Shown here: positions 1-53,795 of the stretch, piece after piece
How positions within the stretch are numbered: the stretch's first letter is position 1
How the letters are laid out: each line of letters starts with the position of its first letter
IMG/VR virus record: IMGVR_UViG_3300031949_000051
Coordinates: 1-53,795 of that record
Strand: one strand, 5' to 3'
Length of the DNA: 53,795 nucleotides
Source: a virus
Taxonomy: Duplodnaviria; Caudoviricetes
Position numbers and translations under genes: made by a program
The notes under the pieces: generated by a model
The model's database searches: none
What the model saw: only the letters and a program-made list of their open reading frames with translations
Told to the model about the DNA's origin: nothing

Positions 1-148
1 GCAGATAATCGAGTTCACCAATAAGTTCCTCCTCACCACACGCTCGCAACACGCAATCAACAGCATCTCAACCGTCGTAGATCGCAAAGGGAGGAACATG
101 ACGAAAGCAATCGTGCAAGGGGCGGCCAACCGCGAGATCAGGAGTTAC
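1..148. repeat. Terminal overlap, copy 1 (circular assembly)
   Basis: 1-148 matches 53648-53795 except T22 vs C53669; a reading frame runs across the junction. Confidence 0.97.
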
Positions 149-283
149 ATCGATCTCCACCTCGACGCGCTGGCGTTGCAAGCAAACACAGCGCCATCCG
201 CTGCAACTTTCGTGCTGGGGATACTTAACCTCACTCAAGCAAGCCCCCAAGTCACCGAGTTGGATAGGGTGCAGGCGTACTGA
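1..283 (+). CDS. 3' part of putative amidoligase (starts at 53106, crosses the junction)
   Basis: ORF 98..283 is in frame with the ORF starting GTG 53106 once circularised; about 274 aa in total. Confidence 0.85.
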   Translation, partial: QIIEFTNKFLLTTRSQHAINSISTVVDRKGRNMTKAIVQGAANREIRSYIDLHLDALALQANTAPSAATFVLGILNLTQASPQVTELDRVQAY

Positions 284-390
284 TGCCGGCAGACCGACTA
301 TCGAGTTGGATGATGCTGGTAACTTGTTTGCTCGCGGGCACCACGATGGTGCTCACATTTCTCGTGTTGAGGTGCTGCCGATGTGCGTGA
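283..390 (+). CDS. Small hydrophobic peptide (35 aa)
   Basis: ATG overlaps amidoligase stop (TGATG); MPADRLSSWMMLVTCLLAGTTMVLTFLVLRCCRCA has one TM-like stretch. Confidence 0.4.
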   Translation: MPADRLSSWMMLVTCLLAGTTMVLTFLVLRCCRCA

Positions 391-1700
391 TCATTGCTTG
401 TGTCAACAAGAAAGGGATCGTAACTCTCCCGATCCTCGAAGGCGCCGAACTGGCGAACGGTGATGGCGGAGGGATTGCGTGGCTTGACAACGCAGGCGCT
501 GCGTGCTGGAAGAAGGGGATCAAGGCGACCACGATCTGGAGGCTGATCAAGGAGCACAAGATCGCCCCGCCCTACGTTGTCCACTTCCGCATCGCAACCG
601 CTGGAGCCAAGTCGCGCGAACTCTGCCATCCTTTCCCAGTGACCGAGGATGCAACCCTCGCCCTCAGTGGCGCAGGTCCGCATCCACTCCTGTTCCATAA
701 CGGGCACTGGACATCATGGCGGAGCATGGTGCTGCAAGCGGCACTTACCAAGCCGAAGCTCCCCGATGGCGACTGGAGCGACTCGCGGGCGATGGCGTGG
801 CTTGCGCACCATTGCGGCTTGTCCGTGCTTGCGATGGTGGACGAGAAGATCGCCGCGCTCGATCCCATCGAGGCGGCCATTCGCTTCTTTGGCACGGGAT
901 GGTCGGAGTACCGCGGGATGTGGGTGAGCAATCAATCCTTTGCTTATCGCACCGACTACATAGAAAGCGAGAACAAGAAGGGGCGCAAGGGGAAGGGGAA
1001 GACAATCACCATACCGCTCGGCCCGAGCATCCCGTACGACACCGCAGACGAGCGTGGCTACGCGGCCGCGCTTGCGAGCGGCGAATACGACAAACGGGAT
1101 CTCACGCCTGCTGGCCGCAGCTTCTACAACACCGAGGAGCGCCGGTGGGTTTCCGAGAACGAGCGCAGGGTGAAGCAGTCCTGTCCGTCCGCTCCCATTG
1201 GTACTTCGCGCCCATCCTTGCCGGAACCCATGTGGGTCAAACTATCCGGCGGCTCGGAGGTGCGCACGCCATCGTACGGTGAGTACAAGCAACTCTGCGA
1301 CATCTGCACGAACAAGAGCAACACCCACTCGATCTGCCGCCCGACCATCGCTCCAGCCACCAATGCGAGCACTATTGATCTCTGCAAAGATTGCAAGGAT
1401 GCGTTCGTCAAACTCACTGAAGGCAGCCGCCCGGGGATTGCTTGGCGGGTGCTTGTCAAGGCCCGCGAAGCCAAGAGCAACGCCATCGGCATGGGAGCGG
1501 TGCGGGCGAACATAAGCACCCGGGGCATTCTAATCTCCGCTGAAGGCCAGATCGCCAAGTGGTCGCGGGAGCAGGAGAAGAAGTTGGCAAGGGTTGCTGG
1601 CGGATCGATAACGCCAGCGCCTGCTGCCAGCGCCTCGCCATCCGAGCTGCCAAGCAACGGGAGCGGAACGCTCGCTGCACCCACTCGCGAGGGAGCGTGA
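381..1700 (+). CDS. Class II (Ntn) glutamine amidotransferase with long C-terminal extension
   Basis: Start MCVIIAC (N-terminal Cys nucleophile) with GAGGTG RBS; NGDGGG, HFRIATAG, CHPF, LFHNG, SDS motifs; CxxC pairs in tail. Confidence 0.88.
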   Translation: MCVIIACVNKKGIVTLPILEGAELANGDGGGIAWLDNAGAACWKKGIKATTIWRLIKEHKIAPPYVVHFRIATAGAKSRELCHPFPVTEDATLALSGAGPHPLLFHNGHWTSWRSMVLQAALTKPKLPDGDWSDSRAMAWLAHHCGLSVLAMVDEKIAALDPIEAAIRFFGTGWSEYRGMWVSNQSFAYRTDYIESENKKGRKGKGKTITIPLGPSIPYDTADERGYAAALASGEYDKRDLTPAGRSFYNTEERRWVSENERRVKQSCPSAPIGTSRPSLPEPMWVKLSGGSEVRTPSYGEYKQLCDICTNKSNTHSICRPTIAPATNASTIDLCKDCKDAFVKLTEGSRPGIAWRVLVKAREAKSNAIGMGAVRANISTRGILISAEGQIAKWSREQEKKLARVAGGSITPAPAASASPSELPSNGSGTLAAPTREGA

Positions 1701-1963
1701 TTCCCTTCTGGGCTACGCACAACGCCAGATTGGTGGATCGCACCCGCTGTCCGGGTTGCCGTCGTTTCAGCTTAGAGCACATCGGCGAGCTGGGAAGCGG
1801 CGTGCCAATCTGGCGTTGCCGGCGATGCTTGAAAATGTGGCAGCCTTACGAGGCGATCAGCCACACTCAGCGGAAAATCGCTCGCGTCTGCGTGGGGCTG
1901 CTACGAGAAATACGATTCGACGGCAAGCCCGGATACACGTTCGCGGCGCGAGGGCGTGCGTGA
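1697..1963 (+). CDS. Zn-ribbon hypothetical protein
   Basis: GTG overlapping upstream stop; CPGC...CRRC. Confidence 0.6.
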   Translation: MIPFWATHNARLVDRTRCPGCRRFSLEHIGELGSGVPIWRCRRCLKMWQPYEAISHTQRKIARVCVGLLREIRFDGKPGYTFAARGRA

Positions 1964-2118
1964 GCGCGCAACGCCCGGGCGAACGCGCACCGCCCCCATC
2001 TGGCCGCCGGGCGAATGGGGCTTGCGCGGCAGGGAGCTGGAGCGTATGTTGCAGCCGAACCGCAGCATCCTGCCATCGGGGCGGGACCAAGCGAGCGGTT
2101 CAGCGTTGAGGAGAAGCT

Positions 2119-2376
2119 ATGGCACAGATAATCACCTGTCCGTTCTGCGGCGAGGATTACGATATTGCCGACCTGAATGACGCGGCCGCGCTCACACCCA
2201 AGCTGGCGCTTGAGTGGTTCTACCGGAAAGGCTGCGGATACGTATTTGAGGGGCGTGTGTGTGAGTCAGGGTGCGACGAAACCACCGCCTCCGCACACGC
2301 ACCCGATTTGAACACGGAGGGAGAGGACCCTGAGTTGATTGCGCTCCTTGAGTCGCTTGGAGTGCCGGCAGTCTAA
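2119..2376 (+). CDS. Cys-rich hypothetical protein
   Basis: GAGGAG RBS; CPFC plus further Cys. Confidence 0.7.
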   Translation: MAQIITCPFCGEDYDIADLNDAAALTPKLALEWFYRKGCGYVFEGRVCESGCDETTASAHAPDLNTEGEDPELIALLESLGVPAV

Positions 2377-2401
2377 CGCATGCTCGCTTGGAGATAAGCC
2401 G

Positions 2402-2662
2402 ATGCGATTTATGATCGTAGGTGGCGTACCTGTCTCTCTCGATCCATCACCAAAGGCACAACCCACCCCGTTCAATCCCGTGATTCACCCGGAGAAGGTG
2501 CGCGATCTCCTGTTCAAGCTCGCCAGCATCGCAAGCGAACGCGAGGCCAAGCGGGAGCGGAGCAGGCGGCGGATGATTCACGTCACCGCACCGCGCCGCG
2601 TTCAACGCGAGCGTTCCGAGGAGCGTCGCTTCAAGTCCGCGTTGCAGGGAAGGCGGGCGTAG
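2402..2662 (+). CDS. Hypothetical protein
   Basis: GGAG RBS before ATG 2402; Arg-rich C-terminus. Confidence 0.6.
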   Translation: MRFMIVGGVPVSLDPSPKAQPTPFNPVIHPEKVRDLLFKLASIASEREAKRERSRRRMIHVTAPRRVQRERSEERRFKSALQGRRA

Positions 2663-2665
2663 CCG

Positions 2666-2854
2666 GTGAACATCAACCGCGCCAACATTGACGGTTTGCT
2701 ATCCGCCGCCAAGCAACTCGCAGAAGCGATCCGCTTTTGGATCAAGGTGTACAAGGCGCAAGGAGGGCACATAGATTACTCAGCCAACAGGGATGCGTGC
2801 TCCGCTAAGTTCGAGCGTGCGTTGGGTGCTTGGACAAAGGCGAATCTCAAATGA
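2666..2854 (+). CDS. Hypothetical protein
   Basis: Tightly packed in early operon; stop overlaps next ATG. Confidence 0.6.
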   Translation: MNINRANIDGLLSAAKQLAEAIRFWIKVYKAQGGHIDYSANRDACSAKFERALGAWTKANLK

Positions 2855-3081
2855 GCGCCCGCGACGACGCGGCGATCCAAGCGCCGCACGCGATCATGGA
2901 TCGGCTGAACGCACAAGCGGTGGCGTTGCCAGCCGCTCCGCTCAAGCTGGAACCCGGGCGCCCGACGTGCGCGTACTGCGACGCTCCGCTTAGGCGCCTG
3001 CTTGTAGGCACCGCTTTCCGCACCCGTTGCGGGGCGTGCGATGTGATCTGGGTGCTCAAGATGAAGGAGGGAGAAGCGTGA
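2851..3081 (+). CDS. Zn-ribbon hypothetical protein
   Basis: ATGA overlap; CAYC...CGAC. Confidence 0.6.
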   Translation: MSARDDAAIQAPHAIMDRLNAQAVALPAAPLKLEPGRPTCAYCDAPLRRLLVGTAFRTRCGACDVIWVLKMKEGEA

Positions 3082-3218
3082 ACGCCCGCTACGACGAACT
3101 CGATAGATTGGCCAACTCACTCCAAGAAGCAATCGCCACAGGTGATCTCAGCGGTGCATTGTCGCTTGCTCAAGACATCGTGAAGTTGCTTTCAAAGAGG
3201 ACAAAAGGAGGTGATTAA
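3078..3218 (+). CDS. Small helical hypothetical protein
   Basis: AAGGAGG RBS, GTGA overlap. Confidence 0.6.
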   Translation: MNARYDELDRLANSLQEAIATGDLSGALSLAQDIVKLLSKRTKGGD

Positions 3219-3368
3219 TTGGCTACGCACTGGATGGGTTGCAACCGCACGCACGCCAGCAAGCATGATCCCACGTGGAAGCTGCTGCTTGGTCAGCTTG
3301 TGGGCGCGCTTGCAATGATCGGCTTGGGAGCGGCGCTCCTGTGGGTCATGGTGAGGATGGGAGGGTGA
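3219..3368 (+). CDS. Small membrane protein (49 aa)
   Basis: AGGAGGTG RBS, TTG start; LLLGQLVGALAMIGLGAALLWVMV TM segment. Confidence 0.55.
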   Translation: MATHWMGCNRTHASKHDPTWKLLLGQLVGALAMIGLGAALLWVMVRMGG

Positions 3369-3739
3369 GTCGCGCCAGGTGGCTGTACGACAAGTATATG
3401 TCAGACTGGAGATTGTGGCTCAATTCGGAACAGCGGAGCAATCCCGCTCCGTGCTCAGAGGGAGGCAAGCGAATGAATCAAGCAAGCGAGCAAGGCAAGC
3501 GGATTTGGAGGGTGACAATCAGCCGGAGCGTGCCCGATTCTATCGCGCCACACAAAGTCAAGTATCTATCCGCCGATTCGGTGGAGTCGCTTAGGGCGCT
3601 GCTGGCGGACATTCTGTTGCCGACAAAGGCTGGCGCGGCAACGAATATTACGATCAGCGTGATCTCCGAGCGACGCAAGGAGCCGGTTCCCGATCAGCGG
3701 AAGCCTTGCTGCTCACCCGACAAGCACGCAAGCTGTTGA
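3365..3739 (+). CDS. Hypothetical protein
   Basis: GGGAGG RBS, GTGA overlap; alternative internal ATG near 3473. Confidence 0.5.
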   Translation: MSRARWLYDKYMSDWRLWLNSEQRSNPAPCSEGGKRMNQASEQGKRIWRVTISRSVPDSIAPHKVKYLSADSVESLRALLADILLPTKAGAATNITISVISERRKEPVPDQRKPCCSPDKHASC

Positions 3740-3851
3740 AAAATGGCTCGCGCATACGCCCGCGCCCGCGCCAGTACGTGCCACCGAGCGACACGGCGGC
3801 TCACCGTACCGGCCGGGCGGGGCGGAGCCGGGGGGTGCGACAATTCGGCGC

Positions 3852-3880
3852 TTGACAAACCGGCCTTGTCGCGGTATTGT
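3852..3880 (+). promoter_or_regulatory. Sigma70-type promoter
   Basis: TTGACA-17 nt-TATTGT upstream of 3950. Confidence 0.75.
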
Positions 3881-3949
3881 TGATTTTGACGCGACCGCTC
3901 CGCCTCGGATAATCCAAGGCCGGGCCGGTCGCACAGCGGAAGGTGCAGC

Positions 3950-4630
3950 ATGGATAACGCAAGGCACGAAACGGCAGCGGAGAAGCGCGTCAGACTCGCG
4001 GCAGAACTTGCCGAACTTGAACCGGAGCCGGAAGGCGAGCCGGAAGCGGGAGATCCGGAGCCGGAGCCGGTCGCGTTGACGGACAAGCAGATCGCGGTGC
4101 TATCCGTCAAGGTGGCTCGCGGGACGGCCACGCCCGATGAGCAGGCGTCGCTTCGGTCCGCGCTCAAACTGGGAGGCGGTAGCAAGAAGCCTGTCGATCC
4201 ATCCGCAACTCGGTGTGAGGTCCAGCCGGAGGGGACAGCGTATTCTACGCTTGCAAAGTACGAGGGCAAGCGCGGGACGGTATGTTCCTACTGCTCCGCT
4301 GGATACCGCAAGGCCCACAAGAAGGAATGCCGCAATTGGCGCGAAGTAACGGATGCTTCCAAGGCTCCGCTCCTGATGGTCTACAACGAGGCGTTTCGGC
4401 AACTCGGAGAAGAGCGGCGCGTCAAGTATGGGCCGTCGGAGGCGCTTATCCTGCTCTGGTCATTCCTGAGCGGGCGGTTCGAGGCGGCGGTATTCCCGGC
4501 GCTTGATAGCCTACTCGGAGCGTTCGGTCCCGGCGAGATTGAGCCGCAAGCGATCGAAGCGATCAAGGCGTCCCGGGCGGCGTGGATCACGGCCGCGAGC
4601 CGCAAGGTGAAGGGGGCCGCGTCGCGGTAG
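3950..4630 (+). CDS. Hypothetical protein (monocistronic; acidic/Pro N-terminus, CxxC-H-C cluster)
   Basis: Own promoter and terminator, GGAAGG RBS, 226 aa. Confidence 0.8.
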   Translation: MDNARHETAAEKRVRLAAELAELEPEPEGEPEAGDPEPEPVALTDKQIAVLSVKVARGTATPDEQASLRSALKLGGGSKKPVDPSATRCEVQPEGTAYSTLAKYEGKRGTVCSYCSAGYRKAHKKECRNWREVTDASKAPLLMVYNEAFRQLGEERRVKYGPSEALILLWSFLSGRFEAAVFPALDSLLGAFGPGEIEPQAIEAIKASRAAWITAASRKVKGAASR

Positions 4631-4660
4631 GGCACGCGCTTAGGCGGGTTTGATACCGCG

Positions 4661-4691
4661 GCAGGGTGGAGCAATCCACCCTGCTTTTTTT
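4661..4691 (+). terminator. Intrinsic terminator
   Basis: GCAGGGTGGA-GCAA-TCCACCCTGC followed by T7. Confidence 0.9.
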
Positions 4692-4703
4692 GTGTTCAGC
4701 TAC

Positions 4704-5110
4704 CGCATAATTATGCGTCCGCCTGCATAATTATTCATCCGCTCATAGCACACGCTCTGCGCTTCGCCGCGCCATCGCATCCGCCATCCGCTGCATCGTC
4801 GCGCTGCGCTGCATCGTCGCATCCTCTGCGTTGAGTATCGTACAGTATGCTCCGTTGAGCATATGTGCACGCAAGCAAGCAACATTGATTGCCGCCGTTG
4901 CGCCAGCTGCGCAAGCAACCTTGCCTCGCTTCCCTTGCCGCAGCAAGCGCCCGCCCCTTGCTTGCTTGACCGTCCCGCCGCAAGCGTCCACATCCGCCAA
5001 GCGTTCACGCGCAAGCAACGTTGATCGCCAAGCATCCGCCCATGCCCGCATCGCAGCCGCCGCCGACGGGGGGGCCGGACCCCCCTTCCGATTTGCCGCC
5101 CTACCCCCCC
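4704..5110. repeat. Repeat-rich non-coding region upstream of terS (candidate genome end / pac region)
   Basis: Palindrome CGCATAATTATGCG at 4704 with near copy at 4724; CGCTGCATCGTCGC twice; many (G)CAAGC/CTTGC units; G7 and C6/C7 runs. Confidence 0.5.
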
Positions 5111-5239
5111 GGAAAGCTCTCCCGCATCCCGTACATCGAAAAAGGGTTTTGGGATCGCGGAAGTGGGGGGAGGTGCTGCGGGTGCAGCAGGTTGCGCCCG
5201 GGCAGCACAGCGGGCGAGCGGCGACGCGGCAGGCGGGAC

Positions 5240-5268
5240 TTGACAACCGGGCCGCCAGCGCGTACGCT
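5240..5268 (+). promoter_or_regulatory. Sigma70-type promoter for terS (probably leaderless mRNA)
   Basis: TTGACA-17 nt-TACGCT, then 6 nt to GTG 5275. Confidence 0.7.
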
Positions 5269-5274
5269 CTCCTC

Positions 5275-5937
5275 GTGGACCATCCCATCAACCAGCCGTC
5301 CACAACGGCAGCCGCACCTGCCGCGCTCGACGGGGCCGGGCCACCTGACTCTCCTCCCAGTCAGTCTGCGGTGGCTCGGCTCCGCCCTCCTTATAATCCA
5401 GCGCAGCTTCGCGGCAAACGTGGCACGTACATCGTCACGCCGGCGGAGAAGCGCACCCGCTTCGACATCGCTTCGCGCCTCCTCTTCACCGGCAGCCGCA
5501 CTCCCGACATTGGCAAAGCACTCAAGATCAGCACCCGCCAAGCACAGCGGATGCTCCGCGACAAGGAGTTCAACGATCACTATGATGAGTATCGGAAGGC
5601 GCAGATGTCCTCGCTCGACCGCGCCATCCAGGGCCGCATCGTCGAACTCCTGCCCATCATCCCCAGCCGGATGCGCGAGCTGATCATGCAGGACGACAGC
5701 CGCGAGGTTGCTTTCCGCGCCTGCGAGGCTGTGCTCGACCGCTGCGGAGTCAAGATGACTCAATCCGAAGCTCCCCGCTCGCTCATGCCCGCCCAGATGG
5801 AGGCACTGAAGAATGCAGCCAGCATCGTTCTCGACGGTTTCACGCGACGCGCCCCCGCTTTGCCCGGACCATCTGATGACACAGAAGCAAGTGGCAAGGG
5901 TGTTGGGGATCGACCCAGCGACAGTCTCGAAGATTGA
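5275..5937 (+). CDS. terS: Terminase small subunit (putative)
   Basis: HTH-like TPDIGKALKISTRQAQRML, helical core ending ACEAVLDRCG; upstream of TerL; start inferred from promoter. Confidence 0.65.
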   Translation: MDHPINQPSTTAAAPAALDGAGPPDSPPSQSAVARLRPPYNPAQLRGKRGTYIVTPAEKRTRFDIASRLLFTGSRTPDIGKALKISTRQAQRMLRDKEFNDHYDEYRKAQMSSLDRAIQGRIVELLPIIPSRMRELIMQDDSREVAFRACEAVLDRCGVKMTQSEAPRSLMPAQMEALKNAASIVLDGFTRRAPALPGPSDDTEASGKGVGDRPSDSLED

Positions 5938-6085
5938 GAGGCGGGCGTTGAGCAAGCTCCGCGTTGCGCTCGAAGCGCAAGGCATCACCCGCCAGCAGAT
6001 CGCCTCCGCTCGCCTTTCCCACGATGACGGAACCAGCAGCCTCTTCCGCACCATTTTTAACGACCGACCTCAGCCGGGCCGTTGA
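5876..6085 (+). CDS. Stand-alone sigma70 region-4-like HTH protein
   Basis: MTQKQVARVLGIDPATVSKIERRALSKLR fits the sigma r4.2 pattern; overlaps terS end and terL start. Confidence 0.6.
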   Translation: MTQKQVARVLGIDPATVSKIERRALSKLRVALEAQGITRQQIASARLSHDDGTSSLFRTIFNDRPQPGR

Positions 6086-7850
6086 GGCTGGGCAGCACGC
6101 CGACCCGAGCAACGAGGCTCGCAACCTCGTGCTGCTCGCCGCCGAGCGCGATCTCTTCTTCGTTGCCACCGTCATTTGCGGCTTCTCCCGTCTCGATCCG
6201 CTGCGCCACCGCGCTCCGTGCGAGTTCATCCAACGCATCTCCCAGACCCCGATGGCGGTGGGATTGTATGAGGACCCCCGTGGCGTCGGCAAGTCGAGCA
6301 TTGCCACCGTCAGCAACCCCATCCAGATCATCATCAGCCCGCCGCTTCCGGGCACCCCCTGGGCCGGCGCCGACACCACCTTCGTCATCGCGTCGAAGAA
6401 GAAGGAGCGCGCATCGGCGTTCCTCTCCCTCATCAAGGAGCACTGGGAGCGCAACGAGCTTCTCCGTTGGGCGCGCCCCGACATCCGCCCTGACATCGGC
6501 AAGAAGTGGGCGACCGATGCCGCCTCCCTTATCCGCCCCAACATGAGCGCCGACGTGACCTACCTCACCGCCGGCACCGACACCGGCCAGACCGGCGCCC
6601 ACGCCCATCAGTGGCGCGGCGACGACTTCATCGACGACACCAACTGGTTCTCCCCCACTGAGATCAATCGCGCCCGTGACTTCATTCGCGCTTCCCAGGG
6701 TGTCGTGCAGCCGCACTACGGCTCGCGCCTCATCACCGAGAACCAGTGGGCGCTCTTCGACGTGAATCACTGGCTGAAGAACCCGGAGGAGTACCCGCGC
6801 GAGGAACGCTTCGAGGCGCGCGTCGACGTGTTCAGCCGCGGTCTCACCTCCTGCGACGACTGCATCAACGGACGCGCCCAGCTCCCCGACGGCCGCCCCG
6901 CTCCGCACGCCCACGAGCCCCCCATCTACCCCCTTCTGCGCTGGCAGCCCGGCGACAAGGCGACTCCGCCCAAGCCTTTCACGATGGAGTCCATCGAGGA
7001 GCTGCGCAAGCAGTGGGGATCGCGGATGTACTCCGCCCAAGGCGAGAACGACCCGCTCGATCCCACCATGCTCAAGCTCCGGGACGAGTGGCTGCACCGA
7101 TACCACCTTGAGAAGGACGAGCGCAAGCGAACCGCCATCATCCACTTCCGCGCCCCGGAGATGCGCGAGCCGGCGGCGGTCGATGTACGCACCCTCTACC
7201 GGGTGATGATGTTCGATCCCGGCCACAATCCGCAGGCCAAGGGTGCCTGCCGCACCGCCTGTGTTGCCGCCGCCTTCCACGAGCCCACCGGCATCTTCTT
7301 CGAGCTTGAATCGTGGGCGGCGAAGCTGGAGCCGCTCGACGGGATCACCAAAGCCATCGAAACCTACATCCGCTGGGCGCCCAACCGGGTCGGAGTCGAG
7401 CGCATCGGCTTCCAGCGCATCATCGGCCCGTTGATGATCCGCGAGCTTCGCGAGCGCTGGGGCATCACCGGCCTCACCTCCGGCCCGGAAGGCGATCCCG
7501 AGCACAACATCTGGCTGATGGGCGCTCCGGGGGACAAGGATGCCCGCATCGAGGGCGCTTTGGAGCCGCTCGGAAACACTGGTCGCATGTACGTGCGTAC
7601 CGAGGCTCACCAGCTCATCGAGGAGTGGCGCAAGTTCCCGATGTGGACGTACAAGGACATCCTCGACTGCCTTGCCATGCTCCCGCGGATGCTCACCGGG
7701 CGCTACAAGGTCGATCCCGCCAAGCGATCCGCCCAGCTTGAGAACTCCCGGCGCCGCCGCGCGCGGATGTTTGCCGGGCGGGACACGATCACGGGGTATA
7801 TGGTCAACTGGGTGCTGATCGGCGCATCCTGTTTGCTCCAACTTGCTTGA
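6024..7850 (+). CDS. terL: Terminase large subunit
   Basis: Walker A PRGVGKS, TGAH...GDD Walker B region, nuclease FDPG, GVERIGFQ, KDARI, FP...KDILDCLA. Confidence 0.92.
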   Translation: MTEPAASSAPFLTTDLSRAVEAGQHADPSNEARNLVLLAAERDLFFVATVICGFSRLDPLRHRAPCEFIQRISQTPMAVGLYEDPRGVGKSSIATVSNPIQIIISPPLPGTPWAGADTTFVIASKKKERASAFLSLIKEHWERNELLRWARPDIRPDIGKKWATDAASLIRPNMSADVTYLTAGTDTGQTGAHAHQWRGDDFIDDTNWFSPTEINRARDFIRASQGVVQPHYGSRLITENQWALFDVNHWLKNPEEYPREERFEARVDVFSRGLTSCDDCINGRAQLPDGRPAPHAHEPPIYPLLRWQPGDKATPPKPFTMESIEELRKQWGSRMYSAQGENDPLDPTMLKLRDEWLHRYHLEKDERKRTAIIHFRAPEMREPAAVDVRTLYRVMMFDPGHNPQAKGACRTACVAAAFHEPTGIFFELESWAAKLEPLDGITKAIETYIRWAPNRVGVERIGFQRIIGPLMIRELRERWGITGLTSGPEGDPEHNIWLMGAPGDKDARIEGALEPLGNTGRMYVRTEAHQLIEEWRKFPMWTYKDILDCLAMLPRMLTGRYKVDPAKRSAQLENSRRRRARMFAGRDTITGYMVNWVLIGASCLLQLA

Positions 7851-7887
7851 GGCGCAATCGACCATAAATGGTGTGCATGTGACCAAC

Positions 7888-7922
7888 CGATGGAAAGACC
7901 TCCGCCCCTTGTGTGCTACGCT
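7888..7922 (+). promoter_or_regulatory. Putative late promoter (copy 1)
   Basis: CGATGGAAAG-N7-CCCCTTGTGTGCTACGCT; extended -10 TGCTACGCT; matches 11795-11829. Confidence 0.65.
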
Positions 7923-7982
7923 CCTTGTGGAGAACACATGATCACCACCAGCTCGCTTTCCTCAGCCGGCACCACGAAGTAG

Positions 7983-9893
7983 ATGCCCGCAAGCGATGAT
8001 GTAGTCAAGCTCTCCCCCCAGGAGGAGGAGAAGCTCAACGCCGCCATCGAGCAGGCGATCATCGATCACGAGCAGGAGACCTCCGCCTTCTTCGAGATGG
8101 TGCGCCTCTGGCACCGCTTCTACGAACTCGACGCACCGAAGAAGGACTTCCCGTGGCGGGGCGCCTCGAACATCAACCTGCCGATGATCCCCACCGCCAT
8201 CGACCAGTTCAAGGCGAAGATCAAGCAGACGATCCGCTACGACCCCGAACTCTGGAACGCCCGGCCGATCCGACGCGGTGCGGCGGATTTTGGTGATCAA
8301 GCCCCCTTCGAGGGCGCCCAGATCGGCGACCAGCCGGCGATGTGGAAGGATGTTGCAACCGCCATCGCCGACTTCTGCAACACGATCAGCGACGACGACA
8401 TCGGTGGCCTCAACATCAACGAGGTTCTCGACGACTGGATCGACAACTTGGCGAAGGAGGGCACAGCTCCCGTCAAGATCGCTGTTGTCGATCACCTCAT
8501 CTCCGCCCGCGTCACCGACAAGCGCGGCAACCTCACGAGTATGCGTGTCGTTCGCTCCTCTCCCCAGATCATCCCCCTGTCGATCACCGAATGCGTGTGG
8601 GCGGTGGGGATCGCGTCCATCGAGGAGATGTGGATGTTCGGGCACATGATGGCGGTGGGCGACGGCCAGTTCCGGCGCTTCAATCGCCAGCTCCGCTACC
8701 GCCCGAGCGCCTACAAGCTCGCTATCGAGGCGCCCGAGGAGATCACCCACATCGTCGATGATGAGCGCGCCCGGCTCGAAGGCGTCGTCCCCCTCCGCCG
8801 CAGCCTCCACCGTTTGTACATCCTCAGTGTCGACTGGGTGCTTGACAACGGCGACGTGCGCCCGCTCGTTGTCACATGGCACCGTGGCAGCCGCCAGATC
8901 CTCCGCATCGTCGACTCCCCGCTCTGGCTCGTGGGGATGAAGGGATACGAGGTCAGCCGCTTCGAGCGGCGCGGCCGGCGCTTCCTCGGCCGCTCGCCCG
9001 TCGCCAACCTCGTCCCGCTCAACCGCGCCATGAACACGATGATCAACCAGACGTTCGATTCCAAGAGCGCCGCGAACGCTGGCATCGTGCTCGTCAAAGC
9101 AAACAGCAAGATCGCCGCGGAGATCGAGAAGAACGGGATCTACCCCGGCGCCACGTTTGAGTACGAGGAATCACCCACCGAACTCACCATCGTCCCTTTT
9201 TCGCAGAAGGACGTGATCGATACCATCGCGCTCAGCCAGCTCCTTCAGCAGTTCGCCGAGCGGGTGAGCCGGATCAGCGATGCTTCCGTCGGGCAGGTCC
9301 AGGCATCGAAGCGCACGCCCGCCTCGACCGGCCTCACGATCCTCCAGGAAGGCGCGACGATGATGGACGACGTGATCGCCCGCTTCCGCACCGATGCCGG
9401 CCGGGCGATGATCCAGGTACTCTACCTTTACGTGCTGGAGCGTCCGGGGATCTTCGCCGAGGTGCTCGGTGCGGAGCGCGGAGAGCTTCTCCGGCGCGCC
9501 CTCACCGACCCGGAGTATCCAATCAGCGCCTACCTTCGCGTCACACTCAAAGCCACCTCCAGCAGCCGCAGCCGCGATCTTGAACGCCAGCAGATCATAG
9601 GCACGGTGCAGATCCTCAACGGCTATTTGCAGCAGCTCATGCAGCTCGTTCCGCTCATGCTCGCTCCCAACATCCCACCCGAAGCCAAGGGCGTCTTCGT
9701 CGAGATCCTCAAGCCGCTCCAGCTCCTTATGCGCCGCATGGTCGAGGCGTCGAAGATGGAGGACCCAGAGCTGCTGGTGCCGGATCTCCTCACCCAGATC
9801 GGCAGCATCGCGGCCATAGCGGAGCAGACCGCCCAAGTGCTCGGCAGCGCAGGCGGATCGCCTGATCAGCAAGCCGCGGAGGCGGGAGTATGA
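7983..9893 (+). CDS. Portal protein
   Basis: 636 aa directly after TerL; FPWRGASN, GRSPVANL, RTPASTG motifs typical of podoviral portals. Confidence 0.88.
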   Translation: MPASDDVVKLSPQEEEKLNAAIEQAIIDHEQETSAFFEMVRLWHRFYELDAPKKDFPWRGASNINLPMIPTAIDQFKAKIKQTIRYDPELWNARPIRRGAADFGDQAPFEGAQIGDQPAMWKDVATAIADFCNTISDDDIGGLNINEVLDDWIDNLAKEGTAPVKIAVVDHLISARVTDKRGNLTSMRVVRSSPQIIPLSITECVWAVGIASIEEMWMFGHMMAVGDGQFRRFNRQLRYRPSAYKLAIEAPEEITHIVDDERARLEGVVPLRRSLHRLYILSVDWVLDNGDVRPLVVTWHRGSRQILRIVDSPLWLVGMKGYEVSRFERRGRRFLGRSPVANLVPLNRAMNTMINQTFDSKSAANAGIVLVKANSKIAAEIEKNGIYPGATFEYEESPTELTIVPFSQKDVIDTIALSQLLQQFAERVSRISDASVGQVQASKRTPASTGLTILQEGATMMDDVIARFRTDAGRAMIQVLYLYVLERPGIFAEVLGAERGELLRRALTDPEYPISAYLRVTLKATSSSRSRDLERQQIIGTVQILNGYLQQLMQLVPLMLAPNIPPEAKGVFVEILKPLQLLMRRMVEASKMEDPELLVPDLLTQIGSIAAIAEQTAQVLGSAGGSPDQQAAEAGV

Positions 9894-10189
9894 GCGGGGT
9901 GATCGAGCGTGGCCAGCGCCCGTGGCACGCACTTGTCGCAAGCGAAGGCTGGGAGACACTCTACTTGCACATCCAGACCCGCACCGTTGAGTGTCTCAAG
10001 CGCAGCCGCAACGCGATCCACGACAAAGACTTCCACGAAGCCGCTGGTTGGGAGTATGCTGCCAAGGAACTTGAAGGACTGGTCGCCGCGGCCGTGAGCA
10101 ACGTCCGTCGCGAGGAACAGGAAGAAAAGGAGAACCGCCATGACCGAACCCGAGAAGCCCCCGGCATCACCACCGGATTCCGCACTTAG
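9890..10189 (+). CDS. Hypothetical protein (post-portal)
   Basis: ATGA overlap; LVASEGW helical segment. Confidence 0.65.
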   Translation: MSGVIERGQRPWHALVASEGWETLYLHIQTRTVECLKRSRNAIHDKDFHEAAGWEYAAKELEGLVAAAVSNVRREEQEEKENRHDRTREAPGITTGFRT

Positions 10190-10970
10190 CGCCGCGCCCA
10201 AGCTCGGCGAGCCTACGAAGCCGGCCGTCAAGCCCGCAGCCACCCCGCCCGCCTCCGCTGCCGACCTCAAGAAGTTCGTGCAGGACGCAGTCGCGGAGAT
10301 GATCCCGCGCTCAGCCGAGGACACCGGTCCTGTGCCCGACATCCTTCCCGCGACCGCCCCCGCTCCCCCCACAGCCGAAGAGATCGACCGGCTGTTCAGC
10401 GAGAACAAGCAAGGGGAGGCCGTCAGCAAAGCCATCGCTGCCGCCTCCGCCGCCTCCTCCCCCACCACCGCCCGTCTCATGCGGCAGGACTCCTTCCGCG
10501 AGGTGGAGTCAGGCGACGAGCTTGGCCCGGTGTACAAGAAGCACCGCAAACGCATCCACGAGGCGCTCGTTTCCATGCGGCTGACCGACGCCCACCTCAG
10601 CACCCCGCAGGCGGTCGATGCCGCCGTCCGCCTCGTCGTCTCCCAGAATTCGGACATGTTCGACGACCTTGCCTCCCAGCGCGCTACGCGCCGGTTGGCG
10701 GCCGCGGGCACGTCGGCCTCTGCCGCTGCACCAGTCACGGGGCCGACTGGTGCCGGCATGCCGGCTGCCCGCGTTGAAGTCCCCGGTGCCGCACCGGAGC
10801 ACACTGCCGGCGCGGGCGACGTTGTGGAAGACATGGACAAGGACGAGGCCGCCATGTGGGTGAAGATGGGCCTCGATCCCAAGGAAGTCTCCAAGGAGAA
10901 GGAACGGATGCGCAACGCCGGCAAGGAAGGCGGCCCGCGCATCGAACGCGCGTACGGAGTGGAGGTCTGA
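10140..10970 (+). CDS. Capsid scaffolding protein (putative)
   Basis: AAGGAG RBS; Pro/Ala-rich, helical; between portal and capsid. Confidence 0.65.
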   Translation: MTEPEKPPASPPDSALSAAPKLGEPTKPAVKPAATPPASAADLKKFVQDAVAEMIPRSAEDTGPVPDILPATAPAPPTAEEIDRLFSENKQGEAVSKAIAAASAASSPTTARLMRQDSFREVESGDELGPVYKKHRKRIHEALVSMRLTDAHLSTPQAVDAAVRLVVSQNSDMFDDLASQRATRRLAAAGTSASAAAPVTGPTGAGMPAARVEVPGAAPEHTAGAGDVVEDMDKDEAAMWVKMGLDPKEVSKEKERMRNAGKEGGPRIERAYGVEV

Positions 10971-10971
10971 G

Positions 10972-11610
10972 ATGGCGCTCTTCAAGAAAACTGACGATTA
11001 CAAGTCCGAGTTGCTGAAGCCAACGGAGCCGATTGTGCCGACGGTCGTTGCCATGCCCCCCGCCGAGCCCCTCACCATCGCCGACCTCGACGAGACTCCG
11101 CCCGCCCCCGCTGCGCCGGACGCTCCCTCCCTCGCCTCCGACGAAGCCTGGGAGAAGATGATCGTTGTCAACGAGGCTTCTTTCCCCTCGTTCTACAACG
11201 TCCCGAAGCGCCACGAAGCTCCCCACGACCGCTATTACTACGCGTGGGCGAACACGAACGCGCTCAACATGCAGTACAAGATCGCCGTCGGCTGGCGCAT
11301 CGTCCCTCCATCCATGTGCCGCAGCCTCGGCCTCAACGAGTACCAGATCAAGGAAGACTGCGCCAAGGTGATGGACATGGTGCTCGTGTACATCCCCCGC
11401 CGCCCGCTCGATGAGTTCCGCCGCCGGGTGGAGGAGCAGGAGATCCGCAACCCGCTTGAGGCGCCGGCTGTCCAGCAGTTCCTCGACATGAGCAGCAAGA
11501 GCCACGGGATCACCACCTTCGGCGGCCCGGCCGAAGAGATCGCCGCCCGCAACAAGTGGCGCCTCGACCGTCCCATCCGGGTCGGCTACACCGGGCGGGG
11601 CCAGCGGTGA
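10972..11610 (+). CDS. Head-module hypothetical protein
   Basis: GGAGG RBS; YYAW...GW...DMVLV pattern; precedes capsid. Confidence 0.75.
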   Translation: MALFKKTDDYKSELLKPTEPIVPTVVAMPPAEPLTIADLDETPPAPAAPDAPSLASDEAWEKMIVVNEASFPSFYNVPKRHEAPHDRYYYAWANTNALNMQYKIAVGWRIVPPSMCRSLGLNEYQIKEDCAKVMDMVLVYIPRRPLDEFRRRVEEQEIRNPLEAPAVQQFLDMSSKSHGITTFGGPAEEIAARNKWRLDRPIRVGYTGRGQR

Positions 11611-11807
11611 GCAGCGGCAATGGCAATGGCCGGGTGCTGATTGCTCCCCAGGATGCTACCTTGCTTGAAGGCGGCTTCATTACCCGCGACTCCATCGTTG
11701 TCACCGTCCCTCACGGCCACCCGCTCAGCGAAGAGAACATGACGCAGCTTCTCCAGGCGTGGTGTGATCAGCGCGATCAGATGATCCGCTGCATCGAGGG
11801 CAAGTAA
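11607..11807 (+). CDS. Hypothetical protein
   Basis: GTGA overlap with upstream stop. Confidence 0.55.
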   Translation: MSSGNGNGRVLIAPQDATLLEGGFITRDSIVVTVPHGHPLSEENMTQLLQAWCDQRDQMIRCIEGK

Positions 11808-11829
11808 ATGCCCCCTCGCGTGCTACGCT
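11795..11829 (+). promoter_or_regulatory. Putative late promoter (copy 2, major capsid)
   Basis: CGAGGGCAAG-N7-CCCCTCGCGTGCTACGCT. Confidence 0.65.
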
Positions 11830-11870
11830 TCAACTTGTACGGCCCCCAGTAGCAAGGAGACCTCCCCAGA

Positions 11871-12797
11871 ATGATCGTTACGGGAGCATTGACCTCAGCG
11901 AATGGGATCGCATCCCTTCTTGAGCCCGGCATCCGCACGCTTACCGGGAAGGGGCTTCGTCGCCGGCCTTCCGAGTACGATTCGTACCTCTTCGTCTCAA
12001 GCTCGCGCAAGGCCAAGGAGACGAACCTCGAACTCGCGGGGCTCCCCATCGCTGTCGAGCGCGCCGAGAACGAACCCATCGCCACCTTCGACCCGGCGGT
12101 TGGAAACGCCAAGGCCCACCCGATGCGCTCCTTCGCCATCGGCTTCGAGTATTCCTGGGAATCAGTCGACGATGACCTGTACGACTGGGTTCCGTCCATT
12201 GCCCGCCAGCTCGGCGAGTCGATGGCCGAGGCCAAGGAACTCGACTGCGCCAAGATCCTCAACCGCGGCTTCCCGACCGGAGGCAACGTCACCACGTACA
12301 ACGGGGAGACGCTCTTCAACACCTCCCACCCGGCAGTACCGGGGACGGCTGGCCCGAACCAGAACAACGTGGTCACCGGCGACATCGGCATCGGCACTCT
12401 CCAGACCGTCTTCACCGACATGGAGAACCGCGTCGATTCACAGGGCAAGCGAATGAGGGTGCGCCCAGTGAACCTGTTCTACGCGCCTTCGTACGACTTC
12501 CTCGTCCGCGAGATCTTCCAGTCCGAGAAGCGGCCGTTCTCCGCCAACAACGAGATCAACTCGATGATGGGGCGGCTTCAGCCGAAGATGCTTCACTACC
12601 TTGACGTTGCCGATACCTGGATCGTCAAGGGCGACCTCGGCGAAGAGTACGACCTCCGCTTCTACAACCGCACCCCGCCCTCGATGCGCAGCTTCGACGA
12701 CGAGCGCACGCGTTCCAGCGTGTTCACCGTCGCGGCCCGCTGGGGCACGGGAGCGGATGCTTGGCAGAACGTGCATGGAGGCAAGCTCGTCCCGTAA
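11871..12797 (+). CDS. Major capsid protein
   Basis: 308 aa; SSRKAKE, ESVDDDLY, AKILNRGF, GETLFNTSHP, ARWGTGADAWQ patterns of Mu gpT-like HK97-fold capsids; AAGGAG RBS. Confidence 0.88.
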   Translation: MIVTGALTSANGIASLLEPGIRTLTGKGLRRRPSEYDSYLFVSSSRKAKETNLELAGLPIAVERAENEPIATFDPAVGNAKAHPMRSFAIGFEYSWESVDDDLYDWVPSIARQLGESMAEAKELDCAKILNRGFPTGGNVTTYNGETLFNTSHPAVPGTAGPNQNNVVTGDIGIGTLQTVFTDMENRVDSQGKRMRVRPVNLFYAPSYDFLVREIFQSEKRPFSANNEINSMMGRLQPKMLHYLDVADTWIVKGDLGEEYDLRFYNRTPPSMRSFDDERTRSSVFTVAARWGTGADAWQNVHGGKLVP

Positions 12798-12873
12798 CGC
12801 GGCGGGATAAGTCGCGTAACGCCCGGCCCCTGATCACACGAACCCTCGCAAGCGCGGGGTAGGAGATCGAACA

Positions 12874-13497
12874 ATGGCACTGACCACGACCGGCGCAGTA
12901 AAGTGTTTCAACCCGACCGCCCGCCACCCGAAGTACGCTGCGGGCCACACGGCGGCTATCACCCGCACGTACCGGGTGAACGTCTCACAGACCATCAAGA
13001 AGGGTGATCCGATCATCCAGTCCGCCGGCAAGGCGTCCCGAGCCGCGGACGCCGCGGACCTTGCCAGCACCAACCTGCTTGGCATCGCCGCATCCGACAA
13101 GACGACCACCGGCACCGTCACCATCAACGACGTGATCCAGGTGTACGACGCCCGGGCCAACGTCTTCGAGGCGAGCTGCTTCAGCTCGGAGACCGTGGAC
13201 TACGACTTCGTGGACCACTCGGACCTTCTGACCGACGGCCGGGCGTTGGCGATGTGCGATGCCGCGCCTTACGGCACCGCTGCATTCCCGACGTTCTGGG
13301 GCATCGACATCGACGCTGGAGTCACCCAGGACATCTGTCAGGTGCTGGACCTCTCCTCGACTCAGCCGTTCATCGACCCGGCGACTGGCGTCCAGCTCGT
13401 GAAGATCGGCGACAAGGTTCCGTCGTCAGGTGCGCAGACCGGCATCCTGAACCCCCGCGTCATCTTCGTGTTCGCCAGCGCGCTTTACGGGCTGTGA
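12874..13497 (+). CDS. Head decoration/cement protein (putative)
   Basis: IKKGDP...LLGIA...VYD pattern; adjacent to capsid; AGGAG RBS. Confidence 0.6.
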   Translation: MALTTTGAVKCFNPTARHPKYAAGHTAAITRTYRVNVSQTIKKGDPIIQSAGKASRAADAADLASTNLLGIAASDKTTTGTVTINDVIQVYDARANVFEASCFSSETVDYDFVDHSDLLTDGRALAMCDAAPYGTAAFPTFWGIDIDAGVTQDICQVLDLSSTQPFIDPATGVQLVKIGDKVPSSGAQTGILNPRVIFVFASALYGL

Positions 13498-13510
13498 GGG
13501 AGGCTGAATA

Positions 13511-14005
13511 ATGGGCATCTCTCCGACTGGAATCAAGACCAACGTTGGCGGAAGCGAGGTTGGCGGACCGCTGGTGGGAGCGTACATTGAGATCCCACTG
13601 ACTCTCATCGGGGTCAACCCGGCGGCGACCGCTCCGGGTGCGGTCACACTCACGCTCCGGCACAAGCTGGCGCAAGCGATCCGCGTTGATGAAGTGAGTT
13701 TCACCACGGCTGCTTCTTCGGGTGGCGCCTCGCGCCCGACCGTGCAGATCACCGACGGCACGAACAACCTGTTTTCGGCGAGCACACTCAACGTGGCGGC
13801 CGCGGGGGCTGTAAGCGTCACACCCACCTCTGCGGTATCTCTCGTCGCTGCGCAACGCACCCGGGCCAAGGGCGACATACTTCAGATTCAAGTGACGTTC
13901 GTGGCGGCGGAGATTACCAGCGGCTTGACGTGCAGCATCAACGGCCACTCGCTTGCTCACGCGGTTGCCACTGCGGCCGCGCCTGATTTCGCCAAGAACT
14001 TCTGA
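13511..14005 (+). CDS. Virion structural protein (putative)
   Basis: GGGAGG RBS; beta-rich Ala/Thr/Val composition. Confidence 0.7.
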   Translation: MGISPTGIKTNVGGSEVGGPLVGAYIEIPLTLIGVNPAATAPGAVTLTLRHKLAQAIRVDEVSFTTAASSGGASRPTVQITDGTNNLFSASTLNVAAAGAVSVTPTSAVSLVAAQRTRAKGDILQIQVTFVAAEITSGLTCSINGHSLAHAVATAAAPDFAKNF

Positions 14006-14021
14006 CGGAGGGTAACGCTCC

Positions 14022-14318
14022 GTGGCCATCACCAAGACGAACCCCGTCGCCCACCAGCTTGCCATCAACTTGGCTGGTGGTGCCGAGGTCAGCTTCACGT
14101 TCCCGCAAGGCACGACTGCGTTCTCGATCATCTCCCGCACCGGAGTCAACTACCGCGTCGGCTTCCGTGCCGGCGACGTGACTGCCGGCGACTACTTCCT
14201 CAAGACCGGCTCGACGGAGTGGTACGAGGATTGTGTGATGCTGATGAACAACCGCAGGTTCTGGTTCACCAGCGACACCGCAGGCGGGCACAACCTTGAC
14301 ATCCTAACATGGCAATGA
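14022..14318 (+). CDS. Hypothetical structural protein
   Basis: GGAGG RBS; operon position. Confidence 0.65.
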   Translation: MAITKTNPVAHQLAINLAGGAEVSFTFPQGTTAFSIISRTGVNYRVGFRAGDVTAGDYFLKTGSTEWYEDCVMLMNNRRFWFTSDTAGGHNLDILTWQ

Positions 14319-14328
14319 AGCGAGCCGG

Positions 14329-14532
14329 ATGATGCCCAAGCCATCAGTGACGATACGGAAGGCGGATGACGGGAGCTTCGTGATTGAAGGGAGCATCCCC
14401 AGCTACGCGACCGGGAGCGATCCCTACCCGCCTTCGGAGTTCATCACCAACACCGCGCCCAGCATCGACAAAGCGCTCTCCAAGGCCGCCAAAGTGCTCC
14501 GCAAGCGGCCCGTCAACGGAAAGGAACTCTGA
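14329..14532 (+). CDS. Hypothetical protein
   Basis: VTIRKADDGSFVI pattern. Confidence 0.6.
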   Translation: MMPKPSVTIRKADDGSFVIEGSIPSYATGSDPYPPSEFITNTAPSIDKALSKAAKVLRKRPVNGKEL

Positions 14533-14660
14533 TGCCTCGCCCCACCCGCCAGGACCGAGCCGCCGCCGCAGTGCGCAAGATATCCGCCCCGGTGAAGGAG
14601 AGCAGCCGTCCAGTCACCATCCGTCGGCCGACGAAGCCGGTGTACGGCAGGGAGGTTTGA
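14532..14660 (+). CDS. Small basic protein (42 aa)
   Basis: TGATG-coupled at both ends. Confidence 0.45.
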   Translation: MPRPTRQDRAAAAVRKISAPVKESSRPVTIRRPTKPVYGREV

Positions 14661-14782
14661 TGTCTCAGATGCTCACCTCCATCCTCGCGCTCATCTGCCC
14701 GGTCTGCAACGCCGGCCTCGTCGTTCAAGGCTGCAAGAAGCGCTGCCATGGGTGCGGCTACTTCGAGGGGTGCAGCGAGTAA
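14660..14782 (+). CDS. Small Zn-ribbon protein (40 aa)
   Basis: GGAGG RBS; CPVC...GCKKRCHGCGYFEGC. Confidence 0.6.
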   Translation: MSQMLTSILALICPVCNAGLVVQGCKKRCHGCGYFEGCSE

Positions 14783-14785
14783 CTT

Positions 14786-16090
14786 GTGGCCGACAACACA
14801 CTTCTGAACGCCGGCACGGGCGGGGACACCCTTGCCTCGGATGACATCGTTGGAATCAAGCACCAAAGGGTAAAGGTCGAGTTCGGAGCGGACGGGTCGG
14901 CGACAGACGTAAGCGCCGCCGCACCGCTCCCGACCGAGCAGATCGGCGCCACCCCGGCTGGCGCCAACGCCATTGGCCGTCTCACCGGCACCGTCTCGAC
15001 CGCCAACTCCACCACAACGCCCCTCGGCATCGGTGGCATATTCACCGGTACATTCGAGGAGATCAAGGACTACGGCGCGATTAGCGTCATCGTGTTCGCG
15101 AATGTGGCGAGTGCCGCGGACGGGCTTGCGTTCCAGTGGTCCAGTGACGGCGTCAACGCGGACAGAATCGAGTCCTCGTCCGTCGATGCTGCTACTGGAC
15201 GAGCGTTCAGCCTCACGCCTCGCGCTCGGTACTTTCGCGTAGTCTACACAAACGGCGGCACGGGGCAGGCGACGTTCCGGCTCGGAACCGTGTTTCACCC
15301 CGCAGGAAGCGGACTCATCTCCCGCCCGCTCGATCAGGCGCTGAATGACGAGAACTTCGCGCAGACGGTGCGGGCATGCCTCGATGCACAGGACACCACC
15401 ACTGACTTCTCCCACATCCAGGCGCGTGACGCAGCCCCCGCCGGAACGGAGATGGGGTTGGTCACCCGTAACATCCCCTCTGGAACGCAGCCCGTCAGTG
15501 CGGCCTCCCTGCCGCTTCCGACTGGCGCCGCCACCGCCGCCCTCCAGCTTGCGAACTCGCACGATGTCACGGTGGACAACGCAGCAGGCGCAACGTCGGT
15601 CCCGGTCCAGGGTGCGGCAGCGCATGACGCGGCGACAGCGGGGAACCCCACCCTCGTCGGCGGGCAGATGGAGACGATTGCTGACTCCGCGCCGGGTACG
15701 CGGGCGGGTACGGACGGCGACGCCACGAAGCTGGCGGCGCTCGACGGGGCGCTCTACGTTATCCCCACCGGCCCGCAGTCGTGGCAGACGGTCAACCTCG
15801 GGACGCTTACGGGTGCGACGGTCAAGGGGACTCCGGGAGCGGGACTCTCGCTCTATGTTACCTGGATGACGTTCTCCATCGGTGCGGCGACGGCCTCATC
15901 GATCAAACTGACGATCAGCGCCGGAGCGGACATCACCGGCCCGCACTATCTTGAGGCAATCAATGGTCGGGGCGTTCATTTCACGTTCCCAACGCCCCTC
16001 AAGGTGACGGCCAACACCGCGCTCCTTGCGACCTCCACAGGCTCCGCCACCGCAACGCTCAACGTCGGCGGATTTACGGCTCCGGGCTAA
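14786..16090 (+). CDS. Tail/fibre-type structural protein
   Basis: N-terminal ADN...HQRVKVEFGADG..DVS..PLP and GTQPVSAASLPLPTGAAT segments typical of phage fibres. Confidence 0.75.
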   Translation: MADNTLLNAGTGGDTLASDDIVGIKHQRVKVEFGADGSATDVSAAAPLPTEQIGATPAGANAIGRLTGTVSTANSTTTPLGIGGIFTGTFEEIKDYGAISVIVFANVASAADGLAFQWSSDGVNADRIESSSVDAATGRAFSLTPRARYFRVVYTNGGTGQATFRLGTVFHPAGSGLISRPLDQALNDENFAQTVRACLDAQDTTTDFSHIQARDAAPAGTEMGLVTRNIPSGTQPVSAASLPLPTGAATAALQLANSHDVTVDNAAGATSVPVQGAAAHDAATAGNPTLVGGQMETIADSAPGTRAGTDGDATKLAALDGALYVIPTGPQSWQTVNLGTLTGATVKGTPGAGLSLYVTWMTFSIGAATASSIKLTISAGADITGPHYLEAINGRGVHFTFPTPLKVTANTALLATSTGSATATLNVGGFTAPG

Positions 16091-16093
16091 GAG

Positions 16094-17380
16094 ATGGCGC
16101 TCTCCTACAAGGCGCTGTTCTTCAGCGCTGGCCTGACCACAACCGGCGTGAAGTCTCTAACCGGCTTCGGCTTCCAGCCCAAGGTTGTTCGCATCACGAT
16201 GAATGGGCGCACCGACACTGTGGACGCAAGCGGGCTCGCCAATATCCGCCTGAGCATCGGCTGCGCAGCCACCGCGACGGATCGAGGAGTCTGCGCCTTT
16301 TCTTCTCTAAATGCAGCCGCAGCCGCTGATGTCGGAAGCCGCATGGCAGCCGGGCTTGTCATGGAGACGGATGGGGCGGCGGCGGAGATCGGCTTCGCGG
16401 ACTTCAGCGCCTTCGTTTCCGATGGCGTCGAGATTAACGTCACCAACGCCTTCACGGCTGATTTTCGCCTTCTCGTAGAGTGTTGGGGTGGGACGGATAT
16501 CACGAACGTGCGGGGAGCCGTCAAGTTCAATTGGGGAGATGCGACGGGGAACGTCACCTTTGGTTCGTTTGGCTTCGATCCCGGCGCCGATTCCTACTTT
16601 TTCTTCTGGGGCGCGGGACACGCCAATGCTGCGTTGCCGACGATTGAGGAGGATGCGTACCAGCCGTGCGTCGGGATTGCTCGCTCCGCCTCTCCGATTC
16701 AGCAGGGCGTGTGCATGTATAACCACGACGACAACTCGACGACTGCCGATGTGGACGAGTACACGCGGGGCGATGAGTGCTTGGCGACGATGGCTCAGGC
16801 GGGAGCCGCTGTCACAAATCGCCGTGCCACTTTCGTCGGTAGCGCGTCTGACGGCTTCACGATCAACGTGCTCGAAGCGACCGCTGTGCAGAGGCACTCT
16901 TTCTGCATGTGCATTAAGGGCGGAAGCCATCACATCGGCAGCCTCCTGACGCAGACCGACACAACGACGGACATCGTGGAGAGCGGCTTCGGCTTCGCGC
17001 CTGTCGGTGTGAGTTTCTTCTCCATCTCCCAGCCAGAGCCTGCTGCTGGGACGGCCGTAAGTGACGGCAAACTCTCGATAGGCTGCGCAACCTCCACGAC
17101 GGACGAGAAGTGCTTATCCATCGCCAGCAACAACGGCGCACTCAACATGGAAGAGAACACCGCTATCGAGCACGACGCGGTGTATGCGCGCATCACTGAC
17201 ACAACCGGGGCCATCGAAGGGCTTATGCGGATGCAGTCCATGCCCGACTCCGACGGCTTCACCTGCCGAATGGACGACGCCGATGCGGCCCAGGAGTTCG
17301 TCATCTTCTCCGCCCACGGCAACACCCCAGCCGCTCCCTCCACAACCGGCATCGGCTGGTTCGGCGCGGGGTGGTTCTGA
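16094..17380 (+). CDS. Structural protein with repeated beta modules
   Basis: Three GFGFQP / SFGFDP / GFGFAP repeats. Confidence 0.75.
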   Translation: MALSYKALFFSAGLTTTGVKSLTGFGFQPKVVRITMNGRTDTVDASGLANIRLSIGCAATATDRGVCAFSSLNAAAAADVGSRMAAGLVMETDGAAAEIGFADFSAFVSDGVEINVTNAFTADFRLLVECWGGTDITNVRGAVKFNWGDATGNVTFGSFGFDPGADSYFFFWGAGHANAALPTIEEDAYQPCVGIARSASPIQQGVCMYNHDDNSTTADVDEYTRGDECLATMAQAGAAVTNRRATFVGSASDGFTINVLEATAVQRHSFCMCIKGGSHHIGSLLTQTDTTTDIVESGFGFAPVGVSFFSISQPEPAAGTAVSDGKLSIGCATSTTDEKCLSIASNNGALNMEENTAIEHDAVYARITDTTGAIEGLMRMQSMPDSDGFTCRMDDADAAQEFVIFSAHGNTPAAPSTTGIGWFGAGWF

Positions 17381-17484
17381 TGCTGCTCTGGCTGATGAAC
17401 CTTGGCTTCGCTGGTGGAGGCGCTCCGGCTCCCCCTCCCCCGACCAGCACAACCACTCGGCTCACCCGCCTCGGTGTGCGATAA
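17380..17484 (+). CDS. Small peptide MLLWLMNLGFAGG... (34 aa)
   Basis: TGATG coupling; hydrophobic N-terminus, Pro run. Confidence 0.45.
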   Translation: MLLWLMNLGFAGGGAPAPPPPTSTTTRLTRLGVR

Positions 17485-17576
17485 TAGGTCATGCGAATAC
17501 GCTTCCCCGGGCGTATCCATTCGGAGCCTCCCGCCCGCCTCCGCTGGTGGCAGCGGTTGATCGCTTGGCTGCGTAA

Positions 17577-17864
17577 ATGCATCCGATCCCTAACAGCGCG
17601 ATTCCGGTAAGCGGCAGCGGCCCGCTCCGGGCCGGTCAGCGCGGGCGCATCACTGGAGTGCTGATCCGCGGCGGCACAGCCGCCTCCGCCGACATCCGCA
17701 TCCGCAACGGCCAGCTCGTCGGCAACGCGATCATCATCCCGCAGATCGTCGCCGCAACCAACACCACGGAAGGCTTCGTCGGCTTCCCGGTCCCGTTTGT
17801 CAACGGCTTCTACATCGAAGTGACCCTCCCTGCCGGCGCCGAAGCCAACGTGTATATCGACTGA
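17577..17864 (+). CDS. Small structural protein
   Basis: Beta-rich; PVPFVNGFYIEV C-terminal pattern. Confidence 0.65.
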   Translation: MHPIPNSAIPVSGSGPLRAGQRGRITGVLIRGGTAASADIRIRNGQLVGNAIIIPQIVAATNTTEGFVGFPVPFVNGFYIEVTLPAGAEANVYID

Positions 17865-17866
17865 TC

Positions 17867-18625
17867 ATGCCTATCACCCACACATACGTTCCCATCAGCG
17901 ACATCACTGTGCCCGCCGAGTGGTTCGACAGTAGCGCAGGACACGTCAATTTGTGGAGCGAGGTTGACGAAGACATCGACACCCCGGACGACGCGGCTTC
18001 GTACGTCCTTGGCATTGCCGGCGCCGGAGTAATCTCTCCTCTCATCCTCGGGATTTCTCCATTCGTTGTCGCCAGCCCCGGCGCCAACCACATTCGCCGT
18101 GCTCAGCTTCGTGTGCGCGCCGTGAGCGACTTTCCGCTTGGCGGAACTCCGCCTACACTCACCGTGGACTGGCAGCGTTCAAACGGAGAGAGCATCTTGA
18201 AGCTCGGGCCGGTGAATGTGAGCCAAGGGGAATTCACCAATCTCGAAACGGCGCTCGTTGACATTGACATCCAGCCCAAGCCATTCTTCAATGGCAGCCG
18301 CTTCGTCATCACCGCTGAGCACTTCCAGAATCCCGAGCAGCACACGCAGATCACCGCCATCAACCTCGACACGGAGCAAGATGTGCGCCCGGTGATGAAC
18401 GTGTATGATTCTCGCGTCCCCGGCAACCACCCGGCGGTGGGGGAGCCATGGTATGCTGATGCTGTCAATAGGGAGCACCTGCCTCGCAGCGGGCTTACTC
18501 GGCCAGCTTGGCCACACCCCCACGAGGGCTTGCTCGTTGCGGCGCATGATGTCGATGAGCTTCACCACAATGCGCTCCCTGCCGAACCTCTCCCCGACGA
18601 TCTCACCGTGGAGGAGGATCTCTGA
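17867..18625 (+). CDS. Hypothetical structural protein
   Basis: 252 aa in virion operon. Confidence 0.7.
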   Translation: MPITHTYVPISDITVPAEWFDSSAGHVNLWSEVDEDIDTPDDAASYVLGIAGAGVISPLILGISPFVVASPGANHIRRAQLRVRAVSDFPLGGTPPTLTVDWQRSNGESILKLGPVNVSQGEFTNLETALVDIDIQPKPFFNGSRFVITAEHFQNPEQHTQITAINLDTEQDVRPVMNVYDSRVPGNHPAVGEPWYADAVNREHLPRSGLTRPAWPHPHEGLLVAAHDVDELHHNALPAEPLPDDLTVEEDL

Positions 18626-19326
18626 TGTCAACCTACGCCTCGCTTGCTAACACGCTCACCTACCGACTCGGCAACCGCACCGATCTCGGCTTGACCACGG
18701 ACGCCTCGGCCCGCATCCACGAGTTCCTCTTCGCGGGCTCCGTCGAGCTTGCCCACCGTCTCAAGGGGCTTGGCGTCCGCATCCCGCAGCTTGAGAGCCG
18801 CTTTGACTACGTGATCCCGGCCAACACGGACGACGTTACCTACGCCACGCTTCTTGCCTCCGGCCGGCTGTATGCCATCGTCGACATCGTGAACCGCACC
18901 GGGGAGATCCCCATGAACTTCAGCGCCATCGAGGCGTTCGAGAAGACCCGCGCCGACGGAGCGACCGGAAGCGCCGATCAGGTGACTCTCTGGACCTCCT
19001 ACAACCGCGTCCTCTCCGTGTGGAGGAAGCCGACGGAGAACACCACTGTGCGCATCCTCAGCTACCTCGATCCCGCGGCAATCACCGCTCCCTCCTCGCA
19101 ATCCCCGGAGGTTGGCGTAAGCTACGAAGCCGGCCTCCTTCTCCTCGCTGAATCTTTCGCCTGGGACTCCCTCGACAACGAGGAGAAGGCGGACAGCGCC
19201 GAAGCCAAGTTTGATCGCTGGATCACCCGCAAGCGCGCCCCGACTGAGCACGAGCGACGCAACCCTCGCACCCGCGGTCTCCGCCCCCACCCGGCGATGA
19301 TCCGCGACCACGACCTGGGGATCTGA
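18625..19326 (+). CDS. Head-tail adaptor / tail tubular protein A-like
   Basis: MSTYASL start, W..P..N.TVRI.Y and helical C-terminus; GGAGG RBS. Confidence 0.6.
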   Translation: MSTYASLANTLTYRLGNRTDLGLTTDASARIHEFLFAGSVELAHRLKGLGVRIPQLESRFDYVIPANTDDVTYATLLASGRLYAIVDIVNRTGEIPMNFSAIEAFEKTRADGATGSADQVTLWTSYNRVLSVWRKPTENTTVRILSYLDPAAITAPSSQSPEVGVSYEAGLLLLAESFAWDSLDNEEKADSAEAKFDRWITRKRAPTEHERRNPRTRGLRPHPAMIRDHDLGI

Positions 19327-19329
19327 CCA

Positions 19330-20565
19330 ATGCCGCTGCCTGTCCGAACCTGGGGTGCCTCTTACGAAACCGCCCCTCCCGGGAGCGAGTCGCTGGGCCT
19401 CACCGACGACCGCATCCGCGAGACTCGCACCGACGCAAGCGAGCGCGGCAATCCGGAGCATCACTGGGATCGCACCACCGCCGAGGCGTTCGCTGGCGAG
19501 CACCGCATGGGCTCGGCTCGCATCTGCCGAGGCACCGCTGCTCAGCGCGCCGCGATGCAGTTCGTTGCCCGCACCACTGACATCCTCCCCGGCACCGCTG
19601 GGCACGAGGGCGGTGTCGACAACTCCGCGAAGATCAACAACCCGAACGGCCTCGTGTTTTACGAGGAGGACACCGGGCTCACCTACTTCCACAACGGAAC
19701 CGCGTGGGCGTTCCTCCTCGACTTCGACTTCCTCGCCGTACTCGCAACCACCTTCCGCACCCGCGGCGTGATGGCGTTCCGCGTCAAGTCGCCCACCACC
19801 GCCGCCACCCTCAAAGTGAATGTCAATGGGGGGCTGTACGTGGACATCGACGGCACGGTGCGCGAGTACGCCGGGGACGCCGACTTCGCGCTCGCGGCCG
19901 CGGACGCCACCAATCCGCGCATTGATCTTCTCTACCTTGCTGGCACCACACTCACCAAGGTGGAGGGGACGCCCGCTGGATCGCCAACCGCGCCTGCAAT
20001 CCCTGGAACTGCATTTCCGCTTGCCTATCTGTTCGTGCGCGCCACCTCGACTGTATTCGAGGAAGCTGACGGCGGAGGCACCAAGTCGTACCTGTACAAG
20101 GATTTGCGAGGGATCGTCAGCAAGCCGCCACGAGTCGCGTTCTCTCAAGAGAAGCGCCTCACCGCCAACGATTCAACAATACCGACTGATCCAACAACAG
20201 AGATTCCCGCTGACTTGAAGCACCTCAACGTGACGCTCACCTACGGAACCGCGTCAAAGGTGTCGCTCGATGCAGTATTCCCCTGCTCAGCCAGCGGAGG
20301 CGGCGGCTTCCACTATTTCTTCATAGAGATAGTTGAAGACCCGGACGGCATTCCGGTTGTGATCGCACGCGGTTCAACACGCACCATTGTGGGCAATGAC
20401 ACCATTGTCATGTTGCCACTTCACGCACTCGTTGCTGGCTGGTCAGGCACCAAATCGTTCGGGATCAGGTGGCGCGTTAGTGCTGGAGGCGCCAACACCG
20501 CAACCATCCACGGCAACACTACCACGAAGGAGCAAGCCATTTTCAGCGTCAAGGAGATCGCATGA
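19330..20565 (+). CDS. Tail fibre/collar protein (putative)
   Basis: DDRIRET N-terminus; AADATNPRIDL...GTP..SP..P.IP...PLA module. Confidence 0.7.
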   Translation: MPLPVRTWGASYETAPPGSESLGLTDDRIRETRTDASERGNPEHHWDRTTAEAFAGEHRMGSARICRGTAAQRAAMQFVARTTDILPGTAGHEGGVDNSAKINNPNGLVFYEEDTGLTYFHNGTAWAFLLDFDFLAVLATTFRTRGVMAFRVKSPTTAATLKVNVNGGLYVDIDGTVREYAGDADFALAAADATNPRIDLLYLAGTTLTKVEGTPAGSPTAPAIPGTAFPLAYLFVRATSTVFEEADGGGTKSYLYKDLRGIVSKPPRVAFSQEKRLTANDSTIPTDPTTEIPADLKHLNVTLTYGTASKVSLDAVFPCSASGGGGFHYFFIEIVEDPDGIPVVIARGSTRTIVGNDTIVMLPLHALVAGWSGTKSFGIRWRVSAGGANTATIHGNTTTKEQAIFSVKEIA

Positions 20566-20840
20566 TGCGCAGGTTCTGGATCGGATTCGTCACCGGCCTC
20601 GTGTTCGCGCTCACCCTCGCCGCCACCCGCGGCCCGGGCTTCCGCGAGACCGGCGATGCCTACAACACGCAGGAGCCCGGCGTCCCGGCGATGTTCGCGG
20701 TGCCGCGGGTGACCAGCATCCCGGATGATGCCTCGCCGGGCACCGTTGCTTACGTTTTGGCCACCGACGGCTCCAATGCATGCGAGGGCTTCTTCGCTGT
20801 CGTTGACTCGACGGGCGTGCGTTGTCTGGTGGTGCCATGA
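20562..20840 (+). CDS. Small signal-peptide/TM protein
   Basis: MMRRFWIGFVTGLVFALTLAA; AAGGAG RBS; two Cys. Confidence 0.7.
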   Translation: MMRRFWIGFVTGLVFALTLAATRGPGFRETGDAYNTQEPGVPAMFAVPRVTSIPDDASPGTVAYVLATDGSNACEGFFAVVDSTGVRCLVVP

Positions 20841-23629
20841 GGCGGCTGCTGCTTGCTCTGTCGATTGTTCTCGCATTCGCCACCCAACGGGCCGAAGCCA
20901 ACGCTTGCGCTACTGTCAAGGCTGGCCTCATGGACCCAGCGACAGATACGAACGTCTGGACCTCGTGCGGTGGCGTCATCCCGACTTCAGCCGACACTTG
21001 CACCATCACTCACCGCATTATGAACAACAAGCCGAGCGACGAGACTATCGATTGCGGGTACGTGCAAATCGGCGCGAATGGGACGCTCGATTTGAGCGGT
21101 GGGTACACCGGCACACTGACAGCTCCGGCGCGCAACGTCTTCACGACCGGGGCGAGCGGCAACGCTGCGGCCAACCCAGGTGGCATCCAAGTCCAGAGTG
21201 GGGGTACGTTGATCCTCGGCGGGGGCAACACGTTGAGTGCCAGTATCACCAGCGGCGAGCAGACGACGGACGTGATCGAGGTACTGAGCGGCGGGACGTT
21301 GATAACGCAGGGCCGCTTGATTCACAGTGGTACAGTGCGCCGGGTGATCGGGCAGGGGGCGATGGACGCGACTGACATCGCCATCGTCGGCAGCAAGGAT
21401 TTCCCGAAGAATCAGCTCGCCGGATACGACTTGATCTTCACGAGCGGTCGCCGGATCAAGGAGTGGTGGAGGATCGCCGAGAACAACGCCGCCGTTGCTC
21501 CTTGCGACGCCGACCCAGGCTGCATCCGCCTCGACTATACAAATGACGCGCACAAAAACAGTGACATCACCTGCTACGGCGTCAACAGCAGCAATCGGAC
21601 GTGCGACCTCGGGAGCGGATCGACCGCCGCCGGCACCGGTACGGCGATCACTGGCACAAGCTCCTTGTGGGAGGAGAATGCCATCGCCGGGGCCGATAAC
21701 GCCGAACCGGGATACTTCTTCAAGTACAACAGCGATGCCTCAGATGATTGCTGGCGAGAGATTGTGGCTGTGGCGGGCGATACCTCGGTCACGCTCAAAG
21801 AGGCGTACAACTCCGTCGGAGGGTGCGTCGGCGGTGGCGCGACCGAGGCCTACCAGATTGTTCGCTCGAACGCGACCGGAGCGAACAGCAGCCGGACTGG
21901 GTTAGGCGCTGTTGGCGCTTGGGATGGTCGGCGGGGCTACTCTTTCGACAATCTGTTCGACCAGCGTATTGCTGCTGGTGACACTTACTCCATCATCGAA
22001 GCCGCGTCGATTGGAGTTATCGCCGCCAATGACAACAATATCTTGTTCATGCCAAAGTTTGTCATCCACGATGGAGCGCGACTTTACGCCCGCTTCACGC
22101 GCTTCAGCGACTTGCATACGATCAACTGCGGTGGCATAAACCCGGTGGCCGACTCCACGGAGGGCTTCGACTTCCAATGGAATGAAGTTATGGACGGAGG
22201 CACAAACGGGATAGTGCTGCTCGATGGCTCCGATCCCCCATGCCAGAACATCACCGTTGCGAACAACTTCATCCACAACATCGGCTTCGTGGGCACCGCA
22301 ATGGCGGATGGTCATGGCATCTTCACTGACCAAACCGCTGGTGTACCCAACATAACTGGCATCAAAATCCTCGGCAACCGGATTCGTGGCACCAAGAATG
22401 TTGGCATTGAAATCAACAGCGGTTTGCTTGATAGCGACATCAGCGACAACATCATCTACTACCAACCGGGGCCGCTCTCGACGGACAACTCACAGGGGTT
22501 CCAGGGGCTCGCGATTGATCTGGCGAGGCACACCGATTTTGCCTCTATCGTCGATGGGTTGAAGGTCGAGCGGAACCTGATCTGGAATGTGAGCTCGAAC
22601 GCGATCCACTTCGGCGAAGCGGGGTCGGCCAACGCCCACACCTACAGCGGCGCCGGTCTAGTGGTGCGCGACAACGCTGCCTTCAACGTGGGATTCATCG
22701 CCTACGGCGACTCCATCGACGGCGCTGCGCACGGCTCTCCCGCGTCCGTGATCTCGGTGATAAACAACTTCGCCGGCCACGGCGACGGCTGCGCGAACGG
22801 GCCGTACAAGTTTTACCAGAACGTCTGCTACAACATGCTCCGCCTGCACGGTGAAACTGGAGCACTCGAATACCGAGGCAACATCTGGGTCATTGATCGG
22901 ATGGTCACGGAGAATAACGGCGTTGGGCTGCGGTGGATCGCGTCAGGCACGGATGTGGCGTGGTCAACTCAAGTTCCGAAGTTCACTGACAACGTGCTTT
23001 GGGGAGTGACTGGAAACGCTATTGTTGTTGACGGTACGCAAATTACGACGCAACCGCAGTTTTTGCACAACACTATGGTGGCCAGATTCAGCACCCCAGC
23101 AGGCTTCGACCGCTTCCTGCGCACGCAAGGAGCCACGGGCGGACTGGCGCTGGCTCGCGACAACTGGATCATTGGCAATGAAGAGGGTACGGCGGGCACG
23201 GAGATTATCGTCTTCGATCAGAACTCTGGAACGATCACAGAAGATCACAATGCAATCACTGGCGTTCCTACGGGGGCGGAGCAATGCACTGGCTTCACCT
23301 GCGCCGGGACGACACTGACAATCGGAGCCGGGACGGTTTCAATCTCCGACGCCATCGGGTTTCCTGGTGGGTTCGGAAACGCACCTGTCGGAGAAGGGCG
23401 CGATTTCGTGACCAACAGCGGCCAACCAGTTGGAGCGAGGGTATCCGGCGCACAGGTCCGGCGGCTCCCGTATCAGGATTTCGCCACGCCCCTGCCGTTC
23501 GTCAACACGATTAACAACCAAGACACCGACGGCGACGGCATCTTCGACCTGTTCGACAACTGCATCCCCCGCATGAACCCCACGCAAGCGGACGCGGACG
23601 GCGACGGGATTGGTGACCGATGCGAGTGA
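20837..23629 (+). CDS. Large beta-helix (pectin-lyase-like) protein with Sec signal peptide and C-terminal thrombospondin type-3-like repeats
   Basis: MRRLLLALSIVLAFATQRAEA; repeated I..N.I.N rungs; DTDGDGIFDLFDNC...NPTQADADGDGIGDRC. Confidence 0.8.
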   Translation: MRRLLLALSIVLAFATQRAEANACATVKAGLMDPATDTNVWTSCGGVIPTSADTCTITHRIMNNKPSDETIDCGYVQIGANGTLDLSGGYTGTLTAPARNVFTTGASGNAAANPGGIQVQSGGTLILGGGNTLSASITSGEQTTDVIEVLSGGTLITQGRLIHSGTVRRVIGQGAMDATDIAIVGSKDFPKNQLAGYDLIFTSGRRIKEWWRIAENNAAVAPCDADPGCIRLDYTNDAHKNSDITCYGVNSSNRTCDLGSGSTAAGTGTAITGTSSLWEENAIAGADNAEPGYFFKYNSDASDDCWREIVAVAGDTSVTLKEAYNSVGGCVGGGATEAYQIVRSNATGANSSRTGLGAVGAWDGRRGYSFDNLFDQRIAAGDTYSIIEAASIGVIAANDNNILFMPKFVIHDGARLYARFTRFSDLHTINCGGINPVADSTEGFDFQWNEVMDGGTNGIVLLDGSDPPCQNITVANNFIHNIGFVGTAMADGHGIFTDQTAGVPNITGIKILGNRIRGTKNVGIEINSGLLDSDISDNIIYYQPGPLSTDNSQGFQGLAIDLARHTDFASIVDGLKVERNLIWNVSSNAIHFGEAGSANAHTYSGAGLVVRDNAAFNVGFIAYGDSIDGAAHGSPASVISVINNFAGHGDGCANGPYKFYQNVCYNMLRLHGETGALEYRGNIWVIDRMVTENNGVGLRWIASGTDVAWSTQVPKFTDNVLWGVTGNAIVVDGTQITTQPQFLHNTMVARFSTPAGFDRFLRTQGATGGLALARDNWIIGNEEGTAGTEIIVFDQNSGTITEDHNAITGVPTGAEQCTGFTCAGTTLTIGAGTVSISDAIGFPGGFGNAPVGEGRDFVTNSGQPVGARVSGAQVRRLPYQDFATPLPFVNTINNQDTDGDGIFDLFDNCIPRMNPTQADADGDGIGDRCE

Positions 23630-23820
23630 TGAACGGCGATCTCACATGGCGCCAAGCGGCGGTGCTCCTCACCCTGAGCGCGCTCGTTGCTGGCGCGGTG
23701 TGGGGGGCATCCACCACCTTCGAGTTCAAGTCGGATCACATCCGTGATCTGCAAAGGATTGAGGGGCAGCTCTCCGGCATGGATGCCAAGCTTGATCGGC
23801 TGCTGCGTCGCCCTAGATGA
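23629..23820 (+). CDS. Single-TM plus coiled-coil protein (holin-like/lysis accessory)
   Basis: TM AAVLLTLSALVAGAVWGA then coiled coil; directly before endolysin. Confidence 0.6.
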   Translation: MNGDLTWRQAAVLLTLSALVAGAVWGASTTFEFKSDHIRDLQRIEGQLSGMDAKLDRLLRRPR

Positions 23821-24221
23821 GTTTCGACTCCCAGCTCGCAGCATCCACGAAACGCATCGCCGGGCTCTCCGTGCGCCTCCAGCCGCTTGCGTGGGGGCTC
23901 ATCGGCGCAGTCTCTTATCAGCACCGCATCTGGCTGACGATTGCTCAAGGCCGGCGCACGCTCAAGGAGCAGCAGGTGTTGTGGGAGCAGGGGCGCACCA
24001 CCCCGGGCAAGATTGTCACATGGGCTGTCCCAGGCACCAGCCAGCACGAGTTTGGCCATGCGTTCGACATCGCCCGGCTTCACGAAGACGGCCGCGTGAC
24101 GTGGAACGACATGCCGTGGGAGGCTGTCGGCCACCTTGGTGAATCCTTCGGCCTCGTGTGGGGCGGACGCTGGCCGAAGAAGAAGACTGATCGCCCGCAC
24201 TTCCAGCTCGCGTCCGTGTGA
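23817..24221 (+). CDS. Endolysin, M15 family L-Ala-D-Glu peptidase
   Basis: GRRT..EQ..LW.QGRT.PG.IVT, SQH..G.AFD, WGGRW, DRPHFQ. Confidence 0.92.
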   Translation: MSFDSQLAASTKRIAGLSVRLQPLAWGLIGAVSYQHRIWLTIAQGRRTLKEQQVLWEQGRTTPGKIVTWAVPGTSQHEFGHAFDIARLHEDGRVTWNDMPWEAVGHLGESFGLVWGGRWPKKKTDRPHFQLASV

Positions 24222-24224
24222 TTC

Positions 24225-24764
24225 ATGTCGCAGCCATCAGTCACGCAAGGAGGCTTCGCCCTCCCGGACGCCCCCAGCTCCAACGAGGGGATTCTCGCGT
24301 GGATCAAGCGCTTCCGCGATGCCCTCAACCAGCACCTCGCCGACCTTGCCAACTCCGTCCTTGGCAATCGCGACGACATGCGCCGGGAGATGCTCACCTA
24401 CTACATCCCCTCCGTTGCTTCCACCAGCGTGTATGCCCAAGGCACCGCAGCCGCAGCCTACATCTTCCCGCTCGACGTTGCCGCCACGCGACTCACGGTG
24501 CAAGCGGACGTGGGAGCGGGTGCTACGCTTACAGTAGCGGTGTACAACGGAGCGGAAGCAGCCGGGAACATTGCGCTGACGGTTGTGAGCGGCGTGGGGG
24601 CGGGGCGGGTGGCGCTTCAATCCGTGACTCCTGCCAACGCCGGCAAGGAGGTGTTTCTCTCCGGTGACGGCGCAACCACCGGCGACAAGTGCTACGCCAA
24701 AGTCACCAGCGCGGGGGGCATGACGACTGAGATCAGCATCCAGCTTCAAGCGGAGCCCCGATGA
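24225..24764 (+). CDS. Tail-associated hypothetical protein
   Basis: Helical N-terminus plus beta-rich C-terminus. Confidence 0.7.
   Translation: MSQPSVTQGGFALPDAPSSNEGILAWIKRFRDALNQHLADLANSVLGNRDDMRREMLTYYIPSVASTSVYAQGTAAAAYIFPLDVAATRLTVQADVGAGATLTVAVYNGAEAAGNIALTVVSGVGAGRVALQSVTPANAGKEVFLSGDGATTGDKCYAKVTSAGGMTTEISIQLQAEPR
24500..24529 (+). promoter_or_regulatory. Putative intragenic late promoter (copy 3)
   Basis: GCAAG and GTGCTACGCT at the same spacing as copies 1 and 2. Confidence 0.4.
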
Positions 24765-25570
24765 CCCCGACGATCAAGCGAGTGGCACTCATCCCCGATC
24801 CACACTGCGGGGATCGCGACTTGCGCGCCTGCGAGCTTGCGTGCAAGGTGCTGGAGGACTTCAAGCCGCACATCGTCACCTGCCTTGGCGACGTGCTCGA
24901 CATGCCGTGGGCATCTAACTTTGCCCGCAACCTGATCAAGGAGCCTGGGCAACTCCAGCGAGAATGCAACGACTGGTTGCGGTTCGCGCTGGAACTCAAC
25001 GACGCAACGCCCGGCGCCTCCCGCTATAACATCCCCGGCAACCACGACGACCGCTTCATCACCAACTTCATTCATCGAATCCCCGCGCTCGCCGACTTCC
25101 GTGGACTGTCGTGGGATGAACTCCTGAGCGCCAAGGAGACAAAGTGGAAGCACGTCGAGCAAGGGTACATGTTGTTTGCCGGCGGCCGATTCGCCGCCAC
25201 TCATGGTGCTTCCGTGCTCGAAGCAAGCGGCGCTTCCGCCCGCAAGGAGCTGCGGCGCTGGAAGATGAGCGGTGCTTCCGGCCACTCGCATCGCATGGGG
25301 CAGGTGTACGAGACCAGCTTCGACGGCATCCGCTGCTGGACCGAGTGTGGGCACCTCAGCAACAACCCGCCCCACTACAAGCGGATGAACGAGATCGCCC
25401 CGCGCGACTGGCAGCCGGGGATTGTTATAATGTGGGTGGCTCCCGATGAGTTCCGCGCCCCCACTCTCATCCCCTTCTGGAAGCGGGCCGGCCACTACCG
25501 CACCCGCTACGCCGAGAAGGAGTACACCACGGCGCCCCGTTATGCTTCCCGATCTGGAGGACGACGATGA
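24761..25570 (+). CDS. Calcineurin-like metallophosphoesterase
   Basis: DPH, LGDVLD, GNHD, THG, GHSH motifs. Confidence 0.9.
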   Translation: MTPTIKRVALIPDPHCGDRDLRACELACKVLEDFKPHIVTCLGDVLDMPWASNFARNLIKEPGQLQRECNDWLRFALELNDATPGASRYNIPGNHDDRFITNFIHRIPALADFRGLSWDELLSAKETKWKHVEQGYMLFAGGRFAATHGASVLEASGASARKELRRWKMSGASGHSHRMGQVYETSFDGIRCWTECGHLSNNPPHYKRMNEIAPRDWQPGIVIMWVAPDEFRAPTLIPFWKRAGHYRTRYAEKEYTTAPRYASRSGGRR

Positions 25571-25857
25571 CCCTGATACCGAATGGTGGAATGCCATGGC
25601 TAACTCACCAGCGCAAGCTTGCGCTCGCGGTGGGGATCTACTTGAGCGCATTCAGCACCGCTAGTGTTGCGCTGTTCGCTCCAGTGACCTCCCCCCGCGC
25701 CAGCTTTGCTGAGTGGGCGATGTTTGTGGGCGCCCTGGGCACCGCGATCAAGGCGATCTTCACCTGGGGCAATGCAGCCGAGCACCGCGCCAACGCTGCC
25801 GCGGTCAACGGCGTAAACGGAGGTGGCAATGGTAAGCCTCCCACCCAACCTGCTTAA
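25567..25857 (+). CDS. Holin-like two-TM protein
   Basis: GGAGG RBS; two hydrophobic segments. Confidence 0.6.
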   Translation: MTLIPNGGMPWLTHQRKLALAVGIYLSAFSTASVALFAPVTSPRASFAEWAMFVGALGTAIKAIFTWGNAAEHRANAAAVNGVNGGGNGKPPTQPA

Positions 25858-26011
25858 AGGGATCGCAGGCGTCTTCGCGCTCCTGTGGGCTCGTGCCCGT
25901 GGCAAGCGCGCCGGCCACGCGGAGGAACTCCGTGAGCAGGCGAAGCAAGCGGCAAAGGACAAGGACGCGGAGCGGATGTTTGATCTCCTCAAGCGAAAGG
26001 GGAAGGGATGA
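25829..26011 (+). CDS. TM plus coiled-coil protein (spanin-like)
   Basis: GGAGG RBS; hydrophobic N-part then charged helix. Confidence 0.5.
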   Translation: MVSLPPNLLKGIAGVFALLWARARGKRAGHAEELREQAKQAAKDKDAERMFDLLKRKGKG

Positions 26012-26217
26012 GCTGGTTCAAGCGCGATCCTGTCGATCTCCCGGAGAACTGCCCGCCCGATTACGTCTGTCTCACGACGGAGCAGGCGCTCAAGTCGTGC
26101 TTCGACGGCGGGGCGCCCGTCGCGTACGGGGCGGCCTTCGTCAGTGGCATCGTCGCGGGGATGATCCTCATCCTCCTCGCCGGCAAGTTCGTCCAGTGGA
26201 CCATGCACCGGGAGTGA
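26008..26217 (+). CDS. Small membrane protein
   Basis: ATGA overlap; C-terminal TM; three Cys. Confidence 0.6.
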   Translation: MSWFKRDPVDLPENCPPDYVCLTTEQALKSCFDGGAPVAYGAAFVSGIVAGMILILLAGKFVQWTMHRE

Positions 26218-26220
26218 CCT

Positions 26221-27867
26221 ATGCCGCGGATGCGCTTCAGCGCTCTGGGGATCACCGCCGGGATGAACTCCGACTTCCCGGCGAACCAGCTTGACCCCCG
26301 CGCCGCCCCCAACCTCAGCAACGTGCAGGTGCGCCGCGGCTTCATGCGCCCGCGCTTCGGGCTTGCCACATTCGCCAACCGCCCCAACAACGATCCGGTG
26401 ATCAAGCTCGCAGCCGCCCGCTACGAGAATGGCGGCGCCGATCTCTTCCGCATCAAGAACCGCAGCACCGGGACGCTCGGGGAGATCCGTCTCCTCAACG
26501 GAACCACCTGGGACGCCATCGCCAGCGACGCAGGGCTTGCGGTTGCAAACGGCGTGCTCCTTGGCAACGACCTCAACCCGTGGGACTCGGCAACGGTGCT
26601 GAGCAAGCCGATCTTCGTCAATGGGGTCAACGAGAACGTGTACTACGATCCCGGCGTCAATCTGAAGCCGCTCGGTGGGAACAAGAGCCGCTACGTGATC
26701 CAGTACCAGAATCGCACCTTCCTCGCCTACCAAGACGCAGGCGCCGGCTTCGTCGCCAATCAGATCCAATCAAGCGCGCCCGGCACGTTCAACACCTTCA
26801 CCGGCGTGGGATCGGTGCAGACGCAGCTCCGCGACGATCCCTTCCCCATCACCGGCCTCAGCGTCAATCGCCGGTTCACCGTGTACAAGGAGCGCAGCAT
26901 CATCGTTGGCACGCCGGTCGGACAGGCGTCCCAGCCGGTGCGTTACGAGACGATCAACACCGCCGGCGTCGGGCTGTGGGCTCCCGGGACGCTCGCCAAG
27001 CTCGGCTCCTTCGATGCGTTCCTCGGCAGCGATGACTTCTACACGTTCGACGCCACGGGCGCTCCGCAGCCCCTTGCCTCTCCCATCCGCGAGCTTCTGC
27101 TGGGCGGCATCAACTACGACCGCCTTGCACAGACGCACGCGCTTCACGATCCGGAGAATGGCGAGGTGGTTTGGTTCATCCCGATGGGAGAGGATCGCTT
27201 CGCCAAGGACGCGTGGGTGTGGAACTACCGGCTGAACGCATGGTGGCATTGGCAATTCTCGGCTGAGATGGGGGCATCGGCAGCCTTCCCCTCCGTTGTC
27301 GGGCTCACGTACGACTCCGCCGGGGCGATGGGGCTCACATACGACACCGCCTCCTTCTCCTACGATGACATGAGCGCGGTGTCGAGCAAACTGAGCATGA
27401 TCGTCGGAGAGGCGGGGGAGGACGTGGGTGCTTCAACCACCTACGGGCGCACGCTGCGCTTCGACCCAGCAACACACGCAGACGCTTTCAACGTCCCCGC
27501 CAACGTGGCATGGTTCTACGATCTCCCCGCCATCGACCTTGAGAGCGTGTCGTTCGACGAGAATCGCCAGCCTATCCGTGCCTTGCGCGCAAAGGATTGG
27601 AAGACGCTGGATCAAGTGGATATCATCTACAAGGACCTCGGCGGCGCGGTGCCCAGCGTCGTGTGCGAGGTGAGCGTCGACGAGGGCAACTCGTATACCA
27701 CCTTCGACACTCAGACGCTCAGCGTCGTGGGCGGAGGCGTGCGCACCAAGTCGTTCTTCGGCCGGGTGGCGGGGCAGCGGTTGCAGGTGCGCATCAGCGG
27801 GGTGGCGACCGACTTCGCCATCCGCGATATTGTGCTTTACATCACCACATCAGGAGGTGGACGTTGA
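26221..27867 (+). CDS. Tail tubular B / DNA stabilisation (nozzle) protein
   Basis: 548 aa, beta-propeller-like; GMNSD, VYKERSI, VSVDEGNSY patterns; precedes ejection genes. Confidence 0.75.
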   Translation: MPRMRFSALGITAGMNSDFPANQLDPRAAPNLSNVQVRRGFMRPRFGLATFANRPNNDPVIKLAAARYENGGADLFRIKNRSTGTLGEIRLLNGTTWDAIASDAGLAVANGVLLGNDLNPWDSATVLSKPIFVNGVNENVYYDPGVNLKPLGGNKSRYVIQYQNRTFLAYQDAGAGFVANQIQSSAPGTFNTFTGVGSVQTQLRDDPFPITGLSVNRRFTVYKERSIIVGTPVGQASQPVRYETINTAGVGLWAPGTLAKLGSFDAFLGSDDFYTFDATGAPQPLASPIRELLLGGINYDRLAQTHALHDPENGEVVWFIPMGEDRFAKDAWVWNYRLNAWWHWQFSAEMGASAAFPSVVGLTYDSAGAMGLTYDTASFSYDDMSAVSSKLSMIVGEAGEDVGASTTYGRTLRFDPATHADAFNVPANVAWFYDLPAIDLESVSFDENRQPIRALRAKDWKTLDQVDIIYKDLGGAVPSVVCEVSVDEGNSYTTFDTQTLSVVGGGVRTKSFFGRVAGQRLQVRISGVATDFAIRDIVLYITTSGGGR

Positions 27868-28169
27868 AGCTCAGGCCCCGCAGCAACCAGATGGTGATCC
27901 GCCTCCTGCCGGAGAGCGAGAGCGCGGCGCTCAATCGGAGGAAGGAGGGGCTGATCGTCGCCCCTGAGAAGCGGGACACTTACCAAACGGGGGATCACGT
28001 CCCTGATCGGGTGCGGGTCGCGGAGGTGCTGGCGGTTGGGCACGAGGCAGCGCGGGCGTTTGAGGAGCCCCCCAAGCGGGTGCTTGTCAACTTCGCCGCC
28101 GGGGAGCCGCTGGCCGACGAGGCGTGCCGGGTGGTCGAGCCCGATCAGCTTCTTGCCGTGGTAGACTGA
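27864..28169 (+). CDS. GroES-like co-chaperonin
   Basis: AGGAGG RBS, TTG start; LRPRSNQMVIR...GLIV...AEVLAVG...DQLLAVVD follows the GroES pattern. Confidence 0.7.
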   Translation: MKLRPRSNQMVIRLLPESESAALNRRKEGLIVAPEKRDTYQTGDHVPDRVRVAEVLAVGHEAARAFEEPPKRVLVNFAAGEPLADEACRVVEPDQLLAVVD

Positions 28170-28171
28170 GA

Positions 28172-28498
28172 ATGTGGCGGCTGACTCAGTGGAAAGCATG
28201 CGATGGAGTTGGCTGCTGCGACACGCACGGCCTCTTCCCCGGGCGCGGTGAGAACGAGGGGCGCTGCCGGTACTGGACGGGGAAGCGGTGCGCGCTGATG
28301 CTTGACTTGTTCGGCCCCGAGTTGCAAGTGGCGCTGAGCCCTGCGGAGCGTCGAGTGTTCGCGAAGGAGTGCTTGTTCTGGCCCATCCCTGGAAAAGTCG
28401 AATCACTCAATGACATCTACACCGACAAGGAGCGGAAGCTGCTCCACCTTGAACCAGCGCAAGGATGCTGCTTGCGGTGGGAGTCGGCAAATGAGTAA
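28172..28498 (+). CDS. Cys-cluster protein (YkgJ/CxxCxxCC-like)
   Basis: CDGVGCC...RC...RC...ECLFWP...GCC. Confidence 0.55.
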   Translation: MWRLTQWKACDGVGCCDTHGLFPGRGENEGRCRYWTGKRCALMLDLFGPELQVALSPAERRVFAKECLFWPIPGKVESLNDIYTDKERKLLHLEPAQGCCLRWESANE

Positions 28499-29381
28499 GC
28501 GGCGTTGGATAGTCTTCCCGAGCGGGGAGATCGTGCCGGAGATCCGAGGGGGAATCGAGCCGGTAACCACCGCTGCACTCATCGCAGGCGGAGCTGCCAT
28601 TGTGGGGAGCGCCATGGGCAAGGCGCCCAAGAGTGCGATCCCCATTCAATCCACAAAGCGCACCAACCGGATGGGACTGGAACTGTTCCAGAGTCTCATC
28701 GCGGGGGGCATCCCGGGATTCGAGGGCGATCTCTCCGCCCCGCTCGGCGAAGGCGAGCAGAACATCCTCGGCCTCATCCCCAGCGCCGGGCAGACGCTCG
28801 CCGGGTTCTTCGACCCCAACTTTGGCGCCGACCTCCTCACCCGGTTCGAGACCGCCCGCCGCCCCTTCGTCGAGCGGCAGATTGAACTCGGCAAGTCGTC
28901 GCTGCGGGAGTCGGAGTCACTGGGCGGCACCCTCTTCAGCACCGGGCGCATTCAACGGGAGAGCGATCTCACCCGCGACATCTTCGCGTCCGAGCAGGCG
29001 CAAGCCGCCCCCCTCGCCGCCCAGCTCTCCCTTGCTGGGCCGCAGCTCCAGCTTCAGGCGGCGGGTCAGCTCCCCGGGCTCCTTGGCGCTGCCGGCCTCC
29101 CGCGCCAGATCGAGCAAGATGCCATCAACCGCGAGCTTGCGGAGTTCATCCGCACCTCGCCACAGGCGTTGCTCCCATACATACTCCAGCTCATCACGGG
29201 GTCGGCCGGGCCGCAGCCTCAGCAGCAGAGCGCGCTCACGCAGGCGGCTCCCGCGCTCGCCGGACTCAGCGGCGGGCTCTTCAACTTGGGGGCTGCGCAG
29301 CAGACACCGGGGTCGCAGATCAATCAGCCGAACAACAACGTCCCGGGTACACCCGATTTCTATGGCCCGCAGCAACCTTAA
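28491..29381 (+). CDS. DNA ejection/pilot protein (P22 gp7-like position)
   Basis: Leader ending IRGG, Gly/Ala hydrophobic segment, Gln/Ala-rich body. Confidence 0.7.
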   Translation: MSKRRWIVFPSGEIVPEIRGGIEPVTTAALIAGGAAIVGSAMGKAPKSAIPIQSTKRTNRMGLELFQSLIAGGIPGFEGDLSAPLGEGEQNILGLIPSAGQTLAGFFDPNFGADLLTRFETARRPFVERQIELGKSSLRESESLGGTLFSTGRIQRESDLTRDIFASEQAQAAPLAAQLSLAGPQLQLQAAGQLPGLLGAAGLPRQIEQDAINRELAEFIRTSPQALLPYILQLITGSAGPQPQQQSALTQAAPALAGLSGGLFNLGAAQQTPGSQINQPNNNVPGTPDFYGPQQP

Positions 29382-29382
29382 C

Positions 29383-29415
29383 GATCAGTAGATATCTACT
29401 GATCCAGTAGAGATC
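29383..29415. repeat. GATC-rich palindromic element (copy A)
   Basis: Perfect 22-bp palindrome GATCAGTAGATATCTACTGATC (29383-29404) plus CAGTAGAGATC. Confidence 0.85.
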
Positions 29416-29420
29416 ATCCA

Positions 29421-30788
29421 ATGGCAAACGGCGAAGACACTGGCGCTCAGGTCGGGCAGATCCTCCTCCAGGCGCTGACCCAGGCGGCGAACCTCCGCCG
29501 CGACGCGCAGCAGTTTGCCGAGCAGATGGGAGCGCAGGCACGGCGCGACAGGGCGAACATCTACTCGGATCTCTTCAACCGGGGGCTGATCGACCGGGAT
29601 GTGTTTACAAAGGAGATGGGCCTCCCGGTGAGCGCAGTGCCGGAGGAGGCGCCGGCAGTAGCGGGCGAGAAAGCACGCACCGCCAGTCTCCAAGCAGGGA
29701 CGCAACGCGAGATCCTCGGCACTCAGCAGGATGTCGAGGAGAAGAACGAACTCACTCCGGAGCAGAAGCAGCAGCTCCAGAAGGCGCTTGCAGCGGGAGA
29801 TACCGCAACTGCTCTGAAGATCGCAGCCGCAGCGCCCCCCGCAAGCAAGCTCGCCCGGCTGCGCGACGAGCTGAACCGCAACTCAATGGAGACGACCGGG
29901 CAGCCGGTGGATGAGCGGGTGTTCCAAGGGGCGGTGGCTGCCGAGTATGGCTTTGAGACCGACCCGCAGATAGCCAAGGAAGCCGCTGAGTTCAAGAAGG
30001 CGAGCCGCGATCTCGGGATGCGGAAGCTGCAAGCAGAGGTAAGCGAAGCGGAGATGTCGCTTGAGAAGCTCAAGAAGGGGGACGACCTCACTTCCTTCCA
30101 GCGCGGGCAGCTCTTGCTTGAGCTGGGCGACGAGAAGCGCACCGCCAAGCGCGACGAACGCTACCAGCAGTTGCAGCGCAATGTCGCCGACCGCAAGGAG
30201 CTGGATGATCTCAAGCGCAAGGAGAGTGCTGCTGAGAAAGCAGGTGGCAAGGAGTTGACGAACGCACAGGAGAAGCGGCTGGCGGATCTCGAAGTGCGGG
30301 AGAAGAGCCCGCTTAATCCCCTCCCCGATGCGGTTTCACTCGCCGAGGAGAAGTCGGCACTCGACGATCTCTTCGAGTACGACGAACAGATCCGCAAGCT
30401 GGTGCTGGGCGGCGTGGAACCCACCAAGGGAGCCGAGGAAGGCGACGAGGATCTCGTTGACGAAGCATTTACCGAGCCCGGCGCGTCGGCCGAGGAGTTC
30501 GACGCCGATGTGGTGATCGGGCGCATCCTCAGCGGGGAGCAGGAGCCGACGGACGAGATCGTGAGCCAGCTTGCCGCGGATCTCCAAGTGAGCGAAGCTG
30601 CCATCCGTCAGAAGATCACCAAGGAGCGCAGCGTTGGGCTCAAGCGGGAAGCAGGCGCTGAGCAGGCCCGCGGGCAGGAGAGCGTCCGCAAGCGCGCCAA
30701 CCGCAAGCGGCGTCTCGGCCTCTCGCTTACGCCCGAGGAACAAGAAATCATCGACCAGCAAGTGAAGCGCGCCCGCCACCCGCGCTGA
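29421..30788 (+). CDS. Internal virion/ejection protein
   Basis: 455 aa, charged coiled-coil; follows pilot gene. Confidence 0.7.
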   Translation: MANGEDTGAQVGQILLQALTQAANLRRDAQQFAEQMGAQARRDRANIYSDLFNRGLIDRDVFTKEMGLPVSAVPEEAPAVAGEKARTASLQAGTQREILGTQQDVEEKNELTPEQKQQLQKALAAGDTATALKIAAAAPPASKLARLRDELNRNSMETTGQPVDERVFQGAVAAEYGFETDPQIAKEAAEFKKASRDLGMRKLQAEVSEAEMSLEKLKKGDDLTSFQRGQLLLELGDEKRTAKRDERYQQLQRNVADRKELDDLKRKESAAEKAGGKELTNAQEKRLADLEVREKSPLNPLPDAVSLAEEKSALDDLFEYDEQIRKLVLGGVEPTKGAEEGDEDLVDEAFTEPGASAEEFDADVVIGRILSGEQEPTDEIVSQLAADLQVSEAAIRQKITKERSVGLKREAGAEQARGQESVRKRANRKRRLGLSLTPEEQEIIDQQVKRARHPR

Positions 30789-30795
30789 GTAGCCT

Positions 30796-33273
30796 ATGCC
30801 CATCGATCCCGAAGACCGCATCGCAGCGGTCAAGAATGTCTCGAATCTCCGCGCCATTGGTCTGAGCAACGAGGAGATCGTCGAGGCTCTCCGCCGCCGC
30901 TACCGCCCTGAGAGCACCGGCCTGCCCGACAGCCCGGAGGCGCAGAGCCTGCGCTCCTCTCACTACCGCCGCATCGGCAAGTTCGGGTTCGACCCGTTCG
31001 AGGCGCCGCTTGACGAGCAGCAGCGCGGGAGCATCCCCGAACCCATCCTCAGCTTCCTCGACAGCGCCCTCTCGCCGGTTGGCATCCTCGCGCTCGCTGC
31101 CGGCGGGCCGCTGGGGCGCGGGCTTGCGGGCGCAGGCGCAGGCGTCGGCCGGGCGTTGATGAGCGGCAAGGCGGGGGCGGTTGCCGTCAACGCATTCACC
31201 GACAGCTTCTTCTTCCGCGGGGTGATGAGTTCTGTTGGGTTCAGCGCTCCGTTCACGGCCGGTGAGATCGCCGAGCGGGTGGAGGCAGGAGAGCCGTTCA
31301 TGGCTGAAGCAGCCCGGGTCATGCTGTGGTCGGGGGCCATCGACGCTGCGTTTGGAGCGCTCCGCCTCCCGCGGCTCCTGCGCGAGCGGGCTGCCCGGGT
31401 GGCGGGGGAGATTGCCAACGACTCACTCATGGCCGGGTTGAGCATGGAGCGCCCGGCTGTGACCGCGGCAGCTTCGGCCGCGGGGAAGAAGGAGATTGCA
31501 GAGGGGCTGGGTGAAGCAGCAGCGGAAGGCGAAGCCGTCCGGCGCGCCAGCATCGAGTTCGCTGCGGCTGTTGACGAAGCCTCCTTCCTGCGCAAGCTTG
31601 AACGCCTGGGCATTCCCGAGCAGCGCATCCGGGAGCACATGCTGGCGGTGCAAGAGGGAGCGTCCCCGGACGAGATCATCCTCAAGGCGGGGGAGGCAAC
31701 TGCTGCCGGCATCCGACGCATCCGTGAACGCCTGCGCGCCTCGGGCATGGTGCTTCCCACGCGGTTGGAAAGGCGCCTCTTCAAAACGGAGGCGGTCAAT
31801 ATCGCCGCCCCCGAGGGCCTTATCCACGTTGAGGATCGCGTCGCCGCCCAGTTCCTCGGCTCGGTGCACACCGAGGCGGTGATCGCCGGAGCGGAGAAGG
31901 CGATGACGGAGGGTGGGCTATCGCTGGGCCAGCAGCGCGCCGTTCTCGCTGGAGCCACCCAGCAGATGCTCAAGACAGCCGGGGTGGAGTCGCTGGACGA
32001 ATTGGCTACTCGCTTCCCGACCCAGGCGCGCAGCATACAGCTCCTCTTTGGGCGGCTTGACCTTGCCGACGAAGCTGCGGCAGGCGGCCTCCACCTGACC
32101 ACCAAGTTTGATCCCCGCACCCTCACCCGGGCAAGCGACGACTTCGTGCGCGCCGGACAGCTCAGCCCGGGGGATGTGGTGATCCCACGCAACAGCCCCA
32201 CGCCTGTGACTATCCGCTCCATCCACGCCGCCTCCCGCATGGCCGAAGCAGCCGACCCGCTCGGCAACCGGATGATGCTCTACGCCGACGACGTGGTGCG
32301 GCGCATCGAAGCAGCCGAGCAGCCCGGCAGCCTCCCCCCCTTCGTTCGCAAGGAGCTGGCGGAGAGTGTTGACGAGCTGAACGCGGTGCGCGCCGCCCGC
32401 GGTGCTGGGCCACAAGCCCGGGCTGCGGCGGCGCTCCACCGCTCCCCGCTCGCTGCCGACCCCCCGCCCAGTACTGTCGTCGTCGGGTACAAGGTGAGCT
32501 TCAACCCGGTCGGCGCCATTGCCAAGGCTGCCCAGCGCTTCGAGCACCTACCTGGCCATGCGGGCGTGGGCAACGCTCCCCTCCGCTCCCGCATCCCCAT
32601 CAGCCCCACTGCCGGCAGCCTGACCCGGGAGCAGCGCGTAGCCACCCGTCTCCTTGAACGCCCGGAGAAGGAGGCTGCTGTCAAGGCCGCCCGAGCCGCG
32701 GCCCGCGAGGAGGCCCTCAATCTGGCAAGAACGGAACTGAAGGTGAGCACTGTCCGCCGCGAGGCCATCCGCATCCTTGAGCCCGTCGCTGCGACCCAGC
32801 GCCGCCTCGCTGGCGGGGCTACACGCGAGCTTCGTGAGGTGCTGAGGGTGGGAGCCCGCGAACTGGCAGATCGTGGCGTGGAGGGCCGTATACGCGGTTT
32901 TGAGGCACCGAAGCTGCCCGTTGTCCCCGACCGCCTTCCTGTGCCTCAAAGTGAGCGCCTCCTCATCACCCTCCACAACCGGGTACGGGAGCTGGGGGGC
33001 ACCGGGATCGAGCAAGTGCAACTCTCCGGAGGACTTACGCCAACACGTGCCGGGACCGAGGCCGTCAAGCGCCTCAAGGGGGGCGGAGCGGGGAGCTTCG
33101 CCTACCGTGCCAGCCTGCCGGACGGGGTGCTCACCGCCGACACCCTCCCCTCCTTGAAGGCCGCCTTGGATCAGTACCAGCCGATGCTTCCACGCACCCC
33201 GGGGCAGCGCCTCCGCCAGACTCTCGACGCCATCGAGGGGAAGATCCCCGGGTGCAAGCCGAGGAGGGGGTAG
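30796..33273 (+). CDS. Large internal virion protein
   Basis: 825 aa, Ala/Arg-rich with hydrophobic N-terminal segments. Confidence 0.75.
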   Translation: MPIDPEDRIAAVKNVSNLRAIGLSNEEIVEALRRRYRPESTGLPDSPEAQSLRSSHYRRIGKFGFDPFEAPLDEQQRGSIPEPILSFLDSALSPVGILALAAGGPLGRGLAGAGAGVGRALMSGKAGAVAVNAFTDSFFFRGVMSSVGFSAPFTAGEIAERVEAGEPFMAEAARVMLWSGAIDAAFGALRLPRLLRERAARVAGEIANDSLMAGLSMERPAVTAAASAAGKKEIAEGLGEAAAEGEAVRRASIEFAAAVDEASFLRKLERLGIPEQRIREHMLAVQEGASPDEIILKAGEATAAGIRRIRERLRASGMVLPTRLERRLFKTEAVNIAAPEGLIHVEDRVAAQFLGSVHTEAVIAGAEKAMTEGGLSLGQQRAVLAGATQQMLKTAGVESLDELATRFPTQARSIQLLFGRLDLADEAAAGGLHLTTKFDPRTLTRASDDFVRAGQLSPGDVVIPRNSPTPVTIRSIHAASRMAEAADPLGNRMMLYADDVVRRIEAAEQPGSLPPFVRKELAESVDELNAVRAARGAGPQARAAAALHRSPLAADPPPSTVVVGYKVSFNPVGAIAKAAQRFEHLPGHAGVGNAPLRSRIPISPTAGSLTREQRVATRLLERPEKEAAVKAARAAAREEALNLARTELKVSTVRREAIRILEPVAATQRRLAGGATRELREVLRVGARELADRGVEGRIRGFEAPKLPVVPDRLPVPQSERLLITLHNRVRELGGTGIEQVQLSGGLTPTRAGTEAVKRLKGGGAGSFAYRASLPDGVLTADTLPSLKAALDQYQPMLPRTPGQRLRQTLDAIEGKIPGCKPRRG

Positions 33274-33276
33274 CTG

Positions 33277-33340
33277 ATGCGATCCCGCAGATCAGTAGTT
33301 ATCTACTGGATCAGTGATCATCTACTGATCCCCGGAGCAT
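33277..33340. repeat. GATC-rich palindromic element (copy B, tandem)
   Basis: GATCAGTAGTTATCTACTGGATCAGTGATCATCTACTGATC (33290-33330); CTGATG on both flanks. Confidence 0.8.
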
Positions 33341-33344
33341 CCTG

Positions 33345-36296
33345 ATGGCTCGCGTCCCCTGCCTCGACGCTGCGGAGGGCCTCTTCAAGACCTTCCGCCG
33401 CCAGTACGAAACCGCCCGTCCCGGTCGCGGCCGGGTCGATGCTGCGCACACCGCCTGGATCGCAACCGAGCGCGATATGATCCGCTCGTACGGCACCAAC
33501 CGCCGCATCGCCGAGGCCATCCTTGGCACCCGCGCCACGTTGAGCCAAGTCTTGTACGGCCTGCGCCCCCCGTCCGACATCTTCCCGGAGGTGTTCTACT
33601 CGCCCATCCAATCCGCTCTGCGCCTCGTGCAGCGCGACCTCTCCAAGGCCGATGCCATCCAGACCGCGCTGCGCCAAGTCGGCATCACCCGCTACAGCCG
33701 CACCTCCATTGCAATGGCGGAGATCATGGATGTCCTCCCTGTCTCCGAGATGGCCAAGCTGGAGTCGTTCACCGACGACGGCCTGCGCGCAATCGCCCGC
33801 CAGACCAGCCCCGACGCAGAAGTCGTCGTCGAGGGCGCGCTTAAGCACATCCGCGGCCACGAGCGCATCGGGCGCGCCTCTCAAGCCCGCGAACACTGGC
33901 GCAACGGCGTCCTCCTCATCCGCGAGCTTCGCAAGGAGGCTGAGAAGATCGCCGGGCAGGAGCTGATCATGGCCGGCAAGGAGCCTACGCAGGAGGCCAT
34001 CGAGAAGCACCTTGGCGGCCGCACCCTCAGCGCCTACGCCACCCACTTCGTCCGCCAGACGCTGAGCGACGAAGCGCGCGAGGAGCTGCTGGAGCGCGCT
34101 GCCCCTTGGATTCGTGCCAACCACGCCGAGATGATGGACACCCTGGAGCGGATGCTCGCGCTCTCCCCCGACGGCTCGGGGATCGCCGGGCAGGGGCAAC
34201 CCTTTATCCTCATCCGCAACGATCCCGTCACTGGCAAGGAGGCGCAGCGCTTCGTCAGCCACGACCTCACCGAGCTGATGAACGTGCTGTTCCCGGGGTT
34301 CAACGAGCGCTTCACTACCCCCGACGCCCGCAACACACTCTACCAGCAGCTCCGCTCCGCCTTCGCGTCCGAGCGCGACCGTTTCAAGGCCGTCACCAAG
34401 GTGATCCCCGATGACATCTGGGTGCGCTTCTTCCAGGAGCGCCGCGGTGGAGGTGACTACGAGCTGGACTTCGTGCAGATGCTGGAGTCGTACATCCCCC
34501 CGGTCGCCCGGAAGATCCACCTTGAGCCGACAATGGACGTGGTGAACGGGCGAGTCGCCCAGTACAGCGTCGGCCGCCCCGAGCTTCGCGACGCCATGCA
34601 CCGCTACATCAACGTGATCATGGGGCGTGACAAGCCGCACTTCCCTGTCCTGCACCGAGCTGCCGGGTGGCTGACCAAGATGGCGTACAAGGGGACGCTG
34701 CTGGGCAACTTCAGCGCCGCCCTCACGAACTTCACGCAGCCGTTCCTCTTCACCATCCCCGAGGCGGGCTTCCGCGACTCCTGGGCGGCGATCAAGCTCC
34801 TCGGCACCCCCGAGTGGCGCCAGTTCTTCCACGAGATCGGCGACGACATCTTGATGCAGGTGACGCCGTTCGAGCAGTTTGCAACGCAGGGGCAGAAGCT
34901 GGAGACTCTCCGCCGCCTCTCGAACGCTCCCAACATGCTGAGCGCCCTGCGCATCGCCAAGGACTCCGCCGTCAGCCACATCGATGTCATGGCGCGGGTC
35001 GAATACTGGAACCGCCTCCATGCCTTCAGCACCGGCTTCTCCAAGGCTCTGCGTGAGGCCGGCATCGTCACCCGCGTTGATCCCTCCCAAGTCGAGACCC
35101 GCGTCCTCGAAGCCGCAGTCCTCGCCGGCAACCGGATGATCGAGCGCACTCAGTTCCTCTTCCTCTCCACCTCCCAGCCCGCCTTCATCCGGCAGATCAA
35201 CCGCCTGCCCGGCGGCCAGTTCCTCACCATGTTCAGCAACTTCCCGGTGCAGGCCACAAACCGCCTCGGGTCGTGGATCATCGAGGCCGGCAACCCGGAG
35301 ACCCGCGCGCAGGGGCTGGCGAAGATCACCCGCGCCATGGTGATGGGCAACATCGTTGCCGGCCCGTTCTGGATGGCGCCGTGGATGCGGGAGAAGCTGG
35401 AGAACGACGAGGACGACCAGCTCGACGAGTTCCTCAAGATTGCCGACCTCATCGAAGACGAGTACAGCATCGCGGGGATGTTCAACCTCGATCTCGCCTC
35501 CAAAACCGCCCCGGCGAGCATCGTCGAGAGCGCCCTCGCCATCTTCCGCCGCACCGGCTACGGAGGTGCGTCCCTCGCCGGCCGCGCCGGGGCTGATCTC
35601 ACTCCGATCCCCCGCTTCATCAGCAGCGGGATTGGAGCGTTCAATGAGCGTGATCCCCTTGAGCGCGAGATCCTCAAGGGCCGCATCTTTGGCGCTCTCG
35701 CCCCGCTCGCCGGCGGCAAAGCACCCGAGGATCTCCCGTGGTGGTCCATCCCTCCCGATGTCGCCCCCTTCGTCCCGGGCGGCGTCGCTCTCAACCGCTT
35801 CATCCGCACGCTCGATGTGCTGGGCGATCCCGACCGCCGCATCGAGCTTGAAGCCTCCCTTCAGCTTGACGAGAGGGGGCGTCCCCGGGCCGTCACCACC
35901 ATGTCACAGGAGATCCGCCGCCAGTTCGGCACCCCGCTTGAGGAGATGAAGATCGCCACGCGCGGGCGCACTGCTGAGCGCCGGTCTGAGGAGCGCAAGG
36001 TTGCCCGGCAGACGATCAAGCGGTTCGCGCTTGAGGGGCGCACCGAGGACATGTTCGCCATGCTAAACGACGACCCGACGCTCGCCGACGCACTCCAGCC
36101 GGAGCTGCTCGAAGCCGAGGCGGTCACGCGGTCGCTCCTCCCCCAAGCGCGCGCCTTCCGCACCATGCCGGAAGCGGAAGCGTTGGCCCGCTTCGAGACC
36201 GCCGCCGAGCGCCTCAGCAACCCGCGGATCACGACCGCGGAGCGCGTGCTTGAGGAGCAAATTGCTATGCTGGGCGTCGCCCGCTTCCGACGCTGA
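33345..36296 (+). CDS. Large internal virion/ejection protein
   Basis: 983 aa; NFSAALTNFTQP, TQF.F.....PAF, MFSNFP motifs of podoviral inner-core proteins; last gene of virion operon. Confidence 0.75.
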   Translation: MARVPCLDAAEGLFKTFRRQYETARPGRGRVDAAHTAWIATERDMIRSYGTNRRIAEAILGTRATLSQVLYGLRPPSDIFPEVFYSPIQSALRLVQRDLSKADAIQTALRQVGITRYSRTSIAMAEIMDVLPVSEMAKLESFTDDGLRAIARQTSPDAEVVVEGALKHIRGHERIGRASQAREHWRNGVLLIRELRKEAEKIAGQELIMAGKEPTQEAIEKHLGGRTLSAYATHFVRQTLSDEAREELLERAAPWIRANHAEMMDTLERMLALSPDGSGIAGQGQPFILIRNDPVTGKEAQRFVSHDLTELMNVLFPGFNERFTTPDARNTLYQQLRSAFASERDRFKAVTKVIPDDIWVRFFQERRGGGDYELDFVQMLESYIPPVARKIHLEPTMDVVNGRVAQYSVGRPELRDAMHRYINVIMGRDKPHFPVLHRAAGWLTKMAYKGTLLGNFSAALTNFTQPFLFTIPEAGFRDSWAAIKLLGTPEWRQFFHEIGDDILMQVTPFEQFATQGQKLETLRRLSNAPNMLSALRIAKDSAVSHIDVMARVEYWNRLHAFSTGFSKALREAGIVTRVDPSQVETRVLEAAVLAGNRMIERTQFLFLSTSQPAFIRQINRLPGGQFLTMFSNFPVQATNRLGSWIIEAGNPETRAQGLAKITRAMVMGNIVAGPFWMAPWMREKLENDEDDQLDEFLKIADLIEDEYSIAGMFNLDLASKTAPASIVESALAIFRRTGYGGASLAGRAGADLTPIPRFISSGIGAFNERDPLEREILKGRIFGALAPLAGGKAPEDLPWWSIPPDVAPFVPGGVALNRFIRTLDVLGDPDRRIELEASLQLDERGRPRAVTTMSQEIRRQFGTPLEEMKIATRGRTAERRSEERKVARQTIKRFALEGRTEDMFAMLNDDPTLADALQPELLEAEAVTRSLLPQARAFRTMPEAEALARFETAAERLSNPRITTAERVLEEQIAMLGVARFRR

Positions 36297-36304
36297 GCAC
36301 CCGC

Positions 36305-36505
36305 CTACCCAGGCCACGCACTCCCGCGCCTGATCTTCCTATACCTCGCCGTCCGCAGCGCTGAGATGCGGTTGCGAATCGCCTCCACCCCCGGCTCCCC
36401 GGCGATCAGCAGATCCACCACGTTGCGCTCTTGGTTGATCTCCGTGATGATGAACACGACGCCGGTTGCGGGGCTCTTGATCCAATCTCCCCGCACCCAG
36501 CCCAC
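36305..36505 (-). CDS. Hypothetical protein
   Basis: GTG just after helicase stop; GDWIKS..TG.VF.I.EIN. Confidence 0.5.
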   Translation of the reverse strand: MGWVRGDWIKSPATGVVFIITEINQERNVVDLLIAGEPGVEAIRNRISALRTARYRKIRRGSAWPG

Positions 36506-36506
36506 C

Positions 36507-37610
36507 CTACGCTTCCGGTGCGGCTGCATCGAACTCCTCGGAGGTGACTGCTTCGTCGGCGCTGGCCGCACCCTGGGAGCTGGCCGGCGCCACCAACCGC
36601 TTCCAAAGTGTTCCCTTGCCTTCCTTGCGCTGGGCGACTGCACCATCCTGCCCCAGAAGCTCCAGCCCCCGCAGCAGAGTGCTCCTGCCGTACGTCCCTG
36701 CTGCAATCCCCGGGAGTGTGTTCATCAGCTCCGTTGTGCTCATCTCGCCATCCCTCGGCAGCGCCGCCAATACCTCTTCCTTCGCCTTCGCCACTTTACC
36801 CTGCCGCTCCAGTGGAATGATATCCACTTTGACCGCGCCGTGTTCATCGACGTTGCGGATGCGAAAGTTGAGCGGCTCCGGGCGATCAGCATCCTCAATC
36901 CAGCGTGTCTTGTCGAGGTAGACGGTGGGCTTGCCGGCGCGGCGTTCGATGTAGAGGAGGCAATCGGCGGCGTTGCGGATCTCGGTCCCGCCGCGGGTCG
37001 CCCGCGCTGCGTTGCGGGCGTCTTTGCGTTTGGTGGCGCTCTCTTCGCTCTCCTTGTTGGTGTGATGGATGAGAATGACGGTGACGCCGAACTGGTTGCA
37101 GAGAGGGCGGAGAACGTGGCGCATGAGCATCGCCATCTCGGCGTTGTTCTCTTCACCGCGTCCATGGAAAGCGCGGAAGGCGTCAAGGATCAGCACCTGC
37201 GGCCGGTGCCGGGCGAGCGCCATGTTGAGTCTGGCACGCCCTTCGTGTTCGTCGATCCGGAAGCCGACACCGCTGTAGATGGCAACCTTGCCGCCCAGCG
37301 ACTCGAAAGTGGTCTCACGCCCGGCCGCAAGCGCGGTCAGCCGCCGGGTGATCTGCGGGATGGAAGAGTCTTCGTCGATGTACAGCACGGTGCGCGCTCC
37401 GGCAGGCTGCCGCCCTAAAACGTCCTTCCCTTGAGCGAGGCCGATGGTCATGTCGAGCGCAAGGAAACTCTTGCCGCTGCCTCCGTCGGCAACGACGACA
37501 ACGAGGTCGCCTTCAGCAATGTATGGTTCGGCGATCCACTTCGGCTCGGGGATGCCGTCGCGCTCGATGGCGGCAAGGTCGAGCGGGGGAGGGAGATGAT
37601 AGTCAGTCAT
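36507..37610 (-). CDS. RepA/SF4-type (AAA_25-like) replicative helicase with C-terminal wHTH
   Basis: Walker A ADGGSGKS, LYIDED, LILD, ILIHHTNK, RGG. Confidence 0.88.
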   Translation of the reverse strand: MTDYHLPPPLDLAAIERDGIPEPKWIAEPYIAEGDLVVVVADGGSGKSFLALDMTIGLAQGKDVLGRQPAGARTVLYIDEDSSIPQITRRLTALAAGRETTFESLGGKVAIYSGVGFRIDEHEGRARLNMALARHRPQVLILDAFRAFHGRGEENNAEMAMLMRHVLRPLCNQFGVTVILIHHTNKESEESATKRKDARNAARATRGGTEIRNAADCLLYIERRAGKPTVYLDKTRWIEDADRPEPLNFRIRNVDEHGAVKVDIIPLERQGKVAKAKEEVLAALPRDGEMSTTELMNTLPGIAAGTYGRSTLLRGLELLGQDGAVAQRKEGKGTLWKRLVAPASSQGAASADEAVTSEEFDAAAPEA

Positions 37611-37618
37611 TGTGCAAT

Positions 37619-37653
37619 GATCCAACTACTGATCTATACCGCTGCTTGCGATC
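37619..37653. repeat. GATC-rich element (copy C, half site)
   Basis: 37624-37635 reverse-complements to AGATCAGTAGTT, identical to 33289-33300; three GATC. Confidence 0.6.
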
Positions 37654-37813
37654 ATCTCTCGTACCCGAACGTGACTGTCAACGTGATGCACAATGCGGAG
37701 AGCCAGTAGCACATGTCGGCGTACTTTCCATGCCATCCCCACCACGCTGCATTCAGCAGATAGAGACCCATGATTACAAAGTTGAACACGCGGGGGTCGA
37801 AGAAGGCGATCAT
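37652..37813 (-). CDS. Small two-TM membrane protein
   Basis: FNFVIMGLYLLNAAWW...YWLSALCITLTVTF. Confidence 0.6.
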   Translation of the reverse strand: MIAFFDPRVFNFVIMGLYLLNAAWWGWHGKYADMCYWLSALCITLTVTFGYER

Positions 37814-38019
37814 CCGGCCGGCTGTTCGCAACGTGAGCACCACGACTTGCTCAGGATGCTGCCGCAGTCGAGGCAACGCCACTGGACGGGGACGATGCGG
37901 TCGATGCGACGGGGGAGGCACATCTCGTCCATCCACTCAACGATACTCTTCTCGCGCTCCAACTTGCCAACAACGGCATCCTCCCGGCCCACAACGATGC
38001 TCTCCCGGTCGTCGCTCAC
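37810..38019 (-). CDS. Zn-ribbon hypothetical protein
   Basis: GTGA overlap; CLDC...CSRC. Confidence 0.55.
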   Translation of the reverse strand: MSDDRESIVVGREDAVVGKLEREKSIVEWMDEMCLPRRIDRIVPVQWRCLDCGSILSKSWCSRCEQPAG

Positions 38020-38939
38020 GCTGCCACCTCGATCACTTCCCCCTCCCCCCAGCTCTTCCCCACCTTGAACTCCACCGGGCACCAAAATCCGTTCGGATAA
38101 AACTTGTCCCAGATCATCTGCGGCCACTTGCGTTCCATCAACCGCTTGAGCAGGCGCGCTGTCGGCAGCGCCTCCTGCGGCTCCACCTCCAGCACAAAGT
38201 TGTCGTGCTGGTACGTGTAAAGCGGCGGCTCCGGCAGCTCTGCATCCGCAAGCACCCTCCTGAACATCCCGCCCCCCGTGCTCTGCGCAGGCTGCGCCAG
38301 CGCCTTGTTTCGATCCGGCCACTTCTCGTACTGCGGCTCGCCGTGCTTATCCTTCGGCACCATCGCCCAGAAGTAGCGCCGCCTCCCGAACGGGTTGATG
38401 AGGAAGCGTTGCCTTGACGCCAGCTCCGCGGTTTCAAGCTGCCAGCGTGCAATCGCCGGCCAGCGGTTGAGGTACGCTCTCACCATCTGCTTGCAGTATT
38501 CCACACTCCACCCGTATTGTAGCGCCATTTTGTTCTCTTGCATCCCATACCCGAGCGCCAGCTCCGCCCGCTTGGTCGCCTGCCGGCACGTCTCCAGCCC
38601 CCCTTGGAACTCCACTTTGAACGCCTTGGCGTTCTCCTTCGTGGGATTAGCGAACAAGTTGGCGAGCAGCGCCCGCGCCTCCACTTCCTGGCACCCATTC
38701 CATTGCGCCACCTTCCACGGCTCGGTGGCACGGTAGAGCGCGGCCGCCGTGTGTGCGTACAGATCCCCCCCGCTCAACACGATCTCCATCCGCTCGCTGT
38801 CTCGCGCGAAGAAGGCGGTGAGCGCTGCCTCCATCTGGCTCCAGTCGGCCTGGAGCAGCACGTTGCCGGCCACTCGTGGAATCCACAGGTGGCGCAACTC
38901 CTCGGGGACCGTCTACTGCGCGTTGAACGATCTGCTCAA
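38016..38939 (-). CDS. polA: DNA polymerase A, C-terminal part (motifs A/B/C), in-frame TAG at 38915-38913
   Basis: DWSQME, RQATKRAELALGYG, NPFGRRR, AQSTGG, YQHDN; N-terminus reads MSRSFNAQ*TVPEELR from TTG 38939. Confidence 0.88.
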
Positions 38940-39364
38940 CGCGACTGCCCCCCCCTCTCTGGGTGGTACTTGCCCCCACGCCAGCGAGAAGAATATTTGT
39001 AGTAGTAAGCTTTGTGGATAGCGTATGCACACATTCTACAGCGGCGTCGGCCGTGCTTCAGAATCCACAAATTGTGGCCAACGAGAGAATGCCCGCGTTG
39101 GCAGTGCGTGCGTCCCCCGCCAAACCGATGGCCATGTATCTCTACAGCAAAGTGATCCTTTGGTGAGACGAGTTGCAGATGTCGAATGCTTATACAAGCA
39201 CGATTTCGGCAAATGTGGTGAATGTGCCACCCCGGGGGGATAGCGCCATTGGAAGACTCCCACACCGCGCGATGCGCCAGCAATCGGCGACCTGCCATTG
39301 TGCACCGTTTGTATCCTGCCGCGTTAGGAACGCCGCCACCTACGATACAATTATTGAACGCCAT
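38936..39364 (-). CDS. HNH homing endonuclease
   Basis: GY...AHRAVW...GAIP..WHIHHICRNRAC...HL, then HCQRGH...CRMC; lower GC. Confidence 0.88.
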   Translation of the reverse strand: MAFNNCIVGGGVPNAAGYKRCTMAGRRLLAHRAVWESSNGAIPPGWHIHHICRNRACISIRHLQLVSPKDHFAVEIHGHRFGGGRTHCQRGHSLVGHNLWILKHGRRRCRMCAYAIHKAYYYKYSSRWRGGKYHPERGGQSR

Positions 39365-39370
39365 ATATGT

Positions 39371-39379
39371 ATTGTATCA
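39371..39379 (-). promoter_or_regulatory. Extended -10 promoter for HNH (leaderless)
   Basis: TGATACAAT followed by 6 nt and ATG 39364. Confidence 0.55.
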
Positions 39380-39392
39380 TACTTCGGCTTGC

Positions 39393-39653
39393 TCACGCAG
39401 CAACGTCTTCCATCGCCACTTTCACCAGCCTCGCCGTTGCCGACTGCACCTGCATCGCCGTTACCACCTGCTCCAGCGTCATCCGGTGATCATACATCCG
39501 CCGGAGGATCGCCTTCATATCCTGGTAGCAGGTGTCGCAAACGATCTCGCTTGTTGCAGCGGATGGTGTGACCTTCCGCAACTTGCCGAAGATCGCCTCT
39601 CCGCACGCCCCGCACACGAGCGGCTTGGTGCTGTGCTTAATGTGTGTTGCCAT
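39393..39653 (-). CDS. Zn-finger hypothetical protein
   Basis: GGAGG RBS; CGAC...CDTC. Confidence 0.65.
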   Translation of the reverse strand: MATHIKHSTKPLVCGACGEAIFGKLRKVTPSAATSEIVCDTCYQDMKAILRRMYDHRMTLEQVVTAMQVQSATARLVKVAMEDVAA

Positions 39654-39801
39654 CGGTGTCCTCCAGCCATTTGATATTGCATAGCACTAGCGTTTGCCCA
39701 TCCCGAGCGTGCAGGTGCGTTACCTTGTTCACTCGCTCAACGCTGATGTGCTTGCACGGCACCTCGAATGCACACTTGCTGCAAATGATGGTTGCTTTCA
39801 C
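39637..39801 (-). CDS. Small hypothetical protein
   Basis: GAGGAGGGAG RBS, GTG start; CSKC. Confidence 0.5.
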   Translation of the reverse strand: MKATIICSKCAFEVPCKHISVERVNKVTHLHARDGQTLVLCNIKWLEDTDGNTH

Positions 39802-40021
39802 TTGTCCACTCCCTCCTCTTCTTCCGCATCCTGTTGCGATCACAAGTCAAACAAATGTGTTGATCGACTCGAAACACGTACCGGTGGGGAGAGTGCCCGC
39901 GCTTACAGCGATCTCTAATCTGGCCATGCAACCAAAGGAAGTGTTGCCCATTGACACCACGCTGCGCATATCCATTGGTGATGGATCGCGTCCAAATCCA
40001 ACACAAGTTTGCTGGCATCAT
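39737..40021 (-). pseudogene. Degenerate HNH endonuclease (catalytic core missing)
   Basis: Keeps N-terminal CWIWT..I.NGY and C-terminal CKRGH...CLTC but lacks the HxCRNRAC core of the two paralogs. Confidence 0.6.
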
Positions 40022-42009
40022 TTTCCTTCGCCCTCCTCTCCCCCCGACGAAAGACGCCCAGTCGACGTTCTGTGACAATTATACGGCGGGTGCGCCAACC
40101 CCATCGCGTCGAGGATCGTCCGCTTGCGATCCGTCGTGGTAATCGGGATCACGTAGCCGGTCAGGTGCTTCTGCACCTTGGCGATCCTCAGCCTCAGCCT
40201 CACCCCCTCGTCCCCCGTTTCGTTGAGCATGATCCGCAGCACGTCGTCGTCTACACTCTGCGCCCCGCCTTTCGTGCGCATCCGCACCTTGTACCCCTTG
40301 ATCTCGTAGATCCACCAGCGCCAGTGGGCATCCGAAGTCGGAGAGAATCCTCTCTCCAGCACCCGGAGGCGAGCAAGTTGCTTAGTGCGTGCTGCGCAGA
40401 GATCGCCTGACTTTCGACGGGCAGTATCGGGAACTGAAGCAAAGATCCCGGCGCAAACGCTGCATTTTGCAGCGCGTGGAGGACGGATTCCATCGTACGA
40501 GGGGTGTTTAGCGCAGCGTTCAGGTTCTGGAGCCTCCAATTCGCGTATCTCTCCCTCGAAACCTGCAACGACGGCGCGCTGGGGTTCCACTCTTCGAGCC
40601 GCCCACTCCTCAGCAACCAACGCCCGAGCCTCTGCCGCATACCCATTGAGTTCCTCCCGCAGCTTCGCTTCGACCGTCCGCGCAGCCGCTCTGTCCGCCC
40701 TCATCCCCGCCCGTTCAGCGTACCACAGTCGCGGCAACGCAGCCATCGTCACATTCAACTCGTCCATCAGCCCCGCCGCCTCCAGCTTCGGCAGCAGAAT
40801 CTTCTTCAACGCCTTGGTGCTCACGATGTCGAACCAGTTGTAAAGATGCCACCACGAGTTGAACCCTTCCGGCAGTCCGAGTATCCGCCCAATCACCCGC
40901 TGCAACGCCGGGCTGTCCGGGAGTCCCTTCCACTGAAAGTAGTACGCTGCGTACCTGCTCATGCACTCATCAAGCGCCGCCGGCAAGTCGGGCTCATCGA
41001 GGTTGGCGGCAACGATGGTGTCGAAGAACGGTGGTGCGACGATCACCCCGTTCCCTGCCGATGCTTTGAGATCGTACAAAATGTTGTGCCCCACCTTGAG
41101 CGCCGGGCCTTCGAGTACCCGCCGCACCGGATCGATCCACGCCGGATACCAGGGGATCTCGTACACCGGCCCGTCGTCCACCTCCAGCCCCAGCAGGAAC
41201 ATCTGCTGCGGGTTGCGCCTTGCCGTCTCCACGTCGAACACGACTTCGTGCCCGCGCAATGCCGCAACCTCGTCCATCCGCGGAGACTCCACCATCCGCG
41301 GCTCCATTGGCCACCGCCCCCGCTCCGGCGGCTTGCGGAGAATCCTCCGTATATCCTCCGCAAACACCGGTCGCTGCTCCCACTGCCCCCGGATGATGTG
41401 CGCAGGGTGGAGAGCTGAAATCACCCACGGGTCGCCCGGCCACGAGAGCGCCGGCACGCTCACTCCAGGGATTAACTGGACTCTCCCTCCGGGATTCGCC
41501 GCAGCGATCTCGCTCTGTCGCCAGAGACTCCCTCTCCAGTTTGTGATAGACGGCGGACACGGCCTCCCTTTGTTGTCCGTGTCAAGCGCATCGCCAACGT
41601 ATCGCCAAAGTGCTTTGCCTCCAAGCATGAGGAGTCGCGGAGGACCTGGATTACCTGATGCAGCAACCTCGGCTTCGAGATATTGAGAGCAATGTCTGAT
41701 GGCCCGCGCCCAGAGATCACGGTTACGCTCCTCTCCACGCCCCTTCTCACTCCCCCACTCTTTCGGCGGCTTGCATTTGATGACGTTGGCGGTATACCAA
41801 TCGTCATGTCGAGATCCCACTTGGCGGAACGCTTTTTCATTCTCCACTCCCGCTGCCCCGACGAACGGGCGGCTGACGACAATCTCATCCTTCCCCGGTG
41901 CCTCCCCCAGGCGCCACTGCTTGCGCGGATCACCGCACCCCGGCACGAACCCCTTGCCAATCTCAGCAAGGGGGCATCCAATGCAGCCGCTTGGCTTGCG
42001 CGGGTCCAT
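40018..42009 (-). CDS. polA: DNA polymerase A, N-terminal part: family-4 UDG + 3'-5' exonuclease + thumb/palm start
   Basis: CIGCPL, GEAPG, RPFVGAAG, NVIKC, HPAHIIR; VFDVET, GHNILYD, YNWFD; ends TSTGRLSSGGEEGEGK. Confidence 0.9.
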   Translation of the reverse strand: MDPRKPSGCIGCPLAEIGKGFVPGCGDPRKQWRLGEAPGKDEIVVSRPFVGAAGVENEKAFRQVGSRHDDWYTANVIKCKPPKEWGSEKGRGEERNRDLWARAIRHCSQYLEAEVAASGNPGPPRLLMLGGKALWRYVGDALDTDNKGRPCPPSITNWRGSLWRQSEIAAANPGGRVQLIPGVSVPALSWPGDPWVISALHPAHIIRGQWEQRPVFAEDIRRILRKPPERGRWPMEPRMVESPRMDEVAALRGHEVVFDVETARRNPQQMFLLGLEVDDGPVYEIPWYPAWIDPVRRVLEGPALKVGHNILYDLKASAGNGVIVAPPFFDTIVAANLDEPDLPAALDECMSRYAAYYFQWKGLPDSPALQRVIGRILGLPEGFNSWWHLYNWFDIVSTKALKKILLPKLEAAGLMDELNVTMAALPRLWYAERAGMRADRAAARTVEAKLREELNGYAAEARALVAEEWAARRVEPQRAVVAGFEGEIRELEAPEPERCAKHPSYDGIRPPRAAKCSVCAGIFASVPDTARRKSGDLCAARTKQLARLRVLERGFSPTSDAHWRWWIYEIKGYKVRMRTKGGAQSVDDDVLRIMLNETGDEGVRLRLRIAKVQKHLTGYVIPITTTDRKRTILDAMGLAHPPYNCHRTSTGRLSSGGEEGEGK

Positions 42010-42932
42010 CAGCTTGCGATGGAAGCCCCGCTGAACGGTCGGTACTCGCTCGCTGCCCGCATCCCCGCCTGATGTGCGGCCAGCACCTGTTGCCCTCCTC
42101 CCAAGGCGCTGCACACCACGTTGACATCACAGTACATCTGGCACTTCTGCCCGCCCAGCATCGGCAACCCGGCAAGTGGCAGCTCCTTGACCACTTCAGC
42201 CGGCGGCCTCCCTTCCTCGATCTCCTTGAACCCCCGCTTGAGCATCTCGACAATCTCGCGCACGGTGAAGCCTGCTCCGCCGGGCTTGTAGCTCAGCAGC
42301 TCCTCGACTCCCATGAACCGCACCGGCTTTTTGATCCACTCGCTTCCGTACTTCTGCCGGTCCCGCCCGCTCAGCGGCGCCGTGTACCAGATGTGCCCGA
42401 ACTCCGGCCGCTTGCCGAAGTTGAGTTCGAGCATGTTGGCGTAGAATCCCCCCACCTGTGCGCTGTCGTCGTCACGAGCCTCGTGGCTCTTGACGATGAA
42501 GCTGAGCGCCCCGGCGTTGGTGATCTTGTAATCGACAATGTAGTCGCCGTCACTCGACCAGTTGTCCACCTGTGCGCTCATCTTCCCGATGCCGGGGAAT
42601 TCGATGTCGCTGAGCTGGACCTCGGTGCGGAACCCGTACTTCCCTCCCGCTTGCGCCATGACCTTGTGCCACACCGATCCCCTGAAGCGCACGTCCGCTC
42701 CATGGGGGAGGGCGTAGTAGTCCATGAACCGCTTGATGATTGTCTCGCGTGGGCAGGCGAGGCAGGTGGTGGGCGTCAAGGTGGAGCCGACGTGGAAGCG
42801 GTCGCCTTTGATCCCGTCAAGGATCATCGCCGCCCACACGGGGGGAAACGGGGGGTCAGGGCACTCCCCCATGAAGTGATCGAGCCCCACCTGCTTCGCT
42901 TCCTCCGGGCAGATCCAACCGATAAGTCCCAT
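42009..42932 (-). CDS. Cas4-like PD-(D/E)XK exonuclease
   Basis: ACPR, RGSVWH, QVD...VDYK, Q...Y, C-terminal CQMYCDVNVVC Cys cluster. Confidence 0.8.
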   Translation of the reverse strand: MGLIGWICPEEAKQVGLDHFMGECPDPPFPPVWAAMILDGIKGDRFHVGSTLTPTTCLACPRETIIKRFMDYYALPHGADVRFRGSVWHKVMAQAGGKYGFRTEVQLSDIEFPGIGKMSAQVDNWSSDGDYIVDYKITNAGALSFIVKSHEARDDDSAQVGGFYANMLELNFGKRPEFGHIWYTAPLSGRDRQKYGSEWIKKPVRFMGVEELLSYKPGGAGFTVREIVEMLKRGFKEIEEGRPPAEVVKELPLAGLPMLGGQKCQMYCDVNVVCSALGGGQQVLAAHQAGMRAASEYRPFSGASIAS

Positions 42933-42936
42933 GTTT

Positions 42937-43428
42937 TCACTCCTTTACGATAGACTTCTGTTTCCGAGTCACCTTCGGTGCCATTGGCTGCAACCAGTGG
43001 ATTGGCCGCCAGATGACCACCATGCTCGGGAACCGCGGGCTCCCCGCCGGCTTCCCGTCAATCTCGAACCGCACCCTTCCTCTGATCAGGCGCACCTCTG
43101 CGTTGCTTAGCTTGCAGCAGGTGTGAAACCACCGCTGATCCGTGAACACCGGGGCGATCATCACAACGAGGGCGGCAGTGTAGAACGACGCCTTGCCCGC
43201 CCATGCTGCGATCTCGTTGTACGGCGGGTTGACAAACACCCGCTCGCCCAGCCACGACTGCGCCAACCCATCCTCCGCCTCCGTCCAGAACCGCGGCAGC
43301 TTGGTGTTTGCGGCCGTTGCTGCTGCATCCACTGTGAACTTGAACTCGTCGTTGAGCTGGTCGAACAGCCACTTGGGTGTCTCCCACTCTTGCGACCGCT
43401 CCGTTGCTGCGTTCATGCCGCTATTCAT
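42937..43428 (-). CDS. dam: Phage DNA N6-adenine methyltransferase (Dam-like)
   Basis: WETP..LF..L..EF.F.VDAAA, DGL.QSW, FVNPPY, GRVRF, FPSM. Confidence 0.88.
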   Translation of the reverse strand: MNSGMNAATERSQEWETPKWLFDQLNDEFKFTVDAAATAANTKLPRFWTEAEDGLAQSWLGERVFVNPPYNEIAAWAGKASFYTAALVVMIAPVFTDQRWFHTCCKLSNAEVRLIRGRVRFEIDGKPAGSPRFPSMVVIWRPIHWLQPMAPKVTRKQKSIVKE

Positions 43429-43603
43429 CGAACTCGAACCTCTCGTCGATTTCAAGCATGATGTAATTGAGTTGCGTGTCGAAGATGTGCTCTTCGCTGG
43501 CCGGCTTCCCGTGCTTGTGCGCCTTCATGTAGCCACAGCGAAGTCCCACCTCGATAGCATCTTGGAGCAACCGATATGTGCGTGGCTTGGCGCCAAACTT
43601 CAT
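43421..43603 (-). CDS. Hypothetical protein
   Basis: ATGA overlap; AIEVG..CGY.KAHKH. Confidence 0.6.
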   Translation of the reverse strand: MKFGAKPRTYRLLQDAIEVGLRCGYMKAHKHGKPASEEHIFDTQLNYIMLEIDERFEFDE

Positions 43604-44196
43604 GGCAATCCCCCGCCAAAGTAGTCTGCCACCAGCACCGGCTCCCTCATCGTCCCGAGCCGCCAGTTGTGGATGATCTTCCCCGTCCGCCCATTGCCAT
43701 CCTCGAACGGATGGATCGTCTCGAATGTCACGTATGCCTTGTCGGGCTCCATCGCCTCCTGATCCCCCTCCCACTCCTCCATCAGCCGAGGCACGTCCTG
43801 CCAATCGGGGCAAGCGCGTGCACCCACCCTCACACCGCACGTTCGCCACCCCTCGCGGTTCGTCTCCGGCTCCACCATCCGCCCCCACAGCTTCACCGTC
43901 TCGGTATCAAGCGGCCCCTGGAAGGTGATCGCGTGGTTCCATGCCGCCATCATCGCACCGACACGGAACCAGAAGTCGGATGAGCCGAGCTTCCATCCTT
44001 GCCGCACAACTTCGTCCATGATGAACTTGCGAATGCTCATTTTCATTACGCCTCCAAATCCATCGCACTTCGGGCAGTCCGCCCACATATGCAGCAGCTT
44101 CGTCCCACACTCCCGGCACTGCGCCCCCTGCCGCTGATCCGAGTACCCGAGCATGGTGCCGTCGGGGGACCAGATTGGGTAGCGGCTCACGGACAC
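43600..44196 (-). CDS. Fic/Doc-family protein (optional N-terminal Zn ribbon; alternative start 44040)
   Basis: FETIHPFEDGNGRTGK; CREC...CPKC upstream in frame. Confidence 0.85.
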   Translation of the reverse strand: MSVSRYPIWSPDGTMLGYSDQRQGAQCRECGTKLLHMWADCPKCDGFGGVMKMSIRKFIMDEVVRQGWKLGSSDFWFRVGAMMAAWNHAITFQGPLDTETVKLWGRMVEPETNREGWRTCGVRVGARACPDWQDVPRLMEEWEGDQEAMEPDKAYVTFETIHPFEDGNGRTGKIIHNWRLGTMREPVLVADYFGGGLP

Positions 44197-44198
44197 CT

Positions 44199-45113
44199 CT
44201 AAAAATCAGCCAACGAGCAAGCGCCGGCAGCATTCAAACAACCGTGTGCGAAGGTATCGACAGCAATGATCGCCGCAGCAACCTGCACCCGGACGTTCTG
44301 TAGTGAAAGTGGTGGTGCGCTACCGCCAGTTGCCTTTTTCGGAAAACCGTATACATGAAGCTCAATCGGAGCCTGCCAGCAGTCGAGCCCCATACAATCG
44401 ACTCCATCCATGAGGTTGTCGTAAGTCTCGCTGGTAAACTCGAAAGTTCTCCAGTAGCCTTCGGTTCCTTCTGTGACATCGATGATTACAGTTGAACTCA
44501 CCACTCCGTTGACCTTCAGTGCTACTCCAATCTTTGCGGCGGCCCCTGGAATGAACGCTCCAGTGTCAGTGCGGTGCGCGATCATACGCAAAGTCAGTAA
44601 CACCTTAACTTGCGAGCTACCAAGGGCTAGAACGTGGTTGATGCAACTTGCAGTGATTGCTCCCGTGCCATAACACGTGTTTGTTGAGTAGAGATTTAGA
44701 CACATGTCGTGAGCTTGCATTCCCCCCGAAAATCCGCCGACATTTGTTATGACATATCTCCCAAACTTGAATGGGGTGTTTGGTGCAATCAACTCGGTAT
44801 AGGCGTCGAAGCCAACAGCGCCGCTGTGGATGTGCGTATACGACAGGCTATCGCAAAGCGGGGGTCCGTTACCTTGGAGATCGTAGTCATCCAAAACACG
44901 CGAGCTTTTGTCAAATACATAGTCGTCAACTGGGCACAGTCCGTCCATTTGACCAGTGGGTATTGCCCACTGATTCAAGACATCGGTGGTTGGAACCATG
45001 TATATCACTGGCGTACCAACGGGAGTACATAGATCGTCATATGCAAATCCACGCGAACCAACGAGCATGAACAACACAAGACATAGCAATCCCAATCCGA
45101 CTCTCATTCTCAT
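44199..45113 (-). CDS. Secreted Cys-rich protein, lower GC
   Basis: AAGGAG RBS; MRMRVGLGLLCLVLFMLVGSRGFA signal peptide; 10 Cys in mature part. Confidence 0.75.
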   Translation of the reverse strand: MRMRVGLGLLCLVLFMLVGSRGFAYDDLCTPVGTPVIYMVPTTDVLNQWAIPTGQMDGLCPVDDYVFDKSSRVLDDYDLQGNGPPLCDSLSYTHIHSGAVGFDAYTELIAPNTPFKFGRYVITNVGGFSGGMQAHDMCLNLYSTNTCYGTGAITASCINHVLALGSSQVKVLLTLRMIAHRTDTGAFIPGAAAKIGVALKVNGVVSSTVIIDVTEGTEGYWRTFEFTSETYDNLMDGVDCMGLDCWQAPIELHVYGFPKKATGGSAPPLSLQNVRVQVAAAIIAVDTFAHGCLNAAGACSLADF

Positions 45114-45144
45114 TGTGTCTCCTTGCAGCCTTTGCTGCGGTTTC

Positions 45145-45435
45145 CTACTTCCAACGTTTCTTCTCCACAAGCATACAAAAAAGCGGCGACCGGTTCCCCG
45201 CTTCATCCACCGCCCGCACCCGCATGTACAAACACTGCCCCGGCGCGGGGTCCATCCCCTCGATGGTGAACGTCGTCTCCGTCCCGACCGTGCGCCCGAT
45301 GTCGGCCAGCGGCTCGGGAACGAACGCGGCCTGGATGATGTAGTGGCTCAGGTCGAGCGCCGGGGTGCCGTCGCAGTGAGTCAATGAGGGATCCCAAGCG
45401 ACTTGCGTGCTTAACAATATTAAAAGGTTCAACAT
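45145..45435 (-). CDS. Fibronectin type III-like small exported protein
   Basis: Hydrophobic N-terminus; WDP....DGT..DL..Y.I...Y.RVRAVD.AGN.S. Confidence 0.65.
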   Translation of the reverse strand: MLNLLILLSTQVAWDPSLTHCDGTPALDLSHYIIQAAFVPEPLADIGRTVGTETTFTIEGMDPAPGQCLYMRVRAVDEAGNRSPLFCMLVEKKRWK

Positions 45436-45848
45436 TGTTGCTTTGGGTAACCGAGTAGCCTACGCCTTGCATAGCGGCGCCGCTCATACTCCCGCCTGCA
45501 AAGTCGACATACACGTCCTTGAGTGCGCCCATTGGTTGTGGCAAGCAAAACGTGGGCTCCTGAAGCTGGGTGCCCACAATTGAGCTTGAGTTGATTTGGG
45601 CTCATTTGTATTCGCGGCTCAAGAAACATGTGTGTACGGCGATGAACCGGCCAAAGATGGCCAGGGTTAAAACAAGCGCGGTTTCTGCACCAATGATGAA
45701 GATCCCAATCTTCAGCGACCGGCCCATGAATAGACTCCCACAGCAGCCGGTGAACTTTACGCACTTTTCCTTCCCACCAAACATTGCCGTAGCCTCTGCT
45801 CAAACTCTTTGTCCATGTCCAACACTGTGAATGAGCAGTCGCCGACAT
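45429..45848 (-). CDS. HNH homing endonuclease
   Basis: CWTWT....GYG...VHRLLW..IHGP...LHHWCRNRACFNPGHL, CGH...CRLC; start uncertain. Confidence 0.88.
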   Translation of the reverse strand: MSATAHSQCWTWTKSLSRGYGNVWWEGKVRKVHRLLWESIHGPVAEDWDLHHWCRNRACFNPGHLWPVHRRTHMFLEPRIQMSPNQLKLNCGHPASGAHVLLATTNGRTQGRVCRLCRREYERRRYARRRLLGYPKQQC

Positions 45849-45942
45849 TTCTATTAAACGCATCAGGCTGTGGGGTGCAGCGATCATCGTCAAGGCGGGC
45901 AGCAAGTAGCTCATTTGCTCATAATCCCTTGGTGGGGGATTA

Positions 45943-46194
45943 TCAGGAAGCCTCCTCCCCACTCCTCCCCGGCTTCACCTGCTCGCTGGCGAGGGCGCGA
46001 ATACGCTGACCAGCATTTCTAGCCTCGGGAGAATCCGGGTCATCGACGGGAAACAGGCGGAGGTCATCGCAATACTCGTCAGCAATAACAGCCGCCTCCT
46101 CCAGCCGCTTCTCCAGCTCCGAACAGTTCGGGCACCTCTCCGTCCGGCGCGTCTCCGGCTGCGGCTTCCCGTCAGGCTGGCGATCAGCGGGCAC
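45943..46194 (-). CDS. Hypothetical protein
   Basis: CPNC; LEEAA..AD...AG.RIRAL pattern. Confidence 0.55.
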   Translation of the reverse strand: MPADRQPDGKPQPETRRTERCPNCSELEKRLEEAAVIADEYCDDLRLFPVDDPDSPEARNAGQRIRALASEQVKPGRSGEEAS

Positions 46195-46375
46195 GCTCCC
46201 TCCCCTTCTCCTTGGTGCGGCGGTTCCACAGGGCAGCCACCTTGCTGCGGCTTAATCCCTCCAAACACCCAAAGCAACAATGAAGTTGCCACGCCTTCAC
46301 TCCACGGCTTGTTTCCACGAGCGTGACAGGCTGCCTCCCGCAGAACGGACACGGTTTAAGCTTCGCGGCGCTCAT
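46184..46375 (-). CDS. Lar-family restriction alleviation protein
   Basis: LKPCPFCG...C..C....A..WNRR. Confidence 0.8.
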   Translation of the reverse strand: MSAAKLKPCPFCGRQPVTLVETSRGVKAWQLHCCFGCLEGLSRSKVAALWNRRTKEKGRERAR

Positions 46376-46439
46376 CCCGTCACCGATCCGATCCAGCAGA
46401 GCCAAGAGTGCGTGTCCATCCACGCCGCCGCCAGCGTCA

Positions 46440-46880
46440 TCACCTCTCCCCGTCCAGCATCCGCTCAAACGCCTCGACGTTCCCTCGCGCATCCTCCACC
46501 GGGTTGTGCGTGTGCTTCGTCACCCGCAGCCGCTTCCACCTCTGTGTCTTCCGGAAGTCTCCGCGCAACCCGGCGTAGAAGTCGCCGATCCTCCTGCCGC
46601 TCCAGCCAAATGGGTTCCTGCCCAGCGTCCGCCAGAAGCCGTCGTTGATCCACTGCCAATCGAACGCCGGGTTGTCGCTGACGAACACGTAGGGGGGCGG
46701 CAGGGTGTGCAGCCACGCCTCGAACGCGGAGAACACATCCGATTCATGCGCCGCAGCATCGGCGCGCAGATCCCCGTAGAACTCCTCGCGCTGATCGTAG
46801 TCAACCGCTCCAAACTCCGTCAGCCTCCCCACAGCGGGGCACGCTCCGCTCGCTTCGCAATCAACGAATATCAGCGACAT
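46440..46880 (-). CDS. DEDDh 3'-5' exo(ribo)nuclease
   Basis: FVDCEASG, SDNPAFDW, HNPVEDA. Confidence 0.85.
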   Translation of the reverse strand: MSLIFVDCEASGACPAVGRLTEFGAVDYDQREEFYGDLRADAAAHESDVFSAFEAWLHTLPPPYVFVSDNPAFDWQWINDGFWRTLGRNPFGWSGRRIGDFYAGLRGDFRKTQRWKRLRVTKHTHNPVEDARGNVEAFERMLDGER

Positions 46881-46896
46881 CACACGCCTCATGGAT

Positions 46897-46929
46897 AAAA
46901 ACGCCCCGGTTTATCGCGCGCTCCGGGGC
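46897..46929 (-). terminator. Terminator-like hairpin at 3' end of RNA candidate
   Basis: GCCCCGG-13 nt-CCGGGGC followed by GTTTTT on - strand. Confidence 0.5.
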
Positions 46930-47298
46930 CACGGCGCATCCTGAGCGCAGTGGCGGGAAGGAGGTACCTCGCCTAGCGCAACGCGATCTCAAAGCCTGGT
47001 GCGCCTCGGCTGATCGCAGCCTCAGAGTCGCTCCGCCTGCCTGGGGGGCGTCGGAGTACCCCACGCAGAGCCACTGGCACGGCACCCGCACCGGGCTTTC
47101 AACGAGCCGCGGGAAAGCCACAGCTCGGTCTCGAAAAGTGCCCCATCCAGCAGGTGAGGTGCTGCGCCCGGGGGCGCCTGCTGGACGGGGGCTTTGTGAG
47201 CGCCGCCCCCGGGCTTCTCGTTGGCGCAACCAGCATTGCCGGAGACTCCCTACACCAGCGGCTCCTGCTGCTTTGCTGCGTTGCGCCCGTGGCTCACC
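46897..47298 (-). ncRNA. Candidate large structured ncRNA (about 400 nt)
   Basis: No credible ORF; multiple 7-14 bp stems, long-range end pairing, pseudoknot, several G-U pairs on the - strand. Confidence 0.55.
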
Positions 47299-47679
47299 CT
47301 ACTCGGTGCGCCACCATGTCTTGTTCACCTGGAGCAACCGCACCGCGGCTGGATTCGTGTCGCGCAGCAGACTGATCGCAACCTGCTCCGCGGTCCTGAG
47401 GCCATCCGGACGGCGTCTCCGTGCGGGGTAGGCTCCGTGGATCACGTAGTCCTCCCCCTTTTTCTCGCGCACGATCACCACTCCGTACGGCTTCCCCGGT
47501 GCCATCGCGATATACCCGGTGTGCGGGCTGCGCGGCTTGGCGGCGAGCTTGCGCAGCTTTGCTCCCACTGCTTCGAGCTTGGTGGCGATGTCGTTCAGCT
47601 CCGCCCCCGAGCCGTTCTTCATCGCGTGCTCCGCCGCCACCAACGTGCCCACGATGTCCATTCCCTTGTCGAGTTCCAT
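47299..47679 (-). CDS. Hypothetical protein
   Basis: GGGAGG RBS; 126 aa. Confidence 0.75.
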   Translation of the reverse strand: MELDKGMDIVGTLVAAEHAMKNGSGAELNDIATKLEAVGAKLRKLAAKPRSPHTGYIAMAPGKPYGVVIVREKKGEDYVIHGAYPARRRRPDGLRTAEQVAISLLRDTNPAAVRLLQVNKTWWRTE

Positions 47680-47694
47680 TGCATCCTCCCTTTG

Positions 47695-47738
47695 AACGGG
47701 GAGGAGAGGGGATGTTCAGTCCCCTCTCCCGCCTCCGT
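47695..47738 (-). promoter_or_regulatory. Strong intergenic hairpin (processing/stability)
   Basis: GGAGAGGGGA-CTGAACA-TCCCCTCTCC extended by AACGG/CCGTT; no U-run. Confidence 0.5.
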
Positions 47739-47957
47739 TTACGCCCGTGCCGCCAGCTTCGAGGTGCTCGGAACGAACACGCCGTTGCTGCGCAGGTCGA
47801 AGACAGCCTTGTGAACTGTCCACAACCGCACGCCGAACTCCCTGGCGACGACATTCTTCGCGCGCCCCTTCTGGAGCTGGCGCACGACCTCCTGCCGCGT
47901 TGCGTACGGCAACGCGCTGTACTCAACCAGCTTCTGCTTACCACACTCGATGCACAT
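47739..47957 (-). CDS. Small HTH protein
   Basis: GGGAGG upstream; KNVVAREFGVRLWTVHKAV. Confidence 0.6.
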   Translation of the reverse strand: MCIECGKQKLVEYSALPYATRQEVVRQLQKGRAKNVVAREFGVRLWTVHKAVFDLRSNGVFVPSTSKLAARA

Positions 47958-47977
47958 CTGTTACCCTCCCTCGGCGC

Positions 47978-48556
47978 TTAGCCGATCATCGGACTGCCCG
48001 AACGCTGCGACGGAATTGCCGCACCGGCCGCGCCGTCCTTCTTCTTGCCACTCTTGGGCGCCACACCTGCGGCGCGCTGCTTGTCTTCCTCGATGTACGC
48101 GAGCCACTCCGGCGTGACCGGGTGGAACTCGGCGAGGATGTTGCGATCACGGTACTCGCCCTTCCCCAGCTCGATGGCCACCCTGGCGACGAACTCCTTG
48201 CCTGTGGCGGTCTTGAGGTACGCCGTCCCGAGCTTCCTCTCCGGGTCGGTCGGCAGCGCCATTGCCTTCTCGTACAGCCCGCGGACGAACTTCACCATCC
48301 CGCCCGCCGTGTACAACCGCACGAAGCAATGCCGGGGCTTGCCGTCCTTGCCGAAGTATTCCGGCCGGCCGTTCTTGACGACGAGATCGTAGTCGCCGAA
48401 CGGGGTCTTCTTCTCCTTGCTGACTCCGGTGTCCACGTCTGCGCACACCAGATGCGCCCACCCCGGCGGCAGGGGCTCCCCGCCTGTCTGGAAGTATTCC
48501 TCGGGCTGCTGGTCATCCCAATCACCGATCACGGGCGGATTCAGGTACTCACTCAC
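47978..48556 (-). CDS. SSB-like protein (DUF669-like)
   Basis: EPLPPGW, beta-rich OB-like body, GEY.DRN.L; directly after Sak4-like ATPase. Confidence 0.6.
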   Translation of the reverse strand: MSEYLNPPVIGDWDDQQPEEYFQTGGEPLPPGWAHLVCADVDTGVSKEKKTPFGDYDLVVKNGRPEYFGKDGKPRHCFVRLYTAGGMVKFVRGLYEKAMALPTDPERKLGTAYLKTATGKEFVARVAIELGKGEYRDRNILAEFHPVTPEWLAYIEEDKQRAAGVAPKSGKKKDGAAGAAIPSQRSGSPMIG

Positions 48557-49386
48557 TTTGCTTCCTCCTTCGGCGCGAGCGCCGGCGAAATCTTACCAAA
48601 AAGATGCGGCCAGCCATCCCGCTTACCGGGAGCTGTTTCCGTGGGTTCAAATGGGGCGAGCTTGGTGCTGCTGTCCTTGCAGATCACCCCATCCCTGTTC
48701 GCTGTCTGAAACACCCGGACCGGGCCGCACCCCGCGTACTGCTTCAGCAGGCTCTTGCTGTCCGGGGCGAAGTCAGTCAGCTCGAATGAGCGGTCGGTGA
48801 GGAACAAGAGGAGGTCAACCTTGCGAGCGAGGTTGTCAGCAACGATGTTGCCGTACAAGTTGTACTTCCACCCGCCTCCGTCCCCGAGCGGCCGCCTCGA
48901 CATCGTGCAATTGATGATCTTGATCATCCCCCTGAGCGCCCGGACCCGCACAATGAGATCAAGCCCGTCAAGCCCGAACGTCTCGAAGCGGTCGAATGAT
49001 CCCGACTTCTCCCGGCTGGGGAACTTCTCGCGCACCTCGCGGTACTTCTTGTCGCTCCACTCGCTCAGTGCATCGAGCACAAGGTAGCGAGGCACCGGCT
49101 TGCCTTGCGCGATCTGCGCCTCAAGATAGCTGAGGCACTCGTCGATCTGCCTGGTGTGGGTGATCTCCCCTTCATCCCAGCGCAGGGGCGGAGGATCGTA
49201 GTCAGCGAGCGGAAGGAGCTTGTTCTCAACCGGGAGGATGAGCACCTCCTCCCGTCCGTAGGCGTCGATCAGCCCACGGACCAGTGTTGTCTTCCCCATC
49301 CCGCTCTCCGCGCCGAGGAACGCGAGGAGGCCGGTGTCGCCGACGCGGTACTGGGTGATCCTGGGATTACTGAGATCCAGCGGCAT
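48553..49386 (-). CDS. Sak4-like (AAA_24) ATPase
   Basis: GAESGMGKT, LVLDALS, VDLLLFL, CKD. Confidence 0.8.
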   Translation of the reverse strand: MPLDLSNPRITQYRVGDTGLLAFLGAESGMGKTTLVRGLIDAYGREEVLILPVENKLLPLADYDPPPLRWDEGEITHTRQIDECLSYLEAQIAQGKPVPRYLVLDALSEWSDKKYREVREKFPSREKSGSFDRFETFGLDGLDLIVRVRALRGMIKIINCTMSRRPLGDGGGWKYNLYGNIVADNLARKVDLLLFLTDRSFELTDFAPDSKSLLKQYAGCGPVRVFQTANRDGVICKDSSTKLAPFEPTETAPGKRDGWPHLFGKISPALAPKEEAK

Positions 49387-49639
49387 CCTGCTCCTCCCTG
49401 CTGCGCATATCCGTAGTCAACACCGCCAGCGTGCCTTCCGCATCGAACTTGCCGAGGAAATGGCACCCGGGAGTGAACACGAGCGTTTGGAACGCTCCGT
49501 TCCCCGACTCAACCGTGAGACCAAGGAGGGAGTAGCGCGGGTCGACCAGCAACACTGATCTCCCCCCGTTCACAACCTCTCCGTTCGGTCCCTTCAGCGT
49601 GAATGACTTGAGTACCAGCCGTTCGCCTTTCAGCACCAT
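49367..49639 (-). CDS. Hypothetical protein
   Basis: GGGAGG RBS; first gene after promoter. Confidence 0.65.
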   Translation of the reverse strand: MVLKGERLVLKSFTLKGPNGEVVNGGRSVLLVDPRYSLLGLTVESGNGAFQTLVFTPGCHFLGKFDAEGTLAVLTTDMRSREEQDAAGSQ

Positions 49640-49685
49640 TTCTCATCCTCCCGCGATCACTGTTCGTTCCTCCCATGCTCCCCGG

Positions 49686-49714
49686 AGTGTACGCCCCCCG
49701 CCCCCCGCCGTCAA
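49686..49714 (-). promoter_or_regulatory. Sigma70-type promoter of replication operon
   Basis: TTGACG-17 nt-TACACT on - strand. Confidence 0.75.
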
Positions 49715-49792
49715 GCACAATTCGCACGCCGGCAGAGTGGGGGGCGGCCCATGACAAGGTGACCATCAGTCGTCATTTACCCCCCTCCCCCT

Positions 49793-50023
49793 TCACGCCG
49801 CACGCGGACCCGGCCTCTCTGTCTCCGCCCTGATTCGCTCCCTGAGCGCGTCCCAGGGCACCAGGAGGGCGATCTCGCACGGGCCAAGGTTGTCCCCCAG
49901 CTCCTGAACGATCAGGCCCTCTGAGGCCGGCCAGACGATGTAGAGGGCATCTCCCTGAGTACACACGGCTACGCCTTCGAGGAGGGAGGGGGAGCCTGCT
50001 TCCGGGCTGGGTGGGTCGGGCAT
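49793..50023 (-). CDS. Hypothetical protein
   Basis: GAGGAG RBS. Confidence 0.55.
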   Translation of the reverse strand: MPDPPSPEAGSPSLLEGVAVCTQGDALYIVWPASEGLIVQELGDNLGPCEIALLVPWDALRERIRAETERPGPRAA

Positions 50024-50099
50024 CTGTTCGTCTCCTCACTCAATGGAACTGTAGGGGGGGTCGACGATACACCCCGTCGACCCGACCGGAAGTTCGTCA

Positions 50100-50190
50100 A
50101 ATTCATCCCTTCTATTATAGAGTAGTAACCTACTTAATTCCCGCCTTGGATTAATTATGGCGCCATAACCCCACCATAACGTGCTATAAT
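50100..50190. promoter_or_regulatory. AT-rich divergent control region
   Basis: + strand TGCTATAAT (50182-50190); - strand TATAAT (50119-50114); TTATGGCGCCATAA palindrome and CCATAAC direct repeats. Confidence 0.65.
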
Positions 50191-50209
50191 TCGGGGTTGG
50201 AGGCGTCAA

Positions 50210-50842
50210 ATGCCACGAGCAATTCTCAGGAAATCCGAGTGGATGGAGCTGATCCAAAAGACAGTCGACCGCAAGATGGAAGCAAGCGAGATGCGGCGCC
50301 TTCTCAGTAAAGCCTTGCTGCGGCGTGCTGAACTCACCATGCACGCCGCCTTGCGCGAGCTGAAGAAGGAGGGGGTGATTAAGATGTGGCCGCATGATGG
50401 AACCATCTACTACGCTCCCGGTAGGATGGCTGGAGAGGCCGCACCGCGGGAAGCCACAGCTGTCCACCCCGCCTCCACCATAGTCAAAGGCGGCATTTAC
50501 CCCCCCATAGCCAAGGTGGCACCCCCCATAGCTTCTGTGAATCAGTTCGCTCAATATACCCCTGCGTACTTCGCAGCGATGACCCACAAGCAACTCTGCG
50601 ACTTCAACGAAAACATCCTCCCCGAGGACAGCGCGGAAAGACGGGCGTACTACGACGCCTACCGCCAAATGGAGAGGGAGCGCCCCCGCAAGCCCCCCGA
50701 TCCTCAACAGGAAGCCTCGCAGGCCGCTGTGGAGCGAGAGCGTGCGAAGGTCGCCGCTGCCACCCTGCGCACCGAAGAGGAGACGACGAAGATGGTGGAC
50801 GATTTCCTGGCGCACACCCACGTGGTGGCAAAGGAGACGTAA
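50210..50842 (+). CDS. wHTH-like DNA-binding protein
   Basis: GGAGG RBS; MHAALRELKKEGVIK...GTIYY wing. Confidence 0.7.
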   Translation: MPRAILRKSEWMELIQKTVDRKMEASEMRRLLSKALLRRAELTMHAALRELKKEGVIKMWPHDGTIYYAPGRMAGEAAPREATAVHPASTIVKGGIYPPIAKVAPPIASVNQFAQYTPAYFAAMTHKQLCDFNENILPEDSAERRAYYDAYRQMERERPRKPPDPQQEASQAAVERERAKVAAATLRTEEETTKMVDDFLAHTHVVAKET

Positions 50843-50843
50843 C

Positions 50844-51080
50844 TCACCCTCCCACCCTCATCCGGTACCTCACCCCGTACCGCAGCCCCTCCGGCTCGGG
50901 CCATTGAAACCGCCCGATCCTCACCTCGGCCGCCCCGCGGGCTCGCATCATCGCCGCGAGCGCCAGGGCCTCGTCTATAGGTAGCGCCCCGCCCTCCACC
51001 CTCCATACGTATTCCTCCCTCCGGCGCTCTTTGGCCTCGCGCTGCGCCGTCGCTGCCTCAAATTCCTCACTCAGGGTCAT
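50844..51080 (-). CDS. Hypothetical protein
   Basis: GGAGG RBS before ATG 51080. Confidence 0.65.
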   Translation of the reverse strand: MTLSEEFEAATAQREAKERRREEYVWRVEGGALPIDEALALAAMMRARGAAEVRIGRFQWPEPEGLRYGVRYRMRVGG

Positions 51081-51328
51081 TTTGAACCTCCGCTGAAAAA
51101 TGGTCTGGTCCGGCGTCCCGGAGAAAAATACGCCTTGGCGGCACCCCGGCGCAAGGGCGACTCGGGCGGCGGGCGAGTGGGGAGCCGGCAAGGCAGCTTG
51201 CTCACAGCCGACGCCGCCCGACGCCGATCTGCCCGCCGGGCCACTGGAGGTTGCGGTGGGCTGCCCGGTGCGGCATGATTCGCCTCGCAACGCGGCACTC
51301 CCGCTGCGGCGCAAAGCGCGAGGTGAAT

Positions 51329-53113
51329 ATGCCAGAGAGAGATGATCCGTTACCACCGGATCACCCACCCGAGCAACCAAGTCAACCGCCTGAATCCACG
51401 CCCACGCCCGAGGCCACCGCATTCACACAGATGCTCCCCCCTGACATCCCGCGATTCAATCCTCGCGGCCAGCTTACCGCTGCGTGGACCGCGGTCGAAG
51501 CGGAGGAGGACGCACCCGAGGACGAGGATAGCGCCGACGAGGACGTGCCCGCGAATCTCCTCTCCTGCCACTGTGCGGAGTGTACAACCGAGTACAACAT
51601 TCGGGAAGGGACGGATCTTCGAGCGCCGTTTGCTCAATGCGCCTGCACTGAATGCGCCAACGCGGCCAATGCGGAGGGAGAGGCAGCGGCGGTGGCGGCC
51701 AATCTCCCTCCCGTCGACGCCTCTCCCGTTTCTTCTTCCCACGTGCGCTTCTACGAATCCTCCAGCAGAAACTGGGTGCGCCAGACGCTTCAACCGAACG
51801 GGATGTGGGAATCGGATCGCTACAACGACCCCACGTACCCCTCCACCGCTTTGCAGCTGCTTGTGGTGCAGGAACGTGGTCTCCGCTGGCACAGCCACAG
51901 GCGCAGGTGGGTTCCCGGTCCCATCGCGCCCGTGCAGGTCGTCGGCGGCTCATTCACCGCTCCCATCAACGCGTCTGCAATCGATCCTCCAATCGTACCA
52001 ATGGAGTTTATCGCCAACACCACGGAGCCAACACAGATGCCATCGACTGCAACGCCAGCACCGTCCACCCGCCCGCCCCGGCCGCCCGCAGAGCCGCTCG
52101 TTTACAACTTCATGTGCTCACACTGCGAGACTCGTTACGCATTCGACCCCGGGACGCACCCTGTCCCCGAGCGTGCCGGGATCACCGACATGATCCAAGC
52201 ATCCGCCCCGGGAAGCCGCCGACGCTTTGTGTGCAGACGCTGCTACCTCAATCGGCAGATTCAACTCTGCGAGAACTCCCGCGCCGGCCTCAACAGCAAC
52301 GCGTTGAGCTACCTTCCGTGCGCCCACTGCGGGTATCCAATCCTCCGCTACCCGGAGGCTGACTGGCTCGGCGCCAGACTTCGCCAGCGGCTTGCAACCC
52401 ACGACACTTCGTTCCCTGACGGCCCGGTACTCTATTGCGACGCCTGCGCACATCTGCCCAGCGTCCGTCAGCAAGCAGCACTCCGTCCGCAAAACAGCTC
52501 CCTTCCAGTGCCAAGGGCCAGCTATCTGTTGATCGCCCGGGCCAAGCGGCGCGGGACTCAAGGGATCGAAGTATTCATCAAGTCGCCACTGATTGAATAC
52601 TTCTGGCGGGATCTCTTGAAACTCCGCCCGGTGTCGGTTGCAGCCTACCCGGACAGTTTCACCGTCACCTCCCCGGAGTACACAAGCGTGGTGATCGGAG
52701 CGAATGGCTTGATACCCCGCTTGATGATCTACGCCTACCCGTCCGACACAAGCGTTGCCGGGTTGCAGCTTGCATCTGCGATCCCGCCAACCTTCAACCT
52801 GCGCCAGCTTCGCGGAGGAGGGGACACGTTCCTGCACGCAGTCGGAACAACGAGGGAGGCGACGGTAGGGGCGCTCCGCCTCAAGGGGCTTGAGAAGGGA
52901 GTGAGGATTCGCCTTCTCGACTGCACCAACCTGAGCGCGGTGGGAAAGTGGATCAAGGCGCTTGAATCCACAGCGGCGCTGCTCTACAACGAGTTCATCA
53001 ACAACGCAATCCTGCACAGCAAGCTGGAGATCCCGCAAGCGGATGCTCCGCCGCGGACGCGACGCAGGCGCAGAGCGAACGTGGAGAGCACAAGCGAGGT
53101 GACAAGTGCCTGA
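51329..53113 (+). CDS. Large Cys-rich hypothetical protein
   Basis: GAGGTG RBS; CHCAEC, CACTEC, CSHC, CRRC, CAHC, CDAC; overlaps amidoligase start. Confidence 0.75.
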   Translation: MPERDDPLPPDHPPEQPSQPPESTPTPEATAFTQMLPPDIPRFNPRGQLTAAWTAVEAEEDAPEDEDSADEDVPANLLSCHCAECTTEYNIREGTDLRAPFAQCACTECANAANAEGEAAAVAANLPPVDASPVSSSHVRFYESSSRNWVRQTLQPNGMWESDRYNDPTYPSTALQLLVVQERGLRWHSHRRRWVPGPIAPVQVVGGSFTAPINASAIDPPIVPMEFIANTTEPTQMPSTATPAPSTRPPRPPAEPLVYNFMCSHCETRYAFDPGTHPVPERAGITDMIQASAPGSRRRFVCRRCYLNRQIQLCENSRAGLNSNALSYLPCAHCGYPILRYPEADWLGARLRQRLATHDTSFPDGPVLYCDACAHLPSVRQQAALRPQNSSLPVPRASYLLIARAKRRGTQGIEVFIKSPLIEYFWRDLLKLRPVSVAAYPDSFTVTSPEYTSVVIGANGLIPRLMIYAYPSDTSVAGLQLASAIPPTFNLRQLRGGGDTFLHAVGTTREATVGALRLKGLEKGVRIRLLDCTNLSAVGKWIKALESTAALLYNEFINNAILHSKLEIPQADAPPRTRRRRRANVESTSEVTSA

Positions 53114-53795
53114 GAAGGTGGTAACCGTCGGCGTCGAACTTGAAGGCGCATGGCAGGTCGCGAAGTGGGTGAATCGAGGCTTCCTGCCCAACTTCCGCAG
53201 TGACTCAAGCGTGCATATCAGCAAGTCCACGCTGATCGTTGGCGAGGTGGCTTCTCCGCCCCTTCGCCCTCAGTACATCGCCAAGTGGATTGAGCGCTTC
53301 TACCCGGATGTGGTCGATAGCTCCTGCGGCTTCCACGTTCACGTCGCCTTCCGCAACCGGAATGTCTACGACCGCTTGGTAACGGTGAGCTACGCAAAGA
53401 AGCTCATCGAGCATCTCCACGCTTGGGGCAAGCGCGGCCGTATCAAGAACCCCGCGTTCTGGGCGCGCCTCCGCGGGGAGAACAACCACTGCAAGCGCAA
53501 ATTCGACCCGGTAGGCACGCTCGCACGCGACGGAGGGCTTGGCGACCGCTACACCGCCGTCAACTACTGCTTCGACGAGCACGGAACCATCGAATGCCGG
53601 GTGCTTCCGATGTTCAAGAACGCGAACGTGGCGTGCTCCGGGGTCAAGCAGATAATCGAGTTCACCAACAAGTTCCTCCTCACCACACGCTCGCAACACG
53701 CAATCAACAGCATCTCAACCGTCGTAGATCGCAAAGGGAGGAACATGACGAAAGCAATCGTGCAAGGGGCGGCCAACCGCGAGATCAGGAGTTAC
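53106..53795 (+). CDS. Putative amidoligase (COOH-NH2 ligase, Amidoligase_2-like), continues to 283
   Basis: Manual translation: GVELE, SDSS, EVASP, SCGFHVHV, RYTAVN, TIECR; not listed in the ORF track (frame runs off the end). Confidence 0.88.
   Translation, partial: MPEKVVTVGVELEGAWQVAKWVNRGFLPNFRSDSSVHISKSTLIVGEVASPPLRPQYIAKWIERFYPDVVDSSCGFHVHVAFRNRNVYDRLVTVSYAKKLIEHLHAWGKRGRIKNPAFWARLRGENNHCKRKFDPVGTLARDGGLGDRYTAVNYCFDEHGTIECRVLPMFKNANVACSGVKQIIEFTNKFLLTTRSQHAINSISTVVDRKGRNMTKAIVQGAANREIRSY
53648..53795. repeat. Terminal overlap, copy 2
   Basis: Identical to 1-148 except one base. Confidence 0.97.

Follow-up and report, generated by a model that had tools for sequence, protein, structure and literature searches.

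Does a phage with a stop codon inside a conserved motif of its DNA polymerase still make the enzyme, and by which route? The question is raised by the window, the 53,795-nt stretch of phage DNA that we analysed, where the family A polymerase is encoded in two halves and the C-terminal half (C-half) is interrupted by an in-frame TAG. An earlier note on this DNA proposed that ribosomes pass the codon by programmed readthrough or by a +3 slide. If ribosomes do pass the UAG, conflict with a homing endonuclease would have given an essential phage gene a natural recoding site. T4 gene 60 would then be the only other arrangement of this kind, and at about 130 nt the present one is small enough for dissection with reporters. 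If the TAG is merely a lesion, this is an ordinary broken gene in a metagenomic contig. Sequence alone does not settle the choice between readthrough and a broken gene. By elimination, we tentatively favour, at a probability of roughly 0.38, a nuclease-linked insertion in a target site that must be decoded through. A null allele ranks second, reinitiation downstream of the TAG third and an artefact behind these.

The split polymerase and its relatives

The locus lies on the minus strand of a soil-phage contig and encodes a family A polymerase with a UDG fusion, split after TGRLSS (Table 1). The N-terminal half (N-half) ends ...HRTSTGRLSSGGEEGEGK-TGA (also given as ...TSTGRLSSGGEEGEGK-TGA), with its stop at 40020-40018. 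Its start is uncertain, and the database gene call gives 663 aa. Pfam detects the UDG domain (9.6e-11, residues 69-250) and DNA_pol_A_exo1 (2.7e-4, residues 290-388), the latter under the curated cut-off. The UDG-like domain and the exonuclease are on one N-half polypeptide, as expected of a UDG-fused PolA (PMC10201439). A six-frame search of the contig with PF00476 returned three pieces, at 40045-40356 (profile positions 27-123, within the N-half), 38727-38906 and 38043-38630, and no other family A polymerase.

After the TAG, the C-half stays open for 298 codons down to 38016. It belongs to family A by its Pfam match (DNA_pol_A, 3.3e-23; 82.7 bits vs a cut-off of 34.3), and its profile (alignment A1) matches the Taq and Klenow structures at 4e-36 to 3e-31, with Taq at 3.6e-36. 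The family A motifs that we looked for were TGR, A (D..SQ.E), B (R..K....YG) and C (HD), with names and patterns taken in part from PMC10201439. All of them are present: TGRLSS in the N-half, and A as DWSQME, B as RQATKRAELALGYGM and C as HDN in the C-half. The HDN variant of motif C also occurs in the relatives P0005 and P0007. In these soil phages the cut falls within the polymerase domain, after the TGR motif and before helix J. This cut stands whatever the TAG proves to be, and it is not among the family A splits in the excerpts of PMC10201439 and PMC12695635, which place them between the exonuclease and polymerase domains.

Table 1. Features of the split polymerase locus (positions in the window)
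Feature	Position	Strand	Details
N-terminal polymerase subunit	40018..42114	-	family-4 UDG-like and 3'-5' exonuclease domains, then polymerase sequence as far as the TGR motif
Degenerate HNH-like ORF	39737..40021	-	ATG overlaps N-half stop; reads MMPANLCWIWTRS...CKRGHS...C..C; HNH core missing
Two small overlapping ORFs, function unassigned	39393..39843	-	68 aa at 39637-39843; Cys-rich, 86 aa at 39393-39653
Intact free-standing HNH endonuclease gene, 142 aa	38936..39364	-	HNH_3 2e-14 (Pfam); PHROG 826 8e-22
Run of eight G	38948..38955	-	purine-rich, Shine-Dalgarno-like; ends 8 nt 5' of TTG 38939
C-subunit start TTG	38937..38939	-	overlaps HNH stop; L001 C-half starts at the equivalent place
In-frame TAG	38913..38915	-	C-subunit codon 9; extra codon between Q and T of FNAQ/TVP
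C-terminal polymerase subunit after TAG (palm and fingers)	38016..38912	-	stop TGA 38018-38016
Long irregular hairpin	38904..38952	-	GGGGGC/GUCCCC, GUC/GAC, 9-bp stem GCGUUGAGC/GUUCAACGC
Imperfect hairpin, 16 pairs in three blocks	38862..38898	-	begins 14 nt after TAG; -21.7 kcal/mol
7-bp hairpin GCUCCAG/CUGGAGC	38838..38856	-	5-nt loop; RNA folding

Of the ORFs between the halves, the one directly upstream of the C-half has the catalytic domain of a free-standing homing endonuclease (HNH_3, PHROG 826). The degenerate HNH-like ORF has no Pfam or PHROG match; it shows a weak BLASTP match across CxRGHS (E 0.048), and it shares two short direct repeats, one of 20 nt at 80% and one of 19 nt at 79%, with the intact HNH gene. 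The two small ORFs have no family match above the curated cut-off in Pfam or PHROG. Pfam and PHROG scans of the neighbouring ORFs gave mostly no match. In a consensus scan of 37900-42300 we found no promoter-like site and one terminator-like site, on the opposite strand.

The earlier placement of the C-half start is supported by homology to L001: the frame opens at TTG 38939 with a purine-rich ribosome-binding stretch upstream, and the TTG overlaps the HNH stop, TGA 38938-38936, as TTGA. The G-run at 38955-38948 is also a slippery stretch within the 3' end of the HNH gene. A -1 shift on this run was considered as a route into the C-half and rejected, as it runs into the same TAG; ACG as a start codon was likewise considered and rejected.

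The closest relative, L001, is 46% identical and has the same split, without the HNH gene and without the TAG. Its C-half begins MSQPEPFNAQNIPEELR, with the pattern M-S-x-x-x-x-FNAQNIPEELR, and starts GTG-AGC...TTCAACGCGCAG, where the GTG overlaps the stop of the preceding ORF (GTGA). The tails of the two N-halves align at 65% (...SGGEEGEGK-stop here vs ...SGGEEETGK-stop in L001). The split is ancestral and older than the HNH insertion: L001 shares both the N-half tail and the C-half start with only a 66-aa ORF between its halves. This ORF has no similarity to the ORFs between the halves here. The HNH gene is therefore present in one genome and absent from the equivalent site of a related one, as seen with the one relative L001. 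The unsplit relative P0077 reads ...IGRVRSGAERSDIDKATGADFNAQNIP across the break, and in L002, L007 and L014, which are unsplit and more distantly related, the domains follow in the same order.

Our searches reached no relative more than 46% identical in any collection. Against phage records, blastn gave no match, and tblastn gave 39 records, all below 60% identity and at 22-26% among the 30 listed. IMG/VR scans with the C-half, P0005, P0006, P0009, the HNH protein and P0013 found no relatives, and those with alignment A2 and P0008 found only unsplit polymerases at 22-26% identity (L002-L008, L014), of which L002, L007 and L014 were inspected for their ORFs. In word-index protein searches, the N-half (residues 300-698) and the C-half each retrieved only themselves and one weak match. 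One metagenome scan gave a single locus, L001. That the TAG is not seen conserved has to be read with this distance, since the nearest relative in the collections searched is only 46% identical.

An extra TAG codon in the helix-J motif

From TTG 38939, the frame reads TTG AGC AGA TCG TTC AAC GCG CAG TAG ACG GTC CCC GAG GAG TTG, which translates as M S R S F N A Q * T V P E E L. The helix-J motif NxQ(N/T)xP aligns with Taq D578-P585, and the TAG falls between the equivalents of Taq Q582 and N583. The proposal that FNAQ and TVP are two halves of one motif, with the TAG as an extra codon between them, agrees with the alignments. Opposite the TAG, there is a gap in 9/9 aligned relatives, and also in BLASTP against the unsplit P0077. 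Among 149 HMMER relatives, none has the expanded form N-x-Q-x-[N/T]-x-P, and 118 have N-x-Q-[N/T]-x. The helix-J motif that follows TGR in family A is here broken by the TAG at 38915-38913, and the alignment of homologous C-halves that the earlier note had suggested shows neither the TAG nor an added codon in any of them. The TAG is a lineage-specific added codon, seen in one genome alone. No second helix-J motif occurs in any frame of the contig.

The surroundings of the TAG are well conserved. Codons 4-16, around the TAG, hold the best-conserved 10-codon block shared by this C-half and that of L001, with 83% nucleotide identity where the average for 302 codons is 57.6%; the changes lie in the middle of this block. 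The FNAQ codons are the same as those of L001 at 12/12 nt. The residues beside the TAG fit the family: T at the N position is also found in P0006 (NPQTIP), V replaces I, and P is invariant. On the other hand, an alternative nucleotide alignment with L001, in which AAC becomes TAG and CGG is inserted, is equally or slightly more parsimonious. It looks less like a clean cassette, and we count it against the favoured reading.

TAG was described before as a real stop elsewhere in this genome, and this holds: it ends 8 of the 56 long ORFs, as chosen by a crude longest-ORF pick. The TAG at 38915-38913 is the only one that we saw in frame within a gene with a family match. A scan for other TAG-interrupted genes was noisy in this GC-rich genome and gave one same-frame ORF pair (47299-47679 and 46861-47229), which has no family matches. 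Automatic gene calling masks the TAG by starting the C-half at GTG 38872, and this masking holds whatever the TAG proves to be.

The RNA around the TAG is predicted to fold into three hairpins. For the first downstream structure, an imperfect hairpin of about 14 bp had been described; the hairpin is found, 14 nt past the TAG and with the fallback TTG inside, but it has 16 pairs and is only marginally unusual (z -2.07; 5/200 shuffles fold as well). Both fallback starts, TTG 38897 and GTG 38872, are base-paired in it. The GTG is the database gene-call start, from which the protein P0004 begins MAGNVLL. The second, 7-bp hairpin was recovered at 38856-38838.

We notice a further, larger hairpin that had been overlooked, at 38952-38904, in which the FNAQ/TAG/TVP codons are base-paired with the G-run and the TTG start. 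Of the TAG bases, the G is part of a stem and the U and A are part of an internal loop. The 131-nt stretch with the long hairpin folds at -62.2 kcal/mol (z -3.58), equalled by 0/200 shuffles, whereas the equivalent 131 nt of L001 are ordinary (z -0.31). The structure over the C-subunit start is specific to this genome in comparison with L001.

Possible routes to the C-subunit

We read these features as follows. In this phage clade, a family A polymerase with an N-terminal UDG-like fusion is encoded as two subunits, cut in the variable loop between TGR and NxQNxP. A free-standing HNH homing endonuclease gene has since entered the old gap, directly 5' of the C-subunit. In this genome alone, the helix-J codons carry a small cluster of changes, including the 3-nt TAG insertion. 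We infer that this cluster disrupted the target site of the HNH enzyme, presumably in the helix-J block, and shields the phage's own genome from cleavage. A full C-subunit would then need a non-standard event at a single UAG. One candidate is readthrough by near-cognate tRNA-Gln, which would give NAQ-Q-TVP (peptide SFNAQQTVPEELR) or a product with another residue there; a suppressor tRNA might also read the codon, supplied by the host or encoded in the 31% of the genome that is unassembled. In the other candidate, peptidyl-tRNA-Gln would re-pair from CAG onto the UAG, giving NAQTVP (peptide SFNAQTVPEELR). Meanwhile, the long hairpin, which buries the ribosome-binding stretch and the TTG, would couple translation of the C-subunit to that of the HNH gene.

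The observed parts of this reading are the split and its ancestry, the presence or absence of the HNH gene, the start position, the extra TAG codon and the RNA structures. We count in its favour the ancestral split, the unique extra codon with its family-compatible flanks, the conserved block, the intact remainder of the gene, the single helix-J motif, the paired fallback starts, the genome-specific start structure and the T4 precedent. Against it we count that the TAG is in one genome only and that positive evidence of recoding is lacking. The proposed readthrough or +3 slide did not gain positive support; it survives mainly by elimination and by analogy to T4 mobA/gene 60.

Readthrough meets several obstacles. 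In programmed readthrough the stop is kept in relatives; here the C-half extension is conserved and the stop is unique to this genome. Stimulators of readthrough typically lie about 8 nt from the stop, and a structure that begins 14 nt past the UAG, as the marginally unusual hairpin at 38898-38862 does, is probably too distant to act with the UAG in the A site. Readthrough of UAG in bacteria is ordinarily low, and a 3' A favours stop suppression. Readthrough would also insert a residue where 0/149 relatives have one, which counts against it.

The slide has the feature that a stop, UAG, directly follows CAG, as a stop or hungry codon follows the take-off codon in bypassing. In other respects the site differs from known bypass sites. 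The candidate take-off and landing codons are unmatched (CAG / UAG / ACG), and we count against the slide that it requires a first-position G-U pair. Only 8 residues are made before the site, and a nascent-peptide signal of the gene-60 type is therefore impossible. There is no take-off stem-loop of the bypass kind: CAG and UAG sit in the 3' arm and internal loop of the long hairpin, and the ribosome would cover its 5' arm or have passed it. No relative searched carries the cassette. As a long shot, T4 mobA/gene 60 may have a minimal equivalent here, made up of the HNH gene and the 3-nt TAG: the insert would break the target and leave the protein unchanged, as the slide from CAG to UAG, with decoding resumed at ACG, would give exactly NAQTVP. 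If true, it would be the first natural in-frame stop hop, and the start hairpin would couple production of the polymerase to translation of the selfish gene. We also considered a long hop, from CAG 38918 to the following CAG in frame (38852-38850), and rejected it; it would lose 21 conserved residues (TVPEELRHLWIPRVAGNVLLQ), including the invariant P12, and remove the strand before motif A.

The nearest competitor of the decoded insertion, unlikely but to be taken seriously, is a null or strongly hypomorphic allele, in which the TAG truncates the C-subunit after 8 residues with no special decoding. The phage might then be defective, a decaying prophage or one that no longer needs this polymerase. 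This is the simplest account of an in-frame stop in a single metagenomic contig. The TAG is in no relative, no recoding signal is suitably placed, and the contig has 0 tRNA genes, hence no suppressor tRNA; error-prone repair after self-cleavage by the HNH enzyme could yield such a local cluster of changes. Yet the genotype is the assembled consensus, at a depth of about 15, in two assemblies, and beside the TAG the codon changes are conservative and compatible with the family (T, V, P). The 298 codons past the TAG are intact, as are the N-half and the HNH gene, with all catalytic motifs in place; any inactivation must therefore be very recent. The contig looks lytic-type (terminase, portal-like, capsid, helicase/primase), so that a lethal allele is unlikely as the majority genotype. 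We found no integrase or resolvase within the assembled part and no other family A polymerase on the contig; the contig is about 69% complete, with about 31% of the genome unassembled, and an integrase could therefore be in the missing part.

More doubtful is reinitiation. An 8-codon mini-ORF would end at the UAG and ribosomes would restart at TTG 38897, 18 nt on and after GAGGAG, or at GTG 38872, making a C-subunit that lacks the NxQ..P motif and still works with the N-subunit. Restart after short ORFs is ordinary in bacteria, and the optimal Shine-Dalgarno spacing is 5-9 nt. At 0-2 nt, the spacing from GAGGAG to the TTG is too short, and both restart codons are paired in the -21.7 kcal/mol hairpin. 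Two synonymous differences (GAG GAG TTG here vs GAA GAG CTG in L001) make the Shine-Dalgarno-like hexamer and the start, and TTG is only 11.9% of Leu codons (102/859, in 22 ORFs); GAG, however, is anyway the majority Glu codon, at 77%. The database gene call at GTG 38872 (P0004) agrees with a restart there, and the motif is not fixed family-wide, as in P0007 (FQRAVENWP) and P0060 (NALNIP). Nevertheless, the segment that would be lost is N-terminal in 7/8 of the closest short C-halves and degenerate in P0007. It holds the invariant P12 and the nearly invariant Q8, and aligns with the helix-J stretch of Taq. According to an excerpt of PMC10201439 (citing Singh and Modak 2005), helix J binds duplex DNA and acts in the balance between extension and proofreading, which argues against a subunit without it.

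An artefact is improbable. The TAG or the length of the G-run would be an assembly or sequencing error, or a variant misrepresented by the consensus. Only one run, probably the source of the contig, holds the sequence, and no RNA dataset is listed among the holders; our view of the run is at contig level and the depth is modest (15.2). The Logan contig from that run (17,159 nt, depth 15.2) agrees with the window over 38300-40300 at contig level, with 0 differences and 0 gaps in 2001 nt, and it is not independent data, as it comes probably from the same source sample. A clean 3-nt insertion away from a homopolymer is not a typical short-read error. The codons next to the TAG also differ from L001, and the change is therefore not a single stray k-mer.

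Close to refuted is a known device, either an HNH-carrying group I intron or a genome-wide code with TAG as an amino acid. TAG recoding is known in some phages, but here TAG ends long ORFs, there are no tRNA genes, and the terminase, portal-like, capsid, helicase and N-half genes read open in the standard code, so we rejected reassignment, including a pyrrolysine or code-15 reading, on a contig that is 69% complete. HNH-bearing group I introns do interrupt phage family A polymerase genes, as an excerpt of PMC3428280 describes for Pf-WMP3. The intron was rejected here: Rfam gave no match at E <= 1 on either strand of 37500-41000, the halves are translated as separate ORFs with stop/start overlaps both here and in the HNH-less L001, and no 5' exon could supply FNAQ, so that a splice would keep the TAG or delete the motif.

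Comparison with known systems

Phages hold several arrangements that resemble parts of this locus. SPO1 has an HNH-carrying group I intron in polA, and in some T4-related phages gp43 is split by a homing endonuclease and works as two subunits. In the Pf-WMP3 polA intron, as presented in the excerpt of PMC3428280, an HNH gene likewise interrupts a phage family A polymerase at a conserved motif; the present locus differs in that no intron is detectable and the halves are translated separately. The split polymerases of T7-like cyanophages (Czernecki et al. 2023, PMC10201439; PMC12695635) are, in the excerpts of these papers, also encoded by two adjacent genes, with products expected to reassemble and new termini in a surface loop. 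Unlike those splits, between exonuclease and polymerase, the present one lies between TGR and helix J, in a UDG-fused enzyme.

Aeh1 nrdA with MobE, as summarised in the excerpt of bioRxiv 10.1101/2022.08.31.505936, is a gene split by a homing endonuclease that acts as two subunits. It shares with this locus a free-standing endonuclease gene inside an essential gene, and we list as a further shared feature the association of the two products, each of which retains a short tail at the break; the stop codon that interrupts the downstream half is found here only.

For the proposed slide, the comparison is with the experimental stop hops in E. coli (Weiss et al. 1987, in Atkins et al. 2016, PMC5009743). 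There a peptidyl-tRNA skips a stop and the frame is kept; in the hops described, matched codons flank the stop and 9 nt therefore encode one residue. As far as the excerpt of this recoding review goes, no natural in-frame stop hop is known. The slide would resemble them in that a peptidyl-tRNA leaves its codon with a stop in the A site and re-pairs downstream. It would differ in its landing site, which is the stop codon itself, as the ACG after the stop cannot pair with tRNA-Gln.

The closest counterpart is T4 mobA/gene 60, in which, according to the excerpt of Manning and Atkins (bioRxiv 10.1101/2022.08.31.505936), an essential gene is split, an HNH-family endonuclease is present and a highly conserved region carries an insert that is not translated. 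The insert blocks self-cleavage by MobA, and ribosomes bypass it from a take-off codon that precedes a UAG (same excerpt, citing Bonocora et al. 2011). The extra sequence is 3 nt here and 50 in T4, and the present site has no matched take-off and landing pair, no room for a peptide signal and no homologous cassette in relatives. MobA elements create the split in that account, whereas here, as L001 indicates, the split came before the HNH gene. The proteins show no relation to topoisomerase or MobA, as judged by HNH_3 membership alone. Still, within what the excerpt reports of T4, the likeness is extensive: in both, an essential replication enzyme is encoded in two ORFs with added tails and an HNH-family gene in the gap, extra nucleotides interrupt coding sequence that is highly conserved and lies within a few tens of nt of the endonuclease gene, and a UAG directly follows the last decoded codon with RNA structure around the site.

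Organization and ancestry of the split polymerase

The window is the entire record, a linear IMG/VR virus contig of 53,795 bp from a soil metagenome, with a completeness estimate of 69%. Its polymerase is of family A in the UDG-fused form (cf. PMC10201439) and is encoded in two halves on the minus strand. Re-reading that strand returned every coordinate of the earlier note. The frame of the C-half reads M S R S F N A Q, TAG (38915-38913), T V P E E L R H L W I P..., and its TTG overlaps the HNH stop TGA (38938-38936).

Features of the window around the split polymerase and elsewhere
Feature	Position	Strand	Remarks
Packaging and head genes		plus	small and large terminase, head-tail adaptor (portal-like) match, major head protein
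Replication module		minus	DnaB-like helicase/primase, polymerase, DNA methyltransferase
Second HNH_3 gene	45429-45962	minus	Pfam six-frame 7e-10; PHROG 826 5.8e-29
Fic/DOC-domain protein	43600-44196	minus	Pfam 1.1e-9; just upstream of polymerase module
DNA methyltransferase	42937-43455	minus	PHROG 111, 2.7e-42; just upstream of polymerase module
N-half ORF	40018-42114	minus	family-4 UDG-like domain, 3'-5' exonuclease, beginning of polymerase domain; C-terminal end ...HRTSTGRLSSGGEEGEGK-TGA
Degenerate HNH-like ORF	39737-40021	minus	first after N-half; ATG overlaps N-half stop
Two small ORFs		minus	no assigned function; between degenerate HNH-like ORF and intact HNH gene
Intact HNH_3 endonuclease gene	38936-39364	minus	Pfam 2e-14; PHROG 8e-22
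C-half	TTG 38939-38937 to 38016	minus	298 open codons past TAG; DNA_pol_A 3.3e-23

An exhaustive HMMER search with the C-half returned 1976 relatives at E <= 0.001, six of them at E <= 1e-30 including its own gene call. Many top matches are proteins of 270-320 residues that open a few residues ahead of the NxQNxP motif, with N-termini such as MSQPEPFNAQNIPEELR (P0005, the closest relative, 46% identical), MIGQPTFNMQNWP, MLFETAFNSQNIP and MGTRYNAQNIP. P0005 is encoded on L001, a metagenome contig of 1517 bp, in which stop/start overlaps (GTGA) link the N-half frame, a 66-aa ORF and the C-half, and the HNH gene is absent between the polymerase halves. The N-half tails, ...GIGHPPYALRTSIGRVASGGEEETGK-TGA in L001 and ...GLAHPPYNCHRTSTGRLSSGGEEGEGK-TGA in the window, are 65% identical and both end in GK-stop. 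Meanwhile, the unsplit relative P0077 is continuous across the junction (...IGRVRSGAERSDIDKATGADFNAQNIPEDVR), and UDG-fused polymerases at a greater distance have a variable loop at this point too, e.g. TGRLSSCATDNGTGTNLQNIP. Judging from these sequences, the polymerase of this clade is cut in the loop that separates the TGR motif from the following one, and was so before the HNH gene came. The short relatives and the C-half of L001 likewise bear out the proposed start of the C-subunit at TTG 38939, motif included. The database call of the C-half (P0004, 285 aa) begins at GTG 38872 (MAGNVLL...) on the minus strand, so automatic annotation hides the interrupted motif and its amber codon. The 66-aa ORF (L001 79-279) contains Cys, has a GTGA overlap at either end, and does not resemble, by sequence comparison, the small ORFs between the halves in the window.

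The intact HNH gene encodes a free-standing HNH_3-family endonuclease, as judged by its sequence and its presence or absence, with a target site that is putative only. The degenerate ORF retains a CWxW...GY N-terminal stretch and a C..RGHS...C..C tail, lacks the catalytic core, and has imperfect repeats of 19-20 nt in common with the intact gene, which points to a duplication within the gap or to two insertions of an endonuclease there. The second HNH_3 gene shares 33% identity with the first across 97 residues, and its neighbours have no family matches.

The 9-mer CTACTGATC occurs five times in the window against 0.15 expected, a count reached in 0 of 100 shuffles. Four copies form two inverted pairs, at 29383-29404 and 33290-33330, just upstream of genes starting at 29421 and 33345; the fifth (37626-37634) is single, next to where the helicase/primase ORF begins. 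The element may be an operator or promoter.

An additional amber codon in helix J

The sequence is present in one public run, probably the source sample of the contig. An independently built Logan contig from that run (17,159 nt, depth 15.2) matches the window at every position across 38300-40300 and shows neither gaps nor alternative letters. This supports the consensus, yet is not independent evidence, as the run is the probable source and contigs lose rare variants; we regard an artefact as very unlikely. As the earlier note held, TAG is a genuine stop elsewhere in the genome: in a crude pick of 56 long ORFs, TAG terminates 8, TGA 38 and TAA 10.

The earlier note's placement of TAG as one extra codon inside the motif is upheld. 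In an alignment of ten sequences, none of the nine relatives has a residue in its column, and BLASTP against P0077 gaps it likewise (DFNAQ-NIPEDVR versus SFNAQXTVPEELR in the window). N-x-Q-[N/T]-x occurs in 118 of 149 relatives and N-x-Q-x-[N/T]-x-P in none of the 149. In six the P lies one position later; five of these still have N directly after Q, and the sixth match is elsewhere in the protein. The alignment profile maps the motif to D578-P585 of Taq polymerase (full-length chain 1bgx_T), and TAG therefore falls between the positions corresponding to Q582 and N583. We take this segment to be helix J of Klenow-type enzymes, from the E. coli numbering and from the title of a 2005 paper by Singh and Modak that PMC10201439 cites. 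According to PMC10201439, helix J contributes to the binding of duplex DNA and to how extension is balanced against proofreading.

The C-halves of the window and L001 align over 302 codons at a nucleotide identity of 57.6%. Among the 10-codon stretches of this alignment the best, codons 4-16, is the motif itself (83%), inside which TTCAACGCGCAG is identical at 12 of 12 positions. The differences concentrate mid-block, with CAG TAG ACG GTC CCC in the window versus CAG AAC ATC CCC in L001. On the alignment, the block can be read as an inserted TAG with N-to-T and I-to-V changes, or, as MAFFT prefers, as AAC changed to TAG with CGG inserted. T at the N position is also found in another relative, P0006 (NPQTIP). 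No second helix-J-like motif was found in any frame of the contig, and no second family A polymerase in this 69% complete contig.

The short C-half P0007 reads ...SPHFQRAVENWPRDERD where relatives carry TFNMQNWP, degenerate and two residues longer. This protein starts with L, so it may be a fragment. It could represent a further disturbed helix-J region within the clade.

RNA structure and decoding of the amber codon

The hairpin described earlier at 38898-38862 does fold (16 pairs, -21.7 kcal/mol), with a z-score of only -2.07, and the two fallback starts in frame, TTG 38897 and GTG 38872, lie within it. The second, 7-bp hairpin is also present, at 38856-38838. A larger structure, unnoticed before, spans 38952-38904: a G-run pairs with GUCCCC just past the TAG, GUC pairs with GAC including the G of TAG, and a 9-bp stem joins the TTG start region to the F-N-A codons. 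The z-score of the 131-nt stretch is -3.58, with 0 of 200 shuffles as good, versus an ordinary -0.31 for the corresponding stretch of L001. By inspection these pairs would persist without the TAG, so the structure is independent of it. Since it buries the ribosome-binding stretch and the C-subunit start, which only a ribosome completing the HNH gene would open, it implies that the polymerase subunit is translationally coupled to the selfish gene.

An eight-G run (38948-38955, minus strand) lies in the final HNH codons, a few nt upstream of this stable stem. As derived by hand, a -1 shift on it would lead from the HNH frame into the C-half frame (...EGGAVALSRSFNAQ) and end at the same TAG; without the TAG, slippage would yield an HNH-polymerase fusion.

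Our preferred reading, held tentatively at a probability of about 0.38, is an endonuclease-linked insertion that is decoded through. The HNH gene, absent in the relative, would be linked to a change cluster that breaks its putative target in the conserved block, and ribosomes would then pass the UAG by readthrough or a slide. This cluster occupies the middle of the block with the highest conservation, and the HNH stop is 22-24 nt away. For the programmed readthrough or +3 slide proposed earlier, we find no positive indication at the TAG. The downstream hairpin starts 14 nt past the stop; to act on the codon in the A site, a structure has to start some 5-9 nt beyond it. The nascent chain is eight residues when the ribosome meets the stop, and the stop is scored as unconserved because no relative is close enough for comparison. 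The codons on either side are unmatched, whereas the stop hops described so far employ matched ones, and none of the in-frame type is known from nature (PMC5009743). The boldest version, an exact +3 slide, is distinctly improbable.

It is rather unlikely that the TAG simply inactivates the C-subunit as a null or hypomorphic allele. A lytic-type phage should not carry such an allele as its consensus genotype, and the assembled part yielded neither an integrase nor a resolvase. The remainder of the locus is undamaged, with motifs A, B and C all present (HDN of motif C is common to the window, P0005 and P0007). Reinitiation at TTG 38897, giving a subunit without helix J, is mechanistically ordinary; GAGGAG-TTG arises from two synonymous differences versus L001, and TTG makes up only 11.9% of Leu codons. 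However, the spacing from GAGGAG to TTG is near zero, the TTG sits inside the hairpin, and the product would lack the motif that seven of the eight closest short C-halves keep N-terminally, invariant proline included (it is degenerate in P0007). We consider this reading unlikely. An intron or an altered code is hardly credible: a group I intron was rejected, with no Rfam match at E <= 1, as was TAG reassignment, given the long ORFs that TAG ends, ARAGORN's failure to find tRNA genes in a contig with ~31% of the genome missing, genes with family matches that stay open under the standard code, and no sign of an altered code in the assembled part.

Comparison with known systems

The T4 mobA/gene 60 cassette shows that a homing endonuclease can be accompanied by an insert that is left untranslated and disrupts the enzyme's own target within highly conserved coding sequence; ribosomes handle the insert at a take-off codon with UAG next (bioRxiv 10.1101/2022.08.31.505936). 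By analogy, the difference in HNH presence and the central change cluster would fit this logic in miniature. Gene-60-type bypass differs in its defining features, as the window's site has no matched codons, no peptide signal and no conservation; programmed readthrough differs in conservation of the stop, and the hairpin spacing here is 14 nt. Despite these differences, the site may work like one or the other.

A narrow literature search found no description of a split between the TGR motif and helix J. In T7-like cyanophages, the polymerase is split at the exonuclease/polymerase boundary (PMC10201439, PMC12695635), whereas the cut in the window falls within the polymerase domain itself, past the TGR motif and ahead of helix J.
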